In this document: piece after piece, positions 1 through 64,000 of the stretch
Position numbering within the stretch: the stretch's first letter is position 1
Layout: the number at the start of each line of letters is the position of its first letter
Source: Spirochaetia bacterium
GTDB taxonomy: Bacteria > Spirochaetota > Spirochaetia > DSM-2461
Assembly (NCBI GenBank): GCA_963668315.1
Contig: OY764216.1
Location: forward strand, 3,040,001 to 3,104,000
Reading direction: 5' to 3'
DNA length: 64,000 bases
Notes under the pieces: model-generated
The model's input: the letters and a program-made list of their open reading frames with translations, nothing else
Told to the model about the DNA's origin: nothing
Database searches by the model: none
Position numbers and translations under genes: made by a program

Positions 1-190
1 TAGCGTACTTTCTGGCTCCTGAGGAAACCTGCAGGATAACCGGTGACTTGGTTTCAACACAAGCCTGCAGAATAGCCTGCATCTGCTCCATGTTGTTAAA
101 GTTGTAAGCGGGAATGGCGTATTTGCCTTCGATGGCTTTGGCAAAAATTTCTTTGCTGTTAACCAGTCCCAGATCTTTGTAATTAGTCAT
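1..190 (-). CDS. fba: Class II fructose-bisphosphate aldolase, N-terminal part (runs off window start)
   Basis: Manual translation MTNYKDLGLVNSKEIFAKAIEGKYAIPAYNFNNMEQMQAILQACVETKSPVILQVSSGARKY matches the class II FBA N-terminus. A GGAG RBS lies upstream. Confidence 0.92.
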   Translation of the reverse strand, partial: MTNYKDLGLVNSKEIFAKAIEGKYAIPAYNFNNMEQMQAILQACVETKSPVILQVSSGARKYA

Positions 191-251
191 TTATATCTCC
201 TTCAAGCCGATGGATCATCGACCATATGTTTAACGGAAAATCGTTTCTATA

Positions 252-280
252 AATATAATAAACCCATAGAACTTGGTCAA
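252..280 (-). promoter_or_regulatory. Putative sigma70 promoter of fba
   Basis: Minus strand TTGACC-17 nt-TATATT. Confidence 0.55.
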
Positions 281-332
281 TAATGGGTGAAGACATTGGA
301 ATATAAAATTACCGAATTAGGGGCTATCTCAC

Positions 333-1496
333 TTATATTACGGGGTCGGGTACTTCATAGGTCCGCTGAAGGGGGGAGTAGAGGGAGCACCTGTCCATGA
401 CATCGTCGAATTCCTTGACAAGAATATTGATGAAGTAAACCGTGTTATCCACCATATTGACCTGGAAATAGTAGGGTAGCTGCCCATAGGAAAAGGAGAG
501 AGAACCGGAATAGGGAAACCATTCCTGTCCGCCCACGGGAATGTAATTATAGGAGTAATACATGACATTAACATCGGAGACGTCATTAAGAGCCACCGTG
601 GAATAGACAATCTTGTAGCGCAGATCCGATGAAGCGGCCCGGCTGTCCGAGGCCTCTGAAAAACTCAGGTTCAGTACAAAATCCTGGGCTACCGCGGGAA
701 TCCAGTCGGATCCCGTATCATCAACTGTTATGTCAGAGATTGCGGGAGCCGTGTAGTCGCAGAGAAAAGTATAAGGGGCGGAAGGCTGATTATAATATCC
801 GGACGTTCCGGCTTCGCAGCTTCCTCCGTTGAGAGATAAGAAGTATTCCCCTTCAGACAGTGATCCGCTGGGATCGATGGAGAAAATCCTGTCTTCCATA
901 CTTGGATATGTTATGGCGGCAAGTGGATAATTCGACGTGAAATCTTCGACAGTCAGTGTGGAATTGCTGATGAAATCGTTAAACTCCAGGGTTATGTAGG
1001 GAGTTGCAGTCTTGAAAATACGATAGGGTGATGTATTGATAGTATAGTCGGGAGAACCGTAAAAATGAGAGGTCAGCCCTCTGTTGAGATTGATCTCATA
1101 GGTCAGATCATAATAGGTATCTTCCGTTCCGGTATATCCGACAAAATCTTTGGTCAGAGTCATATTCTGAGAGGACTGCCAGTAGCGGTTGCTCAGGGTT
1201 ATATAATTGTAAAATGAAGTGCCCAGTCCCCGGTTGCTTACGGCGAAGGAGGCCGTATGGGGAGCGGTAAAATCCAGAGAGGGGGGGACGGTAAAGCTTA
1301 TTTTCTTATTGTCCCTGTCTATATTGCCGTAGGAATCTAAATAGAAAGCCGTATTATTGTAGCTCTCGAAGACAAAACTTTCGAAATCGAATACATATCC
1401 TGCTTCTTCCACCGGATCGTACCGGTTGAAAAAATCATCACAGGAAGCAAGAGCGACTAATAAGAATAATGAGGAAAACTTTTTAATTCTGTTCAT
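333..1496 (-). CDS. Hypothetical lipoprotein, Tyr/Ser/Thr-rich, probable Ig-like beta domains
   Basis: 387 aa ORF with lipobox-like LVALASC after a hydrophobic stretch. Composition is beta-rich, and the DYTAPAI linker is typical of Ig-like domain boundaries. Confidence 0.7.
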   Translation of the reverse strand: MNRIKKFSSLFLLVALASCDDFFNRYDPVEEAGYVFDFESFVFESYNNTAFYLDSYGNIDRDNKKISFTVPPSLDFTAPHTASFAVSNRGLGTSFYNYITLSNRYWQSSQNMTLTKDFVGYTGTEDTYYDLTYEINLNRGLTSHFYGSPDYTINTSPYRIFKTATPYITLEFNDFISNSTLTVEDFTSNYPLAAITYPSMEDRIFSIDPSGSLSEGEYFLSLNGGSCEAGTSGYYNQPSAPYTFLCDYTAPAISDITVDDTGSDWIPAVAQDFVLNLSFSEASDSRAASSDLRYKIVYSTVALNDVSDVNVMYYSYNYIPVGGQEWFPYSGSLSFSYGQLPYYFQVNMVDNTVYFINILVKEFDDVMDRCSLYSPLQRTYEVPDPVI

Positions 1497-1587
1497 AATT
1501 ACCCCATATTATTACATTATTTCTTCATTAATATTATACATACAGCCCTTGAAAATACAAATAGAAAAAACAAAATGTCAAAAAAAA

Positions 1588-2961
1588 CTAAAACCGATAC
1601 CCCAGGCGCAGTGATATCTGAGTAATATCCACCTGTCCGTCCTGTATGATCCAAGTATCGTTTCTCTGACTCACTTCCACGAGGAGTCTATCATAATTAA
1701 TGACAAGCCCTCCGCCCCAGGTGAGGAGGGTTCCGGCCGTGGATATCCGCTCTCCCTCCACATGCATACCCATCCAGCGGGACCCCATCTGTGCTTCGGC
1801 AAAAAGATTGACGGGAAAGGGAAACCTGGTCCTTCCGTAGAGGCCCATAGTAACGGTTGTAAAGAAGTCCCCCCTGTCGTTGGGGGCAAGGAAAGCAACG
1901 CGGCCGGTCCAGCCGAGGAAGTTAATAAGGGGGAGATCCTTGTTGATATCGGCCCGTAGAACCGCTTCTATCTCATTAAAAGGGGTTAGTATACCGGCTC
2001 CTTCGGCGAAAGTAAAATTGGTAACCGACTGGTCGAAAACGGCATCCGCAAGGGGAAGGCCGATGAGAAGGTCGGTTCCCCAACGCAAATTTTCGTAATA
2101 GTCTTCATCCCTGATCTTCTGCGGATCCACAATGGTAAATGCACCGGTCAGAACCATCTCTTCCAGGGGCGGATTGATCAGAACCAGGTCGTAGGATCCC
2201 GCCTTAAGCCCGACAAGATTGAACCAGAGAATTATCTCATCCTCGCTGATATATTCGCTGATTGGAAGACGGTGACGCTGACCGTCCCTTTCAAGAAAGG
2301 CTACGATATCTTTGTCAAAATTGGAGCCCTTGAGAATCACCCGGGGATTCTGGGTGTCAAGCAAAGCGGTGCGGGGTTCCAGCTCCGTCACTCGGGGGGA
2401 TACTTTTTCCTTAAGGGTAATGCAGCGTTCTTTCACCGTTTCGCTGCCCGAAGGATTTATAATACGCAGATCGTACTGACCAGCGGCTAGATGTTCCGTT
2501 TCCAGAACAATTTCTATTGTATTATTCCCCTTTTTCTCATAGGCAAGATTTTCCGCCTTACCGTCCCTTTCCAGTCGGATGAGGGCGCCTTCCATTATAT
2601 CAGAGGTATGAACCGTCACTCTTTGAGAGCGCTCGCCCGCAAAGATGGTATGGGGAGGGACGTCGATGATGACCGGCTCCAGATCTTTTAATACGGTCAG
2701 GGTAATCCAGTCTGTCACGGCATCGGTTTTTTCGAATTTGTTCAGAAAGCTGATCCGGTATTCATATTCTCCCGGGGAGAGGTCCAGATAGATAAGGGGA
2801 TCGCTTATTCTTCTTTCAAAGAGGAGCCGGTTATCCTTTTTCAGTTCCAGAAGGAAGGTATGGCCCGGCAGGTCTTCCCACTCCAGCTTGATCCCCTCCT
2901 GTCCCGGGAGAGGGAAAATGAACAGAAGGAATATAAAAGGAAAGATGATCTTTCTTGCCAT
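1588..2961 (-). CDS. Putative outer-membrane protein: Fn3-like + 2 IPT/TIG-like domains + C-terminal beta-barrel
   Basis: Signal peptide; LEW...LSPGEYEYRISFLNKFEK Fn3-like domain; two IPT-like repeats (GQYDLRIINPSG, GSYDLVLINPP). The amphipathic C-terminus ends LRLGYRF (beta-signal-like). Confidence 0.7.
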   Translation of the reverse strand: MARKIIFPFIFLLFIFPLPGQEGIKLEWEDLPGHTFLLELKKDNRLLFERRISDPLIYLDLSPGEYEYRISFLNKFEKTDAVTDWITLTVLKDLEPVIIDVPPHTIFAGERSQRVTVHTSDIMEGALIRLERDGKAENLAYEKKGNNTIEIVLETEHLAAGQYDLRIINPSGSETVKERCITLKEKVSPRVTELEPRTALLDTQNPRVILKGSNFDKDIVAFLERDGQRHRLPISEYISEDEIILWFNLVGLKAGSYDLVLINPPLEEMVLTGAFTIVDPQKIRDEDYYENLRWGTDLLIGLPLADAVFDQSVTNFTFAEGAGILTPFNEIEAVLRADINKDLPLINFLGWTGRVAFLAPNDRGDFFTTVTMGLYGRTRFPFPVNLFAEAQMGSRWMGMHVEGERISTAGTLLTWGGGLVINYDRLLVEVSQRNDTWIIQDGQVDITQISLRLGYRF

Positions 2962-4374
2962 CTATCCGTTCCATCCTAAGAGAAGATAGGGGGAAAAGGC
3001 GGTCATGGAGTGGGACTTGAAATGTGTCCAGTCTATGGAATAGCCCAGCTCATAGGTCATTTTTTTTCTGGTATATTGCAGCGCCGCTTCAATCCTGTTG
3101 GTAAAATCCAGAGAATTGACAACACGCCCCTTATTGAAAAAATAGAGGGAATAGGCCGATCCGAAACCGAGGGAGAGGAAGAGATTCACCGGGGTGCCCC
3201 AGTCGGAGAGATAAAAGAAGCTTCCGTCAAGGACTACTTGTGTCAGGGTAAGATAATCGGCAATGGCATCGCTGTACTGGGTATAATGGATCCCCGCGGC
3301 ATAACCCGATTGTCTAAGTAGGGGGAGAGTGTATATTCCGGAATTCTGGAATTTTCGTCTGCCATTCAGGGTGAACCCGAGAAACGAAGTCTTGAACAAT
3401 CGGTCGCTGTCCTTGTCCATGGGGGCGGACAGATGGTAGGCAAATCCGAAAAAGAGGGGAGAGGTTTCTCTTTTCATGCGGATCTGTTCCTCCTGGCTGA
3501 TGATTTTCTCTTCCAGGGCGAGATCTATTTCATTGGAAACCACACCGCCCTCGTTTTCAACGGAAATCCTGTATGTTCCCAGCGCCAGCTCCGACGGATC
3601 GAGGTAGAATGTTATTTCCTCCCCGTAAAAGGTCTCCATATTCTCATATCCGGCAGGGGAGGGCCCGTCTATGACAAGGCGGGCCCGGGAGGAGAAGTTT
3701 TCTCCCTTGATGAGAAATTTCCCGGGGCTGTCTCCCCTGTGGATGACGGAAGGAGAGATCGATTCTATGACAGGAAGACGGCGCTCCGTTATTTTTACGG
3801 CCCTTTCCTTGGCATATTCCTTATTGGAAGGATTGATAACAATCAGATCCCAGAGACCGATTTCATGAAGCATCTCTCCCTGAAAAACAACTTCAAGCTC
3901 CAGCCCTTCGCCAGAGGGGGCGCGGGATTCTTCATAGCCTCTTATTCTATCCTGACCTTTTACAAGGTAGAAACGGCACATTTCATCGAAATTTCTGCCC
4001 CTTATTTCCAGGGTGATGCTCTCTTCATCACTGTAGAAAAGATAAGGCGAGGACCCGTCTATGATGGGCTGGGGGTTGGGATAGACTTGGAGCGGGCTCC
4101 AGTCGCTGCGGGATGCCATTTTTTCGAATTTATTAAATACGGATATCCTGATGTTGTAGGTACCGGGATTCAGAAACAGAGGGAGGGAAGGTTCTTCCGT
4201 TCTGATGGAGTAGAGTATGACGCCACCCGCCTCTATCTCCACCAGATAATAACGGGCCCCCTCAACAGGGGCCCACTCCAGTAATTTCTCTTCCGCGGGA
4301 AACTCGGTGCTTTGCGCCGTAAGAACGAGGGAGGAGAAAAGGAAAAGCAGACAGACCGGTACTTTAGTCTGCAT
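2962..4374 (-). CDS. Putative outer-membrane protein, paralog of 1588..2961
   Basis: Signal peptide; LEW...LNPGTYNIRISVFNKFEK; IPT-like repeats (IRGRNF..GLWDLIVINPS, IKGENF..GTYRISVENEG); aromatic-rich beta-strand C-terminal region. Confidence 0.7.
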   Translation of the reverse strand: MQTKVPVCLLFLFSSLVLTAQSTEFPAEEKLLEWAPVEGARYYLVEIEAGGVILYSIRTEEPSLPLFLNPGTYNIRISVFNKFEKMASRSDWSPLQVYPNPQPIIDGSSPYLFYSDEESITLEIRGRNFDEMCRFYLVKGQDRIRGYEESRAPSGEGLELEVVFQGEMLHEIGLWDLIVINPSNKEYAKERAVKITERRLPVIESISPSVIHRGDSPGKFLIKGENFSSRARLVIDGPSPAGYENMETFYGEEITFYLDPSELALGTYRISVENEGGVVSNEIDLALEEKIISQEEQIRMKRETSPLFFGFAYHLSAPMDKDSDRLFKTSFLGFTLNGRRKFQNSGIYTLPLLRQSGYAAGIHYTQYSDAIADYLTLTQVVLDGSFFYLSDWGTPVNLFLSLGFGSAYSLYFFNKGRVVNSLDFTNRIEAALQYTRKKMTYELGYSIDWTHFKSHSMTAFSPYLLLGWNG

Positions 4375-7099
4375 ACTGTATTACCGGCGAAAGGATCACC
4401 GGAGCCTCTTCGATGGTATCCAGAGTGATGGAGAAAACGGTCCTTGTTTCGGGAGATGTCCGTACTATCCCGATATTTCCATAATCAATGACCGCTTTAA
4501 CGGTAAAGACGAACTGGCCCACGTCCAGTTTGGAAAGGTCCCTGAATACGAATTCTGTGCCGCGGTAATTATCCTGGAAAAAGATCCGGTTTCCCGACTG
4601 GTCATATAAAGAAAGGGTATATGTTGCTCCCTCTTCAACCTGTCCCCACCGGAATGTAAGGTCATCCTGATCGGACATATCGATTATCCCGTCCTCCGTG
4701 GGAGAGACCATCCTTACCGCATTCAGCGATGTAACCGGTTCAATGGTCATTTCCGACCTGCCCGCAGGGGACGTACGCCCGCGGCTGTCGATTCCGTTTA
4801 CTTCGATGACATAATCGTCCGGATAGAGATCGTCTATACGGTAGTAATTCTGCTTCGTTTCCCTCCTCATAAGCAGTGTCCCCGAATCCTTCTGTCTCAG
4901 GGTAAGGGAATAGTCGGGAAATCTGTAGGAGGAATCCCACCGGATCAACAGACCGTCCTGAAGAATTTCCAGCCGGTTTGCCGAGAACTGATCGGAAGGC
5001 GACGTGATCACTGGCGCCTGGTAATTGATGATCGAACCAATGGAAAAGGTGGACCGGGAAACAGCACTTGCCGCGGGAAACCCCTTTCCCTCGTCCTCCC
5101 TCAGGGATCTCAGCTCCATCCTGTAGTCTCCCTCCGATAGGAGGGACACATCAATGTCGTAGGATAGAATATCCGTGCCGGGGAGTGTAACCAGAGGGAC
5201 CGTTTCACCCTCTTTGAAAAGGGCTCCCTCATAGGCGATACTGTTAGCAATGTCACTCCATGATAATGTCAATTTTTCTTCTCCGATCACTTCAATAGTA
5301 CTGTCCGGACGGGGATATGTCAAATCGGGAGGCAGTAAGGGCTTTCTTACAGAGAAGGCTCTCCGTGTTCCCCCGAGAGCCACGCGGTCCTCTTCATCCA
5401 TGATATCGACCTGCCAGAGAAAATCGCCCTCTTCCCCGATATATTGGGTATTCTGAGGATGATCAAGGCGGCTGTTGGCAATAATTCTCTCGTTTCCATC
5501 GGTGATTTTCCAGAGTCTGAAACGGAAGTTCCCCCTCTCTGAAGAGTCCCATATAAAGGATATGTCCTCAGGGGAGAGGGTGATCGCTTCATCCGCTTCG
5601 GGGCTCAGAAGCTCAATGGTTTTGACCTTTTCCCTGTTTTGGAAGGTTCGTATTTCAGAGGAGTCAACCGGAACCGATCCATCGGTTAAGGGGATAATCC
5701 GCCAGTAATACGTTCCTTCCTCCAGCCCGCCTGCTGCGTCGTAATAATTCCTTGACGTATTTTCCCTGCGCAGAACCCCTTCCATGGAGGAATCAGCCGA
5801 GAGGATAAACTGATAAAGGGGAATCTCCGGGTCCCCTTTCCAGCTGAACCTGACACCCCTGGAAAAATCTTCGGGCGAAAGGGACGCCTCATTCTCGGGA
5901 GAAATCAGTTCGGGAGGCTGAAGCTCTTCCTGCCTGATGACCATAAGGATCCTGTCCTCCGTCGGGGAGGTTCTTCCGATGTTTTCAATTCCGTTGTACT
6001 GGGCCGTGACACGCCACCAGTAGGCACCTTCTGTCAGATCGTCGATTTTCATCTGGTTATACCGGGTTCTCCGGGATATGACAGGATTGGTCATATCCGA
6101 CATCAATCCCATTTCCAGTTCCCAGTATTCGGCATTTTCCGCTCCCTGCCATGAGAAGGTGGGGGAAGGAACCTGATCCCGGTAGGTTAATTCCGTTTCA
6201 TTCAGAGGAAGGAGTGCTTTCAGAGGAAGATTCTCCATAATTCTGATTTTACCGGTCGAGCTGAACCTGCTGTCCTCTTCTGTTCCGACACGCCAGAAGT
6301 AATCGCCCGGAAGAAGGTCGAGATTATACTCCTGTTCCTCAAGATCATCGGCCTGAAAAACGATCCTTTCAAAATCCGTGTCCAGTGCTATCCAGAGGGA
6401 TCGTGTTTCCGCCGGCTGAGGCTCAATCCAGGCGAAGCGCATCTTCTGGGTTTCTCCGAAAGTCACCCAGCTGCTGTTGTTGGGCGGAGTGGAGAGGATG
6501 AAGCTCATCCTGTCCACGCTGGTTTCCCCTTCCGGCGTCAGGCGGAACTGTTCGTTGGCCTCAATTTTCTCCTCACCCCGTGACACGTCGCCGGCGAGCA
6601 CTGACATATTGAAGATGCCCTTATCATCGGTTGAGAGGGTTATTTCCGAAGCGTTACCCAGTATGATGGGCTGGGGATTCTCCTCACGGAGATTAATAAG
6701 CCTAAGGGGTTCGCTTCTCTCCTCCGTCGAAAGGGCGCTGATGGTTCCGTCGAAATAAATGGTATTGTCCATGAGACTCAGAACAATGCGGGAGCTGTTC
6801 TCCAGCGAAATCTCCGTACCGTCAATAAGATTCATCATGATCGAGGAAAAGGCGTCGGAACTGATGGTATCCCCGTCAAAAAGATCATCCTGGTTATTGA
6901 GATTGTAGGTGTAATCGTCTCCGGAAATCTGTCTTTTGGGATAATAGGACAGATCGGAAACCGTGCCAATCGGTTCTCCGGCCCCCCGAATTTTCGATGA
7001 GATAATTTCCAGATACCGGGTTCCGGCGAAATAGAATACCGAGAGAAGGAGGGCGAGGGCAAGAAGATCTTTGAAAAGGGTTTTAATCCATAATCTCAT
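4364..7099 (-). CDS. Membrane-anchored FecR-like domain protein with seven Fn3/Ig-like repeats
   Basis: N-terminal TM helix and a FecR-like segment (LFDGDTISSDAFSSIMMNLIDGTEISLENSSRIVL). Seven repeats of L-x-x-P...F-x-W, most followed by G-x-Y-x-W-x-V or a variant. Confidence 0.75.
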   Translation of the reverse strand: MRLWIKTLFKDLLALALLLSVFYFAGTRYLEIISSKIRGAGEPIGTVSDLSYYPKRQISGDDYTYNLNNQDDLFDGDTISSDAFSSIMMNLIDGTEISLENSSRIVLSLMDNTIYFDGTISALSTEERSEPLRLINLREENPQPIILGNASEITLSTDDKGIFNMSVLAGDVSRGEEKIEANEQFRLTPEGETSVDRMSFILSTPPNNSSWVTFGETQKMRFAWIEPQPAETRSLWIALDTDFERIVFQADDLEEQEYNLDLLPGDYFWRVGTEEDSRFSSTGKIRIMENLPLKALLPLNETELTYRDQVPSPTFSWQGAENAEYWELEMGLMSDMTNPVISRRTRYNQMKIDDLTEGAYWWRVTAQYNGIENIGRTSPTEDRILMVIRQEELQPPELISPENEASLSPEDFSRGVRFSWKGDPEIPLYQFILSADSSMEGVLRRENTSRNYYDAAGGLEEGTYYWRIIPLTDGSVPVDSSEIRTFQNREKVKTIELLSPEADEAITLSPEDISFIWDSSERGNFRFRLWKITDGNERIIANSRLDHPQNTQYIGEEGDFLWQVDIMDEEDRVALGGTRRAFSVRKPLLPPDLTYPRPDSTIEVIGEEKLTLSWSDIANSIAYEGALFKEGETVPLVTLPGTDILSYDIDVSLLSEGDYRMELRSLREDEGKGFPAASAVSRSTFSIGSIINYQAPVITSPSDQFSANRLEILQDGLLIRWDSSYRFPDYSLTLRQKDSGTLLMRRETKQNYYRIDDLYPDDYVIEVNGIDSRGRTSPAGRSEMTIEPVTSLNAVRMVSPTEDGIIDMSDQDDLTFRWGQVEEGATYTLSLYDQSGNRIFFQDNYRGTEFVFRDLSKLDVGQFVFTVKAVIDYGNIGIVRTSPETRTVFSITLDTIEEAPVILSPVIQYAD

Positions 7100-9929
7100 A
7101 TTTTACTTCTTTCTCATCCACATCTTTCTTCAGAACGTCGCTGAAATCTCCTTCAATTCCCACATAGGAACGCATTTCATCCAGATCTTTCGGTCTGGCC
7201 GGATTATCCATCCGTCCGAGAACGGCGTAGATCTGCTGGGGTTCGCTCTTTCCCTTCACCTTGATCTTGTTCATGGGAACCACATCGTAGATGCCTTTCA
7301 CCTGATTATACGTGTCCGTGGATATGAGAATGTCCGTGCCCATAGGTTTGTTCAAAGGTTCGATACGGGAAGCCAGGTTTACCGCGTCGCCGATAACCGT
7401 ATATTCCATTCTGTCCTCCGAGCCTATCTGACCGGATACCACAGGGCCGGAATTGATGCCGCAGCCGATTTTGATAATGGGTTTTTTGTCTCCGCCCCGT
7501 CCTTTGTTGAACCTGATCAGGGCTTCCCTCATGGCAAGGGCGCAGTTGACGCAGTTTTCCGGATCATTCCCATGGGATTTGGGGACGCCCCACAGGCCCA
7601 TGATGGCATCACCGATATACTTGTCCACATGGCCCATGGTGTCGTTGACGCATTTGACCATTTCCGTCATATATTCATTCAGGAACTCCACCACTTCACC
7701 GGGCTCGAGCTTTTCCGAAATGGCTGTGAATGAGCGGATATCGGAGAAGAAAATCGTGGCTTCCTTTGTTTCTCCCCCCAGTTTCAGCTCTCCTTTCGCG
7801 GCCATCTCGGCCACTTCCTTGTTCACAAAGCGGCCGAAGGCGTCCTTCATTCTCTCCCGTTCCTGAAGACCGTGTCCCATGTCGATGAACGCCTGGGTCA
7901 GAACTCCCGTCTCATCCCGGTTGCGTACTTTCAGCTTCAGTTCGTACTGCCCGTTTTCAATCAGTTTCGTGGCTACCATGAGACGGGCGAGGGGGAGGGA
8001 GATCGTCTTGGAAAAGAAGTAGATGATGAGGATCGTCAGAGAAAGTATCATGATCATCAGGTAAAGATTCTGCCTGAGAATATCGTTGATGGGGCCGAAA
8101 ACGGCAGACCTTTTTATTTCGGAGACGAAAAAGAGGTCCCAGTCCTTGATTATGGTGAAAGCTCCCAGCATCTGCTCCCCCGGTTCCGGCTCTGTTTCCT
8201 CAGTACCGATTATCGTCTGCTGATAGCTTATCTGCTGGTTGGAAGTTGAGCCCGACTCTCTCACATAGGAGAGAATGGGATGGTTTTCATAATCCCCGGG
8301 AAGACAGGATGTCACGAGGGTCTTGTCCGGATGTCCGATCATCTCTCCCATACCGTTCAGAACGAAAATGGTCCTGCTGCCTGAGCTGTTGATGATATCG
8401 TTGAGAAGTTCCGCCGTCTGAACAATGATGATCAGGGGTTTCTGCCTGTTATCGCTCTCATCCCAGTAGGTCAGGATTACGCCCGTCACCGGTTCGGTAT
8501 TTCTCGTGTCCGTCAGAAAAAAGGAGGGGTTGAATGTCCTCCGGTAGTTCTGATCCCCCTGCCAGGCCTCTTCTGTCATGGACGCATAATTCTCCTCAAG
8601 AACACTGCTGATATAGTCCTTGCTGAAGTATCCCGGAGAGTTGTAGACCACATCGCTGGAAAGGAGTTCGAAGTAAAGAATATAGGGATAATCGTTTATC
8701 AGGGTATCTTCCAGATTCGCCCTGTTATTGTTGAGAAGGACTCTGAGTGTCTCCCGAAGGCTGTTGAAACTGTTTTTTGTATTGGTGGAGAGCAGGTCGG
8801 CGACGGTCAGGCTGTTCTGCTCTATCTCGCGGGAGAGGGTCTTCTCAAAGAGGGAGAAGGATATTACCGACATGGAGCTCATGGCCAGAACGATCACGGT
8901 GGAAATGATGAGTATAAGTTTGAAGCCGATGGAGAAGCGCACCCCCAGCTTTCGGCTTTTTGGCTTTTTCAGATCAAGTTCTTCGGGCAGTTCCTCGTCC
9001 TTGCTGTTCTGTTCGGTGAGTCTGTCGATTTTCTTAATCAGATCGGGAGGCATAATGGCCACCTCCCGGATTATTTCTTTTATCTCGACCTTCGCAGGGC
9101 CCTGGCTGACCGGCAAAGCCGCCGGTTCTTCCGGACGTCTGGACGGTTTCTTCAGAATCTTCAGAATGCTTCCCCTGATCTTCAGTTTCTCAAGAAGTCT
9201 GCTTCCTTCTTCTTGTCCGGAATAGAGAAAATACAAAGGCTGCCGGACCTGATCGTCCCGGACCGATTCGTAGGGAAGATCCAGGGGGCCCATAAGGGGA
9301 ATCTCACCCTTTGCCGTCAGGGAGGATAGACTGTCTATTGTCTGCAGAAGATCGTCCTGTCTGTTCAGATCAAGGTAGAAGAGTATGCGCCACTCATCAG
9401 GCCTTGCCTTCTCGAGATAATGGCGGGGAATACGCAGGGCGTGGGTGAAATCCTCATCCTTTCCGATGGAAAGGGTTTTGAGATCCCACTGAAGTTCCGT
9501 ATCAATCAGCCGCTTGTGGAAAAGCCTCGTCATGGCGGATATATCAAAATCGATCGACTCTCCGGTGAGAACGGACTCCCTGACATTGACGAAGAGTCCT
9601 TCGGCTTTTTTTTCTTCCAGCACCCGGAAGAGGCGGACGATATGTTCGATAAGGCGGTTGAGAAGGCGGTAATCTTCCGTTGAAATCGGGGAATTCCTCT
9701 CGGCCAGTTCCGAGGTGAAAGTGAGTCCCAGCTGCGCCATGGAGTTCAGGGGGGACAAGCCCATAAAAGTCCCCAGAAAAGAAAGAATGCGGAATTCCTC
9801 TTTCAGCGAAGCGATATCAGGTCTTTTGGCTGTTTTTAATTTTTTGTGTTCCATAAGAAGAGAACGTACATGGTGACCCGCTTCTCTCTTCAGGGATAAA
9901 GGTTGTTTGCTGCTCTTTTCTCTTTCCAC
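7083..9929 (-). CDS. Membrane-bound class III adenylate cyclase (TM-Cache-TM-HAMP-cyclase) with long cytoplasmic N-terminal extension
   Basis: Cyclase motifs FFSDIRSFT, VDKYIGDAIM and EYTVIGDAVNLASRIE; HAMP (PLARL..RDETGVLTQAF); two TM helices flanking a Cache-like region. Confidence 0.9.
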   Translation of the reverse strand: MEREKSSKQPLSLKREAGHHVRSLLMEHKKLKTAKRPDIASLKEEFRILSFLGTFMGLSPLNSMAQLGLTFTSELAERNSPISTEDYRLLNRLIEHIVRLFRVLEEKKAEGLFVNVRESVLTGESIDFDISAMTRLFHKRLIDTELQWDLKTLSIGKDEDFTHALRIPRHYLEKARPDEWRILFYLDLNRQDDLLQTIDSLSSLTAKGEIPLMGPLDLPYESVRDDQVRQPLYFLYSGQEEGSRLLEKLKIRGSILKILKKPSRRPEEPAALPVSQGPAKVEIKEIIREVAIMPPDLIKKIDRLTEQNSKDEELPEELDLKKPKSRKLGVRFSIGFKLILIISTVIVLAMSSMSVISFSLFEKTLSREIEQNSLTVADLLSTNTKNSFNSLRETLRVLLNNNRANLEDTLINDYPYILYFELLSSDVVYNSPGYFSKDYISSVLEENYASMTEEAWQGDQNYRRTFNPSFFLTDTRNTEPVTGVILTYWDESDNRQKPLIIIVQTAELLNDIINSSGSRTIFVLNGMGEMIGHPDKTLVTSCLPGDYENHPILSYVRESGSTSNQQISYQQTIIGTEETEPEPGEQMLGAFTIIKDWDLFFVSEIKRSAVFGPINDILRQNLYLMIMILSLTILIIYFFSKTISLPLARLMVATKLIENGQYELKLKVRNRDETGVLTQAFIDMGHGLQERERMKDAFGRFVNKEVAEMAAKGELKLGGETKEATIFFSDIRSFTAISEKLEPGEVVEFLNEYMTEMVKCVNDTMGHVDKYIGDAIMGLWGVPKSHGNDPENCVNCALAMREALIRFNKGRGGDKKPIIKIGCGINSGPVVSGQIGSEDRMEYTVIGDAVNLASRIEPLNKPMGTDILISTDTYNQVKGIYDVVPMNKIKVKGKSEPQQIYAVLGRMDNPARPKDLDEMRSYVGIEGDFSDVLKKDVDEKEVKYEIMD

Positions 9930-10093
9930 TTTCTTTCCATCGCTCAGGATTTAACTGCAGGAGTCAAAGCCTCTTTTCCTTCTATTATCGGCAAAGATAG
10001 GGTTAAAATCCATCGGCAGAGGGAAAAAAGGGAGGGGATGTTGCCTTTCAAGACGGGATTGAAAAAACTTATCATGGCGGAACCGGCTTTTAC

Positions 10094-10122
10094 TTGCCTA
10101 GAAATCCGACTTAATATATTAT
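10094..10122 (+). promoter_or_regulatory. Putative sigma70 promoter of alaS (leaderless geometry)
   Basis: TTGCCT-17 nt-TATTAT, ending 6 nt before the ATG. Confidence 0.5.
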
Positions 10123-10128
10123 ACAGCC

Positions 10129-11916
10129 ATGAATGCCAAAGAACTTCGAGAGAAATACATAACCTTTTTTACAGAGCGGGGACATAAGGAAATTTCCGGA
10201 AAATCCCTGATTCCCGAAAACGATCCCACCGTGCTGTTTACCACGGCGGGTATGCATCCGCTGGTCCCCTATCTGCTGGGACAGCCTCATCCGGCGGGAA
10301 AGAGGCTTGTCGACTATCAGAAGTGCATCAGGACTCAGGATATAGATGCCGTCGGTGATCCTTCCCATCTCACTTTTTTTGAAATGCTGGGAAACTGGTC
10401 TCTGGGCGACTATTTCAAAAAAGAGTCTATTGCCATGAGTTATGAATTTCTCACATCACCCGATTATCTCGGCGCTGATCGGGAGAAACTTTCCGTAACG
10501 GTATTCGAAGGGGACGACGAAGTGCCCGCCGATGAGGAATCCATCGGTTACTGGAGGGAATGCGGAATCCCCGATGAGCGGATCTACCGCCTGCCCCGGG
10601 AAGATAACTGGTGGGGGCCTGCGGGTACCACCGGTCCCTGCGGTCCCGATTCAGAGATGTTTCTGGATACGGGGCTGGAACCGTGCGGTCCCGACTGTAA
10701 ACCCGGCTGTCACTGCGGGAAATATTTTGAAGTCTGGAATAACGTTTTCATGCAGTACAACAAGCAGGAGGACGGTTCCTATAAGAAGCTCGATGCTCCC
10801 TGCGTCGATACGGGAATGGGATTGGAAAGGACCATTACCATGCTTTTAGGAAAGAAATCGGTTTACGAAACGGAATTTTTCATCCCTATTATAGAAAAAG
10901 TGGAATCCCTGACGGGGAAAAAGTACGGCCAGTCGGAAGATGTGGATATGTCCATACGCATCATATCCGACCATATCAAGGCATCCTGCATGATCCTGGG
11001 AGACGAGAAGGGCGTCAGCCCTTCCAATGTCGGACAGGGTTACGTTCTGCGGAGACTGCTCAGAAGGGCTATCCGCCATGGAAAGAAGCTCGGTATCGAA
11101 GACAATTTCCTGGTGGAGCTCTCGGAAATCGTTCTGGCCATGTACGAGGGTGTCTATAAGGAACTCAGGGAAAATGAAGAGAGGATCAAAGAAGAGCTGG
11201 AGCGTGAGGAAAATCAGTTCCGTACCACTCTGGTCAAGGGAGAGAAGGAGTTTGAAAAACTGCTTCCCAATCTTCTGAAAAATCCTAAAAAGATGGTAAG
11301 CGGAAAAGTGGCTTTCAAGCTTTACGATACCTACGGGTTTCCCGTGGAGCTTACCGAGGACCTGGCCGGTGAAAACGGGATGACCGTCGACAGGGAAGGG
11401 TTCGAGGAGGCTTTCAAAAAGCATCAGGAAGCATCCAAAAAGGGTGCGGACAAAGCCTTTAAAGGCGGACTGGCCGATCATTCCGTCATGACGACAAGGT
11501 ACCATACGGCGACTCACCTTCTGCACGAGGCTTTGAGACTCGTTCTGGGAGAGCATGTGGCTCAGAAGGGTTCCAATCTCAACTCGGAGAGACTTCGGTT
11601 TGACTTCTCCCATCCCGATCCCATGACGCCGGAACAGATTCAGCAGGTAGAAGATATGGTAAATGAGAAAATCCAGGCGGCTTTGCCTGTTACCATGAAA
11701 GTCATGACTCTCGACGAAGCCAGAAATCTGAATGCCAGAGCTCTGTTCTCCGGTAAATATGATGAGCAGGTTAAGGTCTACTTCATGGGTGATTTTTCCG
11801 TTGAAGTATGCGGCGGACCCCATGTGGAAAATACTTCCGAACTGGGCAGCTTTAAAATTCAGAAAGAGCAGTCCTCATCAAGGGGAGTGCGGCGGATCAG
11901 AGCAGTACTGGAATAG
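10129..11916 (+). CDS. alaS: Alanine--tRNA ligase (short form lacking C-Ala domain)
   Basis: DPTVLFTTAGM, HLTFFEMLGNWS, GPCGPDSE and VDTGMGLER; editing motifs HTATH and CGGPH; 595 aa. Confidence 0.97.
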   Translation: MNAKELREKYITFFTERGHKEISGKSLIPENDPTVLFTTAGMHPLVPYLLGQPHPAGKRLVDYQKCIRTQDIDAVGDPSHLTFFEMLGNWSLGDYFKKESIAMSYEFLTSPDYLGADREKLSVTVFEGDDEVPADEESIGYWRECGIPDERIYRLPREDNWWGPAGTTGPCGPDSEMFLDTGLEPCGPDCKPGCHCGKYFEVWNNVFMQYNKQEDGSYKKLDAPCVDTGMGLERTITMLLGKKSVYETEFFIPIIEKVESLTGKKYGQSEDVDMSIRIISDHIKASCMILGDEKGVSPSNVGQGYVLRRLLRRAIRHGKKLGIEDNFLVELSEIVLAMYEGVYKELRENEERIKEELEREENQFRTTLVKGEKEFEKLLPNLLKNPKKMVSGKVAFKLYDTYGFPVELTEDLAGENGMTVDREGFEEAFKKHQEASKKGADKAFKGGLADHSVMTTRYHTATHLLHEALRLVLGEHVAQKGSNLNSERLRFDFSHPDPMTPEQIQQVEDMVNEKIQAALPVTMKVMTLDEARNLNARALFSGKYDEQVKVYFMGDFSVEVCGGPHVENTSELGSFKIQKEQSSSRGVRRIRAVLE

Positions 11917-11930
11917 CTCAAGACCGATAC

Positions 11931-11970
11931 AAAAAAAGCCCGACCTTAAAGAAGGCGGGCTTTATTCTTT
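11931..11970. terminator. Bidirectional intrinsic terminator between alaS and convergent TPR gene
   Basis: AAAAAAAGCCCG-ACCTT-AAAG-AAGG-CGGGCTTT hairpin with A and T flanks. Confidence 0.75.
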
Positions 11971-12000
11971 ATAAGAATCATGAAAAAGAAACTCTGTTTC

Positions 12001-13164
12001 TCAGGCTCCGGCTTTGAGGCGGGAAAGCTCACTGGTCACTTTGCTGTTCTTGATTCCCCCGATATTCAGGTAATTATTCAGAACCTTGATAGCCTGTTCT
12101 TTCTCTCCCATCTCACCGTAACAGCTGGCGCACTCAATACAGAACCGGCAGTTCTTCGGATCCGATGAAATCAGCTTGGTCAAAGACGTAATTGCTTCAT
12201 CGTAATGGCCGCGGTCTCTATTGATCAGAGCCAGGCCCATGACCGCGTAATGATCATATTCTATATTGAGGGCGTAATTATAGTACTGTTCCGCCCTTTC
12301 AAGATCTCCCATGTGGCGGTAGGCATCTCCGGCTCTTGTAAGAATCACCTTGTTTCTCTTGTCGTTGTCCAGAATCTTGTTCCAGTATATCAGGGATTTA
12401 TTCTGCTGATTCATGCCCCGGTAGCAGTCTGCCAGTCCGAAGAGAGCATAAAAATTGTTCGGCTGAATATCCAGGGCCTGCTGGAAGTAGGGGACACCCT
12501 GTTCAAAGGTTTTCATTTTCCTGTGGCAGTTTCCAATGGATGTCAGTACGCGGATATCGACGCGGCTGTTGGAAAGTTCCAGCATCCTCGTCCAGTATTT
12601 CAAGGCTCCTTCGTACTCTTTGAAGTCATAATGGAGATGGCCCAGGCCGATCAGGGCATAGGAGTTGTTTGCTTCCATTTCCAGGACTTTCAGGTAGAGT
12701 TCTTTGCTCCGGTTGAAGTCTCTCACCTTGCGATAAGCATCGGCAATGCGGGTAAGAACCGTAATATTCTTGTCGTCATGATGGAGGTACTCCTCCCAGA
12801 TATCAATGGCTCTGTTGAATTGTTTCAGGGCTTTGTAGCAATCGGCAAGACCGAAGAGGGCATAATTATTCCCCCGGTGATAGGTCAGGCATTTCTGATA
12901 ATGGCCGATGGCCTCATGGTACCGCCTCTCCTTTCTGTAAACGTCACCCAGACCAACAAGAGCGTAATTGTTGCTGGATTCCATTTCCAGAATCGTATTG
13001 AAGCAATCGGCAGCTCTTTCTGTAAGATTTTCCTTTAAGAGCTGGTACCCTTTCTGTGACAGTTCCGTAATCCGGTTGTGATCATCCGGAGACAGACCGT
13101 CCTGGCTTTCTGTTTGGACATCGTTCAGTTCATCAGATTCATTAGTAGTCAGCATCTCACCCAT
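12001..13164 (-). CDS. Tetratricopeptide-repeat protein
   Basis: Many ~34-aa repeats (NNYALVGLGDVY, NNYALFGLADCY, NSYALIGLGHLHY). Confidence 0.9.
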   Translation of the reverse strand: MGEMLTTNESDELNDVQTESQDGLSPDDHNRITELSQKGYQLLKENLTERAADCFNTILEMESSNNYALVGLGDVYRKERRYHEAIGHYQKCLTYHRGNNYALFGLADCYKALKQFNRAIDIWEEYLHHDDKNITVLTRIADAYRKVRDFNRSKELYLKVLEMEANNSYALIGLGHLHYDFKEYEGALKYWTRMLELSNSRVDIRVLTSIGNCHRKMKTFEQGVPYFQQALDIQPNNFYALFGLADCYRGMNQQNKSLIYWNKILDNDKRNKVILTRAGDAYRHMGDLERAEQYYNYALNIEYDHYAVMGLALINRDRGHYDEAITSLTKLISSDPKNCRFCIECASCYGEMGEKEQAIKVLNNYLNIGGIKNSKVTSELSRLKAGA

Positions 13165-13179
13165 CCTTATCTTTACATT

Positions 13180-13497
13180 TTATTTAAGCCATTGCTTTAT
13201 TACTTGAGCCATCCTGATTACCATTTCATCAACTTTGTTCTGGTCCTCCGCCTGCATATACATACGCAATGCTTCCAGGGGCTGACCCTTTTCATAATAA
13301 AAATCGCCCAGCCTGATGATTCCGTCCTTGTATCCCAAGGTCAGAAAAATCTTCCGGGCCATTTCCGTATTACCGCCGTTGAAAAATTCATTGCCCCGCC
13401 TGATAAGCTGGATCCTCTGCTGAGAAGTTAAGTCATCCCGCTTATCGACGGTGGTTTTTAGAAACCCTTCCTTGGGTAATTTCTTTAAAATATCCAT
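13180..13497 (-). CDS. Hypothetical small helical (TPR-like) protein
   Basis: 105 aa with LIRRGNEFFN..ARKIF..RLGDFYY helical-repeat pattern; co-oriented with the TPR gene. Confidence 0.7.
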   Translation of the reverse strand: MDILKKLPKEGFLKTTVDKRDDLTSQQRIQLIRRGNEFFNGGNTEMARKIFLTLGYKDGIIRLGDFYYEKGQPLEALRMYMQAEDQNKVDEMVIRMAQVIKQWLK

Positions 13498-13537
13498 ACT
13501 GTTGATGTATCAGGTTCTCAAAAGAAAGAACACAGTA

Positions 13538-14128
13538 TTATAATAGACCCTTTGTAGACAAATTTCCACTTTTCGGTGAAATTCTTGTAAAAGAGTATTT
13601 AAGGGCCCGTCCGAAGGCTTTGAAAATCGCTTCGGACATGTGGTGGGAGTTTTCTCCATAGGGGCAGTCTATATGGAGATTAATTCTGCTGTTGGACGTA
13701 AAGGCCTGGAAAAATTCCTTTAGAAGGAACATATCGAAGTTACCCGAACGTTCCTGCGGGTAATCCGCCCGGTAAACCAGATAGGGCCTGTTGCAGGCGT
13801 CAATGGTGACATCAGCCAGGGCGTCGTCCATGGGGACTCGGAAATGACCGTAGCGGGCAAGGGGGGAGAATTTCTCAAGATAGGCGTGGAAGGCGGAACC
13901 GAGAACCAGACCGGTATCTTCCACAAGGTGGTGAGGGTCTATGTCGATGTCGCCCGAGGCCTTCAGGTTCATGGAGAATCCCCCGTGAAAAGTCATGGCA
14001 TGGAGCATATGGTCGAAAAAGGGGAGGGAGGTATCAATGGAAATCTCTCCCCGTACGTCCAGATCCAGCGCTACCTCGATATCGGTTTCCTTGGTTTTCC
14101 TTTTTACGGTTATGGTTTCTTCTGACAT
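13538..14128 (-). CDS. hisB: Imidazoleglycerol-phosphate dehydratase
   Basis: RKTKETDI, FFDHML, HHLVED, NSHHMSEAIFKA and STKG motifs. Confidence 0.97.
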   Translation of the reverse strand: MSEETITVKRKTKETDIEVALDLDVRGEISIDTSLPFFDHMLHAMTFHGGFSMNLKASGDIDIDPHHLVEDTGLVLGSAFHAYLEKFSPLARYGHFRVPMDDALADVTIDACNRPYLVYRADYPQERSGNFDMFLLKEFFQAFTSNSRINLHIDCPYGENSHHMSEAIFKAFGRALKYSFTRISPKSGNLSTKGLL

Positions 14129-14132
14129 GGAA

Positions 14133-14759
14133 TCAGCCTCCTATCCTTTCCAGCAAATTCCGGATTTTATCGTAGTTGAGCTTAAAGTAGGCTTTATTGG
14201 ATATCATCCTGACCTTTATCGTCATGAGATCCTGTATGACTTCCAGACCGTTGGCTTTGAGGGTACTGCCCGTTTCCACCAGATCAACGATGTAGGGAGC
14301 AAGTCCCAGGGAGGGGGCCAGTTCAACGCTGCCGTTCAGCTTAATGATGTTGACCGAAATCCCCTTGTTATGGAAATAATCCCGGGTCATGGCTGTATAG
14401 GAGGTGGCTATGGTCAGCTCCTCCGTGTCCTTTTCGGGCCTTCCCTCTTTCAGGGCGGCCATGGAAAGGCGGGTCCCGCCGAAGTCGAAAGTATGGAGTT
14501 TGTAAAAATCCAGTCCCGATTCATAAACCACATCGTCACCGCAGACGCCCAGTCCGGCTATCCCGGAATTGACGTAGGCGGGAAGGTCGCTGTTTTTCAC
14601 CAGGTAAATTTTCAGCAGACCCTCATCATCGTACGAAACGAGTTTACGTTTTTCGAATTTAAAGTTCAGCTCCTTTGAGGAAAAGTGCTCCTGGACCTGT
14701 TCGAACAGGCGCCCCTTGGGAAGAGCTATGGTTAAGGGTTCGTTATTCATATATGACAT
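14133..14759 (-). CDS. hisG: ATP phosphoribosyltransferase, short form
   Basis: IALPKGRL, GSVELAP and IVDLVETGSTLKANGL; 208 aa; adjacent to hisZ. Confidence 0.96.
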   Translation of the reverse strand: MSYMNNEPLTIALPKGRLFEQVQEHFSSKELNFKFEKRKLVSYDDEGLLKIYLVKNSDLPAYVNSGIAGLGVCGDDVVYESGLDFYKLHTFDFGGTRLSMAALKEGRPEKDTEELTIATSYTAMTRDYFHNKGISVNIIKLNGSVELAPSLGLAPYIVDLVETGSTLKANGLEVIQDLMTIKVRMISNKAYFKLNYDKIRNLLERIGG

Positions 14760-14760
14760 C

Positions 14761-15825
14761 CTATCCTAAGATCACCGGTTCACCCCGGTCTCTCCGTTCC
14801 GCCGCTTCCCTATAAAGGTCGGCGAAATCCTTGTTTTTGTTTTCTATGCGCAGGGGAGCCGACGAAGCCGGTCTTTCCAGGAGCTTCTCGATCTTCCTGA
14901 GGAGGAGGGAGAATCCGACGGAGGATACATTCCGTCCGAAACGTCCGAAAAGGTCATCGTATCTGCCGCCCGAAGCCACGGCCCGGTCTGCTCCTTCCAT
15001 GTAGGCCTGGAACACAAAACCCGTATAATAAGGCTGTCCCCCGATTTCCGAAAGATCAATACGGAACCTGTCTGCCTTACCGGTTTTCTCCAGCTGGTCG
15101 ATCAATGACTCAAAGCCCTTGATGGAATCGGCGAGGGGGGAGATGAGGCCGGAATCGAGGTGTTGCAGTTCCCTGCGGAATTCCTCAAACGTTCCTATGA
15201 AGAAGAGAAGATTCACCAGCGCTTTGGGGAGCAGTTCGCACATGCCCCCATAGTCCCGGCTGTCCAGAAGGAATGCGATCTCCTTCTCCTTTCCCGTTAG
15301 CCCCTGCATTTCGAGAATCTTCCTGAAAAAAGCCCGTGAACCTATATGAATGCGGAAAGGGGGAAGGTCCAGCCCTGTCAGCTGGTCATGGAGAAGCATT
15401 ATGATTTCCAGATCACCCTCGAGTTCCTCTTTTCCTATGAGCTCACAGCCGGTCTGAAAGAATTCATTATGGGAAATATCCTCATTGTTCTGATATCTCA
15501 GAATACTGTCGGAATAGAATACGCGCACGGGCAGATGCTTTTCTTCCAGAGTCAGCGCCATCTGCCGTGCCAGAAAAAGAGTGATGTCCGATCTGAGTAT
15601 GAGAAGATCTCCCTCCCGGCTTATCATCCGGTAGCTCTCTTCCTGCCTTTTTTTATCAAGCAGATCGCTGTAGCTGTCATAGAAATCCACCATGGGGGTC
15701 TGCACCGGCAGATAGCCCCATAAATGGTACAGATCTTCAATCTGCCGTAAAATATCTTTATGCCTTACCGCTTCTTCCAGAAAGAAGCTTTCCGTTCCCT
15801 GGGGAACTCGTAACTTTTGACTCAA
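14761..15825 (-). CDS. hisZ: ATP phosphoribosyltransferase regulatory subunit
   Basis: HisRS-like motifs LRSDIT, EFFQTGCELIG, YYTGFVF and SGGRYDDL; directly upstream of short hisG; TTG start with AGGAG RBS. Confidence 0.92.
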   Translation of the reverse strand: MSQKLRVPQGTESFFLEEAVRHKDILRQIEDLYHLWGYLPVQTPMVDFYDSYSDLLDKKRQEESYRMISREGDLLILRSDITLFLARQMALTLEEKHLPVRVFYSDSILRYQNNEDISHNEFFQTGCELIGKEELEGDLEIIMLLHDQLTGLDLPPFRIHIGSRAFFRKILEMQGLTGKEKEIAFLLDSRDYGGMCELLPKALVNLLFFIGTFEEFRRELQHLDSGLISPLADSIKGFESLIDQLEKTGKADRFRIDLSEIGGQPYYTGFVFQAYMEGADRAVASGGRYDDLFGRFGRNVSSVGFSLLLRKIEKLLERPASSAPLRIENKNKDFADLYREAAERRDRGEPVILG

Positions 15826-15870
15826 AATATTCTCCTTGATGGTCCATTTTATAGGGATAGATAGGTAAAA

Positions 15871-17307
15871 TCAATATGTACTTACGAAATGCAGAATTGA
15901 ATCGACAATTTTCTCAGCATCCTGATCACGGAGATTTTCGTTCCTCAGGGCCCAGGAGTTGTTGTCGTAATTGATGTTGCGGATTTCCATGAGAACGGCG
16001 CCGTCGCGGGCGGGATTACCGTTGAGTACATGCAGATTCTGTTCCTTGATGGAGAGTCCGGCAGGGAAGGATTCAATAAAGGCTTCGGCGAATTTTTCAG
16101 ACCTTTCCCTTTCCTCGTCGTCTTCCCCGAAGGTCAGAACGCCGCTTTGCGCAAAGCCGCCCGGGGTATTGTCGCAATGGATGCTGATGAAAAGGGAGTG
16201 CCTGTTCTTTTCCCTCTCGATAATCTCCCTGGCCGTTATCAGTCTTTTTTCCAGTCCGGCGCTTCCCCCTGCCGGCCATTCGCTCCAGGCTCCCGTCTCA
16301 TTGAGGGAGGGGGAATTGTACACTTCGTTCTTTTCATTGACGAAAGTTATCGAAGCATCGGGGGTATGGCGGATGTGGTGGTTGGGGCTGATTATGGTCA
16401 GGTCCGCATCGGCGCCGTGCTGGCAGAGAAGGGCGTAAACCCTCAGGGAGATATCATAGGCGTATTCATCTTCTACCACGAAGGCGGAATGGCCCTGACC
16501 GTCAATCGTTTCGACCACGGCACCCGGGTCGAGTCCGCCGTGACCGGGATCGATAACAATCGTCCAACCCTTCAGATCCCGGGAAAGGAGACCGGCCTTG
16601 TCCACTTCCCGGTCCAGTCTAGCAAGGACATCCCGGGCCATGGCGTAGTTTTCCACCGTACTGTTCTGGGAAAGTTCCCCGTATTCCAGCGAGGGCTGAG
16701 TCAGCCTTTCCGGCTCTCCGTTGAACCAGGGGCCCATCTCCGGTTCACGCCTGTCGCTCAGCATCGCCTTGAGTACGCTGACTCCCCGGGAAAAGCGGGA
16801 AAGGAGAGGAAGTTTAAGTTTCATCCCGGGAAAAATCCTTTCCGAAGGCAGATCATTCAGGCGGGCGATGGCATCGGTGGTCGTATTATAATCCGAGGCG
16901 ATTCTCCACAGGGAATCCCCTTCAGCAACGGTATAGGTATTGTCAGAGCTTTCCTCCCGGGGAAGAATCAGCCTCTGGCCTATCAGAATCTTTTCCCCGT
17001 CAATATGGTTTGCCTGACGTATTTCTTCCTGGGATATATCAGTCTCCCAGGCAATTTTTGAAAGGGAATCTCCCGGTTTGACAATCCAGTAGCTCTCTCC
17101 CGCGCCCAGGGGAATCTCCAGTTCGTCCCCCTCTTTAATAAAGCTTCCCTCCAGGCGGTTCGCCGCCATAAGATCGTCCACGGAAATCCCGTAATCGGAG
17201 GCGATGGAATAGAGCGTTTCATCCTTAGCCACCCGATGTATCTCTTCAGCGGTAAGGGTGAGTGTCAACAGGAAACATAAAGCTGTCAGAAATGGGATGG
17301 TTTTGAT
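15871..17307 (-). CDS. LysM-repeat N-acetylmuramoyl-L-alanine amidase (Amidase_3)
   Basis: Three LysM repeats; zinc-amidase motifs IDPGHGG, EDEY, SIHCD and LMEI. Start extended from the track's 17268 to the ATC at 17307, which completes the signal peptide. Confidence 0.85.
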   Translation of the reverse strand: MKTIPFLTALCFLLTLTLTAEEIHRVAKDETLYSIASDYGISVDDLMAANRLEGSFIKEGDELEIPLGAGESYWIVKPGDSLSKIAWETDISQEEIRQANHIDGEKILIGQRLILPREESSDNTYTVAEGDSLWRIASDYNTTTDAIARLNDLPSERIFPGMKLKLPLLSRFSRGVSVLKAMLSDRREPEMGPWFNGEPERLTQPSLEYGELSQNSTVENYAMARDVLARLDREVDKAGLLSRDLKGWTIVIDPGHGGLDPGAVVETIDGQGHSAFVVEDEYAYDISLRVYALLCQHGADADLTIISPNHHIRHTPDASITFVNEKNEVYNSPSLNETGAWSEWPAGGSAGLEKRLITAREIIEREKNRHSLFISIHCDNTPGGFAQSGVLTFGEDDEERERSEKFAEAFIESFPAGLSIKEQNLHVLNGNPARDGAVLMEIRNINYDNNSWALRNENLRDQDAEKIVDSILHFVSTY

Positions 17308-17448
17308 TTCCGGCCTCCTTCATGGCTTGCGGAAGGGCAAATCCGCCGCGCTACTCTTTCTTTATCGATTTTTTATCCTCCCCGGTTGAGAGAAAGTTGA
17401 CAATTGCTTCTCCCTTTATTAAGTTACAGCTGACGGCGGGAGGAAAAA

Positions 17449-17961
17449 ATGGATTTTCAGGAATTGATACTGTCGAGAAGAAGTATAAGGAAGTACCAGA
17501 ACAGGGAAATAGAACGTTCAGAACTCAGGAAGATCCTTGAGGCGGCCATGGCGGCTCCTTCTGCCGTGGCCAAAGACCCCTGGTATTTCTACGCCGTAAG
17601 CAACAGAGATATTCTGCAGGGTATGGCGGACGTCCTGCCCTACGGGAAGATGCTCCGGGATGCCGGTGCCTCCCTCGTCGTTTGCGGACTCCCCGAAGAG
17701 GCTAACCGGGGGGAAATCGGCTATATGGTACAGGATTGTTCCGCCGCGGTGGAAAACATACTCCTTTCGGCCCATGGTTTGGGGATAGGGGCGGTATGGC
17801 TCGGCGTCTATCCCAATGAGGACAGAATGGAAGGCATGGTCCGTCTTCTGGATATCCCCGGGAACATGATACCCCTGGCGGTCGTATCACTGGGATACCC
17901 GGCTGAATCTCCCGCACCCCGAACCCGGTACAGCGATTCACGGGTAACCTGGAAGGACTGA
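17449..17961 (+). CDS. Nitroreductase family protein
   Basis: RRSIRKY, AAMAAPSA, DCSAAVENILLSAHGLGIGAVW and SLGYP. Confidence 0.92.
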   Translation: MDFQELILSRRSIRKYQNREIERSELRKILEAAMAAPSAVAKDPWYFYAVSNRDILQGMADVLPYGKMLRDAGASLVVCGLPEEANRGEIGYMVQDCSAAVENILLSAHGLGIGAVWLGVYPNEDRMEGMVRLLDIPGNMIPLAVVSLGYPAESPAPRTRYSDSRVTWKD

Positions 17962-19176
17962 TTGGAAAAGCAGAAAACCGCCGTCATCATAGGGGGAGGT
18001 CCGGCCGGGCTTTTCGCCGCCTCTCAGTTGACGGCAAAGGGCATAAACGTTCAATTGTACGAGAAAATGCGTTCGCCGGGAAGGAAATTTCTTCTGGCGG
18101 GGCAGTCGGGGCTGAATCTGACCAACGATGAGGCTCCCCCCCTTATGTCCGGCCGTTACGGCCGTCACGAAGCGCTTTTCCTCCCCCTGCTTCAGGACTT
18201 TTCCTCGGAAGATATGAGATCCTGGTTTCGCCGACTGGGAGTGGAAACCTTCCGTGGGAACGGGGGAAAGATTTTCCCCGTTGACGGTATGTCCGTCAAA
18301 AAGATCCTGAACATCTGGCTTGATTCCCTGAGGGAAACCGGTCTGTTCCGTCTCCGGGAAGGTTGGGTCTGGCAGGGATGGCGGGATGAAGGGCTTCTAT
18401 TGGTGAAGGACAATTCCGAACGCATCATAAAGGAGAAGCCCGTTCTCTTCGCTCTGGGGGGGGCAAGCTGGCCCGCCACCGGTTCGGATGGGACATGGGG
18501 GGACTATCTGCGGATGAAGGGTATCCGCATCAATCAATTCAAGCCGATGAACTGCGGTTTTCATGTGGATTGGTCTGCTGTTGTTCGGGAGAGGCATACG
18601 GATGAGCCTGTAAAGGGTATCGCCCTCGTCATGGGAGAAGAGAGGAAAAGGGGAGATCTGGTAATTACCCCATCCGGTCTCGAGGGTAGCCCCCTGTACT
18701 GGTTCAGCCTGAAATTGCGGGAGCAGTTGGAAGAAAGGGGCGGGGCGGAAATCGCCATGGATTTGACGCCCGATCTGTCCCGGGAGAAAGTAAGGGCGAT
18801 TCTTGACGGGAGACCCCGCAAAAAAAGCCTCTCCTCCTACCTCGTGACAAAGGGCCTGTTAAGTCCCGTCAAGAAAAGCCTTCTCTGGGAATTTACCTCT
18901 CCCGAAGAGAGAGATCATACAGACCTCCTGGCGGCTTGCATAAAGAGCCTTCCCCTGAAAATTACGGGTATCAACGATATCAAAAGGGCTATCTCCAGTT
19001 CCGGAGGAATCGACATGGGGGAGCTTGATGAAAACCTTATGATCAGAAAAATCCCCGGATATTTCGCTTCGGGGGAAATGCTGGACTGGGATGCGCCCAC
19101 GGGAGGATATATGCTCCAGGGCTGCTTTGCCTCGTCTTTCAGGGCTGCAAGAGGGTTGATGGCATGGCCGGGCTGA
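17962..19176 (+). CDS. HI0933/YhiN-like flavoprotein (NAD(P)/FAD-dependent oxidoreductase)
   Basis: GGGPAGL, GRKFLLAGQSGLNLT, ALGGASWP, AISSSGGI and GEMLDWDAPTGGYMLQ. Confidence 0.88.
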   Translation: MEKQKTAVIIGGGPAGLFAASQLTAKGINVQLYEKMRSPGRKFLLAGQSGLNLTNDEAPPLMSGRYGRHEALFLPLLQDFSSEDMRSWFRRLGVETFRGNGGKIFPVDGMSVKKILNIWLDSLRETGLFRLREGWVWQGWRDEGLLLVKDNSERIIKEKPVLFALGGASWPATGSDGTWGDYLRMKGIRINQFKPMNCGFHVDWSAVVRERHTDEPVKGIALVMGEERKRGDLVITPSGLEGSPLYWFSLKLREQLEERGGAEIAMDLTPDLSREKVRAILDGRPRKKSLSSYLVTKGLLSPVKKSLLWEFTSPEERDHTDLLAACIKSLPLKITGINDIKRAISSSGGIDMGELDENLMIRKIPGYFASGEMLDWDAPTGGYMLQGCFASSFRAARGLMAWPG

Positions 19177-20606
19177 AACGAATAGTCCTGTGGCTCTTTA
19201 TGGTGGCTTTCTTCTCCCTTTATGCCGATGAAGTGAGAGTGGAACCACTTGAATTCTGGCATAACGGGTCATCATGGCCCGAGACTCTCTCCGTTAATCA
19301 GCTTGTCGAGTCCTCCCTCGCGGCTTCCGGTCTCGAGGGAGAGGATCTGTCCCGATACTTCGAGAGGCTCATGGCTTCCCTGGACAATTTTCAAAGCGAA
19401 TATCTTCCCCGTATCAGTGGTCAGAACAGCCGTGAAAGGGGAGAAGCCATACTGATGTGGATGCATGAAACCTATCTGACCGGCCGATACAGAACCGATC
19501 AGACCCGCATGGACGTCCTTATGGACAGGGGGGATTATAATTGCGTATCCTCGGCTATCCTCTACCTTATTTTCACCCGGGCGGCCGGTCTGGCTACGGC
19601 AGGTGAAGAGACTGTTGATCATGCCTTTTGCACTCTTCGTCTTGAATCAGGCCGGTCGGTGGATATCGAAACTACCACTCTTCTGGGGTTCGATCCGGGT
19701 ACTAAAAAAGAGTTCTCCCGGGAATTTTCCGGGCGGACCGGGTTTGCCTATGTGGAACCGGGGGATTACGCCCGCCGGCAGCCGGCATCGGATAAACAGA
19801 TGATAAGCCTGATCCTTCAGAACCGGATTGCCCTTCTGCAGCGACGGGGTGAATACGGAAATGCAGCCGGCCCCGCCGTGGACCGCTGGGTTTTCCTGCC
19901 GAACGACAGGAACAGAAAGGATATGAATGATTCCTTCCGTAATTATGTTTCGCTTCTGAACAGCCGGAATGAGTTCGGTAAAGCCCTCTCCTTTCTCGTT
20001 CCCCTCTCCGAAGAACTGGGGCTGACAGAGGAGAATGAAGACCTTATCGTAATCCTTGTTCAGAATCAGCTTATCAGCCTGACTAATTCCCGCCGTTTTG
20101 AAGAAGCAGAAGCTTTTTTCGATGAATGGTCAGAATGGCTGAGCCCCGATCAGGCGGGAGAACAGAGAGCGCAGATTCATGACAGAAAAGCACAAACCGC
20201 CGTGGAGAGGGAAAGCTATCCCGATGCGCTCGCCCTTATCAGGCGGATGGGAGATGACGGCTCTCTTCCCCGTATGAGGTCCGATGAGCTGATTACCTGG
20301 CTTCATCAGAACAAAGCCATGGAGATAGCGAACGCCCCGGGAATGGCAAGGGATCAGGCGTATCGGGATGCGATGGATTTTCTTGACTCCCTGCCGGAAG
20401 AGGAGAGGCGGCTTCCCGGGATTTCCGATCATAGAAACAGATACCAACAGAACTGGAGTGTGGTCATTCACAATCAGTGGGCGGCCTTGATGAACCGGGG
20501 CGATTATGAACAGGCCCGGAAGATTCTAGAAGAGGCTCTGGCTGTGGAGGGAACGAATTCGGATCTTCTCAAGGACAAAGCATATATGGAGACAAAAATA
20601 CCGTGA
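19164..20606 (+). CDS. Exported transglutaminase-like (Cys-His-Asp) domain protein with helical/TPR-like C-terminus
   Basis: Signal peptide; YNCVSSA, DHAF and DIETT; helical C-terminal half. Confidence 0.6.
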   Translation: MAGLKRIVLWLFMVAFFSLYADEVRVEPLEFWHNGSSWPETLSVNQLVESSLAASGLEGEDLSRYFERLMASLDNFQSEYLPRISGQNSRERGEAILMWMHETYLTGRYRTDQTRMDVLMDRGDYNCVSSAILYLIFTRAAGLATAGEETVDHAFCTLRLESGRSVDIETTTLLGFDPGTKKEFSREFSGRTGFAYVEPGDYARRQPASDKQMISLILQNRIALLQRRGEYGNAAGPAVDRWVFLPNDRNRKDMNDSFRNYVSLLNSRNEFGKALSFLVPLSEELGLTEENEDLIVILVQNQLISLTNSRRFEEAEAFFDEWSEWLSPDQAGEQRAQIHDRKAQTAVERESYPDALALIRRMGDDGSLPRMRSDELITWLHQNKAMEIANAPGMARDQAYRDAMDFLDSLPEEERRLPGISDHRNRYQQNWSVVIHNQWAALMNRGDYEQARKILEEALAVEGTNSDLLKDKAYMETKIP

Positions 20607-20705
20607 TGGTTCTCCAGTTTCTTTTTGAAATACGGGTTTTTCTTTCCGGTTGTGTTATAGTAATATAAATCGAAATTAAAATTATTTACATAATGTTATC
20701 AGGAG

Positions 20706-21272
20706 TTGAAATTGCCATTTACATTTAAAACAGTTCCGGATATTGACGGTCTTGTTGTCGTTGAGCCGGCGGTTTTCAAGGACGATCGGGGATATTTTCT
20801 GGAAACTTTCCGCCGTGATCAGTTCCGCGCAAACGGAATAGGGGAAGAGTTCGTCCAGGATAACCACTCTCTCTCTTCAAAGGGAACTCTGAGGGGGCTT
20901 CATTTCCAGCGTGATCCGGCCGCCCAGGGAAAACTGGTGTCAGTTATCACCGGTGCAGTCTGGGATGTGGCAGTAGACCTCAGACCCGGATCTCCCAGTT
21001 TCGGGAAGTGGTTCGGAGTCGAATTATCCGATACCAATCACAGAATGTTCTATATTCCGCCCGGTTTTGCCCACGGCTTCATCTCCCTGGCCGACGACAC
21101 CCACTTCGTTTATAAATGCACGGCCTATTACTCACCCGAAAATGACGGGGGAATTCGGTGGAATGATCCTGATCTGGCGGTAGAGTGGCCCGAGGGCACC
21201 GATCCGCTGGTTTCACCCAAGGATGATAAGCTTCCCCTTTTCGCCGACTGGCGCAAGGAGGCGGGTATATGA
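20706..21272 (+). CDS. rmlC: dTDP-4-dehydrorhamnose 3,5-epimerase
   Basis: DDRGYFLE, QDNHSLS, LRGLHFQ and PPGFAHGF. Confidence 0.96.
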   Translation: MKLPFTFKTVPDIDGLVVVEPAVFKDDRGYFLETFRRDQFRANGIGEEFVQDNHSLSSKGTLRGLHFQRDPAAQGKLVSVITGAVWDVAVDLRPGSPSFGKWFGVELSDTNHRMFYIPPGFAHGFISLADDTHFVYKCTAYYSPENDGGIRWNDPDLAVEWPEGTDPLVSPKDDKLPLFADWRKEAGI

Positions 21273-22135
21273 TCTGGCTTATCGGCAACAGGGGAATGCT
21301 CGGGCAGGAGGTCGCTTCCCTGCTTAAGGACAGGGGACTTGCCTTCCTGGGAACGGACAGGGATACGGATATCACCGATGTGCAGGCCTTGAGAGACTTC
21401 GCCATGGGAAAAGATATTGAGTGGATTATCAACTGTTCCGCCTACACGGCTGTGGACAAAGCTGAAGAGGAGAGGGAGAAAGCTTTCCTGCTTAACGAAA
21501 AGGGAGCGGAGAATATCGGTATTGTCGCCTCCGAACTGGACGCTGCCGTGATTCATATCTCCACGGATTATGTTTTTGACGGCAAAAAAAACTATCCCCT
21601 CGGTGAAGAGGAAGGAACCGGACCGGTTTCGGTGTACGGAGAGAGCAAGCTGGCGGGAGAAAAGGCCCTGCAGCGGAGAAATCCCAGGACTTTTATTCTC
21701 CGAACCGCCTGGTTGTACGGACGGGAAGGGGCGAATTTCGTCTATACCATGCTGCGTCTGATGAAAGAGAAAGAGAGTATAAAAGTCGTCGATGATCAGA
21801 TCGGTTCTCCCACCTGGACATTCGATCTGGCCTCTCTGATTCTCAGAATTATCACTTCCGGTTCTGAACATTACGGCATCTATCACTTCTCCGGATCGGG
21901 AGAGACTAGCTGGTATGGTTTCGCCCGGGAGATTTACCGGCAGGGACGGGAAAGGGGGATTCTGGAAGGGGAGTGCGATATCCGTCCCTGTACCAGCGGG
22001 GAGTTCTCTTCCGCCGCGGTCAGACCGGCCTATTCCCTTCTCTCCAAGGAGAAGGTGAAAAACATACTCAAAGGAGAGGTTCCTCCCTGGGAAGAGAGCC
22101 TTGATCATTTTTTTGAAAGAGGATTAGCAGAATGA
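21269..22135 (+). CDS. rmlD: dTDP-4-dehydrorhamnose reductase
   Basis: GNRGMLG, AYTAVDKAE, ISTDYVFDG, YGESK and DQIGSPT. Confidence 0.96.
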   Translation: MIWLIGNRGMLGQEVASLLKDRGLAFLGTDRDTDITDVQALRDFAMGKDIEWIINCSAYTAVDKAEEEREKAFLLNEKGAENIGIVASELDAAVIHISTDYVFDGKKNYPLGEEEGTGPVSVYGESKLAGEKALQRRNPRTFILRTAWLYGREGANFVYTMLRLMKEKESIKVVDDQIGSPTWTFDLASLILRIITSGSEHYGIYHFSGSGETSWYGFAREIYRQGRERGILEGECDIRPCTSGEFSSAAVRPAYSLLSKEKVKNILKGEVPPWEESLDHFFERGLAE

Positions 22136-23202
22136 GAAAACTGAAAAATATCATGGTTACCGGAGGAGCCGGTTTTATCGGCGCCAACTTCATCAACTGG
22201 TTGTTTAATAGTGGCGATTTCACCGGAAGGATAATTAATTTCGACAAGCTGACCTACGCCGGAAATCCGGAAAGTCTGAAAGGGGTGAGCGACAACTTTG
22301 GGGAAGACCGATATCTTCTTGTTCAGGGGGATATCTGTGACAGAAAAATCGTTGAGGAGACCCTTGAAAAATACGATATCGACACGATTATCCATTTTGC
22401 CGCCGAAAGCCATGTTGACCGTTCCATCGAAGGGCCCGAAGTATTCGTTCAGACCAATGTCATGGGAACTTTTACTCTTCTTGATGCGGCCCGGCATTTC
22501 TGGGAAGGAAAGGATGGGTGCCTGTTTCACCATGTCAGTACCGATGAAGTTTACGGGTCGCTGGGGGAAACGGGATTTTTCTATGAAACGACTCCCTACG
22601 ATCCTCGCAGCGCCTATTCCGCCTCCAAGGCGTCTTCCGATCACCTGGTCCGGTCGTATTTCCACACTTACGGCCTGCCCATCACCTTAAGCAACTGCTC
22701 CAACAATTACGGTCCTCTTCAGTTTCCCGAAAAACTGATTCCCGTCATTATTGAGAATATCCTTAAGGAAAATTCCCTGCCCGTCTACGGAGACGGGAAG
22801 AATATTCGTGACTGGCTTTTTGTGGAAGACCATAACAGCGCCGTCTGGAAAATTGTCAATGAAGGCAAAACGGGGGATTCCTACAACATCGGCGGAGAAA
22901 ACGAGTGGGAAAACATCAAGCTGGTCCATAGACTGTGCGAACTGATGGCAGAAAAAAAGGGAAAAGACAGGGACTACTATAAAAAACTGATTACCTTCGT
23001 CAAGGACAGGCCCGGCCATGACAGACGTTATGCCATCAACTGCGACAAACTCAAGAAAGAACTGGGCTGGAAGCAGAGCCTTGATTTCTCCGAGGGCTTG
23101 AGAAAAACGGTGGACTGGTACCTGGATAACCGGGAGTGGGTCGAAAATGTGAAAAGCGGTGAATACCGGAACTGGATGGAGAAGAACTACACTTCCCGTT
23201 AA
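22132..23202 (+). CDS. rmlB: dTDP-glucose 4,6-dehydratase
   Basis: TGGAGFIG, AAESHVDRSI, STDEVYG, YSASK and DRPGHDRRYA. Confidence 0.97.
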   Translation: MRKLKNIMVTGGAGFIGANFINWLFNSGDFTGRIINFDKLTYAGNPESLKGVSDNFGEDRYLLVQGDICDRKIVEETLEKYDIDTIIHFAAESHVDRSIEGPEVFVQTNVMGTFTLLDAARHFWEGKDGCLFHHVSTDEVYGSLGETGFFYETTPYDPRSAYSASKASSDHLVRSYFHTYGLPITLSNCSNNYGPLQFPEKLIPVIIENILKENSLPVYGDGKNIRDWLFVEDHNSAVWKIVNEGKTGDSYNIGGENEWENIKLVHRLCELMAEKKGKDRDYYKKLITFVKDRPGHDRRYAINCDKLKKELGWKQSLDFSEGLRKTVDWYLDNREWVENVKSGEYRNWMEKNYTSR

Positions 23203-23208
23203 TGTGTC

Positions 23209-24510
23209 TCAGTAAAGGGGAGTCCAGGAGCCGTCTTTTGCGTCGATCCTGATCTCCCGGTCTTGCGGCCCTTCATCAATGAGGCGGCCGCTGTAGTATT
23301 TCCTGCCTGCAACGAGCGCCATGCGGCCTTTAAGGGAGAGATTCTCCGGGACCCGGGGCTCCTTCTCTGCCGTTTCATCTCCCTGGTAGTGATTGAGAAG
23401 GACACGCGAGACATAATCGGCTATTTTTTTCCTGTCCTCTTCCCTGACGCCGTAGCGATAGAGAAAATTCCGGGCGAATCGATTAATTCTCTCATAGGAG
23501 AGTTCCCATCCGTTCCCTTCCGGAAATTCTGCTTCCAGTCTGCCTTCCCGCAGGGTTATGTCAGGACCCTCGCAGATAATATCCCGATACGCAAAGGGCC
23601 AGGATATGAGTGAGCCCGTTTCCACATCGAAAAGACTGTGCCCCTCCTGGGTCTGAATGGCTATATCCTGTGAATGGTAATGGCCCGTGAACACGACATT
23701 GACGTCGTATTTCATGAGGAGAGATAGAAGTTCCTTGCGATTAATAAGTCTCATGCCTTTATCCCTATCCTGACCGGGATAGTGTTCCAGGAGGGAGTGG
23801 TGCATGAATAGCAGAACAGATAGGCCCCTGAGCCGGCTTTCACTGAGAGTCTCCTCCAGCCATGTGAGCGTTTCTTCATGCAAATAACCAGGACCTGATC
23901 CGTATCGGCAGCTGTCCAGGCCGATGAGAAGGGTTTTTTCATTGACTTCCACGGCGTAACTCAGTGAATAGATATCCCGGGAAAGGGCTTCATCATAACC
24001 GAAGGGTCGATAGAGGCTGAGAAACTCCCCCGCGCTCAATGATTCCGTATCTATCGCCTTATCTCCGCGGAAGGCAAGGGGGTAGGGATTGTCAATATCA
24101 TGATTGCCCGGTATGGCATAAACATCTACTCCCTCTGCTTCCAGGGAGGAAAAATACCGGGATAGAACCATATGACTCTCTTTTTCGCCATTGTTGGTCA
24201 GATCTCCGGGAACGATGATAAAATCAGGCTTTTCCCTGAGCACCTCGTCTTTGAAATCCGCCAGAATAGAATCGCCATATTCCGTTAAATTCCCTTTTTT
24301 ATATAGCATATGCCTTTGAAAGGCCGATCCGCTGTCATAAAGAGCGGGAGCAAGAAAATGGATATCGCTGATGACGAAAAAACGAGAATTGCCATAGTCC
24401 GCTGATCTTTTAGGGTATTGATCGCTTACTGATGAAGTACGGCATCCTGCCAGTAAAAAGAAAGGAAAGGTCAGAATCAACAGATTTGACATAATCTTCA
24501 TAAACGACAT
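23209..24510 (-). CDS. Calcineurin-like metallophosphoesterase, probable lipoprotein
   Basis: SDIH, GDLT, PGNHD, HH and GHYH motifs; LLAGC lipobox. Confidence 0.85.
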   Translation of the reverse strand: MSFMKIMSNLLILTFPFFLLAGCRTSSVSDQYPKRSADYGNSRFFVISDIHFLAPALYDSGSAFQRHMLYKKGNLTEYGDSILADFKDEVLREKPDFIIVPGDLTNNGEKESHMVLSRYFSSLEAEGVDVYAIPGNHDIDNPYPLAFRGDKAIDTESLSAGEFLSLYRPFGYDEALSRDIYSLSYAVEVNEKTLLIGLDSCRYGSGPGYLHEETLTWLEETLSESRLRGLSVLLFMHHSLLEHYPGQDRDKGMRLINRKELLSLLMKYDVNVVFTGHYHSQDIAIQTQEGHSLFDVETGSLISWPFAYRDIICEGPDITLREGRLEAEFPEGNGWELSYERINRFARNFLYRYGVREEDRKKIADYVSRVLLNHYQGDETAEKEPRVPENLSLKGRMALVAGRKYYSGRLIDEGPQDREIRIDAKDGSWTPLY

Positions 24511-24629
24511 GATAACATAAAAAATGAGAGAAAAAAAAGCAAAAAAAAGCTGGAATCAACTGTTTTTTTTTATTAAGTGCGCTATAATGTGTAGCAACAG
24601 TGAAGATAACAAGGGAGTGTGTGTTTAAT

Positions 24630-25073
24630 ATGAAGAAGAAAACCTTAGGAACTAACTACTCTAAAGAAAGCTGGAAGCCACTCAGTATCTTTTGCTTGAA
24701 TCAGAAAGAGAAAGGTGATATCTATTCAAAAAGCAGCTTTTCCCGTGTCATAGATTATGAACAGCAGAGGGCCAAAAGGAATGAATCCACATTCGCCCTT
24801 GTCTCATGTTCGTTCGGGGAGAGTGAAGAAAATAAAAGCGGTTTGAAAAGATACCTGGACTGCGTTAAAAAAACAGTCAGGACCGTTGATCATATAGGAT
24901 GGAGAGGTGAAGGAAATGTGGGAATCCTGCTCCCCTGTACCAATAGGGACGGGGCGGAACAGTTTCTCAATAAAATCCATTCCTTTTCCGGGGTTGCCCG
25001 TCAGCCCGTCTCCTATAGGATCGAAACGTACAACGGCGAACGAGAGGTTGCCCGAACCGCACAGGATGTTTAA
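24630..25073 (+). CDS. Degenerate GGDEF-like domain protein
   Basis: GGDEF-fold pattern ([11 protein letters not shown]...[23 protein letters not shown]...GA..F..KI). The active-site motif is replaced and the RxxD is kept. ATG at 24630 follows GGAG; the track starts at 24600. Confidence 0.65.
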
Positions 25074-25939
25074 TGAAAGGTATAATTCTCGCCGGGGGCA
25101 GCGGAACAAGGCTGTACCCCTCCACCATGGTTGTATGCAAGCAGCTGCTGCCGGTTTATGACAAGCCGATGATCTATTATCCCCTTTCCACGCTGATGTT
25201 GGCGGGGATAAGGGATATTCTCATTATTTCCACCCCCGAGGATCTTCCCCGTTTTGAAGAGTTGCTGGGAGATGGATCGGACCTGGGTCTTTCCCTTAAC
25301 TATAAAATTCAAGAGGCGCCGAACGGTCTTGCCGAGGCATTTATCCTTGGAAAGGATTTCATCGGAAGTGATTCCGTATGTCTCGTCCTGGGTGATAATA
25401 TTTTTTACGGTCATGGTTTGCCGGAAATGCTCACTCAGGCGGCGGAACAGAAAAAGGGCGCCCGGGTTTTCGGCTATAATGTAGCCGATCCTGAACGGTA
25501 CGGGGTAGTGGAGTTCGACGGAAATAAACGTGTCCTTTCCCTCGAGGAGAAACCGGAGAAACCAAAATCGAATTACGCGGTGGTAGGTCTCTATTTTTAC
25601 GATAACCGTGTTGTGGAAATGGCGGAGAATCTTGCTCCTTCTGCCAGGGGAGAACTGGAAATAACCGATTTGAATAGGCTTTATCTTGAAAAGGGTGAAT
25701 TGAGCGTTACTCTGATGGGGCGCGGGTTCGCCTGGCTCGATACGGGAACGCACAATTCCCTCGCCGATGCCACCCAGTATGTGAAGGCCATCGAGGACAG
25801 ACAGAATCTGAAAATTTCCTGTATCGAAGAAATCGCTTATCGCAAGAATTTCATCGACAAAGCAGCCCTCCGTAAATTGGCGGTGAAATATAAAAAATCA
25901 ACCTACGGCCAATATCTTCTGAAAGTGGCGGAAGAATAG
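25073..25939 (+). CDS. rmlA: Glucose-1-phosphate thymidylyltransferase
   Basis: [33 protein letters not shown] and WLDTGT. Confidence 0.97.
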
Positions 25940-27210
25940 TGGGTGACGGAGATTTACAAGATTCGATAGTCCATGATAATATTTCTATCATGGACCATGA
26001 AGAACAGCAGGAAGAAAAGTCTCTCCTGGAAATGCTCCTTTTTGTCTGGAACATCGTATGGAGCTACAGGATTCTGATATTTATTTTAACATTTCTGGGG
26101 GCCGCTGGAACAGTAGGTTTTGCCGTGATGACAATACGTCTGCCCGTCGAAGAAAGCCCTATGCCGAATGTTTATCGCTCTTATACAAGGGTTATCATAC
26201 AGGAAAGCTCCTCGTCCGGGGGAGATAACATTGCTGCCATGATGGATATGATGGGCTTCAGTTCGTCGGGCAGTCAGCAGATGACGAACGGAAACCTGGC
26301 CCAAATGGTCTATTCCAGTTTCCCCTACGCAGACAGCGTAGCGGAAAGAATGAATTTCCCCGAAAAATATCATACCAAACCGGATAATAAGACAGCGTTA
26401 CGACGGATATTTTATGCGAGTTCCAGTTTCTCCTTTGACAATAGAACGAGAATTCTGCAGTTATCATATAACAGCACTGATAAATATTTTGCCACGGAAG
26501 TCGTGGAAGCCATGCTGGCCGAGCTGCAGAACTGGTTCATGGAGCAGGGCGGCGTGGCCAGTCAGAGTCAGCTGAGCAATATCGAATCAAAAATATTTGA
26601 TGTTTCCAAGGAAATCAGCCGTCTTGAAGATCAGATTAAGGAAATTCAGACTGAATATGGCGTATTGAATATCGAAGATCTCGCTGCTTCCCGTCAGTCC
26701 TTGAGTGACAGTCTGAATGAACAGCTCCTGGATCTCGATCTCCAGATCAGCCGTCAGACAAGCACACAATCCTCCTATTCCCCCATCGAGACCAGCGCCG
26801 TCAAGTCACTGCGTGCGCAGCGGGACGAAATTGCCAATACCCTCTATCGCCTGTCAAATGGTCTGCCCGTGGGGGGGCGTGTTTTTCCTCCCGTTGATGA
26901 ATTGCCCCAGTTGGCCCTGGATTTCAACCGGCTCCAGCTGCTCCTTCAGATTCAGGAAGGGATATATCAATCTCTGACGAGTCAATACGAGGTGCTGAAG
27001 CTTTCAGGGAACGGGTCTCTGGCATTGACCGTACTCGAGCCGGCGGAAGTCCCCCTGGAGAAATACGGCCCCAAAAGGAGCATGATATGCATTCAGGGCA
27101 CCATGGGAGCCTTCTTTTTCGGTGTGGCCCTTGCCTTTCTCTTTACCTTTCTCAAAACGATTAAAGCCAAGCGGGAAGAGAATCTGATTCCCCTGGATGA
27201 TGAAGAATAA
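25939..27210 (+). CDS. Polysaccharide co-polymerase / chain-length regulator (Wzz/GumC-like)
   Basis: Two TM helices flanking a long coiled coil; Pro-rich VLEPAEVP..KYGPKR precedes TM2. Confidence 0.8.
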   Translation: MGDGDLQDSIVHDNISIMDHEEQQEEKSLLEMLLFVWNIVWSYRILIFILTFLGAAGTVGFAVMTIRLPVEESPMPNVYRSYTRVIIQESSSSGGDNIAAMMDMMGFSSSGSQQMTNGNLAQMVYSSFPYADSVAERMNFPEKYHTKPDNKTALRRIFYASSSFSFDNRTRILQLSYNSTDKYFATEVVEAMLAELQNWFMEQGGVASQSQLSNIESKIFDVSKEISRLEDQIKEIQTEYGVLNIEDLAASRQSLSDSLNEQLLDLDLQISRQTSTQSSYSPIETSAVKSLRAQRDEIANTLYRLSNGLPVGGRVFPPVDELPQLALDFNRLQLLLQIQEGIYQSLTSQYEVLKLSGNGSLALTVLEPAEVPLEKYGPKRSMICIQGTMGAFFFGVALAFLFTFLKTIKAKREENLIPLDDEE

Positions 27211-27227
27211 AATTATACGACGAAGAG

Positions 27228-27266
27228 AAATAAAAAAAGACTTCCTTGGGAAGTCTTTTTTTATTT
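27228..27266. terminator. Bidirectional intrinsic terminator
   Basis: Perfect 18-bp inverted repeat AAATAAAAAAAGACTTCC-TTG-GGAAGTCTTTTTTTATTT between the convergent wzz-like gene and the tRNA. Confidence 0.85.
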
Positions 27267-27269
27267 AAG

Positions 27270-27342
27270 AGGCGCCGAGCGGACTCGAACCGCTGAATCA
27301 TGGATTTGCAATCCACTCCCTTAGCCGCTTGGGTACGGCGCC
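27270..27342 (-). tRNA. tRNA-Cys (GCA); CCA not encoded
   Basis: Reverse complement GGCGCCGTACCCAAGCGGCTAAGGGAGTGGATTGCAAATCCATGATTCAGCGGTTCGAGTCCGCTCGGCGCCT has an acceptor stem, anticodon GCA, a GGTTCGAGTCC T-arm and a U discriminator. Confidence 0.95.
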
Positions 27343-27358
27343 ATTTGAATGTAGGAAG

Positions 27359-27387
27359 AATATAACAGATCTATCCGTTAATGTCCA
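27359..27387 (-). promoter_or_regulatory. Putative promoter of tRNA-Cys
   Basis: Minus strand TGGACA-17 nt-TATATT with an extended TG. Confidence 0.55.
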
Positions 27388-27408
27388 CACCCTTTTGTAA
27401 AAAAAAGT

Positions 27409-27786
27409 CTAAAATGTAAAATCTTCCGGAAGGGGATTATAGTGCATATCAATACGTTCAATCGTCTTCTCATGGGGAAGGTGGAACAGGGTTTTAATCC
27501 TCTCATACTGATCATCATCAAACTCATCTCCATGATAAACAACGAACTTTTCCTTTTTCAGAAGATAGACGACTCTCCCCCTGGGGATGGAATCATATTC
27601 GGCCCTTAGATTCTGGGGCAGTTTCTCAAGTATTCCCCTTTTTGCCATTATGAACCAGGCGGCGTAATGTCCGACTTCATAGTCAATACTAATCCGTGTT
27701 TTCACTCCTTCGGACAGGGGGCTGTATTCGCAATGGAACAGTTTATCGTCATAACTCCAGAAAATACCGACGCAGGGTTCACTCAT
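27409..27786 (-). CDS. Hypothetical protein
   Basis: 125 aa ORF coupled to the upstream gene; motif-like VGIFW, GHY..W, EYDSIPRGRVVY and DMHY. Confidence 0.7.
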   Translation of the reverse strand: MSEPCVGIFWSYDDKLFHCEYSPLSEGVKTRISIDYEVGHYAAWFIMAKRGILEKLPQNLRAEYDSIPRGRVVYLLKKEKFVVYHGDEFDDDQYERIKTLFHLPHEKTIERIDMHYNPLPEDFTF

Positions 27787-29048
27787 CAGAAAACTCCTTT
27801 TGTTTCATTTAGAGAGCTGATTATCAGATCGTCAATGGAAAGGGCGCTGTTCAGCGCCAGCCTGCTCAGGGTCTCCCAGTTTTCCATTAGATTAAGCCTT
27901 TCGCTTGAGTAACTGAGGCGTAATCCCTTTTCGCCGTATTTATTGAGAAGGATAAGGCAGGGATCCGATGGATTAACAAATTCTTTTGGGCTGAGGGCAG
28001 GGTAGAGACCCGTTTTGCTCCAGCCCATAATGCTCTGCACCGAGCGGGAGAGAAGATAATCTTCTGCCGCCTGAGCTACAAGGGACGTATTATCTCTGAG
28101 GGGACGGGCAATGAGAGTGTAATCGTAAAGGGGAGTGATAAAATCGGGGTAGCACGTATAATCATCAAGAGCTATTTTGCTGGTTGATTCAATAAAAAAA
28201 TCGGCCCCGTCTCCGGAAGGATCGGCCGATGAGTGAAGAATGCCCATTTCTTTTAAGCTTCGGTTTAAAACGAGAGCTTTCTTGAGAGCTTCACGGCTGA
28301 GGTCAGGGGAGCTATTATAATAGTTTTCGAAAAGGGAGAAAGTCTTGTAATCATATACATTCCAGCTGTAACTGTGACTGGATTCACCCAGAATATCAGA
28401 CAGAACCATGGGGCGTATGTTTGAGCGCTTCGGAGCAAATAGAGATATTATGGAAAAGCCATAGTCCCTGGGAATCTCCGTTTTACCTTCGAGATCGGGT
28501 CGTGTCTCTTCGGGGAAAACAATAAGATGGGGTATCTCTTTTTTCTGATTAAATCGGTTCATAAGATCTCTGGCGGGATAAGCAGAGAGCAGAGGATTGA
28601 ACGACAGATTATGGAAACGGCAGAATTCCTCCAGCCTGTCCCTGGTGAAGGTATCATTCTCAGGCAGCAATACGGTGAGAGTTGTCTCTTCGGAAATCCT
28701 GCCCCAGATATCTATCCGGGTAGGATTTTCAAGGCGATTATCACCCCGGGAAAGGTAATAAATCCCGTCGGAAAAAACAAGCTTCAGCGTCTTCAGGAGA
28801 TTTTCCGGTTCTTCCAGTATAATGCTGTTCCTGCCCCCATAGGCCTCAATACGGTATACATCTTCGAAGAGGGGAATGATTTCTGAAACCACCACCGAGC
28901 CCTCTCGCAGGGGATTATCCGGAACAGCGTAATCAATCAATTCCTCCCGGTCGTAGCTATCGTAAAATTCTCCATTAATCCAGATATCAAGGGAAAAGAG
29001 GGGAATTGAAAATATCAGAAAGACTGTGGGGAGGATATGTCTTTTCAT
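27786..29048 (-). CDS. Exported hypothetical protein, C-terminal part loosely solute-binding-protein-like
   Basis: 420 aa, signal peptide, overlaps the rpiB stop. AQAAEDYLLSRSVQ...TGLYPA resembles an SBP C-terminal pattern. Confidence 0.55.
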   Translation of the reverse strand: MKRHILPTVFLIFSIPLFSLDIWINGEFYDSYDREELIDYAVPDNPLREGSVVVSEIIPLFEDVYRIEAYGGRNSIILEEPENLLKTLKLVFSDGIYYLSRGDNRLENPTRIDIWGRISEETTLTVLLPENDTFTRDRLEEFCRFHNLSFNPLLSAYPARDLMNRFNQKKEIPHLIVFPEETRPDLEGKTEIPRDYGFSIISLFAPKRSNIRPMVLSDILGESSHSYSWNVYDYKTFSLFENYYNSSPDLSREALKKALVLNRSLKEMGILHSSADPSGDGADFFIESTSKIALDDYTCYPDFITPLYDYTLIARPLRDNTSLVAQAAEDYLLSRSVQSIMGWSKTGLYPALSPKEFVNPSDPCLILLNKYGEKGLRLSYSSERLNLMENWETLSRLALNSALSIDDLIISSLNETKGVF

Positions 29049-29497
29049 ATTTGTCCGATCTTCATCATCTTATCGACACGACGCTGATGCCTTCCCCCCT
29101 CGAATTCCGCATCGATATAAGCATCGATTATCTGGGAAACCGGTTCTGGATAGGAGATGTGAGGACTGCCGCCGAAGGCTATAAAATTACAGTTATTGTG
29201 TTTTTTAGTCATGCCCGCCGCCCAGGCGTTCTGGGGAAGGGCACATCGGATCCCGGGCATTTTATTAGCCGAAATGGAAATGCCGATGCCGGTCGTACAC
29301 AGAAGGATACCGAACTCATAGTCCCCCTCTTCAATAAATCTGCGGCAGGCTTCTTCTGCTTTATCGGGGTAATCCATAGAGTCCGCCGTATTCACGCCGC
29401 AGTCCTCGATGGTATAGCCCCGGTTCTTCAGGTGTTCAATAATCACCCTTTTAAGATCCAGGGCTCCATGATCATTGCCTATGATGACTTTCTTCAT
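29045..29497 (-). CDS. rpiB: Ribose-5-phosphate isomerase B
   Basis: GNDHG, DYPD, CTTGIGISISANK, HNN and FEGGRHQRR. Confidence 0.95.
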   Translation of the reverse strand: MKKVIIGNDHGALDLKRVIIEHLKNRGYTIEDCGVNTADSMDYPDKAEEACRRFIEEGDYEFGILLCTTGIGISISANKMPGIRCALPQNAWAAGMTKKHNNCNFIAFGGSPHISYPEPVSQIIDAYIDAEFEGGRHQRRVDKMMKIGQI

Positions 29498-29526
29498 CGT
29501 ATATCTCCATTTATGTTAATAGGTTC

Positions 29527-29555
29527 ATTATAGCGGAAACCTTCCGGCTTGACAA
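29527..29555 (-). promoter_or_regulatory. Putative sigma70 promoter of rpiB
   Basis: Minus strand TTGTCA-17 nt-TATAAT. Confidence 0.65.
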
Positions 29556-29581
29556 TTAATTTGCCATTAAAGGATATGGTT

Positions 29582-30253
29582 CTACCGGTGTCTTTCCACG
29601 CCGATACGGGGGCAGAAGGGTGAAAGGGGACAGCGGGAGCAGTGGGGGGAGAGGGGTGTGCACTCTTTCTGCCCGAAAAGTACGAGGTCTTCATTAAGGG
29701 AAATCCAGTATTCAACGGGAAGTATCATACGGAGAGCTTTTTCCGTATCATCCGGTTTTGAGGTCTTTACCCACCCCATTCTGTTGGCTATACGGTGGAC
29801 ATGGATGTCGACGCATATCGCCGGAATTCCCCAGCCCAGACTTAATACGAGATTGGCCGTCTTAAGTCCGACTCCGGGCAGGGAGAGAAGATCTTCTCGG
29901 GTCCGGGGGACTTTCCCATCGTAACTCTCGATAAGAATAAGGCATATCTCCCTTATGGTTTCCCCCTTTTTTCTGAAAAACCCGGCGGGATAGATCAGTT
30001 CAGAAATCTCTTCCCCGGTTAACCGAGACATTTTTTCTACCCCATCGGCTCTTTCGAAGAGTTTTAAAGAACTTTCCAGGGTGACTTTATCCTTTGTCCT
30101 GAGGGAGATGATCGTGGATATCAGTACTTTGAACGGATCGGATGAGGCCATGCCGATTTCAGAGACAGAGGGCAATTCCCCTTTGACATGCTCTTCTATC
30201 CTTCCAAGAACATTCTGCCAGTAAGGGAAACTAAATTTTTTCAATGAGAACAA
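29582..30253 (-). CDS. nth: Endonuclease III
   Basis: HhH LPGVGLKTA, VDIHVHR and Fe-S motif C-x6-C-x2-C-x5-C. Confidence 0.93.
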   Translation of the reverse strand: MFSLKKFSFPYWQNVLGRIEEHVKGELPSVSEIGMASSDPFKVLISTIISLRTKDKVTLESSLKLFERADGVEKMSRLTGEEISELIYPAGFFRKKGETIREICLILIESYDGKVPRTREDLLSLPGVGLKTANLVLSLGWGIPAICVDIHVHRIANRMGWVKTSKPDDTEKALRMILPVEYWISLNEDLVLFGQKECTPLSPHCSRCPLSPFCPRIGVERHR

Positions 30254-30710
30254 TTCCCTGGGCTTCTATTGCATCGCCACGGCCCGTAGAGTCCTGTTTC
30301 TCCTTTGTTTTCGCTTTGACGGAAACTTCCGAAAGGGAAAGGCCCGTCAAGCGGGCCAGGGATGAGCGTATTTCATCGATATGAGGGCGCAGACGCGGGG
30401 TTTCCAGGATAACGGAGCTGTCTATATTCACCGGTCTCCATCCCTCAATCCTGAGTAATTCCATAATAGAGGAGAGGAGCATTTTACTGTCTGCATCTTT
30501 CCAGCGAACATCGCTCGGAGGGAAATGGCTTCCGATATCACCGAGAGCGGCGGCACCAAGGAGGGCGTCAATCAGGGCGTGAATCAGAACATCTCCGTCT
30601 GAATGGGCCTCGCATCCCTTTGACGAGGGTATATCCACCCCGCCGAGGATAAGAGGCCTTCCCTCGGTGAGCCGGTGAATGTCATATCCCTGACCTATCC
30701 GTATCGTCAC
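30231..30710 (-). CDS. ispF: 2-C-methyl-D-erythritol 2,4-cyclodiphosphate synthase
   Basis: RIGQGYDIH, HSDGDVLIHA, GDIGSHFP and SVKAKT. Confidence 0.97.
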   Translation of the reverse strand: MTIRIGQGYDIHRLTEGRPLILGGVDIPSSKGCEAHSDGDVLIHALIDALLGAAALGDIGSHFPPSDVRWKDADSKMLLSSIMELLRIEGWRPVNIDSSVILETPRLRPHIDEIRSSLARLTGLSLSEVSVKAKTKEKQDSTGRGDAIEAQGIVLIEKI

Positions 30711-31411
30711 AGGCTCTCCTCTTCCCGAAGGGTAATGCCCAGGGATGCCAGATCGGAGCGGTAAGTGATTTTGTCATTTTCCAGGTTTCCCTCGACCGTA
30801 TAGACGGGCCCCACAAAACGGTCCCATATCTCAGAATCATCGGTAAAAAGAACATCGGACAGGGAGGCCTTCCTGTGGGCATCAAGAAGGAGGTCGTATT
30901 TGAAGCCCTGGGGCGTCTGTGCTCCCTTGGTGAAGCGGCGGTCCAGATGGGTTACGATTTTTCCCTCGCCGTCTATTATTTTCATGGTATTTGTCGCCGG
31001 CTCAACCGGTATGCAGGCTTGCATGCCTCTGGTTTTCTCAAGCACCGCACCAATCGTTTCTGCCGAAACGAACGGGCGGGCTCCATCGTGAATGAGGATA
31101 TTATCCGGAGGGCTGTCTTTCAGGTATACCAGAGCGTTCATCACCGATTCCTGTCTGGTTTGTCCCCCGGAAATAAATTCTATCCCATCAAGTGTGCTGA
31201 GAATATCTTTCGTAACGGGAAGGTAGTCCGTGCGGCAGACAAGGATAATTCTTTCGAAAAGCCCTGTTTTCACGAAAGTTTCCACTCCGTGAAAAAGCAG
31301 GGGCCGATTGCGAAAGGTCATATACTCTTTTTTGATACCATGGCCCATGCGGGAACTGGAGCCTGCGGCCAGAATGACAGCCACATTCATGATGTTATCA
31401 GTCCGCTTCAA
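30707..31411 (-). CDS. ispD: 2-C-methyl-D-erythritol 4-phosphate cytidylyltransferase
   Basis: AAGSSSRMG, GGQTRQESV, HDGARP, QTPQGF and TDD; the start may be the second Met (MNVAV). Confidence 0.95.
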   Translation of the reverse strand: MKRTDNIMNVAVILAAGSSSRMGHGIKKEYMTFRNRPLLFHGVETFVKTGLFERIILVCRTDYLPVTKDILSTLDGIEFISGGQTRQESVMNALVYLKDSPPDNILIHDGARPFVSAETIGAVLEKTRGMQACIPVEPATNTMKIIDGEGKIVTHLDRRFTKGAQTPQGFKYDLLLDAHRKASLSDVLFTDDSEIWDRFVGPVYTVEGNLENDKITYRSDLASLGITLREEESL

Positions 31412-31901
31412 GCTGACAGAGGATCAGCTGTTCAATCTCTTTCTTGGACTTTCCCATGGAAGAGGATATTTCGTCAATGAGAAGTTTCTGAGCGTTGTCG
31501 AAAAGCTTACGTTCCTGTACGGGAAGCTCTTTGTTCTTGCTTCTGTGATATAAACGGGCTACAACAAGAGCGATATCCGTGACGGAACCGCTTTTAATAA
31601 GGTCCAGGTTCATATTGTACCGTTCTTTCCAGTCGGAAGGTGCGGTAGTCACGTTTTTATTGATTTCATCGAGGGCTTTCTGCGCTTCAGCGGGAGTGAC
31701 CACAGGCCGGACTCCTAAATCATCCACCTTGTTAACAGGAATATGAACGATCATATCATCGCTTGTTTCAAGATTGACAACGTAATACATGAGTTTGTTG
31801 CCCTTGAAAACACGTTCTTCGATTTTTTCTATTTTGCCTACGCCCTGAAGAGGATAAACGACGTAATCCCCTTCTGAAAAAGTGGTGATTTTCTTTGCCA
31901 T
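31398..31901 (-). CDS. carD: CarD family transcriptional regulator
   Basis: GDYVVYPLQGVG, WKERY and ERKLFDNA; classical carD-ispD-ispF order. Confidence 0.93.
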   Translation of the reverse strand: MAKKITTFSEGDYVVYPLQGVGKIEKIEERVFKGNKLMYYVVNLETSDDMIVHIPVNKVDDLGVRPVVTPAEAQKALDEINKNVTTAPSDWKERYNMNLDLIKSGSVTDIALVVARLYHRSKNKELPVQERKLFDNAQKLLIDEISSSMGKSKKEIEQLILCQLEAD

Positions 31902-31908
31902 GGGTACT

Positions 31909-31938
31909 ATTATACCTTAAAAAGGGGGTTAAGGTCAA
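31909..31938 (-). promoter_or_regulatory. Putative sigma70 promoter of carD operon (leaderless geometry)
   Basis: Minus strand TTGACC-18 nt-TATAAT, ending 7 nt before the ATG. Confidence 0.6.
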
Positions 31939-31962
31939 ATAGGGGGGAGTCGATAAGGAACT

Positions 31963-32787
31963 ATGACTGGAATAAAAGTAGGGGTTTTACTCTCGCTTAT
32001 GCTTTTCGGGTTCGTATCGTGCGGGAATGATCCGTTCGATGAGTACGAGTCCCTGGAAAAAGATATGAAAACTCTGGAAAAAACCGTCAAGGATTTAAGC
32101 GGCAGGAATCTGACATCGGAGGAAATCCTTGAGGGGCTTGGCGAGGGAGACCGTCTGGTTAAGAATCTGCAGGGCGGCCGTGATGAAATGGCCCGGGAGA
32201 GGGAGAAACTCATTTCCGAATCCTATGAGCTGAACGGCAAGCGTATTGAAGCGCTGGAAAAAGGACGGTTCTCCCTCTATGAAGGAATGGATGATTTTCT
32301 TGTGTGCTCCTATCGGATCTATGATGAAATCAAGAAAAACATGTATTACCACGAAAGGGAGTTGCTGAGCGGTACGCTGGAAAACGTTCAGAGGAATATC
32401 ATATCCCTCATCCAGAGAGATCCGCCCCATAGCGCCAAATCCTCTTTCAGCTATTATAAGAATATTCCGAGTATCACCAGTCAGACAGCCGACGATGAGG
32501 GTAACTGGTATTACACGATCAAAGTAAATATCGGATATAATTTTAATGAAAAAGATACTCAGACAATTTTAAATGCCAGCAAAGCAGCCCTGGGGGGGCT
32601 GATACGCTCTTATTTCAGTTCCATGACGAAAGAGGAGTCTCTGACCCGGGATGAGGCTCATATTAAGGCAGGGCTGGTCATGGTTCTGAATGAGTATCTC
32701 ATACAGTTTTCCCGATTCAAGGATAAAAAAATGGAAGGGGTCAAGCTGGTGACTTTCGACATGATTCAGTATTATGAATTTCAATAA
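31963..32787 (+). CDS. Lipoprotein with coiled coil and C-terminal FliL-like domain
   Basis: Lipobox FVSC. The C-terminus (KVNIGY...LIRSYFSSMTKEE...IKAGL...LNEYL...VKLVTF) resembles spirochaete FliL. Confidence 0.55.
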   Translation: MTGIKVGVLLSLMLFGFVSCGNDPFDEYESLEKDMKTLEKTVKDLSGRNLTSEEILEGLGEGDRLVKNLQGGRDEMAREREKLISESYELNGKRIEALEKGRFSLYEGMDDFLVCSYRIYDEIKKNMYYHERELLSGTLENVQRNIISLIQRDPPHSAKSSFSYYKNIPSITSQTADDEGNWYYTIKVNIGYNFNEKDTQTILNASKAALGGLIRSYFSSMTKEESLTRDEAHIKAGLVMVLNEYLIQFSRFKDKKMEGVKLVTFDMIQYYEFQ

Positions 32788-32830
32788 AACGGCGGATTCG
32801 AAGCAAGCTGCATAAATCTTCGGCAATCAC

Positions 32831-32859
32831 TTGACTTTTTTGCTGCGGCAAGGTATTAT
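32831..32859 (+). promoter_or_regulatory. Putative sigma70 promoter of rimP-nusA-infB operon
   Basis: TTGACT-17 nt-TATTAT. Confidence 0.7.
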
Positions 32860-32886
32860 CTAATTACAATTTAAGCACCGGAGAAG

Positions 32887-32914
32887 AAGAGCCCTGCAAA
32901 AGGCTCTTTTTTTT
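32887..32914 (+). terminator. Terminator-like hairpin in rimP leader (candidate attenuator)
   Basis: AAGAGCC-8 nt-GGCTCTT followed by a T tract, located downstream of the promoter and upstream of rimP. Confidence 0.65.
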
Positions 32915-32946
32915 ATGGTTTTATTTTTTATCATCCCTGCGATGGA

Positions 32947-33414
32947 ATGGAACGTGTTATGACCCTTGATGAACTGGAAAAAAATGAAGTGTTGCCTCTT
33001 CTCGAGAAAATGGGGTATTCTCTTGTGGAATTATCTCAGTCTTCCCGGAAAGGAAGCCTTACTCTTCATATCGTTGTTTATAAGCAGGACGGCGTATCCA
33101 TTGACGATTGTACCAAAATTCACAGAGCCCTTACTCCTCGGCTGGAAATGGTAATGGCTCCCGCCGATCTCTATATTGAGATCAGTTCTCCCGGATTAAG
33201 CCGGAAATTCAAGTCCGAGAAAGAGTATGCCGCCTTTAAGGGAAGGGCTGTCAAAGTCCTTCGGGACGGCATGAATGAATGGGACCGGGGTGTTATATCC
33301 GAGGTCGATGATAAAAGTGTAACCCTGACTCTTCCGGAGGGAGAGACGTTGAATATAGCCTTTAGTACGATAAAAAAGGGGAAATTTGATTATGAAAGAG
33401 AGAACCGGAAATGA
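32947..33414 (+). CDS. rimP: Ribosome maturation factor RimP
   Basis: GVSIDDCT and IEISSPGLSR; first gene before nusA. Confidence 0.93.
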   Translation: MERVMTLDELEKNEVLPLLEKMGYSLVELSQSSRKGSLTLHIVVYKQDGVSIDDCTKIHRALTPRLEMVMAPADLYIEISSPGLSRKFKSEKEYAAFKGRAVKVLRDGMNEWDRGVISEVDDKSVTLTLPEGETLNIAFSTIKKGKFDYERENRK

Positions 33415-34934
33415 TTTCTGATTTTGCCGATGCTATCAGAGGATTGCAGGACGAGCGCGGAATCTCCGAGGAATTGGTCCTTAAGACCGTAGAGGAATTT
33501 CTGCTGGCCGCTTACAAGCGCAAATTCGGCACTGATGAAAATGCCGTTGTCAAGTTTGATCTGGAGAATACCGGTGTAGCCATATATGCGAAGAAGCGGA
33601 TTGTCGATGAGGATGACTTCTATGATCCGGTCTCCGAAATCGTTCTTGAGGAGGCTCTGGAACTCAGTGAAGAGTGTGAACTCGGCGATGAGCTCCTTAT
33701 CGAAATCGACACCAGCGAATTCGATCGTGTCGCCGTTCAGAGCGCCAAGCAGAAAGCCCGTCAGAATCTCCGGGAGATTCAGAAGGATACTCTTTATTCA
33801 GAGTTCAAGGATAAAGAGGGTGAAATGATTATCGGTTATTATCAGAGGGAGAAAAACGGAAATATTTTCGTTGACCTCGGTAAGACGGAAGGTATTCTTC
33901 CCCGTAAGTATCAGTCCCCCCGTGAAGAGTATACCCAGGGAGACAGAATCAAAGCGTATATCTTTGAAGTGAACAAGACTCAGAGCGGTCTTCAGATCGT
34001 TCTTTCCAGAACTCATACGGAATTTGTCCGCTGTCTCTTTGAACTGGAAGTGCCTGAGATCTATGACAATACGGTTGAAGTTCATAAAATTGTACGGGAG
34101 CCGGGATACAGGACGAAAATCGCTGTTTATTCCAATCGGGATGAAGTTGATCCCATTGGCGCCTGCGTCGGCCTTAAGGGAGTGAGAATCCAGTCCATCG
34201 TAAGAGAGCTTGAAGGGGAAAAGATCGATATTCTCCGTTATGATCCGGAACCGACGGTTTTTATCAAAAATGCTCTGTCTCCGGCAAGGGTTCTCGATGT
34301 AATTGTCCTCAGCGGTTCCAAGAGACAGGCGCTCGCCATTGTTCCCGATGATCAGCTTTCCCTGGCAATCGGAAAGCAGGGGCTCAATGTCAGACTGGCG
34401 AACAGGCTGGCTGACTGGAACATAGATGTGAAAACCGAAGAGCAGTTCTCCGAGATGGAATATTCTCAGGAAATCAGCCGCGAAGCATCCTCTCTCTTTG
34501 AAGATATGGATGAAGAGGGTGAGGAAATCACCCGCATTTCCGAGCTGCCCGGTCTTTCTCCGAGATTGGGTTCCATACTGGTTGAAAACGGCATTGAGAT
34601 GATTGAGTCTCTCGTGGCTCAGAACTTGGATGAGCTATCCTCCATACAGGGTATAACCGATGAGGATATCGATGAAATCCGCGGTATCATTGAAGAGACT
34701 GTGGAGATCGTCGAGGAAGAGGGTGCCTATGAGGAAAACATGGAATCCGAAGACGTCGAAGCCGAAGAGGACGATGTCTACGAAGAGGAAGGCGATGAGT
34801 ATGAATGTCCCGAATGCGGCGGCGTGATTACTCTCGATATGGAGGTTTGTCCCAACTGCGGTGTGGGATTAAGCTTCGAGATTGAAGACGAAGAAAACGA
34901 AACATTAGATGATGAGGGAGAAGATGAGGAATAG
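33411..34934 (+). CDS. nusA: Transcription termination/antitermination factor NusA
   Basis: FDRVAVQSAKQ, REPGYRTKIAV, DPIGACVG and AIGKQGLNVRLA; acidic C-terminal extension. Confidence 0.97.
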   Translation: MISDFADAIRGLQDERGISEELVLKTVEEFLLAAYKRKFGTDENAVVKFDLENTGVAIYAKKRIVDEDDFYDPVSEIVLEEALELSEECELGDELLIEIDTSEFDRVAVQSAKQKARQNLREIQKDTLYSEFKDKEGEMIIGYYQREKNGNIFVDLGKTEGILPRKYQSPREEYTQGDRIKAYIFEVNKTQSGLQIVLSRTHTEFVRCLFELEVPEIYDNTVEVHKIVREPGYRTKIAVYSNRDEVDPIGACVGLKGVRIQSIVRELEGEKIDILRYDPEPTVFIKNALSPARVLDVIVLSGSKRQALAIVPDDQLSLAIGKQGLNVRLANRLADWNIDVKTEEQFSEMEYSQEISREASSLFEDMDEEGEEITRISELPGLSPRLGSILVENGIEMIESLVAQNLDELSSIQGITDEDIDEIRGIIEETVEIVEEEGAYEENMESEDVEAEEDDVYEEEGDEYECPECGGVITLDMEVCPNCGVGLSFEIEDEENETLDDEGEDEE

Positions 34935-34982
34935 GTCCGCCGGATTATCTCCCGTCGGAAACCGGCCTTAAATCAGGGGTAT

Positions 34983-37793
34983 ATGTCAGAAGAACAGGAT
35001 AAGAAAAAAACAAAAGTAACATTGATTAAGCATCAGCACCAGAAACCGGAAGCGGCCGCCGCCAGCGAATCGCCCACGGAAAAGAAGAAGGTGGTTGTTG
35101 TCAAGAAAAAGGTAGTTGTGAAGAAATCTTCCAAGCCTTCTCCTAAAGTAACAGAATCGCCCCAGGGCGAAGCTTCTCAGGAAAAAAAAGCCAAGGAGTA
35201 CAGGGAGGAAAAGGTGTCTTCTGACTCTACCGAAAAAAAACAAACCCGCAATCAGGGTGATGAAAACATCAAGGAAAAACCCTCTTCTGACGGTGCCCCG
35301 TCCCATTCTCGCAGCAGAACGTCCGATTCCGCTCCCAGAACGACGGCTCCCCGCTCAGCCGGCAGAACCGGCGCGCCCCGGTCCGCAGGCCGCGTAGGCG
35401 GTCCCCGTTCGGCAGGACGTGTAGGGGGAGCTCCCCGGGAACGTTCCGGCGGGTATAACGATAACCGCTCTGGCGGTTACAACGACAACCGTTCCGGCGG
35501 GTACAGCGATAATCGTTCCGGCGGTTACAACGACAACCGTTCCGGCGGGTACAATGACAACCGTTCCGGCGGGTATAACGGAAATCGTTCCGGCGGCTAT
35601 AACAGCCGTCCCGGCGGGTATAACAGCAACAGAACCGGCGGCGGGTACAATAATAACCGTCCCGGCGGCTACAATAACAATAGGCCCGGCGGTGGTTTTA
35701 ATAATAACCGTCCCGGCGGCTACAACAACAATAGACCCGGCGGCTTTAACAACAACAGACCCGGTGGCGGTTATAATAACAACCGACCCGGTGGCGGCGG
35801 TTTCAACAATAACCGGACAGGCGGTCCCAGGCCCGGCGGTTTCAACCGTCCCGGCGGCGGAAGCGGAGGCGGTGCTTCTCCCATTCCCGAGAACCAGGGA
35901 AAGAGCAGCGGGTCTAAGAAATTTTTCAAATCCAAGAAGAAGGATTACCATAAGAAAAAAGACGAATCTTCCGAAAAGATACTCCAGTATAAGAAGAAAG
36001 CCGTCAATCAGACCAATCCTGTTCCCAAAGAGATTGATATTATGGAGGTCATTACCGTCTCGGAACTGGCCAGAAAGCTGAATCTCAAAGCTTCCGATCT
36101 CATTTCCAAGCTCATGGGCATGGGAATGATGGTTACCATAAATCAGCAGATCGATGCGGAAACAGCCACGATCCTGGCGGACGAATTCGGCTGTAAGGTC
36201 AATATTGTTTCTCTTTATGAAGAGACGATTATCGAAAGCGTGGAAGACAAGGAAGAGGATCTCACCCCCCGTCCCCCCATTGTAACCGTAATGGGACACG
36301 TCGACCATGGTAAGACGAAACTTCTCGATGCCATACGTACCACTAATGTGGTGGCAGGAGAGTTCGGCGGTATCACGCAGCATATCGGAGCATATAAGGT
36401 TCACACCAGCCGTGGTGAGATCACTTTCCTCGATACTCCCGGTCATGCGGCATTTACTCTCATGAGAGCCCGGGGAGCGCAGATCACCGATATTGTCATC
36501 CTCGTGGTAGCGGCCAATGACGGTGTTATGCCCCAGACAAGAGAAGCAATCAATCACGCCAAGGAAGCCGGTGTACCCATCATTGTTGCGGTAAATAAGA
36601 TGGATCTCCCCGATGCAAATCCCGACAAGATCAAACAGCAGCTTTCTGAATATGAGATTCTGTCTGAAGACTGGGGCGGAAGCAATCAGTTCTGTTATAT
36701 CTCCGCTCTTAAGAGAGAAGGTATCGGTGAACTGCTCGATACGGTTCTTCTGGAATCGGAAATGCTCGATCTCAGAGCCAACTGGAACTGCCGTGCCGAA
36801 GGTAAGGTTATTGAGTCCCGTGTTGATCAGGGTAGGGGTACCGTCTCCACCGTGCTTATTGAAAAGGGTGTCCTGAGAGTAGGGGATTCTTTCGTCGCCG
36901 GTATTTTCGCCGGTAAGGTCCGGGCCATGTTCGATGATCACGGCCAGCGGGTAGATGAGGCGACTCCTTCCACTCCTGTCGAGATTATCGGTATCACGGG
37001 AGTTCCCGATTCGGGCGATCCCTTCCAGGTTACGGAAAACGACAGGGAAGCAAAGTCCTATGCCCAGAAGCGTCAGGAGCTCAAGAAAGTAGAAGAAGCG
37101 AAGAATGTCAAGAAAATCACTCTGGACAATCTTTATGACTCTATTCAGGATGGAGAGGTTCAGGAACTTAAGGTCATCATCAAGGGTGACGTTCACGGTT
37201 CCGTGGAAGCCCTTAAGGCAACCCTCGAGAAACTTTCCACCAAGGAAATCCGGCTGGTATGTATCCATGCCGCTGCCGGTGCCATTATTGAAAGTGATGT
37301 AACCCTGGCGGCCGCTTCCAATGCGATTATTATCGGTTTTCATGTCCGACCCACGGCAAAGGCTCAGGCTGTCGCCGAGCAGGAAAAGGTTGAAATCCGC
37401 AAGTATAACATCATTTATGATGCCGAGCAGGATATCAAGAGCGCCATGGAAGGAATGCTGGCTCCCGAACTTTCCGAGGAAGTCGTCGGACGTGTTCAGG
37501 TACGTGAAGTCTTCAAGGTGCCCAAGGTTGGTCTTGTCGCCGGTTGTATGGTTCTTTCCGGTACCGTTTCCAGAAAGAGCAATATCCATCTCATCCGAGA
37601 GGAGATTGAGATACATACGGGCGTCGTAAGTCAGCTCAAGCGCTTTAAGGATGATGCCAAGGAAGTCCGTGAAGGATTCGAATGTGGTATTTCTCTGGAG
37701 AACTTCCAGGATATCCAGGTCGGAGACGAGATGGAGGTTTTCGAAATGAAGGAAACCGCACGTAAACTGGGAGAGCCTACCGCGAATGAATGA
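34983..37793 (+). CDS. infB: Translation initiation factor IF-2
   Basis: [30 protein letters not shown] and LKRFKDD. Confidence 0.98.
35442..35860 (+). repeat. Coding tandem repeat (24-nt units) in infB N-terminus
   Basis: Six consecutive 24-nt units from 35442 encoding RSGGY(N/S)(D/G)N, then degenerate R(P/T)GG(G)(Y/F)NNN units. Confidence 0.9.
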
Positions 37794-38163
37794 GGTAAGA
37801 CGCAAGAGGGTGGAAAGCCTGATCAGAGATCTGGTAAGTCAGCTCATCGTGACCGGTGAGATCAAAGATCCCCGGGTTTCCACTTTTATCTCCATAACAA
37901 GGGTTGAAACGGCCAAGGACGTGACAACAGCCCGAATTTACGTCTCTTCCATAGAGAGTGAAGACGCTCTGAATAGAGCGGTGAAGGGGTTGAATAATGC
38001 GGCCGGCTTCATTCAGAACACCATAGGTAAGGGGTTGAGGATGAGATCCACCCCCCGGTTGAAGTTTTATCCTGATTTTTCCCTTAAGGAGGGATTTGAG
38101 ATAAGCAGAAAGCTGGACGAATTGAATATAGAGAGCAAGGAAGAGAATGGGGACAATCCCTGA
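37786..38163 (+). CDS. rbfA: Ribosome-binding factor A
   Basis: IKDPRV, AAGFIQ and MRSTPRLKF; follows infB. Confidence 0.95.
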   Translation: MNEVRRKRVESLIRDLVSQLIVTGEIKDPRVSTFISITRVETAKDVTTARIYVSSIESEDALNRAVKGLNNAAGFIQNTIGKGLRMRSTPRLKFYPDFSLKEGFEISRKLDELNIESKEENGDNP

Positions 38164-39049
38164 ATCAGAAAATCCCCGGGAAAATACTCCCCGGGGTATA
38201 CTTCTAATGAACAAGCCCGCCGGGAGAACATCGTTTCAATCCCTGGGGGCCGTTAAAAAAGTTTTCCGCACAAGGAAAGTCGGACATACGGGTACGCTGG
38301 ATAAATTCGCCAGCGGCCTTATGATTGTTCTTGTCGGAAAATATACCAAGCTTAATGCCATATTTACCGGTATGGATAAGACCTATGAGGCCATCATCCG
38401 TTTCGGTGCCGAGACGGATACTCTTGATCCGGAAGGCGAGATTGTCGCTGAGGCTCCCGTTCCGGATTTTTCGGATATTGAATCTGCCTTAAGCGGTTTT
38501 CTCGGAAATCAGAATCAGATCCCTCCCCGTTATTCCGCCATTCATATTAATGGAAAACGTTCCTGGAAACTGGCCCGGGAAGGGGTGGAAGTTGAGATGA
38601 AAAGCCGCCCTGTGCGGATTGATTCCCTTGAGATTCTTAACTGGGATGGTTCCGAACTGGGTCTGAGAGTCAGTTGTTCCAGCGGTACTTATATCCGTTC
38701 TCTCGCCAGAGACCTGGCTCTGTCCTGCGGAAGCAGGGCGTATCTGACGGGGCTGGTAAGAACCAGGGTCGGACAGTTCACCCTGGCCGAAGCCTGCGAT
38801 ATTGATGGTGAGGCCGATCCTCCCGGTCTCTTTTCCCTTGCCGATACGGCCGATCGAATGCCTTTTGCCGGAAAAGTGGTTCTTGACGGGACGCAGAAAG
38901 CTCTGGTCGGCTACGGTGTTCCGGTGGATAGATTTCTCGCCCCTGTCGATTATCATGAAGGCCTCTATCCTCTTTTCGGTGAAGAGGGAGATCTGCTTGC
39001 CCTAATGGAAAAGCGGGAGAACAGGCTGAAATATCGTTTCGTCATGTAG
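38147..39049 (+). CDS. truB: tRNA pseudouridine(55) synthase
   Basis: KVGHTGTLD, QIPPRYSA and CSSGTYIRSLARD. Confidence 0.96.
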   Translation: MGTIPESENPRENTPRGILLMNKPAGRTSFQSLGAVKKVFRTRKVGHTGTLDKFASGLMIVLVGKYTKLNAIFTGMDKTYEAIIRFGAETDTLDPEGEIVAEAPVPDFSDIESALSGFLGNQNQIPPRYSAIHINGKRSWKLAREGVEVEMKSRPVRIDSLEILNWDGSELGLRVSCSSGTYIRSLARDLALSCGSRAYLTGLVRTRVGQFTLAEACDIDGEADPPGLFSLADTADRMPFAGKVVLDGTQKALVGYGVPVDRFLAPVDYHEGLYPLFGEEGDLLALMEKRENRLKYRFVM

Positions 39050-39251
39050 GTAATTGGTTTCTTAAGTCTTATTGTTCCTTGACTTAATGGGGCCATTGAT
39101 ATAAATTGAATCAAATGCTTTTTTCGGACTTCTGTTTTCCTGGAAGGTGTTACTTTCCTTTTAAACGGTATGGATCGGGAAAAGGCCGGATTTACCTTGT
39201 CCGCAAATCAAAATTTACGTAAAGGGATGAAAATATCCCGAGGAGACACAC

Positions 39252-39518
39252 ATGTTGACAGTTGAAGACAAAAAAAATATTGTTGCCGAATTCGGCAAGG
39301 ATGCAAATGATACGGGATCTGCAGAAGTACAGATCGCCCTTCTGACTAAGAGAATCGAAGATCTCACCGATCACTTTAAGGAGCACAAGAAAGACCATGC
39401 TTCCAGAAGAGGACTTCTGAAAATGGTAGGTCAGAGAAGAAGACTTCTCCGCTACCTCAAGAAGAAAGACCTTGATGGTTACCGTGCCCTCATCGGCAAA
39501 CTCGGACTCAGAAAGTAA
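39252..39518 (+). CDS. rpsO: 30S ribosomal protein S15
   Basis: [13 protein letters not shown] and [22 protein letters not shown]. Confidence 0.98.
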
Positions 39519-39533
39519 GACAAAGGAAGTTAA

Positions 39534-41660
39534 ATGGAAACTGCTCGATTAAAAATTGGAGAGGAAGAGTTAATCCTCGAAACTGGAAAAATTGCAAAGC
39601 AGGCTAATGGTGCTGTTATGGCACGCTACGGCGGCTCGGTGGTTAATGCCACCGTTTGCTGCAGTTCCGAACCCCGGGAAGGGCTGGATTTCGTTCCCCT
39701 TTCCGTGGATTACAATGAAAGGTACTACGCTGCCGGTAAAATCCCCGGCGGATTTCTTAAAAGAGAGGCCAGGCCCAAGGATAAGGAAATCCTCGTTTCC
39801 CGTCTGATAGACAGACCGATGAGACCCCTTTTCTACAAGGCTTTCGGCCGTGAAATCCAGGTTGTTCCCATGACGGTTTCAACCGACCAGATCAATCCCC
39901 CCGACATGGTGGGTATGATCGCCGCCTTTGCGGCTGTCATGGTTTCCGACATTCCCTTCAACGGACCTGTCGCTGCTGTAAGAGTGGGACTGGTTGACGG
40001 GGAGTACCTGATTAATCCTACCTTCGAACAGATCGAAAAAGCCGATCTCGACATAGTCGTGGCTGGTACGAACGAAGGTATCTGCATGGTAGAAGGCGGC
40101 GCTCACGAAGTATCGGAAGCGCAGATGCTCGAGGCCATCAACAAGGCTGAGGTTTCCATTAAGGAAATCTGTGCGTTCCTTGAAGATTTCGCTTCCCGCT
40201 GCGGCAAGGAAAAACTTCCCCTCGTGGAAGTGACAACCGTGCTGGAAAAGAAGGATGAGATCTGGAATGAAGCCTTTGAACCCATGAAGAAGGCTCTTTT
40301 TCTTGATGACAAGCTCCTGAGACATCAGGGCGTCAGAGAGATCAAAGCCGGCTTGAGAGTCAAATATTCCGAATACATCACCGATGAAAACGGAATGCTT
40401 TTTGACGGGATATTCGAAGATATCGAAAGAGAGATCATAAGAAAATCCATTCTGGAGAATAATAAGCGGTGCGACGGTAGAAAAACCGACGAAATCCGGC
40501 CTATTACCTGTGAGAATGATATTCTTCCCCGTGCTCACGGATCGGCTCTCTTTACCCGGGGCGAAACCCAGTCTCTTGGTGTGACAACCCTCGGTACCGT
40601 AATGGATGAGCAGATCATGGATGATATTGATGGAGACAGAAGAACAAACTTTATGCTCCATTATAACTTTCCTCCCTACTCCGTAGGCGAGACGGGAAGG
40701 CTTTCTACAGGACGCCGGGAGATCGGACACGGTCACCTTGCCCAGAGAGCCCTGGAACCTATCCTTCCTCCCAAGGAAAGTTTTCCCTATACCATCCGGG
40801 TCGTCTCCGAGATTATGGAATCAAACGGTTCCTCTTCTCAAGCAACGATCTGTTCGGGAACATTGTCACTGCTCGATGCCGGTGTACCCATCAAGGCTCC
40901 CGTTGCGGGAATCGCCATGGGGCTTATCTCTGAAAGTGACGATAAATATGCCGTTCTGTCCGATATTCTCGGTGAAGAGGATCATATGGGCGACATGGAT
41001 TTCAAGGTAGCCGGAACGGAAAAGGGTATTACCGCTTTCCAGATGGATATCAAGATCTCCCATGTAACCGTTGATCTTATGAAGAATGCCATGGAGCAGG
41101 CCCGTCTGGGCAGACTCCACATCCTCGGGGAAATGGCCAAGTGCCTGTCCGTACCCAGTGAGAATGTCTCCATGTACGCTCCGAAGATTATCAGCCTTAA
41201 GGTTGAGGAAGACAAAATCGGCGCCGTTATCGGACCGGGTGGAAAAATCATTAAAGGTATTTCCGAAAAAACCGGAGCCAAAGTCAATATTGACGACGAC
41301 GGTACGGTTACCATCTCTGCCAAAGAGAGACTGGGAGCCGAAGAAGCCGAAAAAATGGTTCGCGCCATTGTGGAAGAACCGGAAGTGGGTACGATTTACC
41401 ATGGAACTGTTAAAAGAATCATGGATTTCGGAGCCTTTATTGAGATCCTTCCCGGTAAGGAAGGCCTCTGCCATATCTCACGCATATCGAAAGATCGCGT
41501 AGAAAAGGTAACCGATGTTCTTCAGGAAAATCAGGAAGTGGAAGTCAGACTTATCGAAGTCGATAGGGTCGGACGTCTGAACTTGAGTATTGTAGATGCT
41601 CAGAATCCCGATTGGAAACCCCGGGGAGGCGGTCGTCCTTCCAGCGGTGGAAGACGCTGA
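39534..41660 (+). CDS. pnp: Polyribonucleotide nucleotidyltransferase
   Basis: [24 protein letters not shown] and [10 protein letters not shown] and S1 domains. Confidence 0.98.
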
Positions 41661-41672
41661 ACACCTTTAGGT

Positions 41673-41703
41673 AAAGAAGTCCCCTGACGGGGGCTTTTTT
41701 TTT
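41673..41703 (+). terminator. Intrinsic terminator after pnp
   Basis: AAGTCCCC-TGAC-GGGGGCTT hairpin followed by a T tract. Confidence 0.8.
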
Positions 41704-41748
41704 GCCCATAATTGTCAGAATCGGACAATGCTGATAAAATAGGGTTTA

Positions 41749-42189
41749 ATGATGAATGAAGTGAAAATATACTATACAGGAGAGGGCATAACTCCCCCCC
41801 ATTATCAATCCCACGGTGCGGCAGGGGCAGATGTTTATGCCCATCTTAATGAACCGGTAATCGTAAAGCCCATGGAAAGGGTAATGATCCCCACCGGTAT
41901 GTCCATTGCTCTGCCCGAAGGCTATGAAGCGCAGATACGTCCCCGTTCGGGATTGGCCTGGAAACAGGGACTGACTGTTTTGAACAGCCCCGGGACGATT
42001 GATTGTGATTACAGGGGCGAAGTGAGAATCCTCCTTATCAATCTGGGAGACAAGGAAGTCCTGATTTCCCATGGAGACCGCATCGCCCAGATGGTTATTG
42101 CACCCTATATACAGGGAAAATTCATTCAGACTGACTCTTTGGACGAAACAGATAGAGGAGAGGGAGGATTCGGTTCCACCGGTGTATAA
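41749..42189 (+). CDS. dut: dUTP diphosphatase
   Basis: AAGAD, RPRSGLA, GTIDCDYRGE and RGEGGFGSTG. Confidence 0.97.
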   Translation: MMNEVKIYYTGEGITPPHYQSHGAAGADVYAHLNEPVIVKPMERVMIPTGMSIALPEGYEAQIRPRSGLAWKQGLTVLNSPGTIDCDYRGEVRILLINLGDKEVLISHGDRIAQMVIAPYIQGKFIQTDSLDETDRGEGGFGSTGV

Positions 42190-43423
42190 ATATCTTGCGA
42201 TTTTCCTATTGATTCTCCTTTTTGCAGGATGCCGTACGTGGGCCCCTCCGGGGGATTCAAACCGACTGACCGCAGATGCCGGTTACGAAGGGGAGGGACA
42301 GTCGGATGAGGCTGATCCCCCTTCCTCCTTTGATGGGGGCCGGGACGAAGACCTGGGGCCCGACTGGCTGATCCTGGCTCAGGAAGCCTGGTTTACTCTT
42401 CATGACAGGGATCAGACCGATTACTGCCTGGACCGTGTCGATAAAATGAGTCTGGAAATTGACGACCGCCGCATGCTTTATCAGCTGCTCTGCCGCCTGG
42501 TTTATACCTCAATGATTCCCTTGGATGAGCTGGGGTTTCCCGACCGGAATATCTCCGCTCTCTATGTCGACGGGGACGATCTCTGGATGGGGACATGGAC
42601 AGGAGGAATCGCCCGCTATTCCATCCCCCTGGAAGAAATCACCGTTTTAAGGGATTCGACCGAAAGTCTGCGGGTCGAGAAAATCTCTGATTTTGAGAAA
42701 AGGGACGGTGATCTCCTTATCGCCGGTTATTCCGATTTATACCGCTATGAAAAACGCTCTTCCCTGTTTGAACGATCTTTTCCCGAAGAGATGGAACGGG
42801 TTAATAACCTGGCTCGGTTCAAGGGAAAGCTCTATGCCTCCACCGTCAACAAAGGCCTGTGGGTGGAGAACGGCAGAGGCGGCTGGAGCCGCGTAGGAAC
42901 AAATATTCCCGGTTTGAACCGCATCAATACGCTTATGGCGGATAATCGGAACTGTCTTCTTATCGGGACGGCTTCCGACGGGGTCCTCAGTTTTGACGGC
43001 CGCAATTTTACCAATCTCAGGACTTTATACCCCTCCTTTACGGGCCGGAACATAACTTCTCTCTCCGAGGAGGATGATATTCTTCTGGCGGGAACTTACG
43101 GCGAAGGGTGCTATGTGCTGGACCGTTCCCGCGGTGATCTGCGGTATTCTTCGGTGGACGGGGGGGACTTCTCCTCCAACTACGTTCTCTGCACCTACAT
43201 CGGCGGAAGGTGGCTCTTTGCCGGTACACTGGGCGGTGGACTATATGCTCTGGACCGGAGCAACTGGGGCCGGGACGCGGAATGGATCCCCCTGGGACTG
43301 GGGGAGGGCCTGAAATCTCTGGACGCCGCTGCCCTGACGGTTTTTGGAAACTACCTCTATGTGTCTCTCCTGGGGCAGGGGATATTACTGATAGATGAGG
43401 AAATCATTGAAAAGGCGATATAA
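42182..43423 (+). CDS. Putative lipoprotein with beta-propeller (two-component-regulator-propeller-like) repeats
   Basis: A GTG at 42182 gives VYKYLAIFLLILLFAGC (lipobox). Repeats LWMGTWTGG, LLIGTASDG, LLAGTYGEG and LFAGTLGGG. The track start at 42071 overlaps dut. Confidence 0.7.
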   Translation: MYKYLAIFLLILLFAGCRTWAPPGDSNRLTADAGYEGEGQSDEADPPSSFDGGRDEDLGPDWLILAQEAWFTLHDRDQTDYCLDRVDKMSLEIDDRRMLYQLLCRLVYTSMIPLDELGFPDRNISALYVDGDDLWMGTWTGGIARYSIPLEEITVLRDSTESLRVEKISDFEKRDGDLLIAGYSDLYRYEKRSSLFERSFPEEMERVNNLARFKGKLYASTVNKGLWVENGRGGWSRVGTNIPGLNRINTLMADNRNCLLIGTASDGVLSFDGRNFTNLRTLYPSFTGRNITSLSEEDDILLAGTYGEGCYVLDRSRGDLRYSSVDGGDFSSNYVLCTYIGGRWLFAGTLGGGLYALDRSNWGRDAEWIPLGLGEGLKSLDAAALTVFGNYLYVSLLGQGILLIDEEIIEKAI

Positions 43424-44687
43424 AACCATCTATCTCTATCTAACCAGGGAATTCCTTTTTTCCTTCCTGGTCTCCTTCCTCTTTTTCTTTATCATTTTTT
43501 TCGTTAACCAGATTCTTCTTCTGGCGGAGAGAATCCTCTCAAACCGAATTCCGATCAAGTATGTACTGCAGCTTATCGTCTGTACTTTTCCGTCTATTCT
43601 TGCCCTCTCCTTTCCCTTCGCCACCCTGGTGGGGGCCCTTATGGCGCTGGGCAGCCTCTCTTCCCAGAAGGAAATCCTTGCCATGGAATGCGCGGGCATT
43701 TCGATGAAAACCCTGTCGCGGCCCCTGATCGCCGTGGGAATCGTTTTCTGTTTCATCTCTTTCTACATCAACGATTATCTCCTGCCTCTCGGGGCTGTCC
43801 ATTACCGACGGATCAGCCGGGAAATCTTTACGGTCATGCCCTCTCTGGAACTCGAACCCTATTCCGTCAAATTTATTGATAATAAAATCGTGGTCACTTC
43901 CGAGGTGAAGGACAATCATTTCGGCCCGATACTCATCATTGAAAACGGCCGGCAGAATGAAAGGACGCTTATACTCTCACCGTCGGGATATTTTGAGAAT
44001 CATCCGGAGAAACTGGGGAATTTTTCCATTATTATGGACGATGTGGAAGAGCATAGTGTTGATAACAGAGATCGAATGACTCAGACATATACCAGAGCCG
44101 ATCATCTTTCCATGAATTTCCTATTCAGTTCTCTCGGCGGATTGTCCACCCTCTCTCCCCAGGAGATTCGGTCGGTCGACCTTCTGAAGCAGATCAGGGA
44201 GAAGCAGGAAGTGTTCGATGGGGAAGTCAGCCGATGGCAGGAACGGCTGACCAGAGCCGAAAAGGATCTGGAGGATGCCGTGACGGCCCGGGAGGAGATG
44301 ACGGAACCGAGCGAAAAGGAAAAAAGTGATTCCGATAAAAGGATAGAGAATCTCAGTTCCAATCTGGAATCCGTCAGGGAGTCACGTCCGAGAGACCGGA
44401 CGCTTGACCAGTGGAAAATGGAATTTTTTCAGAAATTCGCGATTCCCTTTTCCTGTTTTCCCTTCATGCTTATCGCCTTTCCCCTGGGTGTCGTCTCTCG
44501 GAGAAGCGGACGGGCCGTGGGGTTCATTCTCGGGCTGATTCTTGCTTTTCTCTACTGGGCTTTTCTGATCATAGGGCGGAATCTGACAATGCGGTCCGGT
44601 GTTTCTCCCTTTTTCTCCATCTGGTCGGCCAATATTCTTTTAACAGCTGTCGGTCTGATTCTATTTCGAAGGAAAACGAGAGGATAG
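43395..44687 (+). CDS. lptF: LptF/LptG family permease
   Basis: 3+3 TM layout; EILAMECAGIS; KFAIPFSC; paired with a downstream paralog. Confidence 0.8.
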   Translation: MRKSLKRRYKTIYLYLTREFLFSFLVSFLFFFIIFFVNQILLLAERILSNRIPIKYVLQLIVCTFPSILALSFPFATLVGALMALGSLSSQKEILAMECAGISMKTLSRPLIAVGIVFCFISFYINDYLLPLGAVHYRRISREIFTVMPSLELEPYSVKFIDNKIVVTSEVKDNHFGPILIIENGRQNERTLILSPSGYFENHPEKLGNFSIIMDDVEEHSVDNRDRMTQTYTRADHLSMNFLFSSLGGLSTLSPQEIRSVDLLKQIREKQEVFDGEVSRWQERLTRAEKDLEDAVTAREEMTEPSEKEKSDSDKRIENLSSNLESVRESRPRDRTLDQWKMEFFQKFAIPFSCFPFMLIAFPLGVVSRRSGRAVGFILGLILAFLYWAFLIIGRNLTMRSGVSPFFSIWSANILLTAVGLILFRRKTRG

Positions 44688-44691
44688 ACCT

Positions 44692-45771
44692 ATGAGAACA
44701 TTAACAAAAATGATATTCAAAGACCTCATCCCCGTTTTTCTGGTGGCACTGGTATTTTTTGTCATGGTTCTTCAGCTTCTTGATATTTTCAACAATTTGT
44801 GGAAATTTCTGAATAATGAAGTACCTCTGGCAACGGTATTCCGCATCTCCCTTCTCTATGTGCCCAAATGCGTCTCCTATGTCCTGCCCGTATCCATCCT
44901 TTTCTCCGTAACCTATACCCTGGGCAACTACTATGCCAATAACGAACTTATCGCTATTCTGAACAGCGGCATCTCTCTTTTCCGTCTCTCCCTGCCCGTA
45001 CTGCTCCTGGGGTTGTTCGTTAGTCTGGGCTCATTCCTCTTTGACCAGTATGTGGTCATAGAAACCTTCCGCCAGAAAAACGAGATGACCAGCGAACTCA
45101 CCGGAAGCCGGGTCAACTACAATAACAGCCAGGTAACCATCATGACCGAGAGGGGTGACCGCATTTATCATGCCGTATTCTACAACGATACCTCCCGGGA
45201 GCTGAGCCGTCCCATGGTGCTTGAGCGCGACGGCAGCGGAATGCTTGTAAGACGGATTGAAGCGGACAGGGCAGTCTGGGAAGGGGAGGGCTGGAAATTT
45301 CTCAATGTAAGAATATATGAGGATTTTAACGGCGAAAAGGGGCCGAAGCTCACCCAGGTGAAGGATTATACCGATCCGCTCCTGGCCGAACCTCCCGAAA
45401 CCTTCCGCAGGGACCTCCGTAACGTGGAGGAGATGACGCTGCGCGATGCCCGGGAGTGGATCCAGTCACAGATGAGGGCGGGTCTGCCCTACAAGGAGTC
45501 TTTGACCGACTATTACCGCCGTTTCTCCTTTGCCATGACCAGTTTTATCGTCACCCTCATCTCCTGCGCCCTGGGAAGCCGGTTCAAGAAGAATATCCTC
45601 CTTATGAGTCTCCTCACAAGTCTGGGACTGTCCGTAGGGTATTATATTATGCAGATGATTACCGCCCTGATGGCGACATACGGGACGGTGACACCCCTTA
45701 TGGGGGCCTGGCTGGGGTTTATTTTATTTTTTCTGGGAGGTATAATCCTCTTTCGCCATGCTCCCACCTGA
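44692..45771 (+). CDS. lptG: LptF/LptG family permease
   Basis: NNELIAILNSGIS; periplasmic jellyroll-like IEADRAVW..GW; PLMGAW. Confidence 0.8.
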   Translation: MRTLTKMIFKDLIPVFLVALVFFVMVLQLLDIFNNLWKFLNNEVPLATVFRISLLYVPKCVSYVLPVSILFSVTYTLGNYYANNELIAILNSGISLFRLSLPVLLLGLFVSLGSFLFDQYVVIETFRQKNEMTSELTGSRVNYNNSQVTIMTERGDRIYHAVFYNDTSRELSRPMVLERDGSGMLVRRIEADRAVWEGEGWKFLNVRIYEDFNGEKGPKLTQVKDYTDPLLAEPPETFRRDLRNVEEMTLRDAREWIQSQMRAGLPYKESLTDYYRRFSFAMTSFIVTLISCALGSRFKKNILLMSLLTSLGLSVGYYIMQMITALMATYGTVTPLMGAWLGFILFFLGGIILFRHAPT

Positions 45772-45800
45772 TGGGACTTCATCCTGCTAAGGAGAATTAA

Positions 45801-46922
<1,122 letters not shown>

Positions 46923-46923
46923 C

Positions 46924-48483
46924 TTGAAAGAGACCAGCAGGAAGGAGAGCCTCGCTTCGACCTATATCGTCATGTTCTGTACTCTGGGTACCCGTATCCT
47001 GGGATTTGTCAGGGAGGCTCTGGTTAATGCCATCTTCGGCGCCGGGAGCGAAGCGGATGTTCTGCGTACGGTTTTCCGCATCCCCAACAATATGCGCAAG
47101 CTTCTGGCCGAAGGAGCTCTTTCGTCGGCGTTCATCCCCGAACTTTCCCGTCAGCTCATCGAGGATGAATCGGGGGATAAGGCGAGAAAACTCACCGCGA
47201 GCATAATGGGGCTGCTTCTCCTCATCGTGATTCCCCTGACCCTCCTTTTTATTATTTTCCCCGGAGCGGCCATAAACCTTCTGACCCGTTTTGATGATCC
47301 GGATCAGACGGCGCTGGCGGTGAATCTGCTTCCCTATCTTATCACCTATATCCTGTTTGTCAGTATCAGCGCCCTTCTCATGGGGGTTTTGAATTCCCAT
47401 AACCGCTTTTTCGTTCCTGCCGCGACGCCCTTTCTTTTTTCCGTGGCCGTCATCAGCTCCATCCTGCTTTTTCATAAGTCTCTGGGGATATTCGCCATGG
47501 CCGTCGGCGTCATCGCCGGGGGGATCGGCCAGATCCTCTTCCAGGTGGGAACCTTCCGGAAGCTGGGCTACTCCTTGAAGCCTTCCCTGGATTTTTCCTC
47601 TCCCGAGTTCCGCCGGGTCATGAAGAAATGGGGGCCGATTCTTCTGACCTCTTCCATTTTTTCGGTAAATCAGTTTATCGCGGGATATTTTGCCACCATG
47701 CTGCCCGAGGGAAGTGTTTCCGCCCTGGATAATGCCATCGTTTTCTGGCAGCTTCCCTTCGGACTTTTCGTCAATTCCATTATCACCGTTACCTATCCGA
47801 AAATGAGCCGACAAGCAGCGAAGGGGGAGTATGACGGATTAAGGGAGACTCTCTATTACGGCTGGAACGGCCTCATGGCTCTTCTGATTCCTTCGGCGGC
47901 CGGTCTCATGCTGCTGGGAGCCCCGGTCATCTCGGTGGCTATGCAGAGGGGGGCCTTTGAAGCGGCCAATACCATCCTCGCTTCCCGCGTCCTTTTCGCC
48001 TATGGAACAGGACTTCTTTTCGTGGGCGCTTATAACTACACCCAGCGGGTCTATTATGCCCTGGGCGACTATAAAACCCCCATCATGGCTTCGCTCATCG
48101 TTGTCTCCATTGATATACTCTTTACGGTTCTCTTCCTTTTCCTCTGGCACAGGGGAGTGGAAGGATTGGCCTATGCCAACTCCCTGGCCTATCTGACAGG
48201 GATCATATTCTATATCTTTTTTCTGGCCCGCCGTATTCCCCTTAAGGGGGGGATCTCCTTAGCAAAATCGGCGGGGAAGATCGTGGTTTCCCTTGTTCCG
48301 GCCCTGCTGTGGGTACTGCTGCTGAACCGTTTTATGGGATCGGACTGGTGGATGGGGGGTAGCTCTCTTGCCGCCCTCGGAAAGCTTCTCCTTTACGGAG
48401 CGGGATTTGTCCTCATCGTTCTGGTATGCTATACTTTAACCGGTGTGGAATTTCTGTCGATAATAAGAAGAGGGAAAAAATAG
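46924..48483 (+). CDS. murJ: Lipid II flippase MurJ (MviN)
   Basis: RILGFVRE, FRIPNNMRKLLAEGALSSAFIP and QRGAF; many TM helices. Confidence 0.93.
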   Translation: MKETSRKESLASTYIVMFCTLGTRILGFVREALVNAIFGAGSEADVLRTVFRIPNNMRKLLAEGALSSAFIPELSRQLIEDESGDKARKLTASIMGLLLLIVIPLTLLFIIFPGAAINLLTRFDDPDQTALAVNLLPYLITYILFVSISALLMGVLNSHNRFFVPAATPFLFSVAVISSILLFHKSLGIFAMAVGVIAGGIGQILFQVGTFRKLGYSLKPSLDFSSPEFRRVMKKWGPILLTSSIFSVNQFIAGYFATMLPEGSVSALDNAIVFWQLPFGLFVNSIITVTYPKMSRQAAKGEYDGLRETLYYGWNGLMALLIPSAAGLMLLGAPVISVAMQRGAFEAANTILASRVLFAYGTGLLFVGAYNYTQRVYYALGDYKTPIMASLIVVSIDILFTVLFLFLWHRGVEGLAYANSLAYLTGIIFYIFFLARRIPLKGGISLAKSAGKIVVSLVPALLWVLLLNRFMGSDWWMGGSSLAALGKLLLYGAGFVLIVLVCYTLTGVEFLSIIRRGKK

Positions 48484-48499
48484 TTCCCCCGGAGTCGCC

Positions 48500-49912
48500 A
48501 TGAGAAGATTGTCCTTTCTTTTTTCTATATTTTATCTGTCTATTCTCTGTCTCACAGCTCAGGAAAAGGATCCCTATGATACAAGCGGCGCTGCCTTTGT
48601 GGGGGATAATCTCGGAAAGGATAAGGAAGAGGAAGTCCGTTCCATCCGGGATGATAGAAAGGAGATTCTTTTATACGGCATTGAATCGGAGGTGACGGAA
48701 GTCATCGGGCAGATCACCAGGGAGAAGGACGACTCCTATAATGAGGAGCTTATGTCGATTCTGGGAGAGACGGAAAATCCCAATCTTTCGGAAAGCATCT
48801 ACGGCCTTCTTTCTTCCTTCGAAGACAGCCGGGCCGAGGAGATGGCCATTAACGAACTGGAAGCCGTGCTCGATGATTACCGCTATCAGGAAAAGAGAAT
48901 TCTAGCGGCGATAACCTATCTGGGGGATATAAAAAGCGAAAAAGCCGTGGATGTCCTCTATGATCTGGCGAAAAAAGATGAACCGGGGCTGACCGGACGT
49001 GTCATCCTCAATCTGGGGAAGATTGGAGATTCCTCCCGGGCCGGAGAATTGGAAGACCTTTACGAAACCTACCAGGGGGACAGCTCGAACGATATCTCCA
49101 TGAATATCATCTCTGCCTGGGGAGATATGGCGTTCGGTCCCGCCCTGGATACGCTTCTGGAGATTATTGAGGACTCTTCCGCCTCGAATACGGAGCGGGA
49201 ATACGCCGCCGTGGCCCTGGGGAAACTGGGTGACCCTGTCGCCCTTGAACCGCTGATCACCCTCTATAACGATGAGGGCGGTGACAGCATGGTACGGGCT
49301 TTCGCCATATCCGGTCTGATGTATTTTGAAGATGACAGTGTGGAGGATCTGCTGCTCCAGGCATTAAAGAGAGACTCCTACTGGAAAATCCGTGTCACGG
49401 CCTGCGAGGGGCTGGCCCGTATGAAATCTGAGAAAGCCGTGGAAATCCTGGATTTCAAATTGCGCCGCGATTCGGAGAACAATGTGAGAAAAGCCGCCGC
49501 CAGGGCCCTGGGGGAGTACGGAGGCGGGCCGGCGGGAGAAATCCTCATCGACTATTTCCAGAATGAGAGCAATTCCGCTGAAATCCGCCTGGAAGTCCTC
49601 AAGGTTCTGCTGAATAAAAAAATCGACCGGACCGTGAATGCTCTGGAGGAGGTCATGGCTCTTCACTGGGATAAGAAGGATGCACAGCTTGAGTTTATGA
49701 AACGATGCTGTCAGGAGGCTTCCGTGACGGAGTGGTCCGATCTTTCCCGGCTTTTCAGGAGAATGCTGAGCCATGGGGACAACTACATACAGATATACGG
49801 AATTCGGGGGATACGTCTTAACGGTCTGGATTCCCTTTACGGCGATGTGAAGAATCTTGACAGGGACGAAGTGAACGGACTGGTCAGGAGGGAAGCAAAA
49901 TCTCTGGAATAA
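48500..49912 (+). CDS. Exported HEAT-repeat protein
   Basis: Signal peptide; repeats REYAAVALGKLGD, VRAFAISGL, IRVTACEGL and VRKAAARALGE. Confidence 0.85.
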   Translation: MRRLSFLFSIFYLSILCLTAQEKDPYDTSGAAFVGDNLGKDKEEEVRSIRDDRKEILLYGIESEVTEVIGQITREKDDSYNEELMSILGETENPNLSESIYGLLSSFEDSRAEEMAINELEAVLDDYRYQEKRILAAITYLGDIKSEKAVDVLYDLAKKDEPGLTGRVILNLGKIGDSSRAGELEDLYETYQGDSSNDISMNIISAWGDMAFGPALDTLLEIIEDSSASNTEREYAAVALGKLGDPVALEPLITLYNDEGGDSMVRAFAISGLMYFEDDSVEDLLLQALKRDSYWKIRVTACEGLARMKSEKAVEILDFKLRRDSENNVRKAAARALGEYGGGPAGEILIDYFQNESNSAEIRLEVLKVLLNKKIDRTVNALEEVMALHWDKKDAQLEFMKRCCQEASVTEWSDLSRLFRRMLSHGDNYIQIYGIRGIRLNGLDSLYGDVKNLDRDEVNGLVRREAKSLE

Positions 49913-51252
49913 TAACAGCCGGCGACAGACCGCGGGCTCTTCTGATCAATCCGCCTATCTATGATTTTGCCTATTATGATCTCTTTTCCAAACCTTTGGG
50001 GCTGCTCCGTCTGGGGGCCTGGCTGAAGAAGGGCGGATGGGAAACGGTTCATGTAAATGCCCTTGATCCCCATGACAGGGACTCGGTGGAGACCCTGGGA
50101 CCGGTGAAAAGGAAAGCGAACGGTACGGGAAAGATTTTCCGTCAGACCCGGAAATGGCCCGAAGAACGGATCCCTTTGGGAAGCAGACGCTATGCCCGCT
50201 ACGGCATTACCGAGGATTCCCTGTCCAGAAAAATCGCCTCAACCAGGCCGGATCTTATTCTGATCACTTCGGGAATGACATACTGGTATGAAGGAGTCAG
50301 GGAGTCGGTTGAACACTGCCGCCGTATTCATCCGGGCGTTCCCATCGCCGTGGGGGGAATTTATGCGACTCTGATGGAAGAGCATTGCCGCAGAGTCTGT
50401 CAGCCCGATTATGTGCTGACCGGGGAAGGGGAGCAGGCCGTGAGGACCTCTCTGGGGGCACTTTTCCCCCTGCCGGAGGCGCCCCTGACCTGCGAGGCGG
50501 ACTGGGATGATCCCGTCTGGAAGGACAGCGCCGTTATCAGGCTGAACCGTGGGTGTCCGATGAAATGCGAGTACTGTGCATCCCGTCTTCTTGAACCGAG
50601 ATTTCTGCCAGGCGATCCTGATGCCGCCTTCCAGCAGGTTAAATACCTTTATGAAAAGTGGGGAACGGGTAGTTTCGCTTTTTATGATGATGCGCTGCTC
50701 GTACACAGTGACCGGCTGATTAAGCCTTTTCTGGAGAAGATTCTCAACTGGGGGGGGCAGGTCTCTTTTTTTCTTCCCAATGCCGTTCATGCCCGATTCA
50801 TTGACGGGGAGCTTCTGGAATTGATGGCCCGTACGGGCTTTCGCGAAATACGGATGGGTTATGAAAGCTCTTCCGATGATTTTCATGCCCGCCATGACGG
50901 GAAAATCGACCGGGATGTCTTTGAACACACCATAGAACGAATCAAAAAATCCACCTTTCCCCTGGAAAACTGTGCCGCCTACGTGCTGGCCGGATTGCCC
51001 GGCCAGAGATGGGAAGACGTGGATAAGTCCGTGCGTATAGGCTCTTCCTACGGGATCCGCTGCCGTATCGCCCAGTATTCCCCCGTGCCGGGTTCGGCCC
51101 TCTGGAAGGACAGCCTGGCCTTCAGTTCCCTCCCCCTGGAGGAGGAGCCGGTCTATCATAACAGCACCTTTTTTTCCATGGAATGGGAGAAGTTTACAAG
51201 GGAAGACCTGGAAAGAATAAAAAGGCTGTCACGAGAGCTCTCTCCTTGCTGA
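49900..51252 (+). CDS. B12-binding-domain radical SAM protein
   Basis: RGCPMKCEYC (CxxxCxxC), GGIYAT and FYDDALL. The in-frame conserved N-terminus ALLINPPIYDFAYYDLFSKPLG lies upstream of the track start (49996), so the start is placed at ATC 49900. Confidence 0.82.
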   Translation: MSGIITAGDRPRALLINPPIYDFAYYDLFSKPLGLLRLGAWLKKGGWETVHVNALDPHDRDSVETLGPVKRKANGTGKIFRQTRKWPEERIPLGSRRYARYGITEDSLSRKIASTRPDLILITSGMTYWYEGVRESVEHCRRIHPGVPIAVGGIYATLMEEHCRRVCQPDYVLTGEGEQAVRTSLGALFPLPEAPLTCEADWDDPVWKDSAVIRLNRGCPMKCEYCASRLLEPRFLPGDPDAAFQQVKYLYEKWGTGSFAFYDDALLVHSDRLIKPFLEKILNWGGQVSFFLPNAVHARFIDGELLELMARTGFREIRMGYESSSDDFHARHDGKIDRDVFEHTIERIKKSTFPLENCAAYVLAGLPGQRWEDVDKSVRIGSSYGIRCRIAQYSPVPGSALWKDSLAFSSLPLEEEPVYHNSTFFSMEWEKFTREDLERIKRLSRELSPC

Positions 51253-51297
51253 TTTAGCATTGTTTCTTCTTTCCAAACGTGGTAAAGTAAGGCAGAT

Positions 51298-52416
51298 ATG
51301 AGAATACGTTACGGTAGGAATGAGAAGGGAAAGCTTATCCGTCAGGCAGAGATTTATTCCCTTGATGAACATAACATATCCCGGGAACAGATTGACCGGG
51401 ATGCCAGGAAAATAATATCCCGTTTGCATTCTGTCGGCTATGAGGCCTATCTGGTCGGAGGAGCCGTTCGGGATCTTCTTCTGAATAGAAAACCTAAGGA
51501 TTTTGACATCGCCACCGATGCTACCCCCAATCAGATAAAGAGGGTATTCCGTAATTCGCGGATCATCGGGAGACGTTTTCGTCTTGTCCATATTTATTTT
51601 GCCAATGATAAGATAATCGAAGTGGCGACTTTCCGCTCCATCGATTCGGGAGAGAGGGATGAGCAGATCTTCGGAACGGTGGAAGAAGACGCTCTGAGAC
51701 GTGATTTTTCTCTGAACGCTCTTTTTTACGATCCCGATAACGAAGAGATCCTCGACTTCGTCGGCGGTGTCAAGGACATCAGGAAAGGCATCCTCAGAAG
51801 TGTCGTCCCTTTGAATGTCACCTTTGAGGAAGATCCCGTCCGGATGATCAGGGCGGTTAAGTATTCGGTCGGTACGGGAGCACGCATCCCCTATCGGTTA
51901 AAAAGAAAAATCAGGAAATCGGCGGCTCTGCTGCATGACTGTTCCATCTCCCGGATGTCCGAGGAATTGTTTAAGATCCTCAAGTCCGGTACAGCCGAGG
52001 AGTGTTTCAGGACTTTTCGTGAACTGAACCTTTTTGAAACCGTACTTCCCCAGTATTCCATTCTCATGGATGAGAAGGGCCATGATTACGAAACGAAGTT
52101 TTTCAAAGCCATGGAGGCCCTGGACAAGCAGGTGAAAGGGGGAGAGAAGAGACGCTATCACATGCTCTACCTTCTTCTGGACTCCTATCTTGAGGAAACC
52201 GGAGCATTCGACAGGGGTAAACAGACATCCTTCAAGGAAGTTATCAAGCTTTCAAAGGGCGCCTTGAAACCGCTTATCGCTCCCAACCGGGAAATTGACG
52301 AAGCGGTCAAGCAGATCCTTCGTCAAAGAAAAATCTGGAATAATCAGAAGACGACGAGAACCCGAAGCCGGAGAAGAAAGGGAAAGCAGAATACGCCTAA
52401 TCAAGAAGGCGGCTGA
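51298..52416 (+). CDS. pcnB: Poly(A) polymerase I
   Basis: LVGGAVRD, KDFDIAT, PAP signature IIGRRFRLVHI, RRDFSLNA and EDPVRMIRA. Confidence 0.92.
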   Translation: MRIRYGRNEKGKLIRQAEIYSLDEHNISREQIDRDARKIISRLHSVGYEAYLVGGAVRDLLLNRKPKDFDIATDATPNQIKRVFRNSRIIGRRFRLVHIYFANDKIIEVATFRSIDSGERDEQIFGTVEEDALRRDFSLNALFYDPDNEEILDFVGGVKDIRKGILRSVVPLNVTFEEDPVRMIRAVKYSVGTGARIPYRLKRKIRKSAALLHDCSISRMSEELFKILKSGTAEECFRTFRELNLFETVLPQYSILMDEKGHDYETKFFKAMEALDKQVKGGEKRRYHMLYLLLDSYLEETGAFDRGKQTSFKEVIKLSKGALKPLIAPNREIDEAVKQILRQRKIWNNQKTTRTRSRRRKGKQNTPNQEGG

Positions 52417-53509
52417 GCTCTTCGGGTATGATTCCCTCTTTGAGGGTTTCCGCTTTTTTCAGAAGCCTTTCCGCTTCGCTCCTTTCTCCCAGCTGCCAGA
52501 GACAGAGCCCCCGGGAAAACCAGACATCCGCTTGGGGAGCCCCGGCTTCCTCGGCTTTAATAAAGTCTGAAAGGCTTTCGGTGAATAGACCGCGGTCGTA
52601 ATGGATGAGCCCGGTGTAATAATAACCGAGCCATGATTCGTTTAGATCCCTTTCATAAAGGTAGCTCAGCACCCCGTCCCGGTCGCCCTTGTCATAGAGC
52701 GACTTCAACGCGGAGTCGTCACTTTCAGGTTTAATGACGCCAGCCATGAAGGTTACGATATTCCCGTCCAAGTCCTGATCCACCGAATTGATCCATTCAC
52801 CTTTCCGTCCCGTTCTGATCATGGAGATCGTTTCCCAGAGAAGACGGCTTTCCTGTCCCGGAGCTTGAATCAGATAATTGACAAGGGCCCAGGACGATGT
52901 CTGAAAGGATCTGTTATCTACGGCTTCCTCTTCAGGAAGATTCAGGAGAGTTTCTGCAGGTATAACCTGTTCATTCCCGAGAGCCGTCCAGTCCTCATAG
53001 GCACTCCAGTTGAAGGGTATATCGGCGGTATCCCTCTCCTGGGAGGCAAATGTCTCAAAATACCTTGACAGACCGCTTTTGATCCAGAAAGGAGACTCGC
53101 TGTTGCAGGCTTCCAGATACTGGAAGAGGGCCAGCTGTATAAGAGCGACCATCGTTCTCTCCCTGTCCCCGTCATAAAAAACAATTTCCCCCTGGCCCGA
53201 CTCACCCTGTCTTACCAGAGAGTAGCAGTTCCGCTCGTCCCGGGGAGAAATCCCCAGAAAATCGCTCCATTCACCGGAAGATGAGAGTTCGGTAACATAA
53301 AGGGCCGGGAGATTTACGGAAGGCTCACCGGTGAAACGGGTGAACCGGGAATAGAGTTCTTCCATTAAAAGGCCCAGCTGTGCCGTATACTGGGGAGAGT
53401 AGGATGTCCTGATGTGATAATGCTCCGTACTGGATTCATTCAGATCTGCAGGAAATACCAGAAAGGGGAGGACTGAAAGAAAAAAGCAGAGGAGGAAGGA
53501 TTTTCTCAT
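52397..53509 (-). CDS. Exported protein, degenerate zincin-like domain + TPR
   Basis: Signal peptide; SPFWIKSGLSRYFE; C-terminal TPR pair. Confidence 0.6.
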   Translation of the reverse strand: MRKSFLLCFFLSVLPFLVFPADLNESSTEHYHIRTSYSPQYTAQLGLLMEELYSRFTRFTGEPSVNLPALYVTELSSSGEWSDFLGISPRDERNCYSLVRQGESGQGEIVFYDGDRERTMVALIQLALFQYLEACNSESPFWIKSGLSRYFETFASQERDTADIPFNWSAYEDWTALGNEQVIPAETLLNLPEEEAVDNRSFQTSSWALVNYLIQAPGQESRLLWETISMIRTGRKGEWINSVDQDLDGNIVTFMAGVIKPESDDSALKSLYDKGDRDGVLSYLYERDLNESWLGYYYTGLIHYDRGLFTESLSDFIKAEEAGAPQADVWFSRGLCLWQLGERSEAERLLKKAETLKEGIIPEELSRLLD

Positions 53510-54414
53510 TTCTCTTTTTTCCTGTTTGATACGGAGTCTATGGAAAGGGACACTTCATTCAGAATGATGCCGGAGAAACGTTCGATTTTTTCGGCTATAT
53601 ACTTTCTGAGTTTGTATAACTCTTCTGTTATATTATCGCCGTAGAAAGTTTCAATATATACTTTGATATTGTAGGCACCGTTATGGTGGCGGACCTTGAT
53701 TTTTCTTACTTTGATTTCACAGTTGAATTCATCGATGCAATGAAGAATCATCTGTGTCAGGGCGGCTTCGGTGATAGTGACGGTGCCTCTTTTTCCGTTG
53801 GAGTCGAAGTCGGGCTGTACGACGGATTTCTCATAGATGGTGGATTTTTTCTTTTTTCCAAAATTCTTTTTAAACAGAACTTTTATGGAGTCGAGGAAGA
53901 TCCGGGAATAGTCCTTTTCTATCTCTATGCTGGGAACGGGAATGACGTGCTTTCCCTCTTTCCTGGACTTGATGGCCCTTTCTATCTCCTCTTCGCTGGA
54001 AATCTCTTCTATTTTAATGAATTTGGAGACAGGGGGAAGTTCAAGCCGAACGGCGACCTTCTGAACCATCTTCTCCGATGTGCCTATGAGGAGTATGCGG
54101 GGTGACTTCTCTTTTTTTATGGCTTCAAGAACCTCTTGCCTATGGGGAATATCATCAAAAAGAGCCGTTTTGATAGCTCCGACATAATTAGGTTCTTTTT
54201 TGGCAGATCGACCGGCGATGATCATCGTATCTCTAATGAGAAGCCCGTCATCAACCATAAGGGAAATATTATAGTGCTCCGCAACCAGGCGTGCTCTAAA
54301 GCTCTTCCCGGTTCCGCTTTTTCCAACCAGAGCAAAAACTTTTGTACCCGCCATGGACCACTTAATACTGTTTACCGTATTTTTAAGCAATCCTGTTATT
54401 TTCTGTTTATTCAT
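53506..54414 (-). CDS. P-loop NTPase fused to Asp23/Gls24-like C-terminal domain
   Basis: Walker A GKSGTGKS; VDDGLL; AGRSAK; GKHVIPVP; C-terminal GTVTITE...IETFYG...ERFSGI. Confidence 0.7.
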   Translation of the reverse strand: MNKQKITGLLKNTVNSIKWSMAGTKVFALVGKSGTGKSFRARLVAEHYNISLMVDDGLLIRDTMIIAGRSAKKEPNYVGAIKTALFDDIPHRQEVLEAIKKEKSPRILLIGTSEKMVQKVAVRLELPPVSKFIKIEEISSEEEIERAIKSRKEGKHVIPVPSIEIEKDYSRIFLDSIKVLFKKNFGKKKKSTIYEKSVVQPDFDSNGKRGTVTITEAALTQMILHCIDEFNCEIKVRKIKVRHHNGAYNIKVYIETFYGDNITEELYKLRKYIAEKIERFSGIILNEVSLSIDSVSNRKKEK

Positions 54415-54498
54415 TCATATCTAATATAATACAAAAACAGAAAAAAAGGGAAGTTTCTTTTCCTTTTGGCTGAATAATTCGGACCGGGAAATAAATTC

Positions 54499-54741
54499 TT
54501 AGCGGGGTCTTGCCTGGTTGACTTTGAGGTTTCTTCCTTTGAGCAAGCTGCCGTCCAAGGCTTCAATTGCTTTTTCGCCTTCGTCGTCGTTTCCCATTTC
54601 CACGAAACCAAAACCCTTGGAACGACCGGAGTCTCTGTCCATGATAATTTTAGCACTAATGACTTCTCCGAATTCGGAAAAGGCCTGACTCAATTCTTCC
54701 TCTGTCAAAGCATAGGAAAGATTTCCAGCATAGATATTCAT
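54499..54741 (-). CDS. RRM RNA-binding protein
   Basis: RNP2 IYAGNL and RNP1 KGFGFVEM; 80 aa. Confidence 0.95.
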   Translation of the reverse strand: MNIYAGNLSYALTEEELSQAFSEFGEVISAKIIMDRDSGRSKGFGFVEMGNDDEGEKAIEALDGSLLKGRNLKVNQARPR

Positions 54742-54930
54742 AAAGATCCTTTAAAACACGTGTACGTTTAATAAGACTCCACCGAAAAATAAAACGTACA
54801 AACTCATCGACAGAGGTCTGATGTAGAAAATGTATCTCTTTTCCTCTCATTTTACAAGCACTTTCAGGGGAAAATCGGTTTAAACATTGCCTAATTACAA
54901 GGTGAAAGTGTATAATTCCCCAAAGATATC

Positions 54931-54970
54931 TTGACATTACCCTGAATAAATACTAGTAAAATAGTAGTAT
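54931..54970 (+). promoter_or_regulatory. TTGACA -35 element and downstream palindrome (candidate Rrf2 operator)
   Basis: TTGACA at 54931; ATACTAGTA-AAA-TAGTAGTAT (8/9 inverted repeat) over the -10 region. Confidence 0.6.
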
Positions 54971-54997
54971 ATTGCAGGAAAGGTAAGGTTTGTTAAT

Positions 54998-55432
54998 ATG
55001 AAACTATCCACTAAATCCCGTTATGCATCCCGGCTTATGATACGCCTGGCAATGGATAGCAGCCTTGATCCCTTGCAGCTTAATGAGATTTCCAGGAAGG
55101 AAAATATTTCCGAGAAATATCTCAGCCAGATCGTTATTCCCCTGAGAAAAGCGGGACTGATTGAGTCGGTCCGAGGCGCCAGGGGAGGGTATAAGCTGAG
55201 TAGAAGCATAAAGGAAATTTCTCTTCTGGATGTCGTTAATGCCATGGAAGGCGGGGTGGAGATAGTTCACTGTCTCAAGGACGACAAATTGTGTGATAGG
55301 ACTTCATCCTGTACAACCTACCGGGTTTGGGATGATGTAACGAAAGCCATGGAGATGACCCTGGCCCGTTATACATTGGATGTTCTTCTGGATATGATCA
55401 GCTCTTCGGATGATCCGATGAGCGAAATCTGA
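54998..55432 (+). CDS. Rrf2 family transcriptional regulator (IscR/CymR-like)
   Basis: LSTKSRYA, ISEKYLSQI and SVRGARGGY; three Cys (C-x6-C-x5-C). Confidence 0.93.
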   Translation: MKLSTKSRYASRLMIRLAMDSSLDPLQLNEISRKENISEKYLSQIVIPLRKAGLIESVRGARGGYKLSRSIKEISLLDVVNAMEGGVEIVHCLKDDKLCDRTSSCTTYRVWDDVTKAMEMTLARYTLDVLLDMISSSDDPMSEI

Positions 55433-55439
55433 GGTACCT

Positions 55440-56357
55440 ATGAATATTGCCGAGAATATAACAGAACTGGTCGGCCGGACGCCCATGGTCCGGTTGAACC
55501 GCATCGGGAAAGAGGGAGAGATTCTTCTTAAGCTGGAGTATTTCAATCCCCTGGGAAGCGTGAAGGACCGTATCGGAAAATCCATGATAGAAGGGGCGGA
55601 GAAAAGCGGTCTCCTGACCGGAAAAACCACCCTCATAGAACCGACAAGCGGCAACACGGGAATCGCCCTGGCTTTTATCTGTGCTCAGAGGGGATACCGG
55701 CTTATTCTCACCATGCCCGAATCCATGAGTATAGAAAGAAGAAAGTTACTGAGCCATCTGGGAGCTGAGCTTGTTCTCACTCCTGCCGGCAAGGGAATGC
55801 AGGGCGCCATAGACAAGGCCGTGGATCTGTCCCAGTCGATACCGGACAGCCTGATTCTTCAGCAGTTCGCCAATAAGGATAATCCCGCCGCCCACAAGAG
55901 GACGACGGCCCCTGAGATCTGGGATGATACGGAAGGACAGTTCGATATTTTTCTCGCCGCCGTGGGAACGGGGGGGACGGTAACGGGTAACGGAGAATTT
56001 TTCAAGGGAAAGAACTCCTCCATCCAGGTTTATGCCGTCGAGCCCGCCGGCTCGCCGGTCCTCTCCGGAGGAAAACCGGGGCCCCATAAAATCCAGGGAA
56101 TAGGGGCCGGTTTCATCCCGGATGTCTTGAACCGTGAGATTCTGGATGGGGTATTGACCGTTTCGGCAGAGGAAGCCGGTGCCATGGCCCGGCGACTCGC
56201 CAAAGAGGAAGGCATTCTTGTGGGAATATCGGCAGGAGCCAATGTGAGAGCTGCTGAAATGCTGCTTGAGAGACCGGAAAACAGGGGGAAACGAATTGTG
56301 ACCATAGCCTGTGATACGGGGGAACGCTATCTGAGCACCTGGCTCTTTGAGAAATGA
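55440..56357 (+). CDS. cysK: Cysteine synthase A
   Basis: NPLGSVKDR, EPTSGNTG, GTGGT, HKIQGIG and DTGERYLS. Confidence 0.97.
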   Translation: MNIAENITELVGRTPMVRLNRIGKEGEILLKLEYFNPLGSVKDRIGKSMIEGAEKSGLLTGKTTLIEPTSGNTGIALAFICAQRGYRLILTMPESMSIERRKLLSHLGAELVLTPAGKGMQGAIDKAVDLSQSIPDSLILQQFANKDNPAAHKRTTAPEIWDDTEGQFDIFLAAVGTGGTVTGNGEFFKGKNSSIQVYAVEPAGSPVLSGGKPGPHKIQGIGAGFIPDVLNREILDGVLTVSAEEAGAMARRLAKEEGILVGISAGANVRAAEMLLERPENRGKRIVTIACDTGERYLSTWLFEK

Positions 56358-56367
56358 GGTATAAATT

Positions 56368-57636
56368 ATGAAATTTGAAACAATAGCATTACATGCGGGA
56401 CAGACTGTGGACGGAACCAAGTCCAGAGGGGTCCCCCTTTACAGAACTTCGGCCTACCTTTTTGATTCGGCCCAGCATGCCCAGGATCTCTTCGGTCTGA
56501 AGGAACTGGGAAATATCTACACCCGTCTGGGAAATCCCACGCAGGATGTACTCGAACAGAGACTGGCTCAGCTGGAGGGAGGTAAGGCCGCCCTGGCCCT
56601 GGCGTCAGGAACAAATGCCATTTTCTATACGATGATCAATATCTGCGACAAGGGAGATGAAATCGTCTCCTCCGCAGGGCTTTACGGCGGCACCTATACC
56701 ATGTTTGATGCTATTCTCCCCCAGTTCGGCATAACCACCAGGTTCGGTGATGTGAATGATCCCGACAGTTTCCGCCGGCTCATCAATGAGAAGACCCGCG
56801 TCCTTTATGTCGAGTCGGTGGGGAATCCCGCCCTGGATGTGGCCGATCTGGAGGCTTTCGCCTCCATCGCCCGGGAGTATGGAATCCCCCTGGTCGTGGA
56901 TGCCACTTTCACCACTCCCTATCTTCTGAGGCCCCTGGAATACGGTGCCGACATCGTTATCCACTCCCTGACAAAGTGGATCGGCGGTCACGGTACGGCT
57001 CTGGGAGGTATCGTGGTCGACGGAGGGAATTTTGACTGGACCGACGAAAAGTTCACCCTCTATAACAAGCCGGACAAGGGTTATCATGACCTGAGGTTCG
57101 CCCATGATCTGGGTGAGCTGAATCCCCTGGCTTTTATCATGAGGATGAGGACGGTCCCCTTGAGAAACCTGGGGGGGTGTATCTCTCCCGATAACAGCTG
57201 GATGTTCCTGCAGGGATTGGAAACTCTGGCCTTGAGAATGGAAAGGCATTCGGAAAATGCTCTGAAGGTGGCACGCTATCTGTCCTCCCATGACCAGGTG
57301 GAGTGGGTGCGTTATCCCGGCCTGGAAGGGGACAGCCAGTATGAGAAAAATAAGAAGTATCTGCCCCTGGGAGCGGGAGGCATGGTCGTCTTCGGCATCC
57401 GCGGCGGACGGGAAAAGGGGAGGCAGTTTATTGAGAGCCTTGAACTTTTCTCCCATGTGGCCAACGTGGGCGATGCCAAGAGTCTGGCTATCCACCCCGC
57501 TTCCACCACCCATTCCCAGCTCTCGCCCGAAGCGCTGAAGAGCGGAGGCATCGGGGAGGAATTTATCCGCCTTTCCATTGGGATTGAGAATATCGACGAT
57601 ATCCTGGCCGATCTGGATCAAGCCCTGAAAAGCTGA
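56368..57636 (+). CDS. metY: O-acetylhomoserine aminocarboxypropyltransferase / sulfhydrylase
   Basis: GNIYTRLGNPT, HSLTKWIGGHG and ANVGDAKSLAIHPASTTHSQL. Confidence 0.9.
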   Translation: MKFETIALHAGQTVDGTKSRGVPLYRTSAYLFDSAQHAQDLFGLKELGNIYTRLGNPTQDVLEQRLAQLEGGKAALALASGTNAIFYTMINICDKGDEIVSSAGLYGGTYTMFDAILPQFGITTRFGDVNDPDSFRRLINEKTRVLYVESVGNPALDVADLEAFASIAREYGIPLVVDATFTTPYLLRPLEYGADIVIHSLTKWIGGHGTALGGIVVDGGNFDWTDEKFTLYNKPDKGYHDLRFAHDLGELNPLAFIMRMRTVPLRNLGGCISPDNSWMFLQGLETLALRMERHSENALKVARYLSSHDQVEWVRYPGLEGDSQYEKNKKYLPLGAGGMVVFGIRGGREKGRQFIESLELFSHVANVGDAKSLAIHPASTTHSQLSPEALKSGGIGEEFIRLSIGIENIDDILADLDQALKS

Positions 57637-57697
57637 TTGAGAAGAAATATGCCTTACCTCTTTACGAGAATATATTAATAATGTATATTTATACGTA

Positions 57698-58366
57698 ATG
57701 GAAAATAGAGGCATAAAAAGTTATGTAATTAGAAAAGGGCGGATGAGTCCGGCCCAGCAGCAGGCCTACAGGGAACTTAGGGAGAGATGGTCTCTTCCCT
57801 ATGAGGAGAGCCTGCTGGATTTTCCTACTCTTTTTCCCGGCAAGGATAAGGTCGTCCTCGAAATAGGCTTCGGGATGGGCGATGCGACCCATCAGATAGC
57901 CTCGGAAAATCCCGATGCGGCCTATATCGGTGTGGAAGTTCATAAACCCGGTGTGGGAAAGCTTCTCGATAGAATAGACAAGAGAGAACTTACCAACGTC
58001 AGGATTATCGAGCATGATGCCTGTGAGGTTATCAGGGAAATGATTCCCCCCGAATCTCTGGGGGGAATACATATTTTCTTTCCCGACCCCTGGCCTAAAA
58101 AGAAACATCATAAGCGTAGACTCATACAGGAGCCTTTTGTGACGGAACTGTCGAAAAGGCTCGTTAAGGGCGGTTATCTTTATGCCGCAACCGATTGGGA
58201 AGAGTATGCCGAACAGATGTTAGCCGTTCTTTCTGCCAATAGTCTGCTGGAAAATGGCTATGAGGGTTTCGCCGCCCATCAGGAGTGGCGTCCATTAACC
58301 AATTTCGAGCAGAAGGGACTGAAGAAATCTCATGAAATTCATGAGGTTTATTTCGTAAAAAAATAA
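57698..58366 (+). CDS. trmB: tRNA (guanine-N7)-methyltransferase
   Basis: LEIGFGMG, FFPDPWPKKKHHKRR, ATDW and TNFEQKG. Confidence 0.96.
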   Translation: MENRGIKSYVIRKGRMSPAQQQAYRELRERWSLPYEESLLDFPTLFPGKDKVVLEIGFGMGDATHQIASENPDAAYIGVEVHKPGVGKLLDRIDKRELTNVRIIEHDACEVIREMIPPESLGGIHIFFPDPWPKKKHHKRRLIQEPFVTELSKRLVKGGYLYAATDWEEYAEQMLAVLSANSLLENGYEGFAAHQEWRPLTNFEQKGLKKSHEIHEVYFVKK

Positions 58367-58421
58367 AGTTTCTTTGTATAAATATTCATATTGATTTCTC
58401 ATCGGAACCTAAGGAGGTAAT

Positions 58422-59774
58422 ATGTCCAAATTGACTGATCAGTTTTTCGAGAAGTATACTGCCGTGCTGGATAAAAGCCGTATCGGGATGGAACTCTATA
58501 ACAAATATAATGTTAAAAGAGGTCTCCGAAACTCAAACGGCACGGGTGTTCTTGTCGGTCTGACGGAAATCGGCGGCGTCTACGGCTATATTCAGGATGA
58601 CGAAGAGAAAAAACCTGTCGAAGGTAAACTCAGTTATCGTGGGATAGATGTCAGGGACCTGGTTCACGGATGCCAGAAAGACCGCCGGTTCGGTTTTGAG
58701 GAAACGGCCTTTCTCCTTCTCTTCGGTTATCTTCCCAATGAGGAAGAGCTGGCCTCCTTCAATACGACCCTCGGGGAACTCAGAAGACTGCCCCCCAATT
58801 TTACGGAGGATTCCATTTTAAAGAGTCCCAGTAAGAACATTATGAATAAGCTGGGCCGCTCTGTCCTTGTATCCTACTCCTACGATAAAAATCCCGATGA
58901 TACGTCGGTGGAGAATAACCTGCGCCAGTGCGTCGAGCTGATCGCCCGTTTCCCCACTATGGTGGCTTACGGCTTTCAGGCCAAGAAACACTATTACGAC
59001 GGAGAAAGCCTCTTCCTTCACAGCCCGGTGGAGGATCTGAGTACGTCGGAAAACTTCCTTCTCATGACCCGGCTGAATAAGGAGTATACCCAGCTTGAGG
59101 CGGAAATCCTCGATCTGATCCTGATTCTTCATGCCGAACACGGCGGTGGTAACAACTCTGCCTTCACTACCCATGTCGTTTCCTCTTCCGGAACGGACAT
59201 TTATGCGGCGATTTCCGCCGCCGTCGGATCTCTCAAGGGACCCCTGCACGGCGGTGCCAATGTCATGGTCCACAAGATGATGGAAGACATCAAGCGCAAT
59301 GTCAAAAACTGGGAAGACAGACAGGAAGTGTCCTCCTACCTCGAGAAGATACTCAGGAAGGAGGCCTTTGACGGGAAGGGATTGATTTACGGTATGGGCC
59401 ATGCCGTTTACACCCTCTCCGACCCCCGTGCGGTGCTGCTGAAGGAAAAAGCCGAAAAGGCGGCCGAGGCGACGGGAAGGCAGAAAGAATACGCCCTTTC
59501 CTGCCTTGTGGAAGAACTGACCCCGGAGATTTTCGCCCGGGTCAAGAATAACGACAAGCCCCTCTGTGCCAATGTGGATTTCTATTCGGGATTTGTCTAT
59601 ACCGCCCTGAATATCGACCCCGAACTGTTTACCCCCCTCTTCGCCGTTTCCCGTATCGCCGGATGGTGCGCCCACCGGATGGAGGAGCTTGTTTCGGGCG
59701 GAAGGATCATGAGGCCGGCTTACAAAAGCGTCAGCCGCGTCTGCGAATATACTCCCCTGGGGGATAGAAAATAA
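58422..59774 (+). CDS. gltA: Citrate synthase (citrate/2-methylcitrate synthase family)
   Basis: LSYRG, HAEHGGGNNS, GPLHGGAN, GMGHAVY..DPR and NVDFYSG. Confidence 0.93.
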   Translation: MSKLTDQFFEKYTAVLDKSRIGMELYNKYNVKRGLRNSNGTGVLVGLTEIGGVYGYIQDDEEKKPVEGKLSYRGIDVRDLVHGCQKDRRFGFEETAFLLLFGYLPNEEELASFNTTLGELRRLPPNFTEDSILKSPSKNIMNKLGRSVLVSYSYDKNPDDTSVENNLRQCVELIARFPTMVAYGFQAKKHYYDGESLFLHSPVEDLSTSENFLLMTRLNKEYTQLEAEILDLILILHAEHGGGNNSAFTTHVVSSSGTDIYAAISAAVGSLKGPLHGGANVMVHKMMEDIKRNVKNWEDRQEVSSYLEKILRKEAFDGKGLIYGMGHAVYTLSDPRAVLLKEKAEKAAEATGRQKEYALSCLVEELTPEIFARVKNNDKPLCANVDFYSGFVYTALNIDPELFTPLFAVSRIAGWCAHRMEELVSGGRIMRPAYKSVSRVCEYTPLGDRK

Positions 59775-59810
59775 AGGGAAGAGGGGCGCTCTTCACCAAG
59801 ACCGGGTAAT

Positions 59811-61112
59811 ATGCTAACATGGCCTATGTATTTTCGCCGGGCCGGTATCGGCTTATTGTTACAGCTTTTTGCCGGAGTTATTACCCTGGCGCCCCTCTTC
59901 GCCGGTACAAGTGAATTTACTCTGGGAAGGGACCGCCTTTTCAGCGAACGCTTCGACCTCGTGGAGGGAAAGCGCATCGGTTTTTTCGGTAACCGGACCA
60001 CCCGGGATACGCTGGACCGCCTGATCGATGATTCCCGCGTGGAAGTGGTCAAGGTTTTCGTCCCCGAGCATGGACTGGAGGGAACGGTTAAGGCCGGCGT
60101 CTCCGTAAAGGACGATTTCTACCGGAATATCCCCGTTATCAGCGCCTACGCCCCGGGCAGGAGAAAAATCGATGTCCGGGATCTATCCGATCTGGACTGT
60201 CTCGTCTTTGAGATACAGGATATCGGCAACCGCCATTATACCTATCTTACCTCCCTCTACCTGCAGATGACGGCCTGTGCCCAGGCGGGCATTCCCTTCA
60301 TCCTTCTGGATCGGCCCAATGCGGGAGGAGATATGGTGGAAGGTCCCCTTCTGGAGGGAGAATACCAGAGCTACATCGGCCTTTTCGGTCCCAACGCCCA
60401 CGGTATGACCCAGGGAGAACTGGCGAAGATGTTTCTCTCGGAGCCGGAGCTTCTTGACGGGGGCCGCTATGACAGGAAGGGGGAGTACTCCATTATAGCC
60501 GATCTGAATCTTCAGGTTGTGGAGATGGTGAACTACGACCGGAGAAAGGGGTTCTGGCAGCCCGGGGTGACTTCGGGGGAGTGGATCTCCACTTCGCCCA
60601 ATATCCCCACGCCCCAGGCGGCTCTCTGCTACAAGGGAAATGGTCTGTTCGACGGGTATGAGATAAGAGAGATTGTCAGTGATTACCGCAATCTGGGGCT
60701 GGTTCAGTTTCAGGACATCCAGCTCCCCCGCATCCGTGATAAGGATGAGATTCTCTATTTCATTGACCGCTGTTATGAGAACTGGGATTTCCCCGGCCTT
60801 CAGCTTGTTCCCTTGAAGAACGGCGATACGGGGCGGTGGGATATCCTCCATTTTCAGATAACAAGCATGGAAGATTTCCATTCCACCCTGTCGACTCTGG
60901 CCATTATCTATACCTGGGAGGAGCTCTATCATCGGGGAAGTGATGCCGGTTTTACCGACAGGGCGAGGTTTGACAAGGCTATCGGGAACAGCTGGGTCAG
61001 CGATATTTTTCTTTCCGAAGAGCTGGCTCCCTTTGCTGATCTTGAGAGGAGAGTCCGGAGCGATGAGGACGCATTTCGTCTGGTTCGGGCGAACTATCTG
61101 ATTTACCATTAA
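59811..61112 (+). CDS. DUF1343 / NamZ-like exo-beta-N-acetylmuramidase family protein
   Basis: PEHG, FEIQDIGNRHYTY, LDRPN, HGMTQGELA and SPNIPT. Confidence 0.8.
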   Translation: MLTWPMYFRRAGIGLLLQLFAGVITLAPLFAGTSEFTLGRDRLFSERFDLVEGKRIGFFGNRTTRDTLDRLIDDSRVEVVKVFVPEHGLEGTVKAGVSVKDDFYRNIPVISAYAPGRRKIDVRDLSDLDCLVFEIQDIGNRHYTYLTSLYLQMTACAQAGIPFILLDRPNAGGDMVEGPLLEGEYQSYIGLFGPNAHGMTQGELAKMFLSEPELLDGGRYDRKGEYSIIADLNLQVVEMVNYDRRKGFWQPGVTSGEWISTSPNIPTPQAALCYKGNGLFDGYEIREIVSDYRNLGLVQFQDIQLPRIRDKDEILYFIDRCYENWDFPGLQLVPLKNGDTGRWDILHFQITSMEDFHSTLSTLAIIYTWEELYHRGSDAGFTDRARFDKAIGNSWVSDIFLSEELAPFADLERRVRSDEDAFRLVRANYLIYH

Positions 61113-61131
61113 GGAACGGTGCGATAAACAT

Positions 61132-61944
61132 ATGAAAAAAAACATTTTCCCTATCCTGATTATTCTGCTTTCCCTTATTTTCTTTTCCTGCCGGACTGTG
61201 CCGGTCAATGAAGGGGCAGCCTACTATCTTCCCGATGACGGGGACCGCACCCTTTATCTGGACGGCTCAAAGGCGGAGGCCTTTCTCAGGCCCATGACGG
61301 AATCCTTCGGCGTTGATGATTATGAGTCGATAGAGCCTCTTCTGAAAGCCACGGAACGTATTTATCTGGTCACCCGGGGAGAAGCCCTTTTCATTCAGGG
61401 GCAAGGTGATTATAATACGGGTTTTATCAGCTTTGTCCTGAGGACGAACCGGGATTGGAAGAAGGAGAAGATCGGACCCTTCAAGACCTATTATTCGCAG
61501 AGCACGTCTCTGCAGCTGGCCTTTCCGGACAGCCGGACTTTTTTCATAAGCCAGGGAAATCTTTCCGATCTTCTGGAAGCCTATCACGGCGGGGGGAGTG
61601 TGCATTACCCCTTTACTCCCGAGAGGGAGAAGAGCGAGTCCCTTCTGCTCCGCCTCTCCCTGGACAAGGGCGATCTCCTTCCCATGCAGGAGCTTCTGAA
61701 AATCCCCTTTAAATCGGCAGAGATGGCCCTTTCTCCCGGTGAGGATGATTTGCTTCTCATGGATGTGTCTCTGCGGGGCGAAGAGAACAGCGGCCGGGTT
61801 ATGGGCACGGCGTTAAAACTGTTCCTGCTGGCTTCGGTAGGGCGGAGCGTTATGAATTCTCCCATGGAGACGGGAAACGATTTTGCTTCCATTTCCGATG
61901 TTTCGGTGGATTTGGATTTCTTATTGGATATGATTGGTATTTAG
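61132..61944 (+). CDS. Hypothetical lipoprotein
   Basis: Spirochaete-type lipobox IFFSC; 270 aa. Confidence 0.75.
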   Translation: MKKNIFPILIILLSLIFFSCRTVPVNEGAAYYLPDDGDRTLYLDGSKAEAFLRPMTESFGVDDYESIEPLLKATERIYLVTRGEALFIQGQGDYNTGFISFVLRTNRDWKKEKIGPFKTYYSQSTSLQLAFPDSRTFFISQGNLSDLLEAYHGGGSVHYPFTPEREKSESLLLRLSLDKGDLLPMQELLKIPFKSAEMALSPGEDDLLLMDVSLRGEENSGRVMGTALKLFLLASVGRSVMNSPMETGNDFASISDVSVDLDFLLDMIGI

Positions 61945-61950
61945 GGGGAA

Positions 61951-62553
61951 ATGGTGATTGGCGTAGTGGATTATGATGCGGGAAACCTGACAAGTGTTTC
62001 ATCGGCTCTGAGATTTCTTAAGGCGGATTTTTTCGTCACGAAAGATCCCCATGAGCTCTCCAGGGCGGATAAGGTTATTTTCCCCGGGGTGGGAGAAGCG
62101 GTTCAGGCCATGGGGCATCTGAACGGTTCCGGCATGGCCGACGCCCTGAGGGAATACGCCTCCGGGGGAAACCCCTTTCTGGGTATCTGCCTGGGAAGCC
62201 AGATCCTTTTTGATCATTCCGAGGAGAGGGATGTGGACTGTCTGGGAATCCTTCCCGGTAATGTCGTCCGCTTTCCCTCTGATATGGGCATGAAAATTCC
62301 CCAGATCGGGTGGAACACGGTGGAATTCCGCGACGATCCTCTGGTGGAAGGCCTCTCCGCGGAGGACTCTTTCTATTTTGTCCACTCCTATTATGTCTCT
62401 CCCGCTTCGGAGGATCTGGTGCTGGGAAAGAGCGAATACGGCATCAGTTTCACCGCGGCCGTCAGGAAGGATAATGTCTGGGCTACCCAGTTTCATCCCG
62501 AGAAGAGCGGAAAACCGGGCTTGAAAATCCTCCGTAACTTCATAAACTTATAG
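61951..62553 (+). CDS. hisH: Imidazole glycerol phosphate synthase, glutaminase subunit
   Basis: DYDAGNL, PGVG, GICLG, YFVHSY and QFHPEKS. Confidence 0.97.
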   Translation: MVIGVVDYDAGNLTSVSSALRFLKADFFVTKDPHELSRADKVIFPGVGEAVQAMGHLNGSGMADALREYASGGNPFLGICLGSQILFDHSEERDVDCLGILPGNVVRFPSDMGMKIPQIGWNTVEFRDDPLVEGLSAEDSFYFVHSYYVSPASEDLVLGKSEYGISFTAAVRKDNVWATQFHPEKSGKPGLKILRNFINL

Positions 62554-62563
62554 GAAGGTCAGC

Positions 62564-63334
62564 ATGTTTCAGAAAAGGGTAGTCGTCTGTCTTGACGTGA
62601 GAGACGGCAAAACCACAAAGGGAATAAAATTCAAGGGTAATGTGGATATAGGTGATCCGGTGGAAATGGCGGCCCGCTATTACGAGCAGGGCGTCGATGA
62701 ACTGGTTTTTTACGATATCACCGCCAGTGCGGAAAAACGGGGTATCATGATCGACGTGGTCGCCCGGGTGGCGGAAACGATTTTCATCCCCTTCTGCGTG
62801 GGCGGCGGAATAAGGACTCTTTCCGATATGAAGGATGTGATCAACGCGGGGGCTGAAAAAATCAGCATAAACTCCGCCGCCGTGAGGAATCCGTCCCTGA
62901 TCGAAGAGGGCGCTTCCCACTTCGGTGCCCAGTGTATCGTGCTGGGAATGGACGCCGCGGCCGACCCGGCCATGCCTTCCGGTTACCGCGTCGTTATTGA
63001 CGGAGGAAGAAAACCGACCGAGTGGGATATGCTCGTGTGGGCCAGGGAAGCCGTTAAACTCGGAGCGGGGGAAATCGTTCTGAATTCCATCGATACCGAC
63101 GGAGTGAGGGAAGGCTATGAGATTAACGCCACCCGCCTGGTCTCCGAAGCGGTTTCCGTTCCTGTGGTGGCCTCAGGTGGAGCCGGAGTTCCCAAGCATC
63201 TGGCCGAAGTTTTCAAAGTGGGTAAGGCCGATGCCGCCCTGGTCGCCAGCATGGTTCACTATGGCGATTATACGATTAACGATATAAAAAAACATCTGGA
63301 TAAGGAAGGGGTTCCCGTAAGGAAAACCTGGTAG
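62564..63334 (+). CDS. hisF: Imidazole glycerol phosphate synthase, cyclase subunit
   Basis: CLDV, GDPVEMA, DELVFYDITAS, VGGGIR and ASGGAG. Confidence 0.97.
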   Translation: MFQKRVVVCLDVRDGKTTKGIKFKGNVDIGDPVEMAARYYEQGVDELVFYDITASAEKRGIMIDVVARVAETIFIPFCVGGGIRTLSDMKDVINAGAEKISINSAAVRNPSLIEEGASHFGAQCIVLGMDAAADPAMPSGYRVVIDGGRKPTEWDMLVWAREAVKLGAGEIVLNSIDTDGVREGYEINATRLVSEAVSVPVVASGGAGVPKHLAEVFKVGKADAALVASMVHYGDYTINDIKKHLDKEGVPVRKTW

Positions 63335-63340
63335 AATATT

Positions 63341-63577
63341 ATGGCAAAAACGATAAATCTTGATAAGGCCGGTCTGGGGATTGTTACCGGAGCCGGCGTA
63401 GAACTGAACCTTGAGCTGGACGAGCAGAACAGAATCGTCATCCATATGGAATCCATGGAGGGGGGGCACCGGATCATGGTGGGCAAGCACGAAGACGATC
63501 CCAAGGCGATTGTCTGCTATCTGGATGATGTTCCGCCTCCCCAGGAGGAGTACACCGGACCCCGTCTTGTCAAATGA
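63341..63577 (+). CDS. Small hypothetical protein
   Basis: 78 aa ORF between hisF and the next gene, whose start overlaps its stop (ATGA). Confidence 0.6.
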   Translation: MAKTINLDKAGLGIVTGAGVELNLELDEQNRIVIHMESMEGGHRIMVGKHEDDPKAIVCYLDDVPPPQEEYTGPRLVK

Positions 63578-64000
63578 CGGATTTTCTGGGGATACTCGAA
63601 TCCTGCCTTAAAAGGACCCGTCTTTTTCCCGGGGAGGACCTGATGATTGAGGTTTTCCTGAATCCGGCAGCCGGACTTCTGGGAGATAAGAAGCGTCTGG
63701 ACGCCCTGTTGGCTTCCTGGGAAAAAAATCCCCCCCTTCAGATCGATGAAAGCCCGGAGAGAACCGTCTCCGTAGAGATTCATCGTACGGGGAGCCGGGA
63801 AGAGAATTTACGTGAAATAGTCCGAGGAGTAGGGAAACTGGAACAATTTTCCCGGGAGACAGAAGGGGGGAAATCCCACCGTTCTTTGCTTCTTACCGCA
63901 GGGGGCGACGGTTTCCACAAGGATTGCGTCACCCATCTTCTTAAGGAGATGCCCCTTGCCTTCAGGAACATTACTCTTTTTCGTCTTCCCCTCGGGACGG
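63574..64000 (+). CDS. Diacylglycerol/lipid kinase family protein (runs off window end)
   Basis: Manual translation is open from ATG 63574 to the end, with FLNPAAG, LLTAGGDG and LFRLPLGT motifs. Confidence 0.8.
   Translation, partial: MTDFLGILESCLKRTRLFPGEDLMIEVFLNPAAGLLGDKKRLDALLASWEKNPPLQIDESPERTVSVEIHRTGSREENLREIVRGVGKLEQFSRETEGGKSHRSLLLTAGGDGFHKDCVTHLLKEMPLAFRNITLFRLPLGT

What the first reader, a model, noticed from the sequence alone, without database searches (positions are those of the whole stretch)
1588..9929. Candidate trans-envelope cAMP signalling operon: cyclase + FecR/Fn3 rod + two outer-membrane barrel proteins
Seen: four co-oriented genes with overlapping or abutting ends (7083/7099, 4364/4374, 2961/2962). 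They encode an inner-membrane Cache-HAMP adenylate cyclase, a TM-anchored FecR-like protein with seven Fn3/Ig repeats, and two paralogous Fn3-IPT-IPT-barrel proteins. Known: FecR domains relay outer-membrane receptor signals, normally to ECF sigma factors, and no ECF sigma or TonB receptor is encoded here. Inference: the repeats form a periplasm-spanning rod that passes a surface or mechanical cue to the cyclase. From memory this resembles the Treponema pallidum TP0483-TP0485 cluster, which needs verifying.
Basis: partly seen in the sequence, partly recalled or inferred. Interest (0 to 1): 0.85.

Follow-up and report, generated by a model that had tools for sequence, protein, structure and literature searches.

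The report
Strand-latched rod linking surface to cAMP
Four tightly packed spirochaete genes encode a membrane enzyme of the cAMP-making family, a long membrane-anchored rod and two small outer-membrane barrel proteins; the rod's tail is predicted to latch into a barrel protein, so the set likely wires the cell surface to cAMP, and the same genes occur in syphilis and Leptospira spirochaetes, where the barrel is known only as an adhesin.

Summary
Observation confirmed: dCache-HAMP class III cyclase, TM-FecR rod with seven Fn3-like repeats, two Fn3-IPT-IPT proteins ending in a barrel (8 strands, modelled for OMP1). The T. pallidum recollection holds: TP0485-TP0484-Tp0483 are homologues in the same order. 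A cyclase lies beside the rod in 109 of 110 loci; of 80 cyclases picked by catalytic motif, 24 of 28 dCache-type and 0 of 52 others have one (kin not independent). New here: the barrel proteins' Fn3 lacks its first strand and the rod's tail is predicted to supply it (ipSAE 0.73, controls 0.00); this cyclase carries a CheA-P1-like, His-less N-terminal module; Tp0483's mapped fibronectin-binding peptides start in predicted outer loops. Untested: FecR-dCache contact, activity, the cue. The scan noted this triad before on other DNA (e1-4250768); ten paper searches found no description. It likely works like NsrA-CyaK but fails membership of that system and of FecA-FecR-FecI. New variant of a known kind; interest 0.8.

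The parts
7083..9929 (-). Membrane class III nucleotide cyclase (948 aa): CheA-P1-like bundle, alpha/beta domain, TM1, dCache, TM2, HAMP, catalytic domain
   Evidence: 38% identical to the T. pallidum cyclase O83498 over 636 columns
9501..9911 (-). CheA-P1/HPt-like helical bundle (aa 7-143); Ser in place of the phospho-His
   Evidence: 3kyj_A Z 15.0 rmsd 2.9/120, 1i5n Z 14.8, 1tqg Z 13.8; His in this helix in 17 of 23 members, not in this genus
9150..9425 (-). Small beta-alpha-beta-beta-alpha-beta domain (aa 169-260), possibly CheA-P2-like (inconclusive)
   Evidence: secondary structure; colinear but non-significant profile match
8088..8840 (-). Periplasmic dCache domain (aa 364-614) between TM1 (8862-8918) and TM2 (8010-8066)
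7203..7781 (-). Class III catalytic domain with D730, K770, D774, T844, N851, R855, preceded by HAMP (7860-8018)
   Evidence: CyaB 3r5g Z 26.5; roles of the residues recalled
4364..7099 (-). Inner-membrane-anchored rod (911 aa): TM, FecR domain, seven Fn3-like units, C-terminal tail; homologue of TP_0484
6509..6991 (-). FecR-type domain (aa 37-197) just outside the TM (7010-7078)
   Evidence: family profile E 2.7e-41; PF04773 in 9 of 18 homologues and in TP_0484
4415..6496 (-). Seven tandem Fn3-like units (aa 202-895)
   Evidence: unit profile, seven hits at E 1e-13 to 5e-24 (profile built from this family)
4367..4411 (-). Tail (aa 897-911), predicted donor strand A/A' for the Fn3 of OMP1
2962..4374 (-). 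OMP1 (470 aa): signal peptide, Fn3 lacking strand A (4072-4287), two IPT (3505-4071), 8-stranded barrel (2965-3462); homologue of Tp0483 and of the LIC11435 family
1588..2961 (-). OMP2 (457 aa): paralogue with the same three profile hits and the same W and N-K-F motifs; not modelled
333..1496 (-). Downstream lipoprotein-like gene (387 aa), 91 bp after OMP2; kept only in this genus; membership uncertain
   Evidence: a promoter-like site lies in the gap (consensus match only)

Best explanation
The four genes are kept together as an operon and likely build one envelope-spanning signalling device in which a membrane-anchored rod is predicted to latch by its tail into an outer-membrane barrel protein and would, through its FecR domain, control the neighbouring cyclase and so cAMP. 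Steps: (1) shown in sequence and models: an inner-membrane dCache-HAMP cyclase with intact catalytic residues, a TM-FecR-(Fn3)7 rod, and Fn3-IPT-IPT-barrel proteins whose Fn3 lacks strand A. (2) Predicted: rod residues 901-909 complete that Fn3 as strands A/A', and OMP1 F83 packs into the last repeat, giving a continuous inner-to-outer-membrane bridge of about ten Ig-type modules. (3) Inferred: the FecR domain sits on the dCache domain; load, displacement or ligand at the barrel's outer loops shifts it, and HAMP passes the change to the catalytic dimer. (4) Inferred: OMP1 and OMP2 are alternative outer ends for one rod. (5) Inferred, weaker: the CheA-P1-like module is a cytoplasmic docking site for a CheY-type receiver.
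For: Co-occurrence: cyclase adjacent in 109 of 110 rod loci with room; Fn3-barrel gene next in 94 of 107 by profile; in 40 loci picked only by the rod, 40 have the cyclase and 38 the barrel gene by profile, 39 by eye. Control: 24 of 28 dCache-type against 0 of 52 other cyclases have FecR/rod nearby. The rod follows the sensor domain, not the catalytic one: L160 keeps the family dCache (E 3.5e-52), rod and barrel but its catalytic domain falls outside the spirochaete clade. The FecR end is constant while the far end varies: LysM (L084), PQQ propeller (L161), none (L146), and these lack a Fn3-barrel gene. Missing strand: 621 rod units start at profile position 2 (median), 87 barrel-protein Fn3 domains at about 21; six strands in the model. 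Complex: ipSAE 0.73, 0.71, 0.73 against 0.00 for the best of 3 controls; mark reached by 116 of 157 solved and 2 of 215 mismatched pairs; runs agree in at least 91% of contacts; partner pLDDT at least 90; interface residues are the conserved ones. Tp0483 fibronectin-binding regions 274-289 and 316-333 (PMC5421087) align to OMP1 370-385 and 417-434, each starting in a predicted outer loop. Precedent: NsrA with CyaK (PMC7529298).
Against: No test of FecR-dCache contact, of activity or of expression. The complex pass may come from likeness to any complete Fn3 fold, as for halves of a split domain, and used my own alignments. The tail resembles strand A only weakly by sequence: 11% of 94 tails beat the 95th percentile of their shuffles. 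Several rods with a normal tail have no Fn3-barrel gene next to them (L075, L088, L148, L149, L191), and one dCache cyclase with full flanks has no rod (L085). A review reports that one group found no evidence of outer-membrane location for Tp0483 (PMC10118025); another lists LIC11436, by locus number probably the rod, as a fibronectin binder that raises adhesion of a saprophyte (PMC11350617), which fits a surface location better. dCache domains usually bind small ligands themselves (recalled). The genomes counted are kin.
Confidence: 0.62

Rival explanations
1. Rod and barrel form a structural tether or spacer between the two membranes; the cyclase is co-expressed and perhaps held in place by it, but is switched by a small ligand in its own dCache domain.
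For: The predicted latch serves a tether equally well; repeat number is lineage-typical (7, 5, 4); a LysM-ended variant exists; the dCache fold is complete.
Against: A tether does not need a FecR domain, yet it is the constant part; a FecR protein with no repeats still sits beside the cyclase (L146, L074); the rod stayed with the dCache when the catalytic domain was exchanged.
Confidence: 0.17
2. The latch itself is the signal: the device reports outer-membrane assembly or damage. An unlatched tail (barrel protein missing, not inserted, or membrane pulled away) switches the cyclase; nothing outside is sensed.
For: The strand-deficient Fn3 makes latching a natural on/off state; 8-stranded barrels have no plug or obvious gated channel (recalled); coupled, overlapping genes suggest fixed stoichiometry.
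Against: Barrel genes are duplicated and diverged (24% identity; 14 loci), bare second barrels occur in one genus, and Tp0483 ligand-binding peptides map to outer loops, which points to outside ligands.
Confidence: 0.13
3. The rod is exported and shown on the surface as an Ig-repeat adhesin held by the barrel protein; the cyclase is a genetic neighbour without physical contact.
For: LIC11436 and Tp0483 are reported as fibronectin binders; TP0484 was modelled on a host Fn3 protein and read as mimicry (PMC5956850).
Against: The rod's N-terminal helix looks like an uncleaved anchor (by eye); domains before strand 1 of an 8-stranded barrel lie in the periplasm (established topology, recalled), so the predicted latch is periplasmic; it does not explain 109 of 110 adjacency to the cyclase.
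Confidence: 0.08

Closest known systems
T. pallidum TP0485-TP0484-Tp0483; Leptospira cyclase-FecR-LIC11435 family loci
   Same: Homologous genes in the same order; cyclase 38% identical; same tail and strand-deficient Fn3.
   Different: In the passages read they appear singly, as adhesins, antigens or mimics, never as a system. T. pallidum has 4 repeats and one barrel gene, Leptospira 5; neither has the CheA-like module.
NsrA with CyaK/CyaD1/CyaD2 of Sinorhizobium meliloti
   Same: Outer-membrane barrel protein needed for signalling to an inner-membrane class III cyclase (PMC7529298, PMC13001267; passages).
   Different: CHASE2 rather than dCache sensor; NsrA's barrel part spans residues 600-1200 against about 165 here; no rod or strand latch in the passages read; the primary NsrA paper was not held.
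Campylobacterota CHASE2 cyclase + FecR-domain outer-membrane protein + TPR + phosphodiesterase cluster
   Same: FecR domain clustered with a membrane adenylate cyclase and proposed to share a pathway (PMC9239204, passage).
   Different: FecR is in the outer-membrane protein there; here it is inner-membrane-anchored on a rod; other sensor domain; no TPR or phosphodiesterase gene here.
FecA-FecR-FecI cell-surface signalling
   Same: Inner-membrane TM protein with a periplasmic FecR domain linked to an outer-membrane protein.
   Different: No anti-sigma N-domain, no ECF sigma, no TonB-dependent receptor; output is a cyclase; the link is a repeat rod.
Donor-strand complementation (chaperone-usher pilus subunits; recalled)
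   Same: An Ig-type fold lacking one strand is predicted to be completed by a partner's terminal peptide.
   Different: Fn3 fold, strand A given by a C-terminal tail, one joint between two membrane-anchored proteins instead of a polymer.

Membership tests
Class III adenylate cyclase | Catalytic fold | tested here: met
   PF00211 93.7 bits, cut-off 21.9; CyaB Z 26.5
Class III adenylate cyclase | Two metal Asp, Lys/Thr adenine pair, Asn/Arg transition-state pair | tested here: met
   D730, D774, K770, T844, N851, R855; roles recalled
Class III adenylate cyclase | Makes cAMP | not testable with these tools
   needs assay
TP0483-TP0485 / LIC11435-type gene set | dCache-HAMP cyclase, FecR-Fn3 rod and Fn3-barrel gene adjacent and homologous | tested here: met
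   window cyclase in the same clade as the T. pallidum one, support 0.93
NCBIfam LIC11435 family (NF047756) | Score over curated cut-off 380 | tested here: not met
   83.6 and 69.1 bits: related, not members
FecA-FecR-FecI cell-surface signalling | Periplasmic FecR domain after one TM | tested here: met
   the window protein itself is below Pfam detection
FecA-FecR-FecI cell-surface signalling | Cytoplasmic anti-sigma domain | tested here: not met
   fewer than ten residues precede the TM
FecA-FecR-FecI cell-surface signalling | TonB-dependent 22-strand receptor with plug | tested here: not met
   8-stranded barrel
FecA-FecR-FecI cell-surface signalling | Adjacent ECF sigma factor | tested here: not met
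   flanks are alanyl-tRNA synthetase and a lipoprotein-like gene; relatives' flanks were not scanned for sigma factors
FecA-FecR-FecI cell-surface signalling | Gly-Thr self-cleavage site (motif and its position recalled) | tested here: inconclusive
   the column I take as equivalent is variable; an invariant G118 followed by T119 lies elsewhere in this protein
NsrA-CyaK type | Outer-membrane barrel plus inner-membrane class III cyclase | tested here: met
NsrA-CyaK type | CHASE2 sensor domain | tested here: not met
   dCache instead
NsrA-CyaK type | Barrel protein genetically required for cyclase activation | not testable with these tools
   needs mutants
CheA N-terminal module | P1/HPt bundle | tested here: met
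   four CheA P1 structures and a P1-CheY/P2 complex at Z 13.2-15.0; designed helical repeats score 13.8-14.3, so the margin is thin; Atlas neighbours CheA/Hpt under 0.9
CheA N-terminal module | Phospho-accepting His | tested here: not met
   Ser here; His in 17 of 23 members
CheA N-terminal module | P2 CheY-binding domain | tested here: inconclusive
   matching order and secondary structure; profile probability 0.5-4%; no PDB sequence hit
Donor-strand complementation | Acceptor fold lacks a strand | tested here: met
Donor-strand complementation | Partner peptide fills the groove | tested here: inconclusive
   complex prediction passes but is a model; sequence likeness of the tail is weak

The most novel reading that the evidence does not exclude
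Spirochaetes (and Bdellovibrio) have a phylum-wide touch sensor of a new build: a small adhesin barrel is locked by strand donation to a periplasm-spanning Ig rod that pulls on a dCache cyclase, turning attachment directly into cAMP; Tp0483 of the syphilis spirochaete would be its receptor and TP0485 its output, and in this lineage a captured CheA P1-P2 module would let chemotaxis receivers tune the same enzyme.
Probability: 0.3. Interest if true: 0.93.

Novelty: new variant of a known kind. Interest (0 to 1): 0.8.

Why it matters
The rod profile hits 234 of 401 sampled Spirochaetota genomes, including all 104 of one family and a 1.1 Mb genome, so a reduced pathogen kept the set. If right, it supplies a candidate input for spirochaete cAMP signalling, gives Tp0483 (of whose structure 'little is known', PMC10118025) a fold, a topology and a partner, recasts reported adhesins as parts of a sensor, and adds a new way of bridging two membranes. 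Each step has a cheap test: a 15-residue tail deletion, a peptide-binding assay, a cAMP readout.

Tried and rejected
Pfam and NCBIfam alone do not identify Cache, FecR or barrel in the window proteins. A sequence score for the tail as strand A gave only a weak shift. P2 assignment not significant; the P2 family search did not ring at this gene. Foldseek lists were filled by cyclase or Ig hits. The conserved cyclase end motif may partly reflect the gene overlap: 42 of 74 motif-bearing ends hold an ATG in those codons, so I give it no function. All rod-associated cyclases are not one clade: L160 and two Bdellovibrio-type ones fall apart. Promoter and terminator scans gave no clear operon promoter. 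No RNA holder listed. Paper searches found no account of the set; the NsrA and Leptospira microarray primary papers were not held; subscription papers and supplements were not seen and may bear on novelty. Rows dropped: L078 (duplicate of L048); L067 and L070 from the two-barrel count (look like split ORFs); loci without flank room from the adjacency counts; 85 of the rod-barrel pairs went into the complex alignments.
Full report
Observation. The window lies in a single-contig 5.62 Mb genome whose homologues are labelled Spirochaetales. The set is single-copy there; two other clear class III cyclases and one weak hit lie elsewhere, and 15 cNMP-binding matches offer possible receivers.

Cyclase. 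Pfam gives HAMP and the class III domain; the recalled catalytic positions D730, K770, D774, T844, N851 and R855 are present. The model (pLDDT 73, 20 rows) matches CyaB (Z 26.5) and, at 364-616, dCache sensors (Tlp1 Z 14.8). The His is replaced by Ser in this genus and present in 17 of 23 members. The module is confined to the main cluster of the window's family; other lineages carry other extensions, GGDEF in L190.

Rod. One TM, a FecR-type domain (Pfam in 9 of 18 homologues; TP_0484 E 1e-12), seven repeats and a 15-residue tail. There is no cytoplasmic anti-sigma part. Among 107 loci with room, repeat counts are mostly 7 (48), 5 (25) or 6 (13).

Barrel proteins. OMP1 models at pLDDT 91.9 (53 rows) as a six-stranded Fn3, two IPT domains and an eight-stranded barrel; best matches are a Dot/Icm porin (Z 18.6), NspA (18.4), OprF-N, OmpA and OmpW; the family profile finds Ail and OmpX. 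OMP2 is a 24% identical paralogue, not modelled. Two Fn3-barrel genes occur in 14 loci after dropping two split ones; one genus has a bare barrel as second gene.

Distribution. The rod was found in 27 of 61 relatives with the single protein and 234 of 401 Spirochaetota genomes with a profile: 104 of 104 in family f43, 55 of 74 in f26, 0 of 31 in f28, 0 of 32 in f46. Of 114 rod loci examined, 109 of 110 with upstream room have the cyclase adjacent and 94 of 107 with downstream room have a Fn3-barrel gene next. As a control, 80 cyclase loci were drawn from named genomes by catalytic motifs only: 24 of 28 with this dCache have a FecR/rod gene, three of the other four end at the contig, and 0 of 52 without it do (48 of them with at least 1 kb downstream). 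The dCache and FecR profiles were built from this family and the genomes are kin, so these are descriptions, not tests of significance. Bdellovibrio bacteriovorus has the three genes in another order (L090). In G125 the three proteins are named adenylate cyclase O83498, TP_0484 and Tp0483; in G137 cyclase, FecR family and LIC11435 family; G070 has a T. denticola FecR protein.

Latch. Rod repeats start with a Pro-x-Leu-x-x-Pro strand; the Fn3 of the barrel proteins starts one strand later (median profile position 2 for 621 repeats, about 21 for 87 barrel proteins; 1 of 86 has the motif upstream). The tail carries a similar motif, though weakly by score (11% of 94 over the shuffle 95th percentile). 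Folding rod 791-911 with OMP1 23-200 gave ipSAE 0.73, 0.71 and 0.73 against 0.00 for the best of three controls; 116 of 157 solved and 2 of 215 mismatched pairs reach the mark; runs agree in at least 91% of contacts, partner pLDDT at least 90. Rod 901-904 pairs with OMP1 33-35, rod 907-909 with OMP1 96-98, and OMP1 F83 enters rod 855-860. These positions are conserved: W34 86 of 86, N81 73, F/L83 79, rod L858 80, Y909 71. Completing a common fold can pass from memory, so this supports and does not show binding. Rods ending in LysM or a PQQ propeller lack both tail and Fn3-barrel neighbour; against this, five tailed rods have no such neighbour.

Link to the cyclase. Not modelled. It rests on adjacency, on FecR proteins without repeats that still flank the cyclase (L146, L074), and on L160, which keeps dCache, rod and barrel with a catalytic domain from outside the spirochaete clade (that clade: 67 rod-associated cyclases plus one contig-end locus, support 0.99).

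Cue. Unknown. Tp0483 regions 274-289 and 316-333, reported to bind fibronectin (PMC5421087, passages; PMC10118025, passages), align to OMP1 370-385 and 417-434, each beginning in a predicted outer loop; identity is 17%, so the register is approximate. TP0483 is among recombining loci (PMC6685089, passages). Against: one study found no outer-membrane location, and LIC11436, probably the rod by locus number (inferred), is listed as an adhesin (PMC11350617, passages). TP0484 was read as host mimicry (PMC5956850, passages).

Comparison. It likely works like NsrA-CyaK (PMC7529298 and PMC13001267, passages) and resembles the Campylobacterota FecR-CHASE2 cluster (PMC9239204, passage), but differs in sensor, barrel size and bridge; it fails three defining features of FecA-FecR-FecI. 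PMC5498481 and PMC4758666 (passages) added nothing decisive. Ten searches found no description of the set; the library lacks most subscription papers, and no supplements were read. The scan noted the triad in a Treponema before (e1-4250768); its short note does not mention the latch or the CheA-like module.

Verdict. A real, widespread and, in the papers searched, undescribed cyclase-rod-barrel system; bridge predicted, signalling inferred (0.62). New variant of a known kind; interest 0.8.

Noticed in passing
flanks of L031-L162 clusters; window 333-1496: A lipoprotein-like gene flanks the cluster in 28 of 47 loci, against 7 of 43 control cyclases and about 11% expected from this genome (crude lipobox rule, kin not independent); some are 1000-2000 aa.
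   Followed up: partly
L043, L044, L045, L046, L047, L048, L051, L052, L059, L061: Ten cyclases of the family have a changed base-specificity strand (E-W-A-H-M for E-Y-T-V-I); the substrate may differ from ATP.
   Followed up: no
G000:C1:3037244, about 2.8 kb outside the window start; L031:995-2170: A cNMP-binding gene lies close downstream; its syntenic counterpart in L031 is a cNMP-binding histidine kinase, a candidate cAMP receiver.
   Followed up: partly
window 6509-6991 and 8088-8840: Both the FecR domain and the dCache of this genus depart from residues conserved in over 80% of the family; possible co-divergence, or misalignment.
   Followed up: no
L084:11870-13838; L063, L161; L086; L146: Variant rods: LysM end followed by a bare barrel-like gene; PQQ propeller end; 14 repeats; no repeats.
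   Followed up: partly
L160:4317-6971, L196:5803-8460: Family dCache fused to a different class III catalytic domain.
   Followed up: partly
L204 (G000:C1:2576715-2579942): A second, short CheA-like protein in the genome; it and its relative L208 are among the best, still weak, matches to the cyclase's N-terminal module.
   Followed up: no
window 10129-61112: The rest of the window is largely housekeeping: alaS, a TPR protein, LysM amidase, nusA, infB, truB, pnp, lptF/G, murJ, citrate synthase; four large ORFs (19164, 25939, 27786, 42071) have no Pfam hit at 1e-10.
   Followed up: no

Follow-up and report, generated by a model that had tools for sequence, protein, structure and literature searches.

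How a protein anchored in the inner membrane might be physically joined to proteins seated in the outer membrane is the question raised by a gene cluster in a Spirochaetia bacterium. In the 64,000-nt stretch of DNA analysed here (the window), the genes run, all on the minus strand, from an adenylate cyclase to a rod protein with a FecR-like domain and seven Fn3 repeats, and then to two proteins ending in eight-stranded barrels. The initial annotation had proposed that the C-terminal tail of the rod completes an incomplete Fn3 domain of the barrel protein in trans, as donor strands do in chaperone-usher pili.

The operon and its rod protein

The genes of the cluster are closely packed. The stop of the cyclase gene (7083..9929, start codon uncertain) runs 17 nt into the gene for the 911-residue rod protein P0001 (4364..7099), the final codons of which overlap the ATG of the 470-residue outer-membrane protein 1, P0002 (2962..4374), by 11 nt. 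The ATG of the 457-residue outer-membrane protein 2, P0003 (1588..2961), lies immediately 3′ of the P0002 stop. A gene for a 387-residue predicted lipoprotein (333..1496), for which no family match above cut-off was found, comes after the barrel genes in the three closest loci.

The conserved adenylate cyclase had been missed by the initial annotation. It is a class III enzyme comprising two membrane segments, a periplasmic Cache-like region, HAMP and a catalytic domain, with Pfam matches to Guanylate_cyc (PF00211; above cut-off, 1.4e-26) and to HAMP. Class III cyclases use metal-binding Asp residues and a Lys/Thr pair that specifies ATP; the catalytic D, K and T motifs were found in 56 of 69 cyclase homologues. 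In 11 of 15 homologues a weak dCache_1 match fell short of the cut-off, and CHASE2 was absent from the window cyclase and from all homologous cyclases searched (0/15).

The AlphaFold2 model of P0001 (mean pLDDT 87.7), read with an alignment of 15 homologues, shows an N-terminal helix that includes a hydrophobic membrane anchor (residues 2-37; 6989..7096), a FecR-like β domain (45-197; 6509..6967), seven Fn3 repeats that are also recovered by profile alignment (198-893; 4421..6508), and an orphan tail. Almost no cytoplasmic domain is present, and among 67 rod homologues the anchor begins 2-19 residues after the last Met. PF04773 was found in 43 of 57 aligned rod homologues; P0001 itself gave no PF04773 match, with the β domain present there in the model. 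Strands A and A′ open every repeat of P0001, and the openers quoted in the initial annotation (LSTPP, LLP, PELISP, LLSP, PDLTYP, PVITSP and MVSP) are indeed the starts of all seven repeats in the translation, lying approximately 22-25 residues before the Trp as read from the sequence. Rod homologues carry 3 to 7 repeats, and for 361 of 390 internal repeats the alignment begins within profile positions 1-5. The last repeat is distinguished by the motif LxxLxxG[FY], found in 59 of 70 last repeats vs. 78 of 320 internal ones. A Foldseek search with the whole rod returned only generic tandem Ig/Fn3 matches.

As the initial annotation had noted, the 911-residue ORF ends in an eighth opener without a repeat of its own, EAPVILSPVIQYAD. 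The last 15 residues are unfolded in the lone-protein model and the tail has pLDDT below 50, such that it does not pack on repeat 7. The predicted donor segment, PVILSPVIQYAD (900-911; 4367..4402), was delimited from the complex model described below and from conservation, and the tail is kept across the phylum. When tails were scored as openers against a repeat profile from whose training the last 20 residues had been excluded, 57 of the 90 from rods, a set that includes close kin, exceeded 5 bits. The same threshold was passed by 3 of 75 cyclase C-termini, 5 of 77 barrel C-termini and 11 of 79 segments preceding the acceptor Trp, and 200 shuffles placed a mean of 15 and a maximum of 26 tails above it. 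The 33 tails at 5 bits or less include most of the Treponema-type tails, whose barrel partners have an additional N-terminal segment. Tail length is also conserved: in 63 of 80 cases, 21-22 residues follow the final conserved Phe. Rod and barrel genes overlap in 48 of 75 loci; of the 27 loci without overlap, 25 have a hydrophobic residue at the I902 position, including two in which the genes are separated by 285 and 389 nt. Since 37 of 55 conserved tail tyrosines encode the ATG of the next gene, structure does not account for the whole motif, and a purely structural explanation of the tyrosine was partly rejected.

Barrel proteins and the predicted joint

P0002 is built of a signal peptide, an incomplete Fn3 N-domain (29-99; 4078..4290), two IPT-like domains, the TIG match staying below cut-off, and a C-terminal barrel (AlphaFold2 model, mean pLDDT 93.0). 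The eight antiparallel strands of the barrel (308-469; 2968..3453) gave NspA, OmpA and OmpW as their best fold matches (NspA: Z 18.8, rmsd 2.4, 151 aligned; OmpA: Z 18.0, rmsd 2.5, 154 aligned). P0003 is a paralogue with 24% identity to P0002 (E 4e-20). Its acceptor N-domain (2686-2895; N-domain profile E 1.3e-19) retains LEW, NKFEK (2728-2742) and the Trp preceding strand G, with a B-C loop one residue shorter. Close relatives also keep two divergent barrels in tandem, and across the barrel proteins length and middle domains differ widely while the N-domain is kept. The window proteins match the NCBIfam LIC11435 family (NF047756) at 83.6 and 69.1 bits over the N-terminal 160 positions only, relative to a curated cut-off of 380 bits, and by these sequence scores they are to be regarded as relatives of the family and not as members.

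Past their hydrophobic signal segments, the two downstream ORFs begin QSTEFPAEEKLLEW and QEGIKLEW, as had been described, and the distance from the end of the signal segment to the Trp is 13 residues in 2962-4374 and 7 in 1588-2961. The expectation that the partner is short of its first strand held as to the missing start, while the number of segments had to be revised: the P0002 N-domain, with its W34, is modelled with strands B to G only and lacks two segments, A and A′, so that it is not a complete seven-stranded fold. This lone N-domain is modelled with high pLDDT even without the tail. In all 81 N-domains the alignment starts at profile position 8 or later; a late start proves nothing by itself, as 602 of 1367 domains in 150 unrelated tandem-repeat proteins also align late, and it was rejected as stand-alone proof of a missing strand.

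The monomer models of the rod end and the P0002 N-domain are complementary as predicted structures, and in the complex model P900-L903 of the tail lie antiparallel to strand B of the N-domain, I902 sitting on W34, whereas residues 906-911 would likely run along strand G; the tail would then supply strand A and, likely, A′. A second contact patch, which had gone unnoticed previously, is predicted between the NKF hairpin of P0002 (81-85; 4120-4134), with F83 docking in repeat 7, and the LxxLDxG pocket formed by the LSKLDVG segment of P0001 (855-861; 4517..4537), with M808 and L893 also involved. The hairpin motif occurs in 68 of 79 N-domains vs. 4 of 390 rod repeats. The complex scored 0.72 in three runs, which agree in 96% or more of their contacts with a partner pLDDT of 89 or higher, and the best of three controls scored 0.00. 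Of 157 solved pairs 116 attain the score mark, as do 2 of 215 mismatched ones, a calibration only roughly valid here because the halves of a split domain tend to pass through their resemblance to solved Fn3 folds and because our own paired alignments were used. Covariation at the predicted contacts (1.25 vs. 0.40 for an entropy-matched null) was not above within-clade shuffles (mean 1.16, maximum 1.28); it is thus inseparable from phylogeny and was rejected as independent support.

Taken together, the missing A and A′ segments of P0002, the free and conserved tail and the complex model agree with completion of the partner domain in trans, and strand donation is well supported, by computation alone. 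That the free rod tail inserts as the first strands of the P0002 N-domain and that the hairpin docks is, in our estimation, very probable. In sequence and models, the rod is anchored in the membrane by its N-terminus and ends in a free opener, and the barrel protein begins at strand B right after its signal peptide; the N-domain would become an in-line eighth repeat of one continuous periplasmic rod. A sequence search of solved structures returned no like complex, only titin-type Fn3, FN3con and phage tip protein J. Natural rod-barrel fusions were found neither among the 100 longer-protein matches listed, six of which were examined over their full length, nor in 82 loci, which is weak evidence of absence. 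One 1596-residue cyclase-rod fusion (genome G240) was set aside as an assembly error or recent indel, as it differs from its relative by one base in an A-run.

Distribution and known relatives

Of 301 spirochaete genomes, 108 match the rod at E 1e-13 or better, and exactly these 108 match the barrel protein as well, as judged with profiles trained on many of the counted genomes, in which kin are not independent; the other 193 gave no match at that level. The order cyclase-rod-barrel is kept in 72 of 82 loci, and the rod and barrel genes lie within 30 nt of each other in 71 of 75. Many genomes hold two or more paralogous systems, and free-living lineages are represented. A first metagenome scan gave no loci and a pattern scan of genome contigs gave 2 loci only. 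Two metagenome loci have the same design, their barrel proteins having a first Fn3 that starts at profile position 17-18 and a second at 2-5, and in both the cyclase adjoins the rod-barrel pair on the opposite strand. A profile search of 50% representatives was dominated by large tandem-Fn3 proteins and served as a control set only.

Homologous genes stand in the same order in Treponema pallidum (TP0483/TP0484) and Leptospira (LIC11435/LIC11436/LIC11437), and the cluster names met were TP0483, TP_0484 FecR family and LIC11435 family; the window copy differs in having seven repeats and two barrels. LIC11437 is annotated as an adenylate/guanylate cyclase, and by gene numbering LIC11436 is likely the Leptospira rod. 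The sources consulted discuss these proteins one at a time, as adhesins, vaccine candidates or an Anosmin-1 mimic, rather than as one complex. LIC11436 reportedly acts as a surface adhesin, binding fibronectin and increasing adhesion upon expression in a saprophyte (PMC11350617). Tp0483 is also reported to bind fibronectin; its outer-membrane location has been disputed, and its fibronectin-blocking peptide is given as 316-333, in the C-terminal part of a 374-residue protein (PMC10118025). By homology, this region would fall in the barrel and not in the N-domain. A rod-barrel link through a split domain was not found described in the literature searched.

Several known systems share parts of this design. 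In chaperone-usher pili (PMC13721041) and CPR Pam pili (PMC13278184), a second chain supplies the strand that an incomplete β-sandwich lacks, as predicted here, and to that extent the pilus analogy stands. It does not extend further: the chaperone-usher donor is an N-terminal extension, whereas the spirochaete donor is a C-terminal tail; each chaperone-usher subunit has a donor as well as an acceptor and assembles into a polymer, whereas here the two are on separate proteins and the acceptor, an Fn3 without its first strands, ends in a barrel, giving one heterologous joint that would connect proteins of the two membranes. The five operon ORFs gave no chaperone or usher family. In FecA-FecR-FecI (PMC12036975), too, a single-pass inner-membrane protein with a periplasmic domain of FecR type has an outer-membrane partner. 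The spirochaete rod differs in lacking a cytoplasmic anti-sigma domain and an adjacent sigma factor, in having an eight-stranded barrel rather than a TonB-dependent receptor as partner, and in an output that is likely cAMP. A GT.F pattern, taken here to mark the Gly-Thr autoproteolysis site, occurs in 4 of 57 FecR regions. The closest functional model, by analogy, is offered by the NsrA-CyaK/CyaD relay of Sinorhizobium meliloti, which likewise pairs an outer-membrane barrel with an inner-membrane adenylate cyclase (PMC7529298; PMC5498481), and by the CHASE2 cyclase/FecR/TPR clusters of Campylobacterota, which also include a FecR domain (PMC9239204). The residue range given for the NsrA barrel is 600-1200, whereas the spirochaete barrel is small and eight-stranded; the spirochaete cyclase has a Cache-like region and HAMP instead of CHASE2, TPR is absent, and the FecR domain rides on a membrane-anchored Fn3 rod that is joined to the barrel by the predicted split domain.

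A proposed trans-envelope route to cAMP

Our preferred reading, held at a probability of about 0.6, is that the continuous rod carries a signal from the surface, or strain on the envelope, to the adjacent adenylate cyclase. From established barrel topology, an eight-stranded barrel has no secretion pore and would leave its N-terminal domains in the periplasm. At the inner membrane, the FecR-like domain or the membrane helix would touch the periplasmic region of the cyclase, and HAMP would set cAMP output; we infer this contact from the NsrA-CyaK precedent and from the order of the genes. The initial annotation further proposed that the link would bear load and that the two barrels would be alternative partners; with a dimeric cyclase, both barrels could be engaged simultaneously.

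A very unlikely alternative is that no complementation occurs in trans and the two proteins function independently of each other, for instance as surface adhesins, with a stable or self-swapped N-domain and a tail kept by the overlapping start codon. The fibronectin binding reported for LIC11436 and Tp0483 (PMC11350617; PMC10118025), the high pLDDT of the N-domain without the tail and the gene overlap in 48/75 loci fit this idea; however, tail length and the key hydrophobic residue survive without overlap (25/27), the complex model scores with clean controls, both halves co-occur exactly, and the system occurs in free-living lineages and metagenomes.

If the strand does insert, the cyclase might instead read tail occupancy as a measure of barrel assembly or envelope integrity rather than of an outside ligand. 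Such an assembly checkpoint is consistent with all structural results, with an N-domain kept despite wide variation in barrel length and middle domains, and with a tight gene coupling that suggests fixed stoichiometry, but tandem divergent barrels and paralogous systems fit ligand variety better and a ligand-binding region has been mapped in Tp0483 (PMC10118025), which leaves it unlikely. The complemented rod could also merely tether the membranes or set periplasm width, the cyclase being co-regulated and uncoupled. About ten in-line β-sandwich modules could reach an estimated 30-40 nm. In titin Ig domains, a lengthwise-loaded A′-G strand pair is the mechanical clamp, a point in favour of the strut. 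Such a strut is nonetheless highly improbable: repeat number varies from 3 to 7, the FecR-like domain is retained in 43/57 rods, and 193/301 genomes of the phylum have no match at 1e-13. The conserved cyclase neighbour, immediately upstream of the rod in 72/82 loci and adjacent in both metagenome loci, favours signalling over a plain strut.

Under the signalling reading, three genes that have been examined one by one in T. pallidum and Leptospira would probably work as a single signalling unit. If it is true, the syphilis ‘adhesin’ Tp0483 would be a receptor with a periplasmic Fn3 domain, and in both Tp0483 and LIC11435 the Fn3 part would lie in the periplasm and only the barrel loops would be exposed, which bears on vaccine-antigen work. 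Fibronectin itself is built of Fn3 modules; recombinant halves of the split domain are predicted to show an unpaired strand or groove, which could, speculatively, affect fibronectin assays. One domain split over two genes would be a concrete way of joining an inner- to an outer-membrane protein, found described for no envelope bridge in the literature searched. The chances appear evenly balanced that the split Fn3 acts, in much of the phylum and perhaps beyond, as the standard coupling in a hitherto undescribed trans-envelope cAMP machine whose interchangeable barrels fit onto one and the same tail. Ultimately, if the relay is true, barrel, strand-locked rod, FecR-like domain and HAMP cyclase would be connected mechanically in a single line reaching from the cell surface into the cytoplasm, suggesting an input for cAMP in spirochaetes.

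Operon layout and the proposed halves of a split Fn3 domain

Five ORFs follow one another on the minus strand: a HAMP adenylate cyclase (7083-9929), the 911-aa rod protein P0001 (4364-7099), the outer-membrane barrel proteins P0002 (470 aa) and P0003 (457 aa), which are paralogues sharing 24% identity, and a predicted lipoprotein without known family (333-1496) that is also downstream of the barrels in both close relatives. The first four ORFs are tightly packed, with overlaps of 17 nt and 11 nt and then an abutting junction at 0 nt. In the window's genome the rod gene is single-copy and the barrel gene occurs twice; both close relatives feature the tandem barrel pair too. Relatives carry the label Spirochaetales. 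The cyclase begins with a ~330-aa N-terminal cytoplasmic extension (8940-9929) lacking a Pfam match, and the open frames of its homologues range from ~540 to ~1090 aa. Elsewhere in the window, and unrelated to the split-Fn3 finding, a multi-LysM protein (15871-17268) has a C-terminal domain that we take, from its motifs, to be amidase-like.

The initial annotation proposed that the C-terminal tail of the rod, an orphan copy of the strand (the opener) that starts each Fn3 repeat, completes an unfinished Fn3 domain at the N-terminus of the barrel protein. The motifs quoted for this idea were all found in the translated ORFs, and conservation of the tail held for most homologues: the form PxI(L/I)SPxxQY is C-terminal in 13 of 15 aligned sequences, at identities down to 24%, while the other two end otherwise. 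Opener-like scores were obtained for 57/90 tails as opposed to 3/75, 5/77, and 11/79 controls. At 4364-4374, the tail Tyr codon and the following base form the ATG of the barrel gene, as do 37 of 55 tail tyrosines (37 of 75 loci). Where the genes do not overlap, the position of I902 is hydrophobic in 25 of 27 loci, with P900 retained in 11 and P905 in 15. Within the rod, repeats 5 and 7 have a common LLxxG/LDxG sub-type (4421-5350) and the tail of homologues with five repeats aligns to the repeat 6 opener, a pattern that suggests rod growth by duplication of a two-repeat unit.

Truncation of the acceptor was assessed in 79 pairs, retained from 100 after removal of those >90% identical. Against a tail-free repeat profile, N-domains start at position 8 or later in 81/81 cases and at 14 or later in 75, as opposed to positions 1-5 for 361/390 internal rod repeats. 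Since a late start is likewise seen for 602 of 1367 domains taken from unrelated tandem proteins, physical spacing is preferred as evidence. The stretch from the signal hydrophobic core to the Trp is 20 residues or fewer in 46/79 proteins, while an opener requires 22-25, and this shortage is, as judged from sequence, the stronger point for truncation.

Structural models of donor, acceptor, and complex

The model of P0001 (pLDDT 87.7 from 57 sequences) features an N-terminal helix, a beta domain (45-197), and seven repeats. In repeat 7, the segments 797-799 (A), 804-807 (A'), and 814-818 (B) are followed by 826-832, 838-845, 849-852, 861-873, 878-881, and 885-892 (G), with the letters being our own assignment. 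Residues 897-904 and 906-911 have pLDDT <50 and no secondary structure, so in the model the tail is not packed against repeat 7. In mature P0002 (pLDDT 93.0 from 78 sequences), the N-domain is followed by a pair of IPT-like domains and then by an eight-stranded barrel resembling NspA (Z 18.8, rmsd 2.4, 151 aligned). The N-domain is homologous to repeat 7 (hhalign 96.8%), and after five disordered residues its seven segments correspond to the last seven of the repeat's nine. Thus, where one strand had been proposed to be missing, the model lacks both A and A'.

The complex was modelled from P0002 22-103 and P0001 787-911, using for either chain an alignment of 80 rows whose order matched that of the other. 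Three runs gave a score of 0.72, as opposed to 0.00 for the highest of three controls, and although the mark was attained by 116 of 157 solved pairs and only 2 of 215 mismatched pairs, halves of split domains tend to pass through likeness to solved folds, so that this pass is evidence of fit and not of binding. The runs agreed in at least 96% of contacts, with partner pLDDT of at least 89. The modelled tail lies antiparallel to strand B in A-B register: the lowest-error pairs join W34 to P900, V901, I902, and L903, E33 to I902 and L903, A35 to V901 and L903, and I77 to I902. Both P0001 906-911 and P0002 93-101 are in the interface lists; since their pairs are absent from the listed lowest-error pairs, we infer rather than observe an A'-G pairing. 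The joint may or may not bear load: in titin Ig domains the A'-G pair is a mechanical clamp, whereas in Fn3 domains strand A is an edge strand that detaches early. A second patch sets F83 against L855, S856, L858, D859, V860, and L893, and K82 against M808. A sequence search of solved structures found an Asn-containing F-G hairpin in titin Fn3 domains likewise, so the patch may be an ordinary tandem-Fn3 contact, here spanning two chains; the same type of search returned no comparable complex. Covariation, strongest at F83-M808 and including K82-D812 and F83-D859, was rejected as support, its level being matched by within-clade shuffles.

Distribution in spirochaetes and metagenomes

The barrel profile matches 112 of 301 spirochaete genomes. 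Among 82 surveyed loci (80 regions picked for diversity from 150 matches listed, omitting many similar Leptospira matches, and two from a separate scan), 72 have the order cyclase, rod, barrel. The remaining ten comprise two with adjacent genes but an inverted barrel, two cut by contig ends, one without an N-domain match, and five lone barrels. Four lone-barrel genomes each contain a cyclase plus a tailed rod at another place, and two others the full triad at another place. With an E-value of 1e-13, the profiles of the N-domain and of the last repeat hit an identical set of 108/301 genomes, although these profiles were trained on many of the genomes counted and 45 matches belong to one family; at 1e-4 the sets diverge (139 versus 127, 120 in common) because generic Fn3 matches come in. 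Two loci (L114:3129-4631 and L115:5767-7341) have a different 500-aa gene 3' of the rod, with the barrel gene elsewhere in the genome. In another genome, a single 1596-aa ORF covers cyclase and rod (L120:3201-7988); since a relative has one base more in the A-run where they join, this fusion is probably an assembly error or a recent indel.

Outside the spirochaete genomes sampled, a conserved orphan opener also ends three FecR-Fn3 proteins. In two metagenome loci of this family (L123:5001-8773 and L124:5001-10587), rod and barrel genes overlap by 4 nt, the mature barrel protein begins at the Trp strand and has a barrel-like C-terminal region, and a HAMP cyclase is nearby on the opposite strand. 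The genes upstream are presumably phoB/phoR/phoU-like and pdxJ-like.

Proposed mechanism and its variants

Gene order, complementary truncation, conservation, and the cyclase catalytic motifs (intact in 56/69 homologues) are direct observations. To these the proposed mechanism adds the predicted insertion of the tail strand into the N-domain and the predicted second patch, while a periplasmic topology, rod-cyclase contact, and signalling are inferred. Genes for cNMP-binding proteins, whose products are possible receivers of cAMP, number 15 matches in the window's genome and five in genome G102. A gene with a cNMP-binding domain (G000:C1:3037061-3038320) lies on the opposite strand, ~1.7 kb outside the start of the window and past two unrelated genes, a closeness that is possibly coincidental. 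P0003 retains the acceptor residues in its sequence. The two barrel proteins may be rivals for a single tail; alternatively, since class III cyclases function as dimers, they may stand side by side on two. The working mode would be like that of NsrA-CyaK, but by the features tested the system belongs neither there nor to FecIRA or chaperone-usher systems. Full-text literature searches, which covered few subscription papers, gave no listing or passage that describes either the triad as a unit or a split-Fn3 envelope link.

Characterized relatives bear on the topology. The G102 locus encodes proteins in clusters named TP0483 and TP_0484 FecR family, 3' of a cyclase, three Leptospira barrels bear the name LIC11435 family, and LIC11437 is annotated as a cyclase; by the numbering, LIC11436 is probably the rod. 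TP0484 was earlier modelled on Anosmin-1 (PMC5956850), and a 2026 modelling paper counts TP0483 among small barrels that contain Fn3 and gives it four loops, with TP0484 and TP0485 unmentioned in its main text (PMC13749626). According to reviews, Tp0483 and LIC11436 bind fibronectin, the location of Tp0483 is disputed, and heterologous expression of LIC11436 strengthens adhesion (PMC10118025, PMC11350617). The LIC11436 result, as the reviews relate it, is what speaks most against placing the rod in the periplasm.

Treponema-type loci and a second Leptospira paralogue, whose tail lacks the hydrophobic A' part, may use a modified form of the mechanism. The Treponema-type variants (L041, L046-L049, L053-L056, L059, L065, L090, L094-L096, L098, and L099) have a different tail with a GxLYG-like end and a barrel protein whose Trp strand is preceded by an additional segment rich in aromatic residues, so that donor and acceptor have changed together; this N-terminal addition may itself form some of the sheet in cis. 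In the Leptospira-type genomes (L100, L101, L103, and L104), paralogous systems of one family differ in their tails, and these distinct tails constitute a natural test of cognate specificity.
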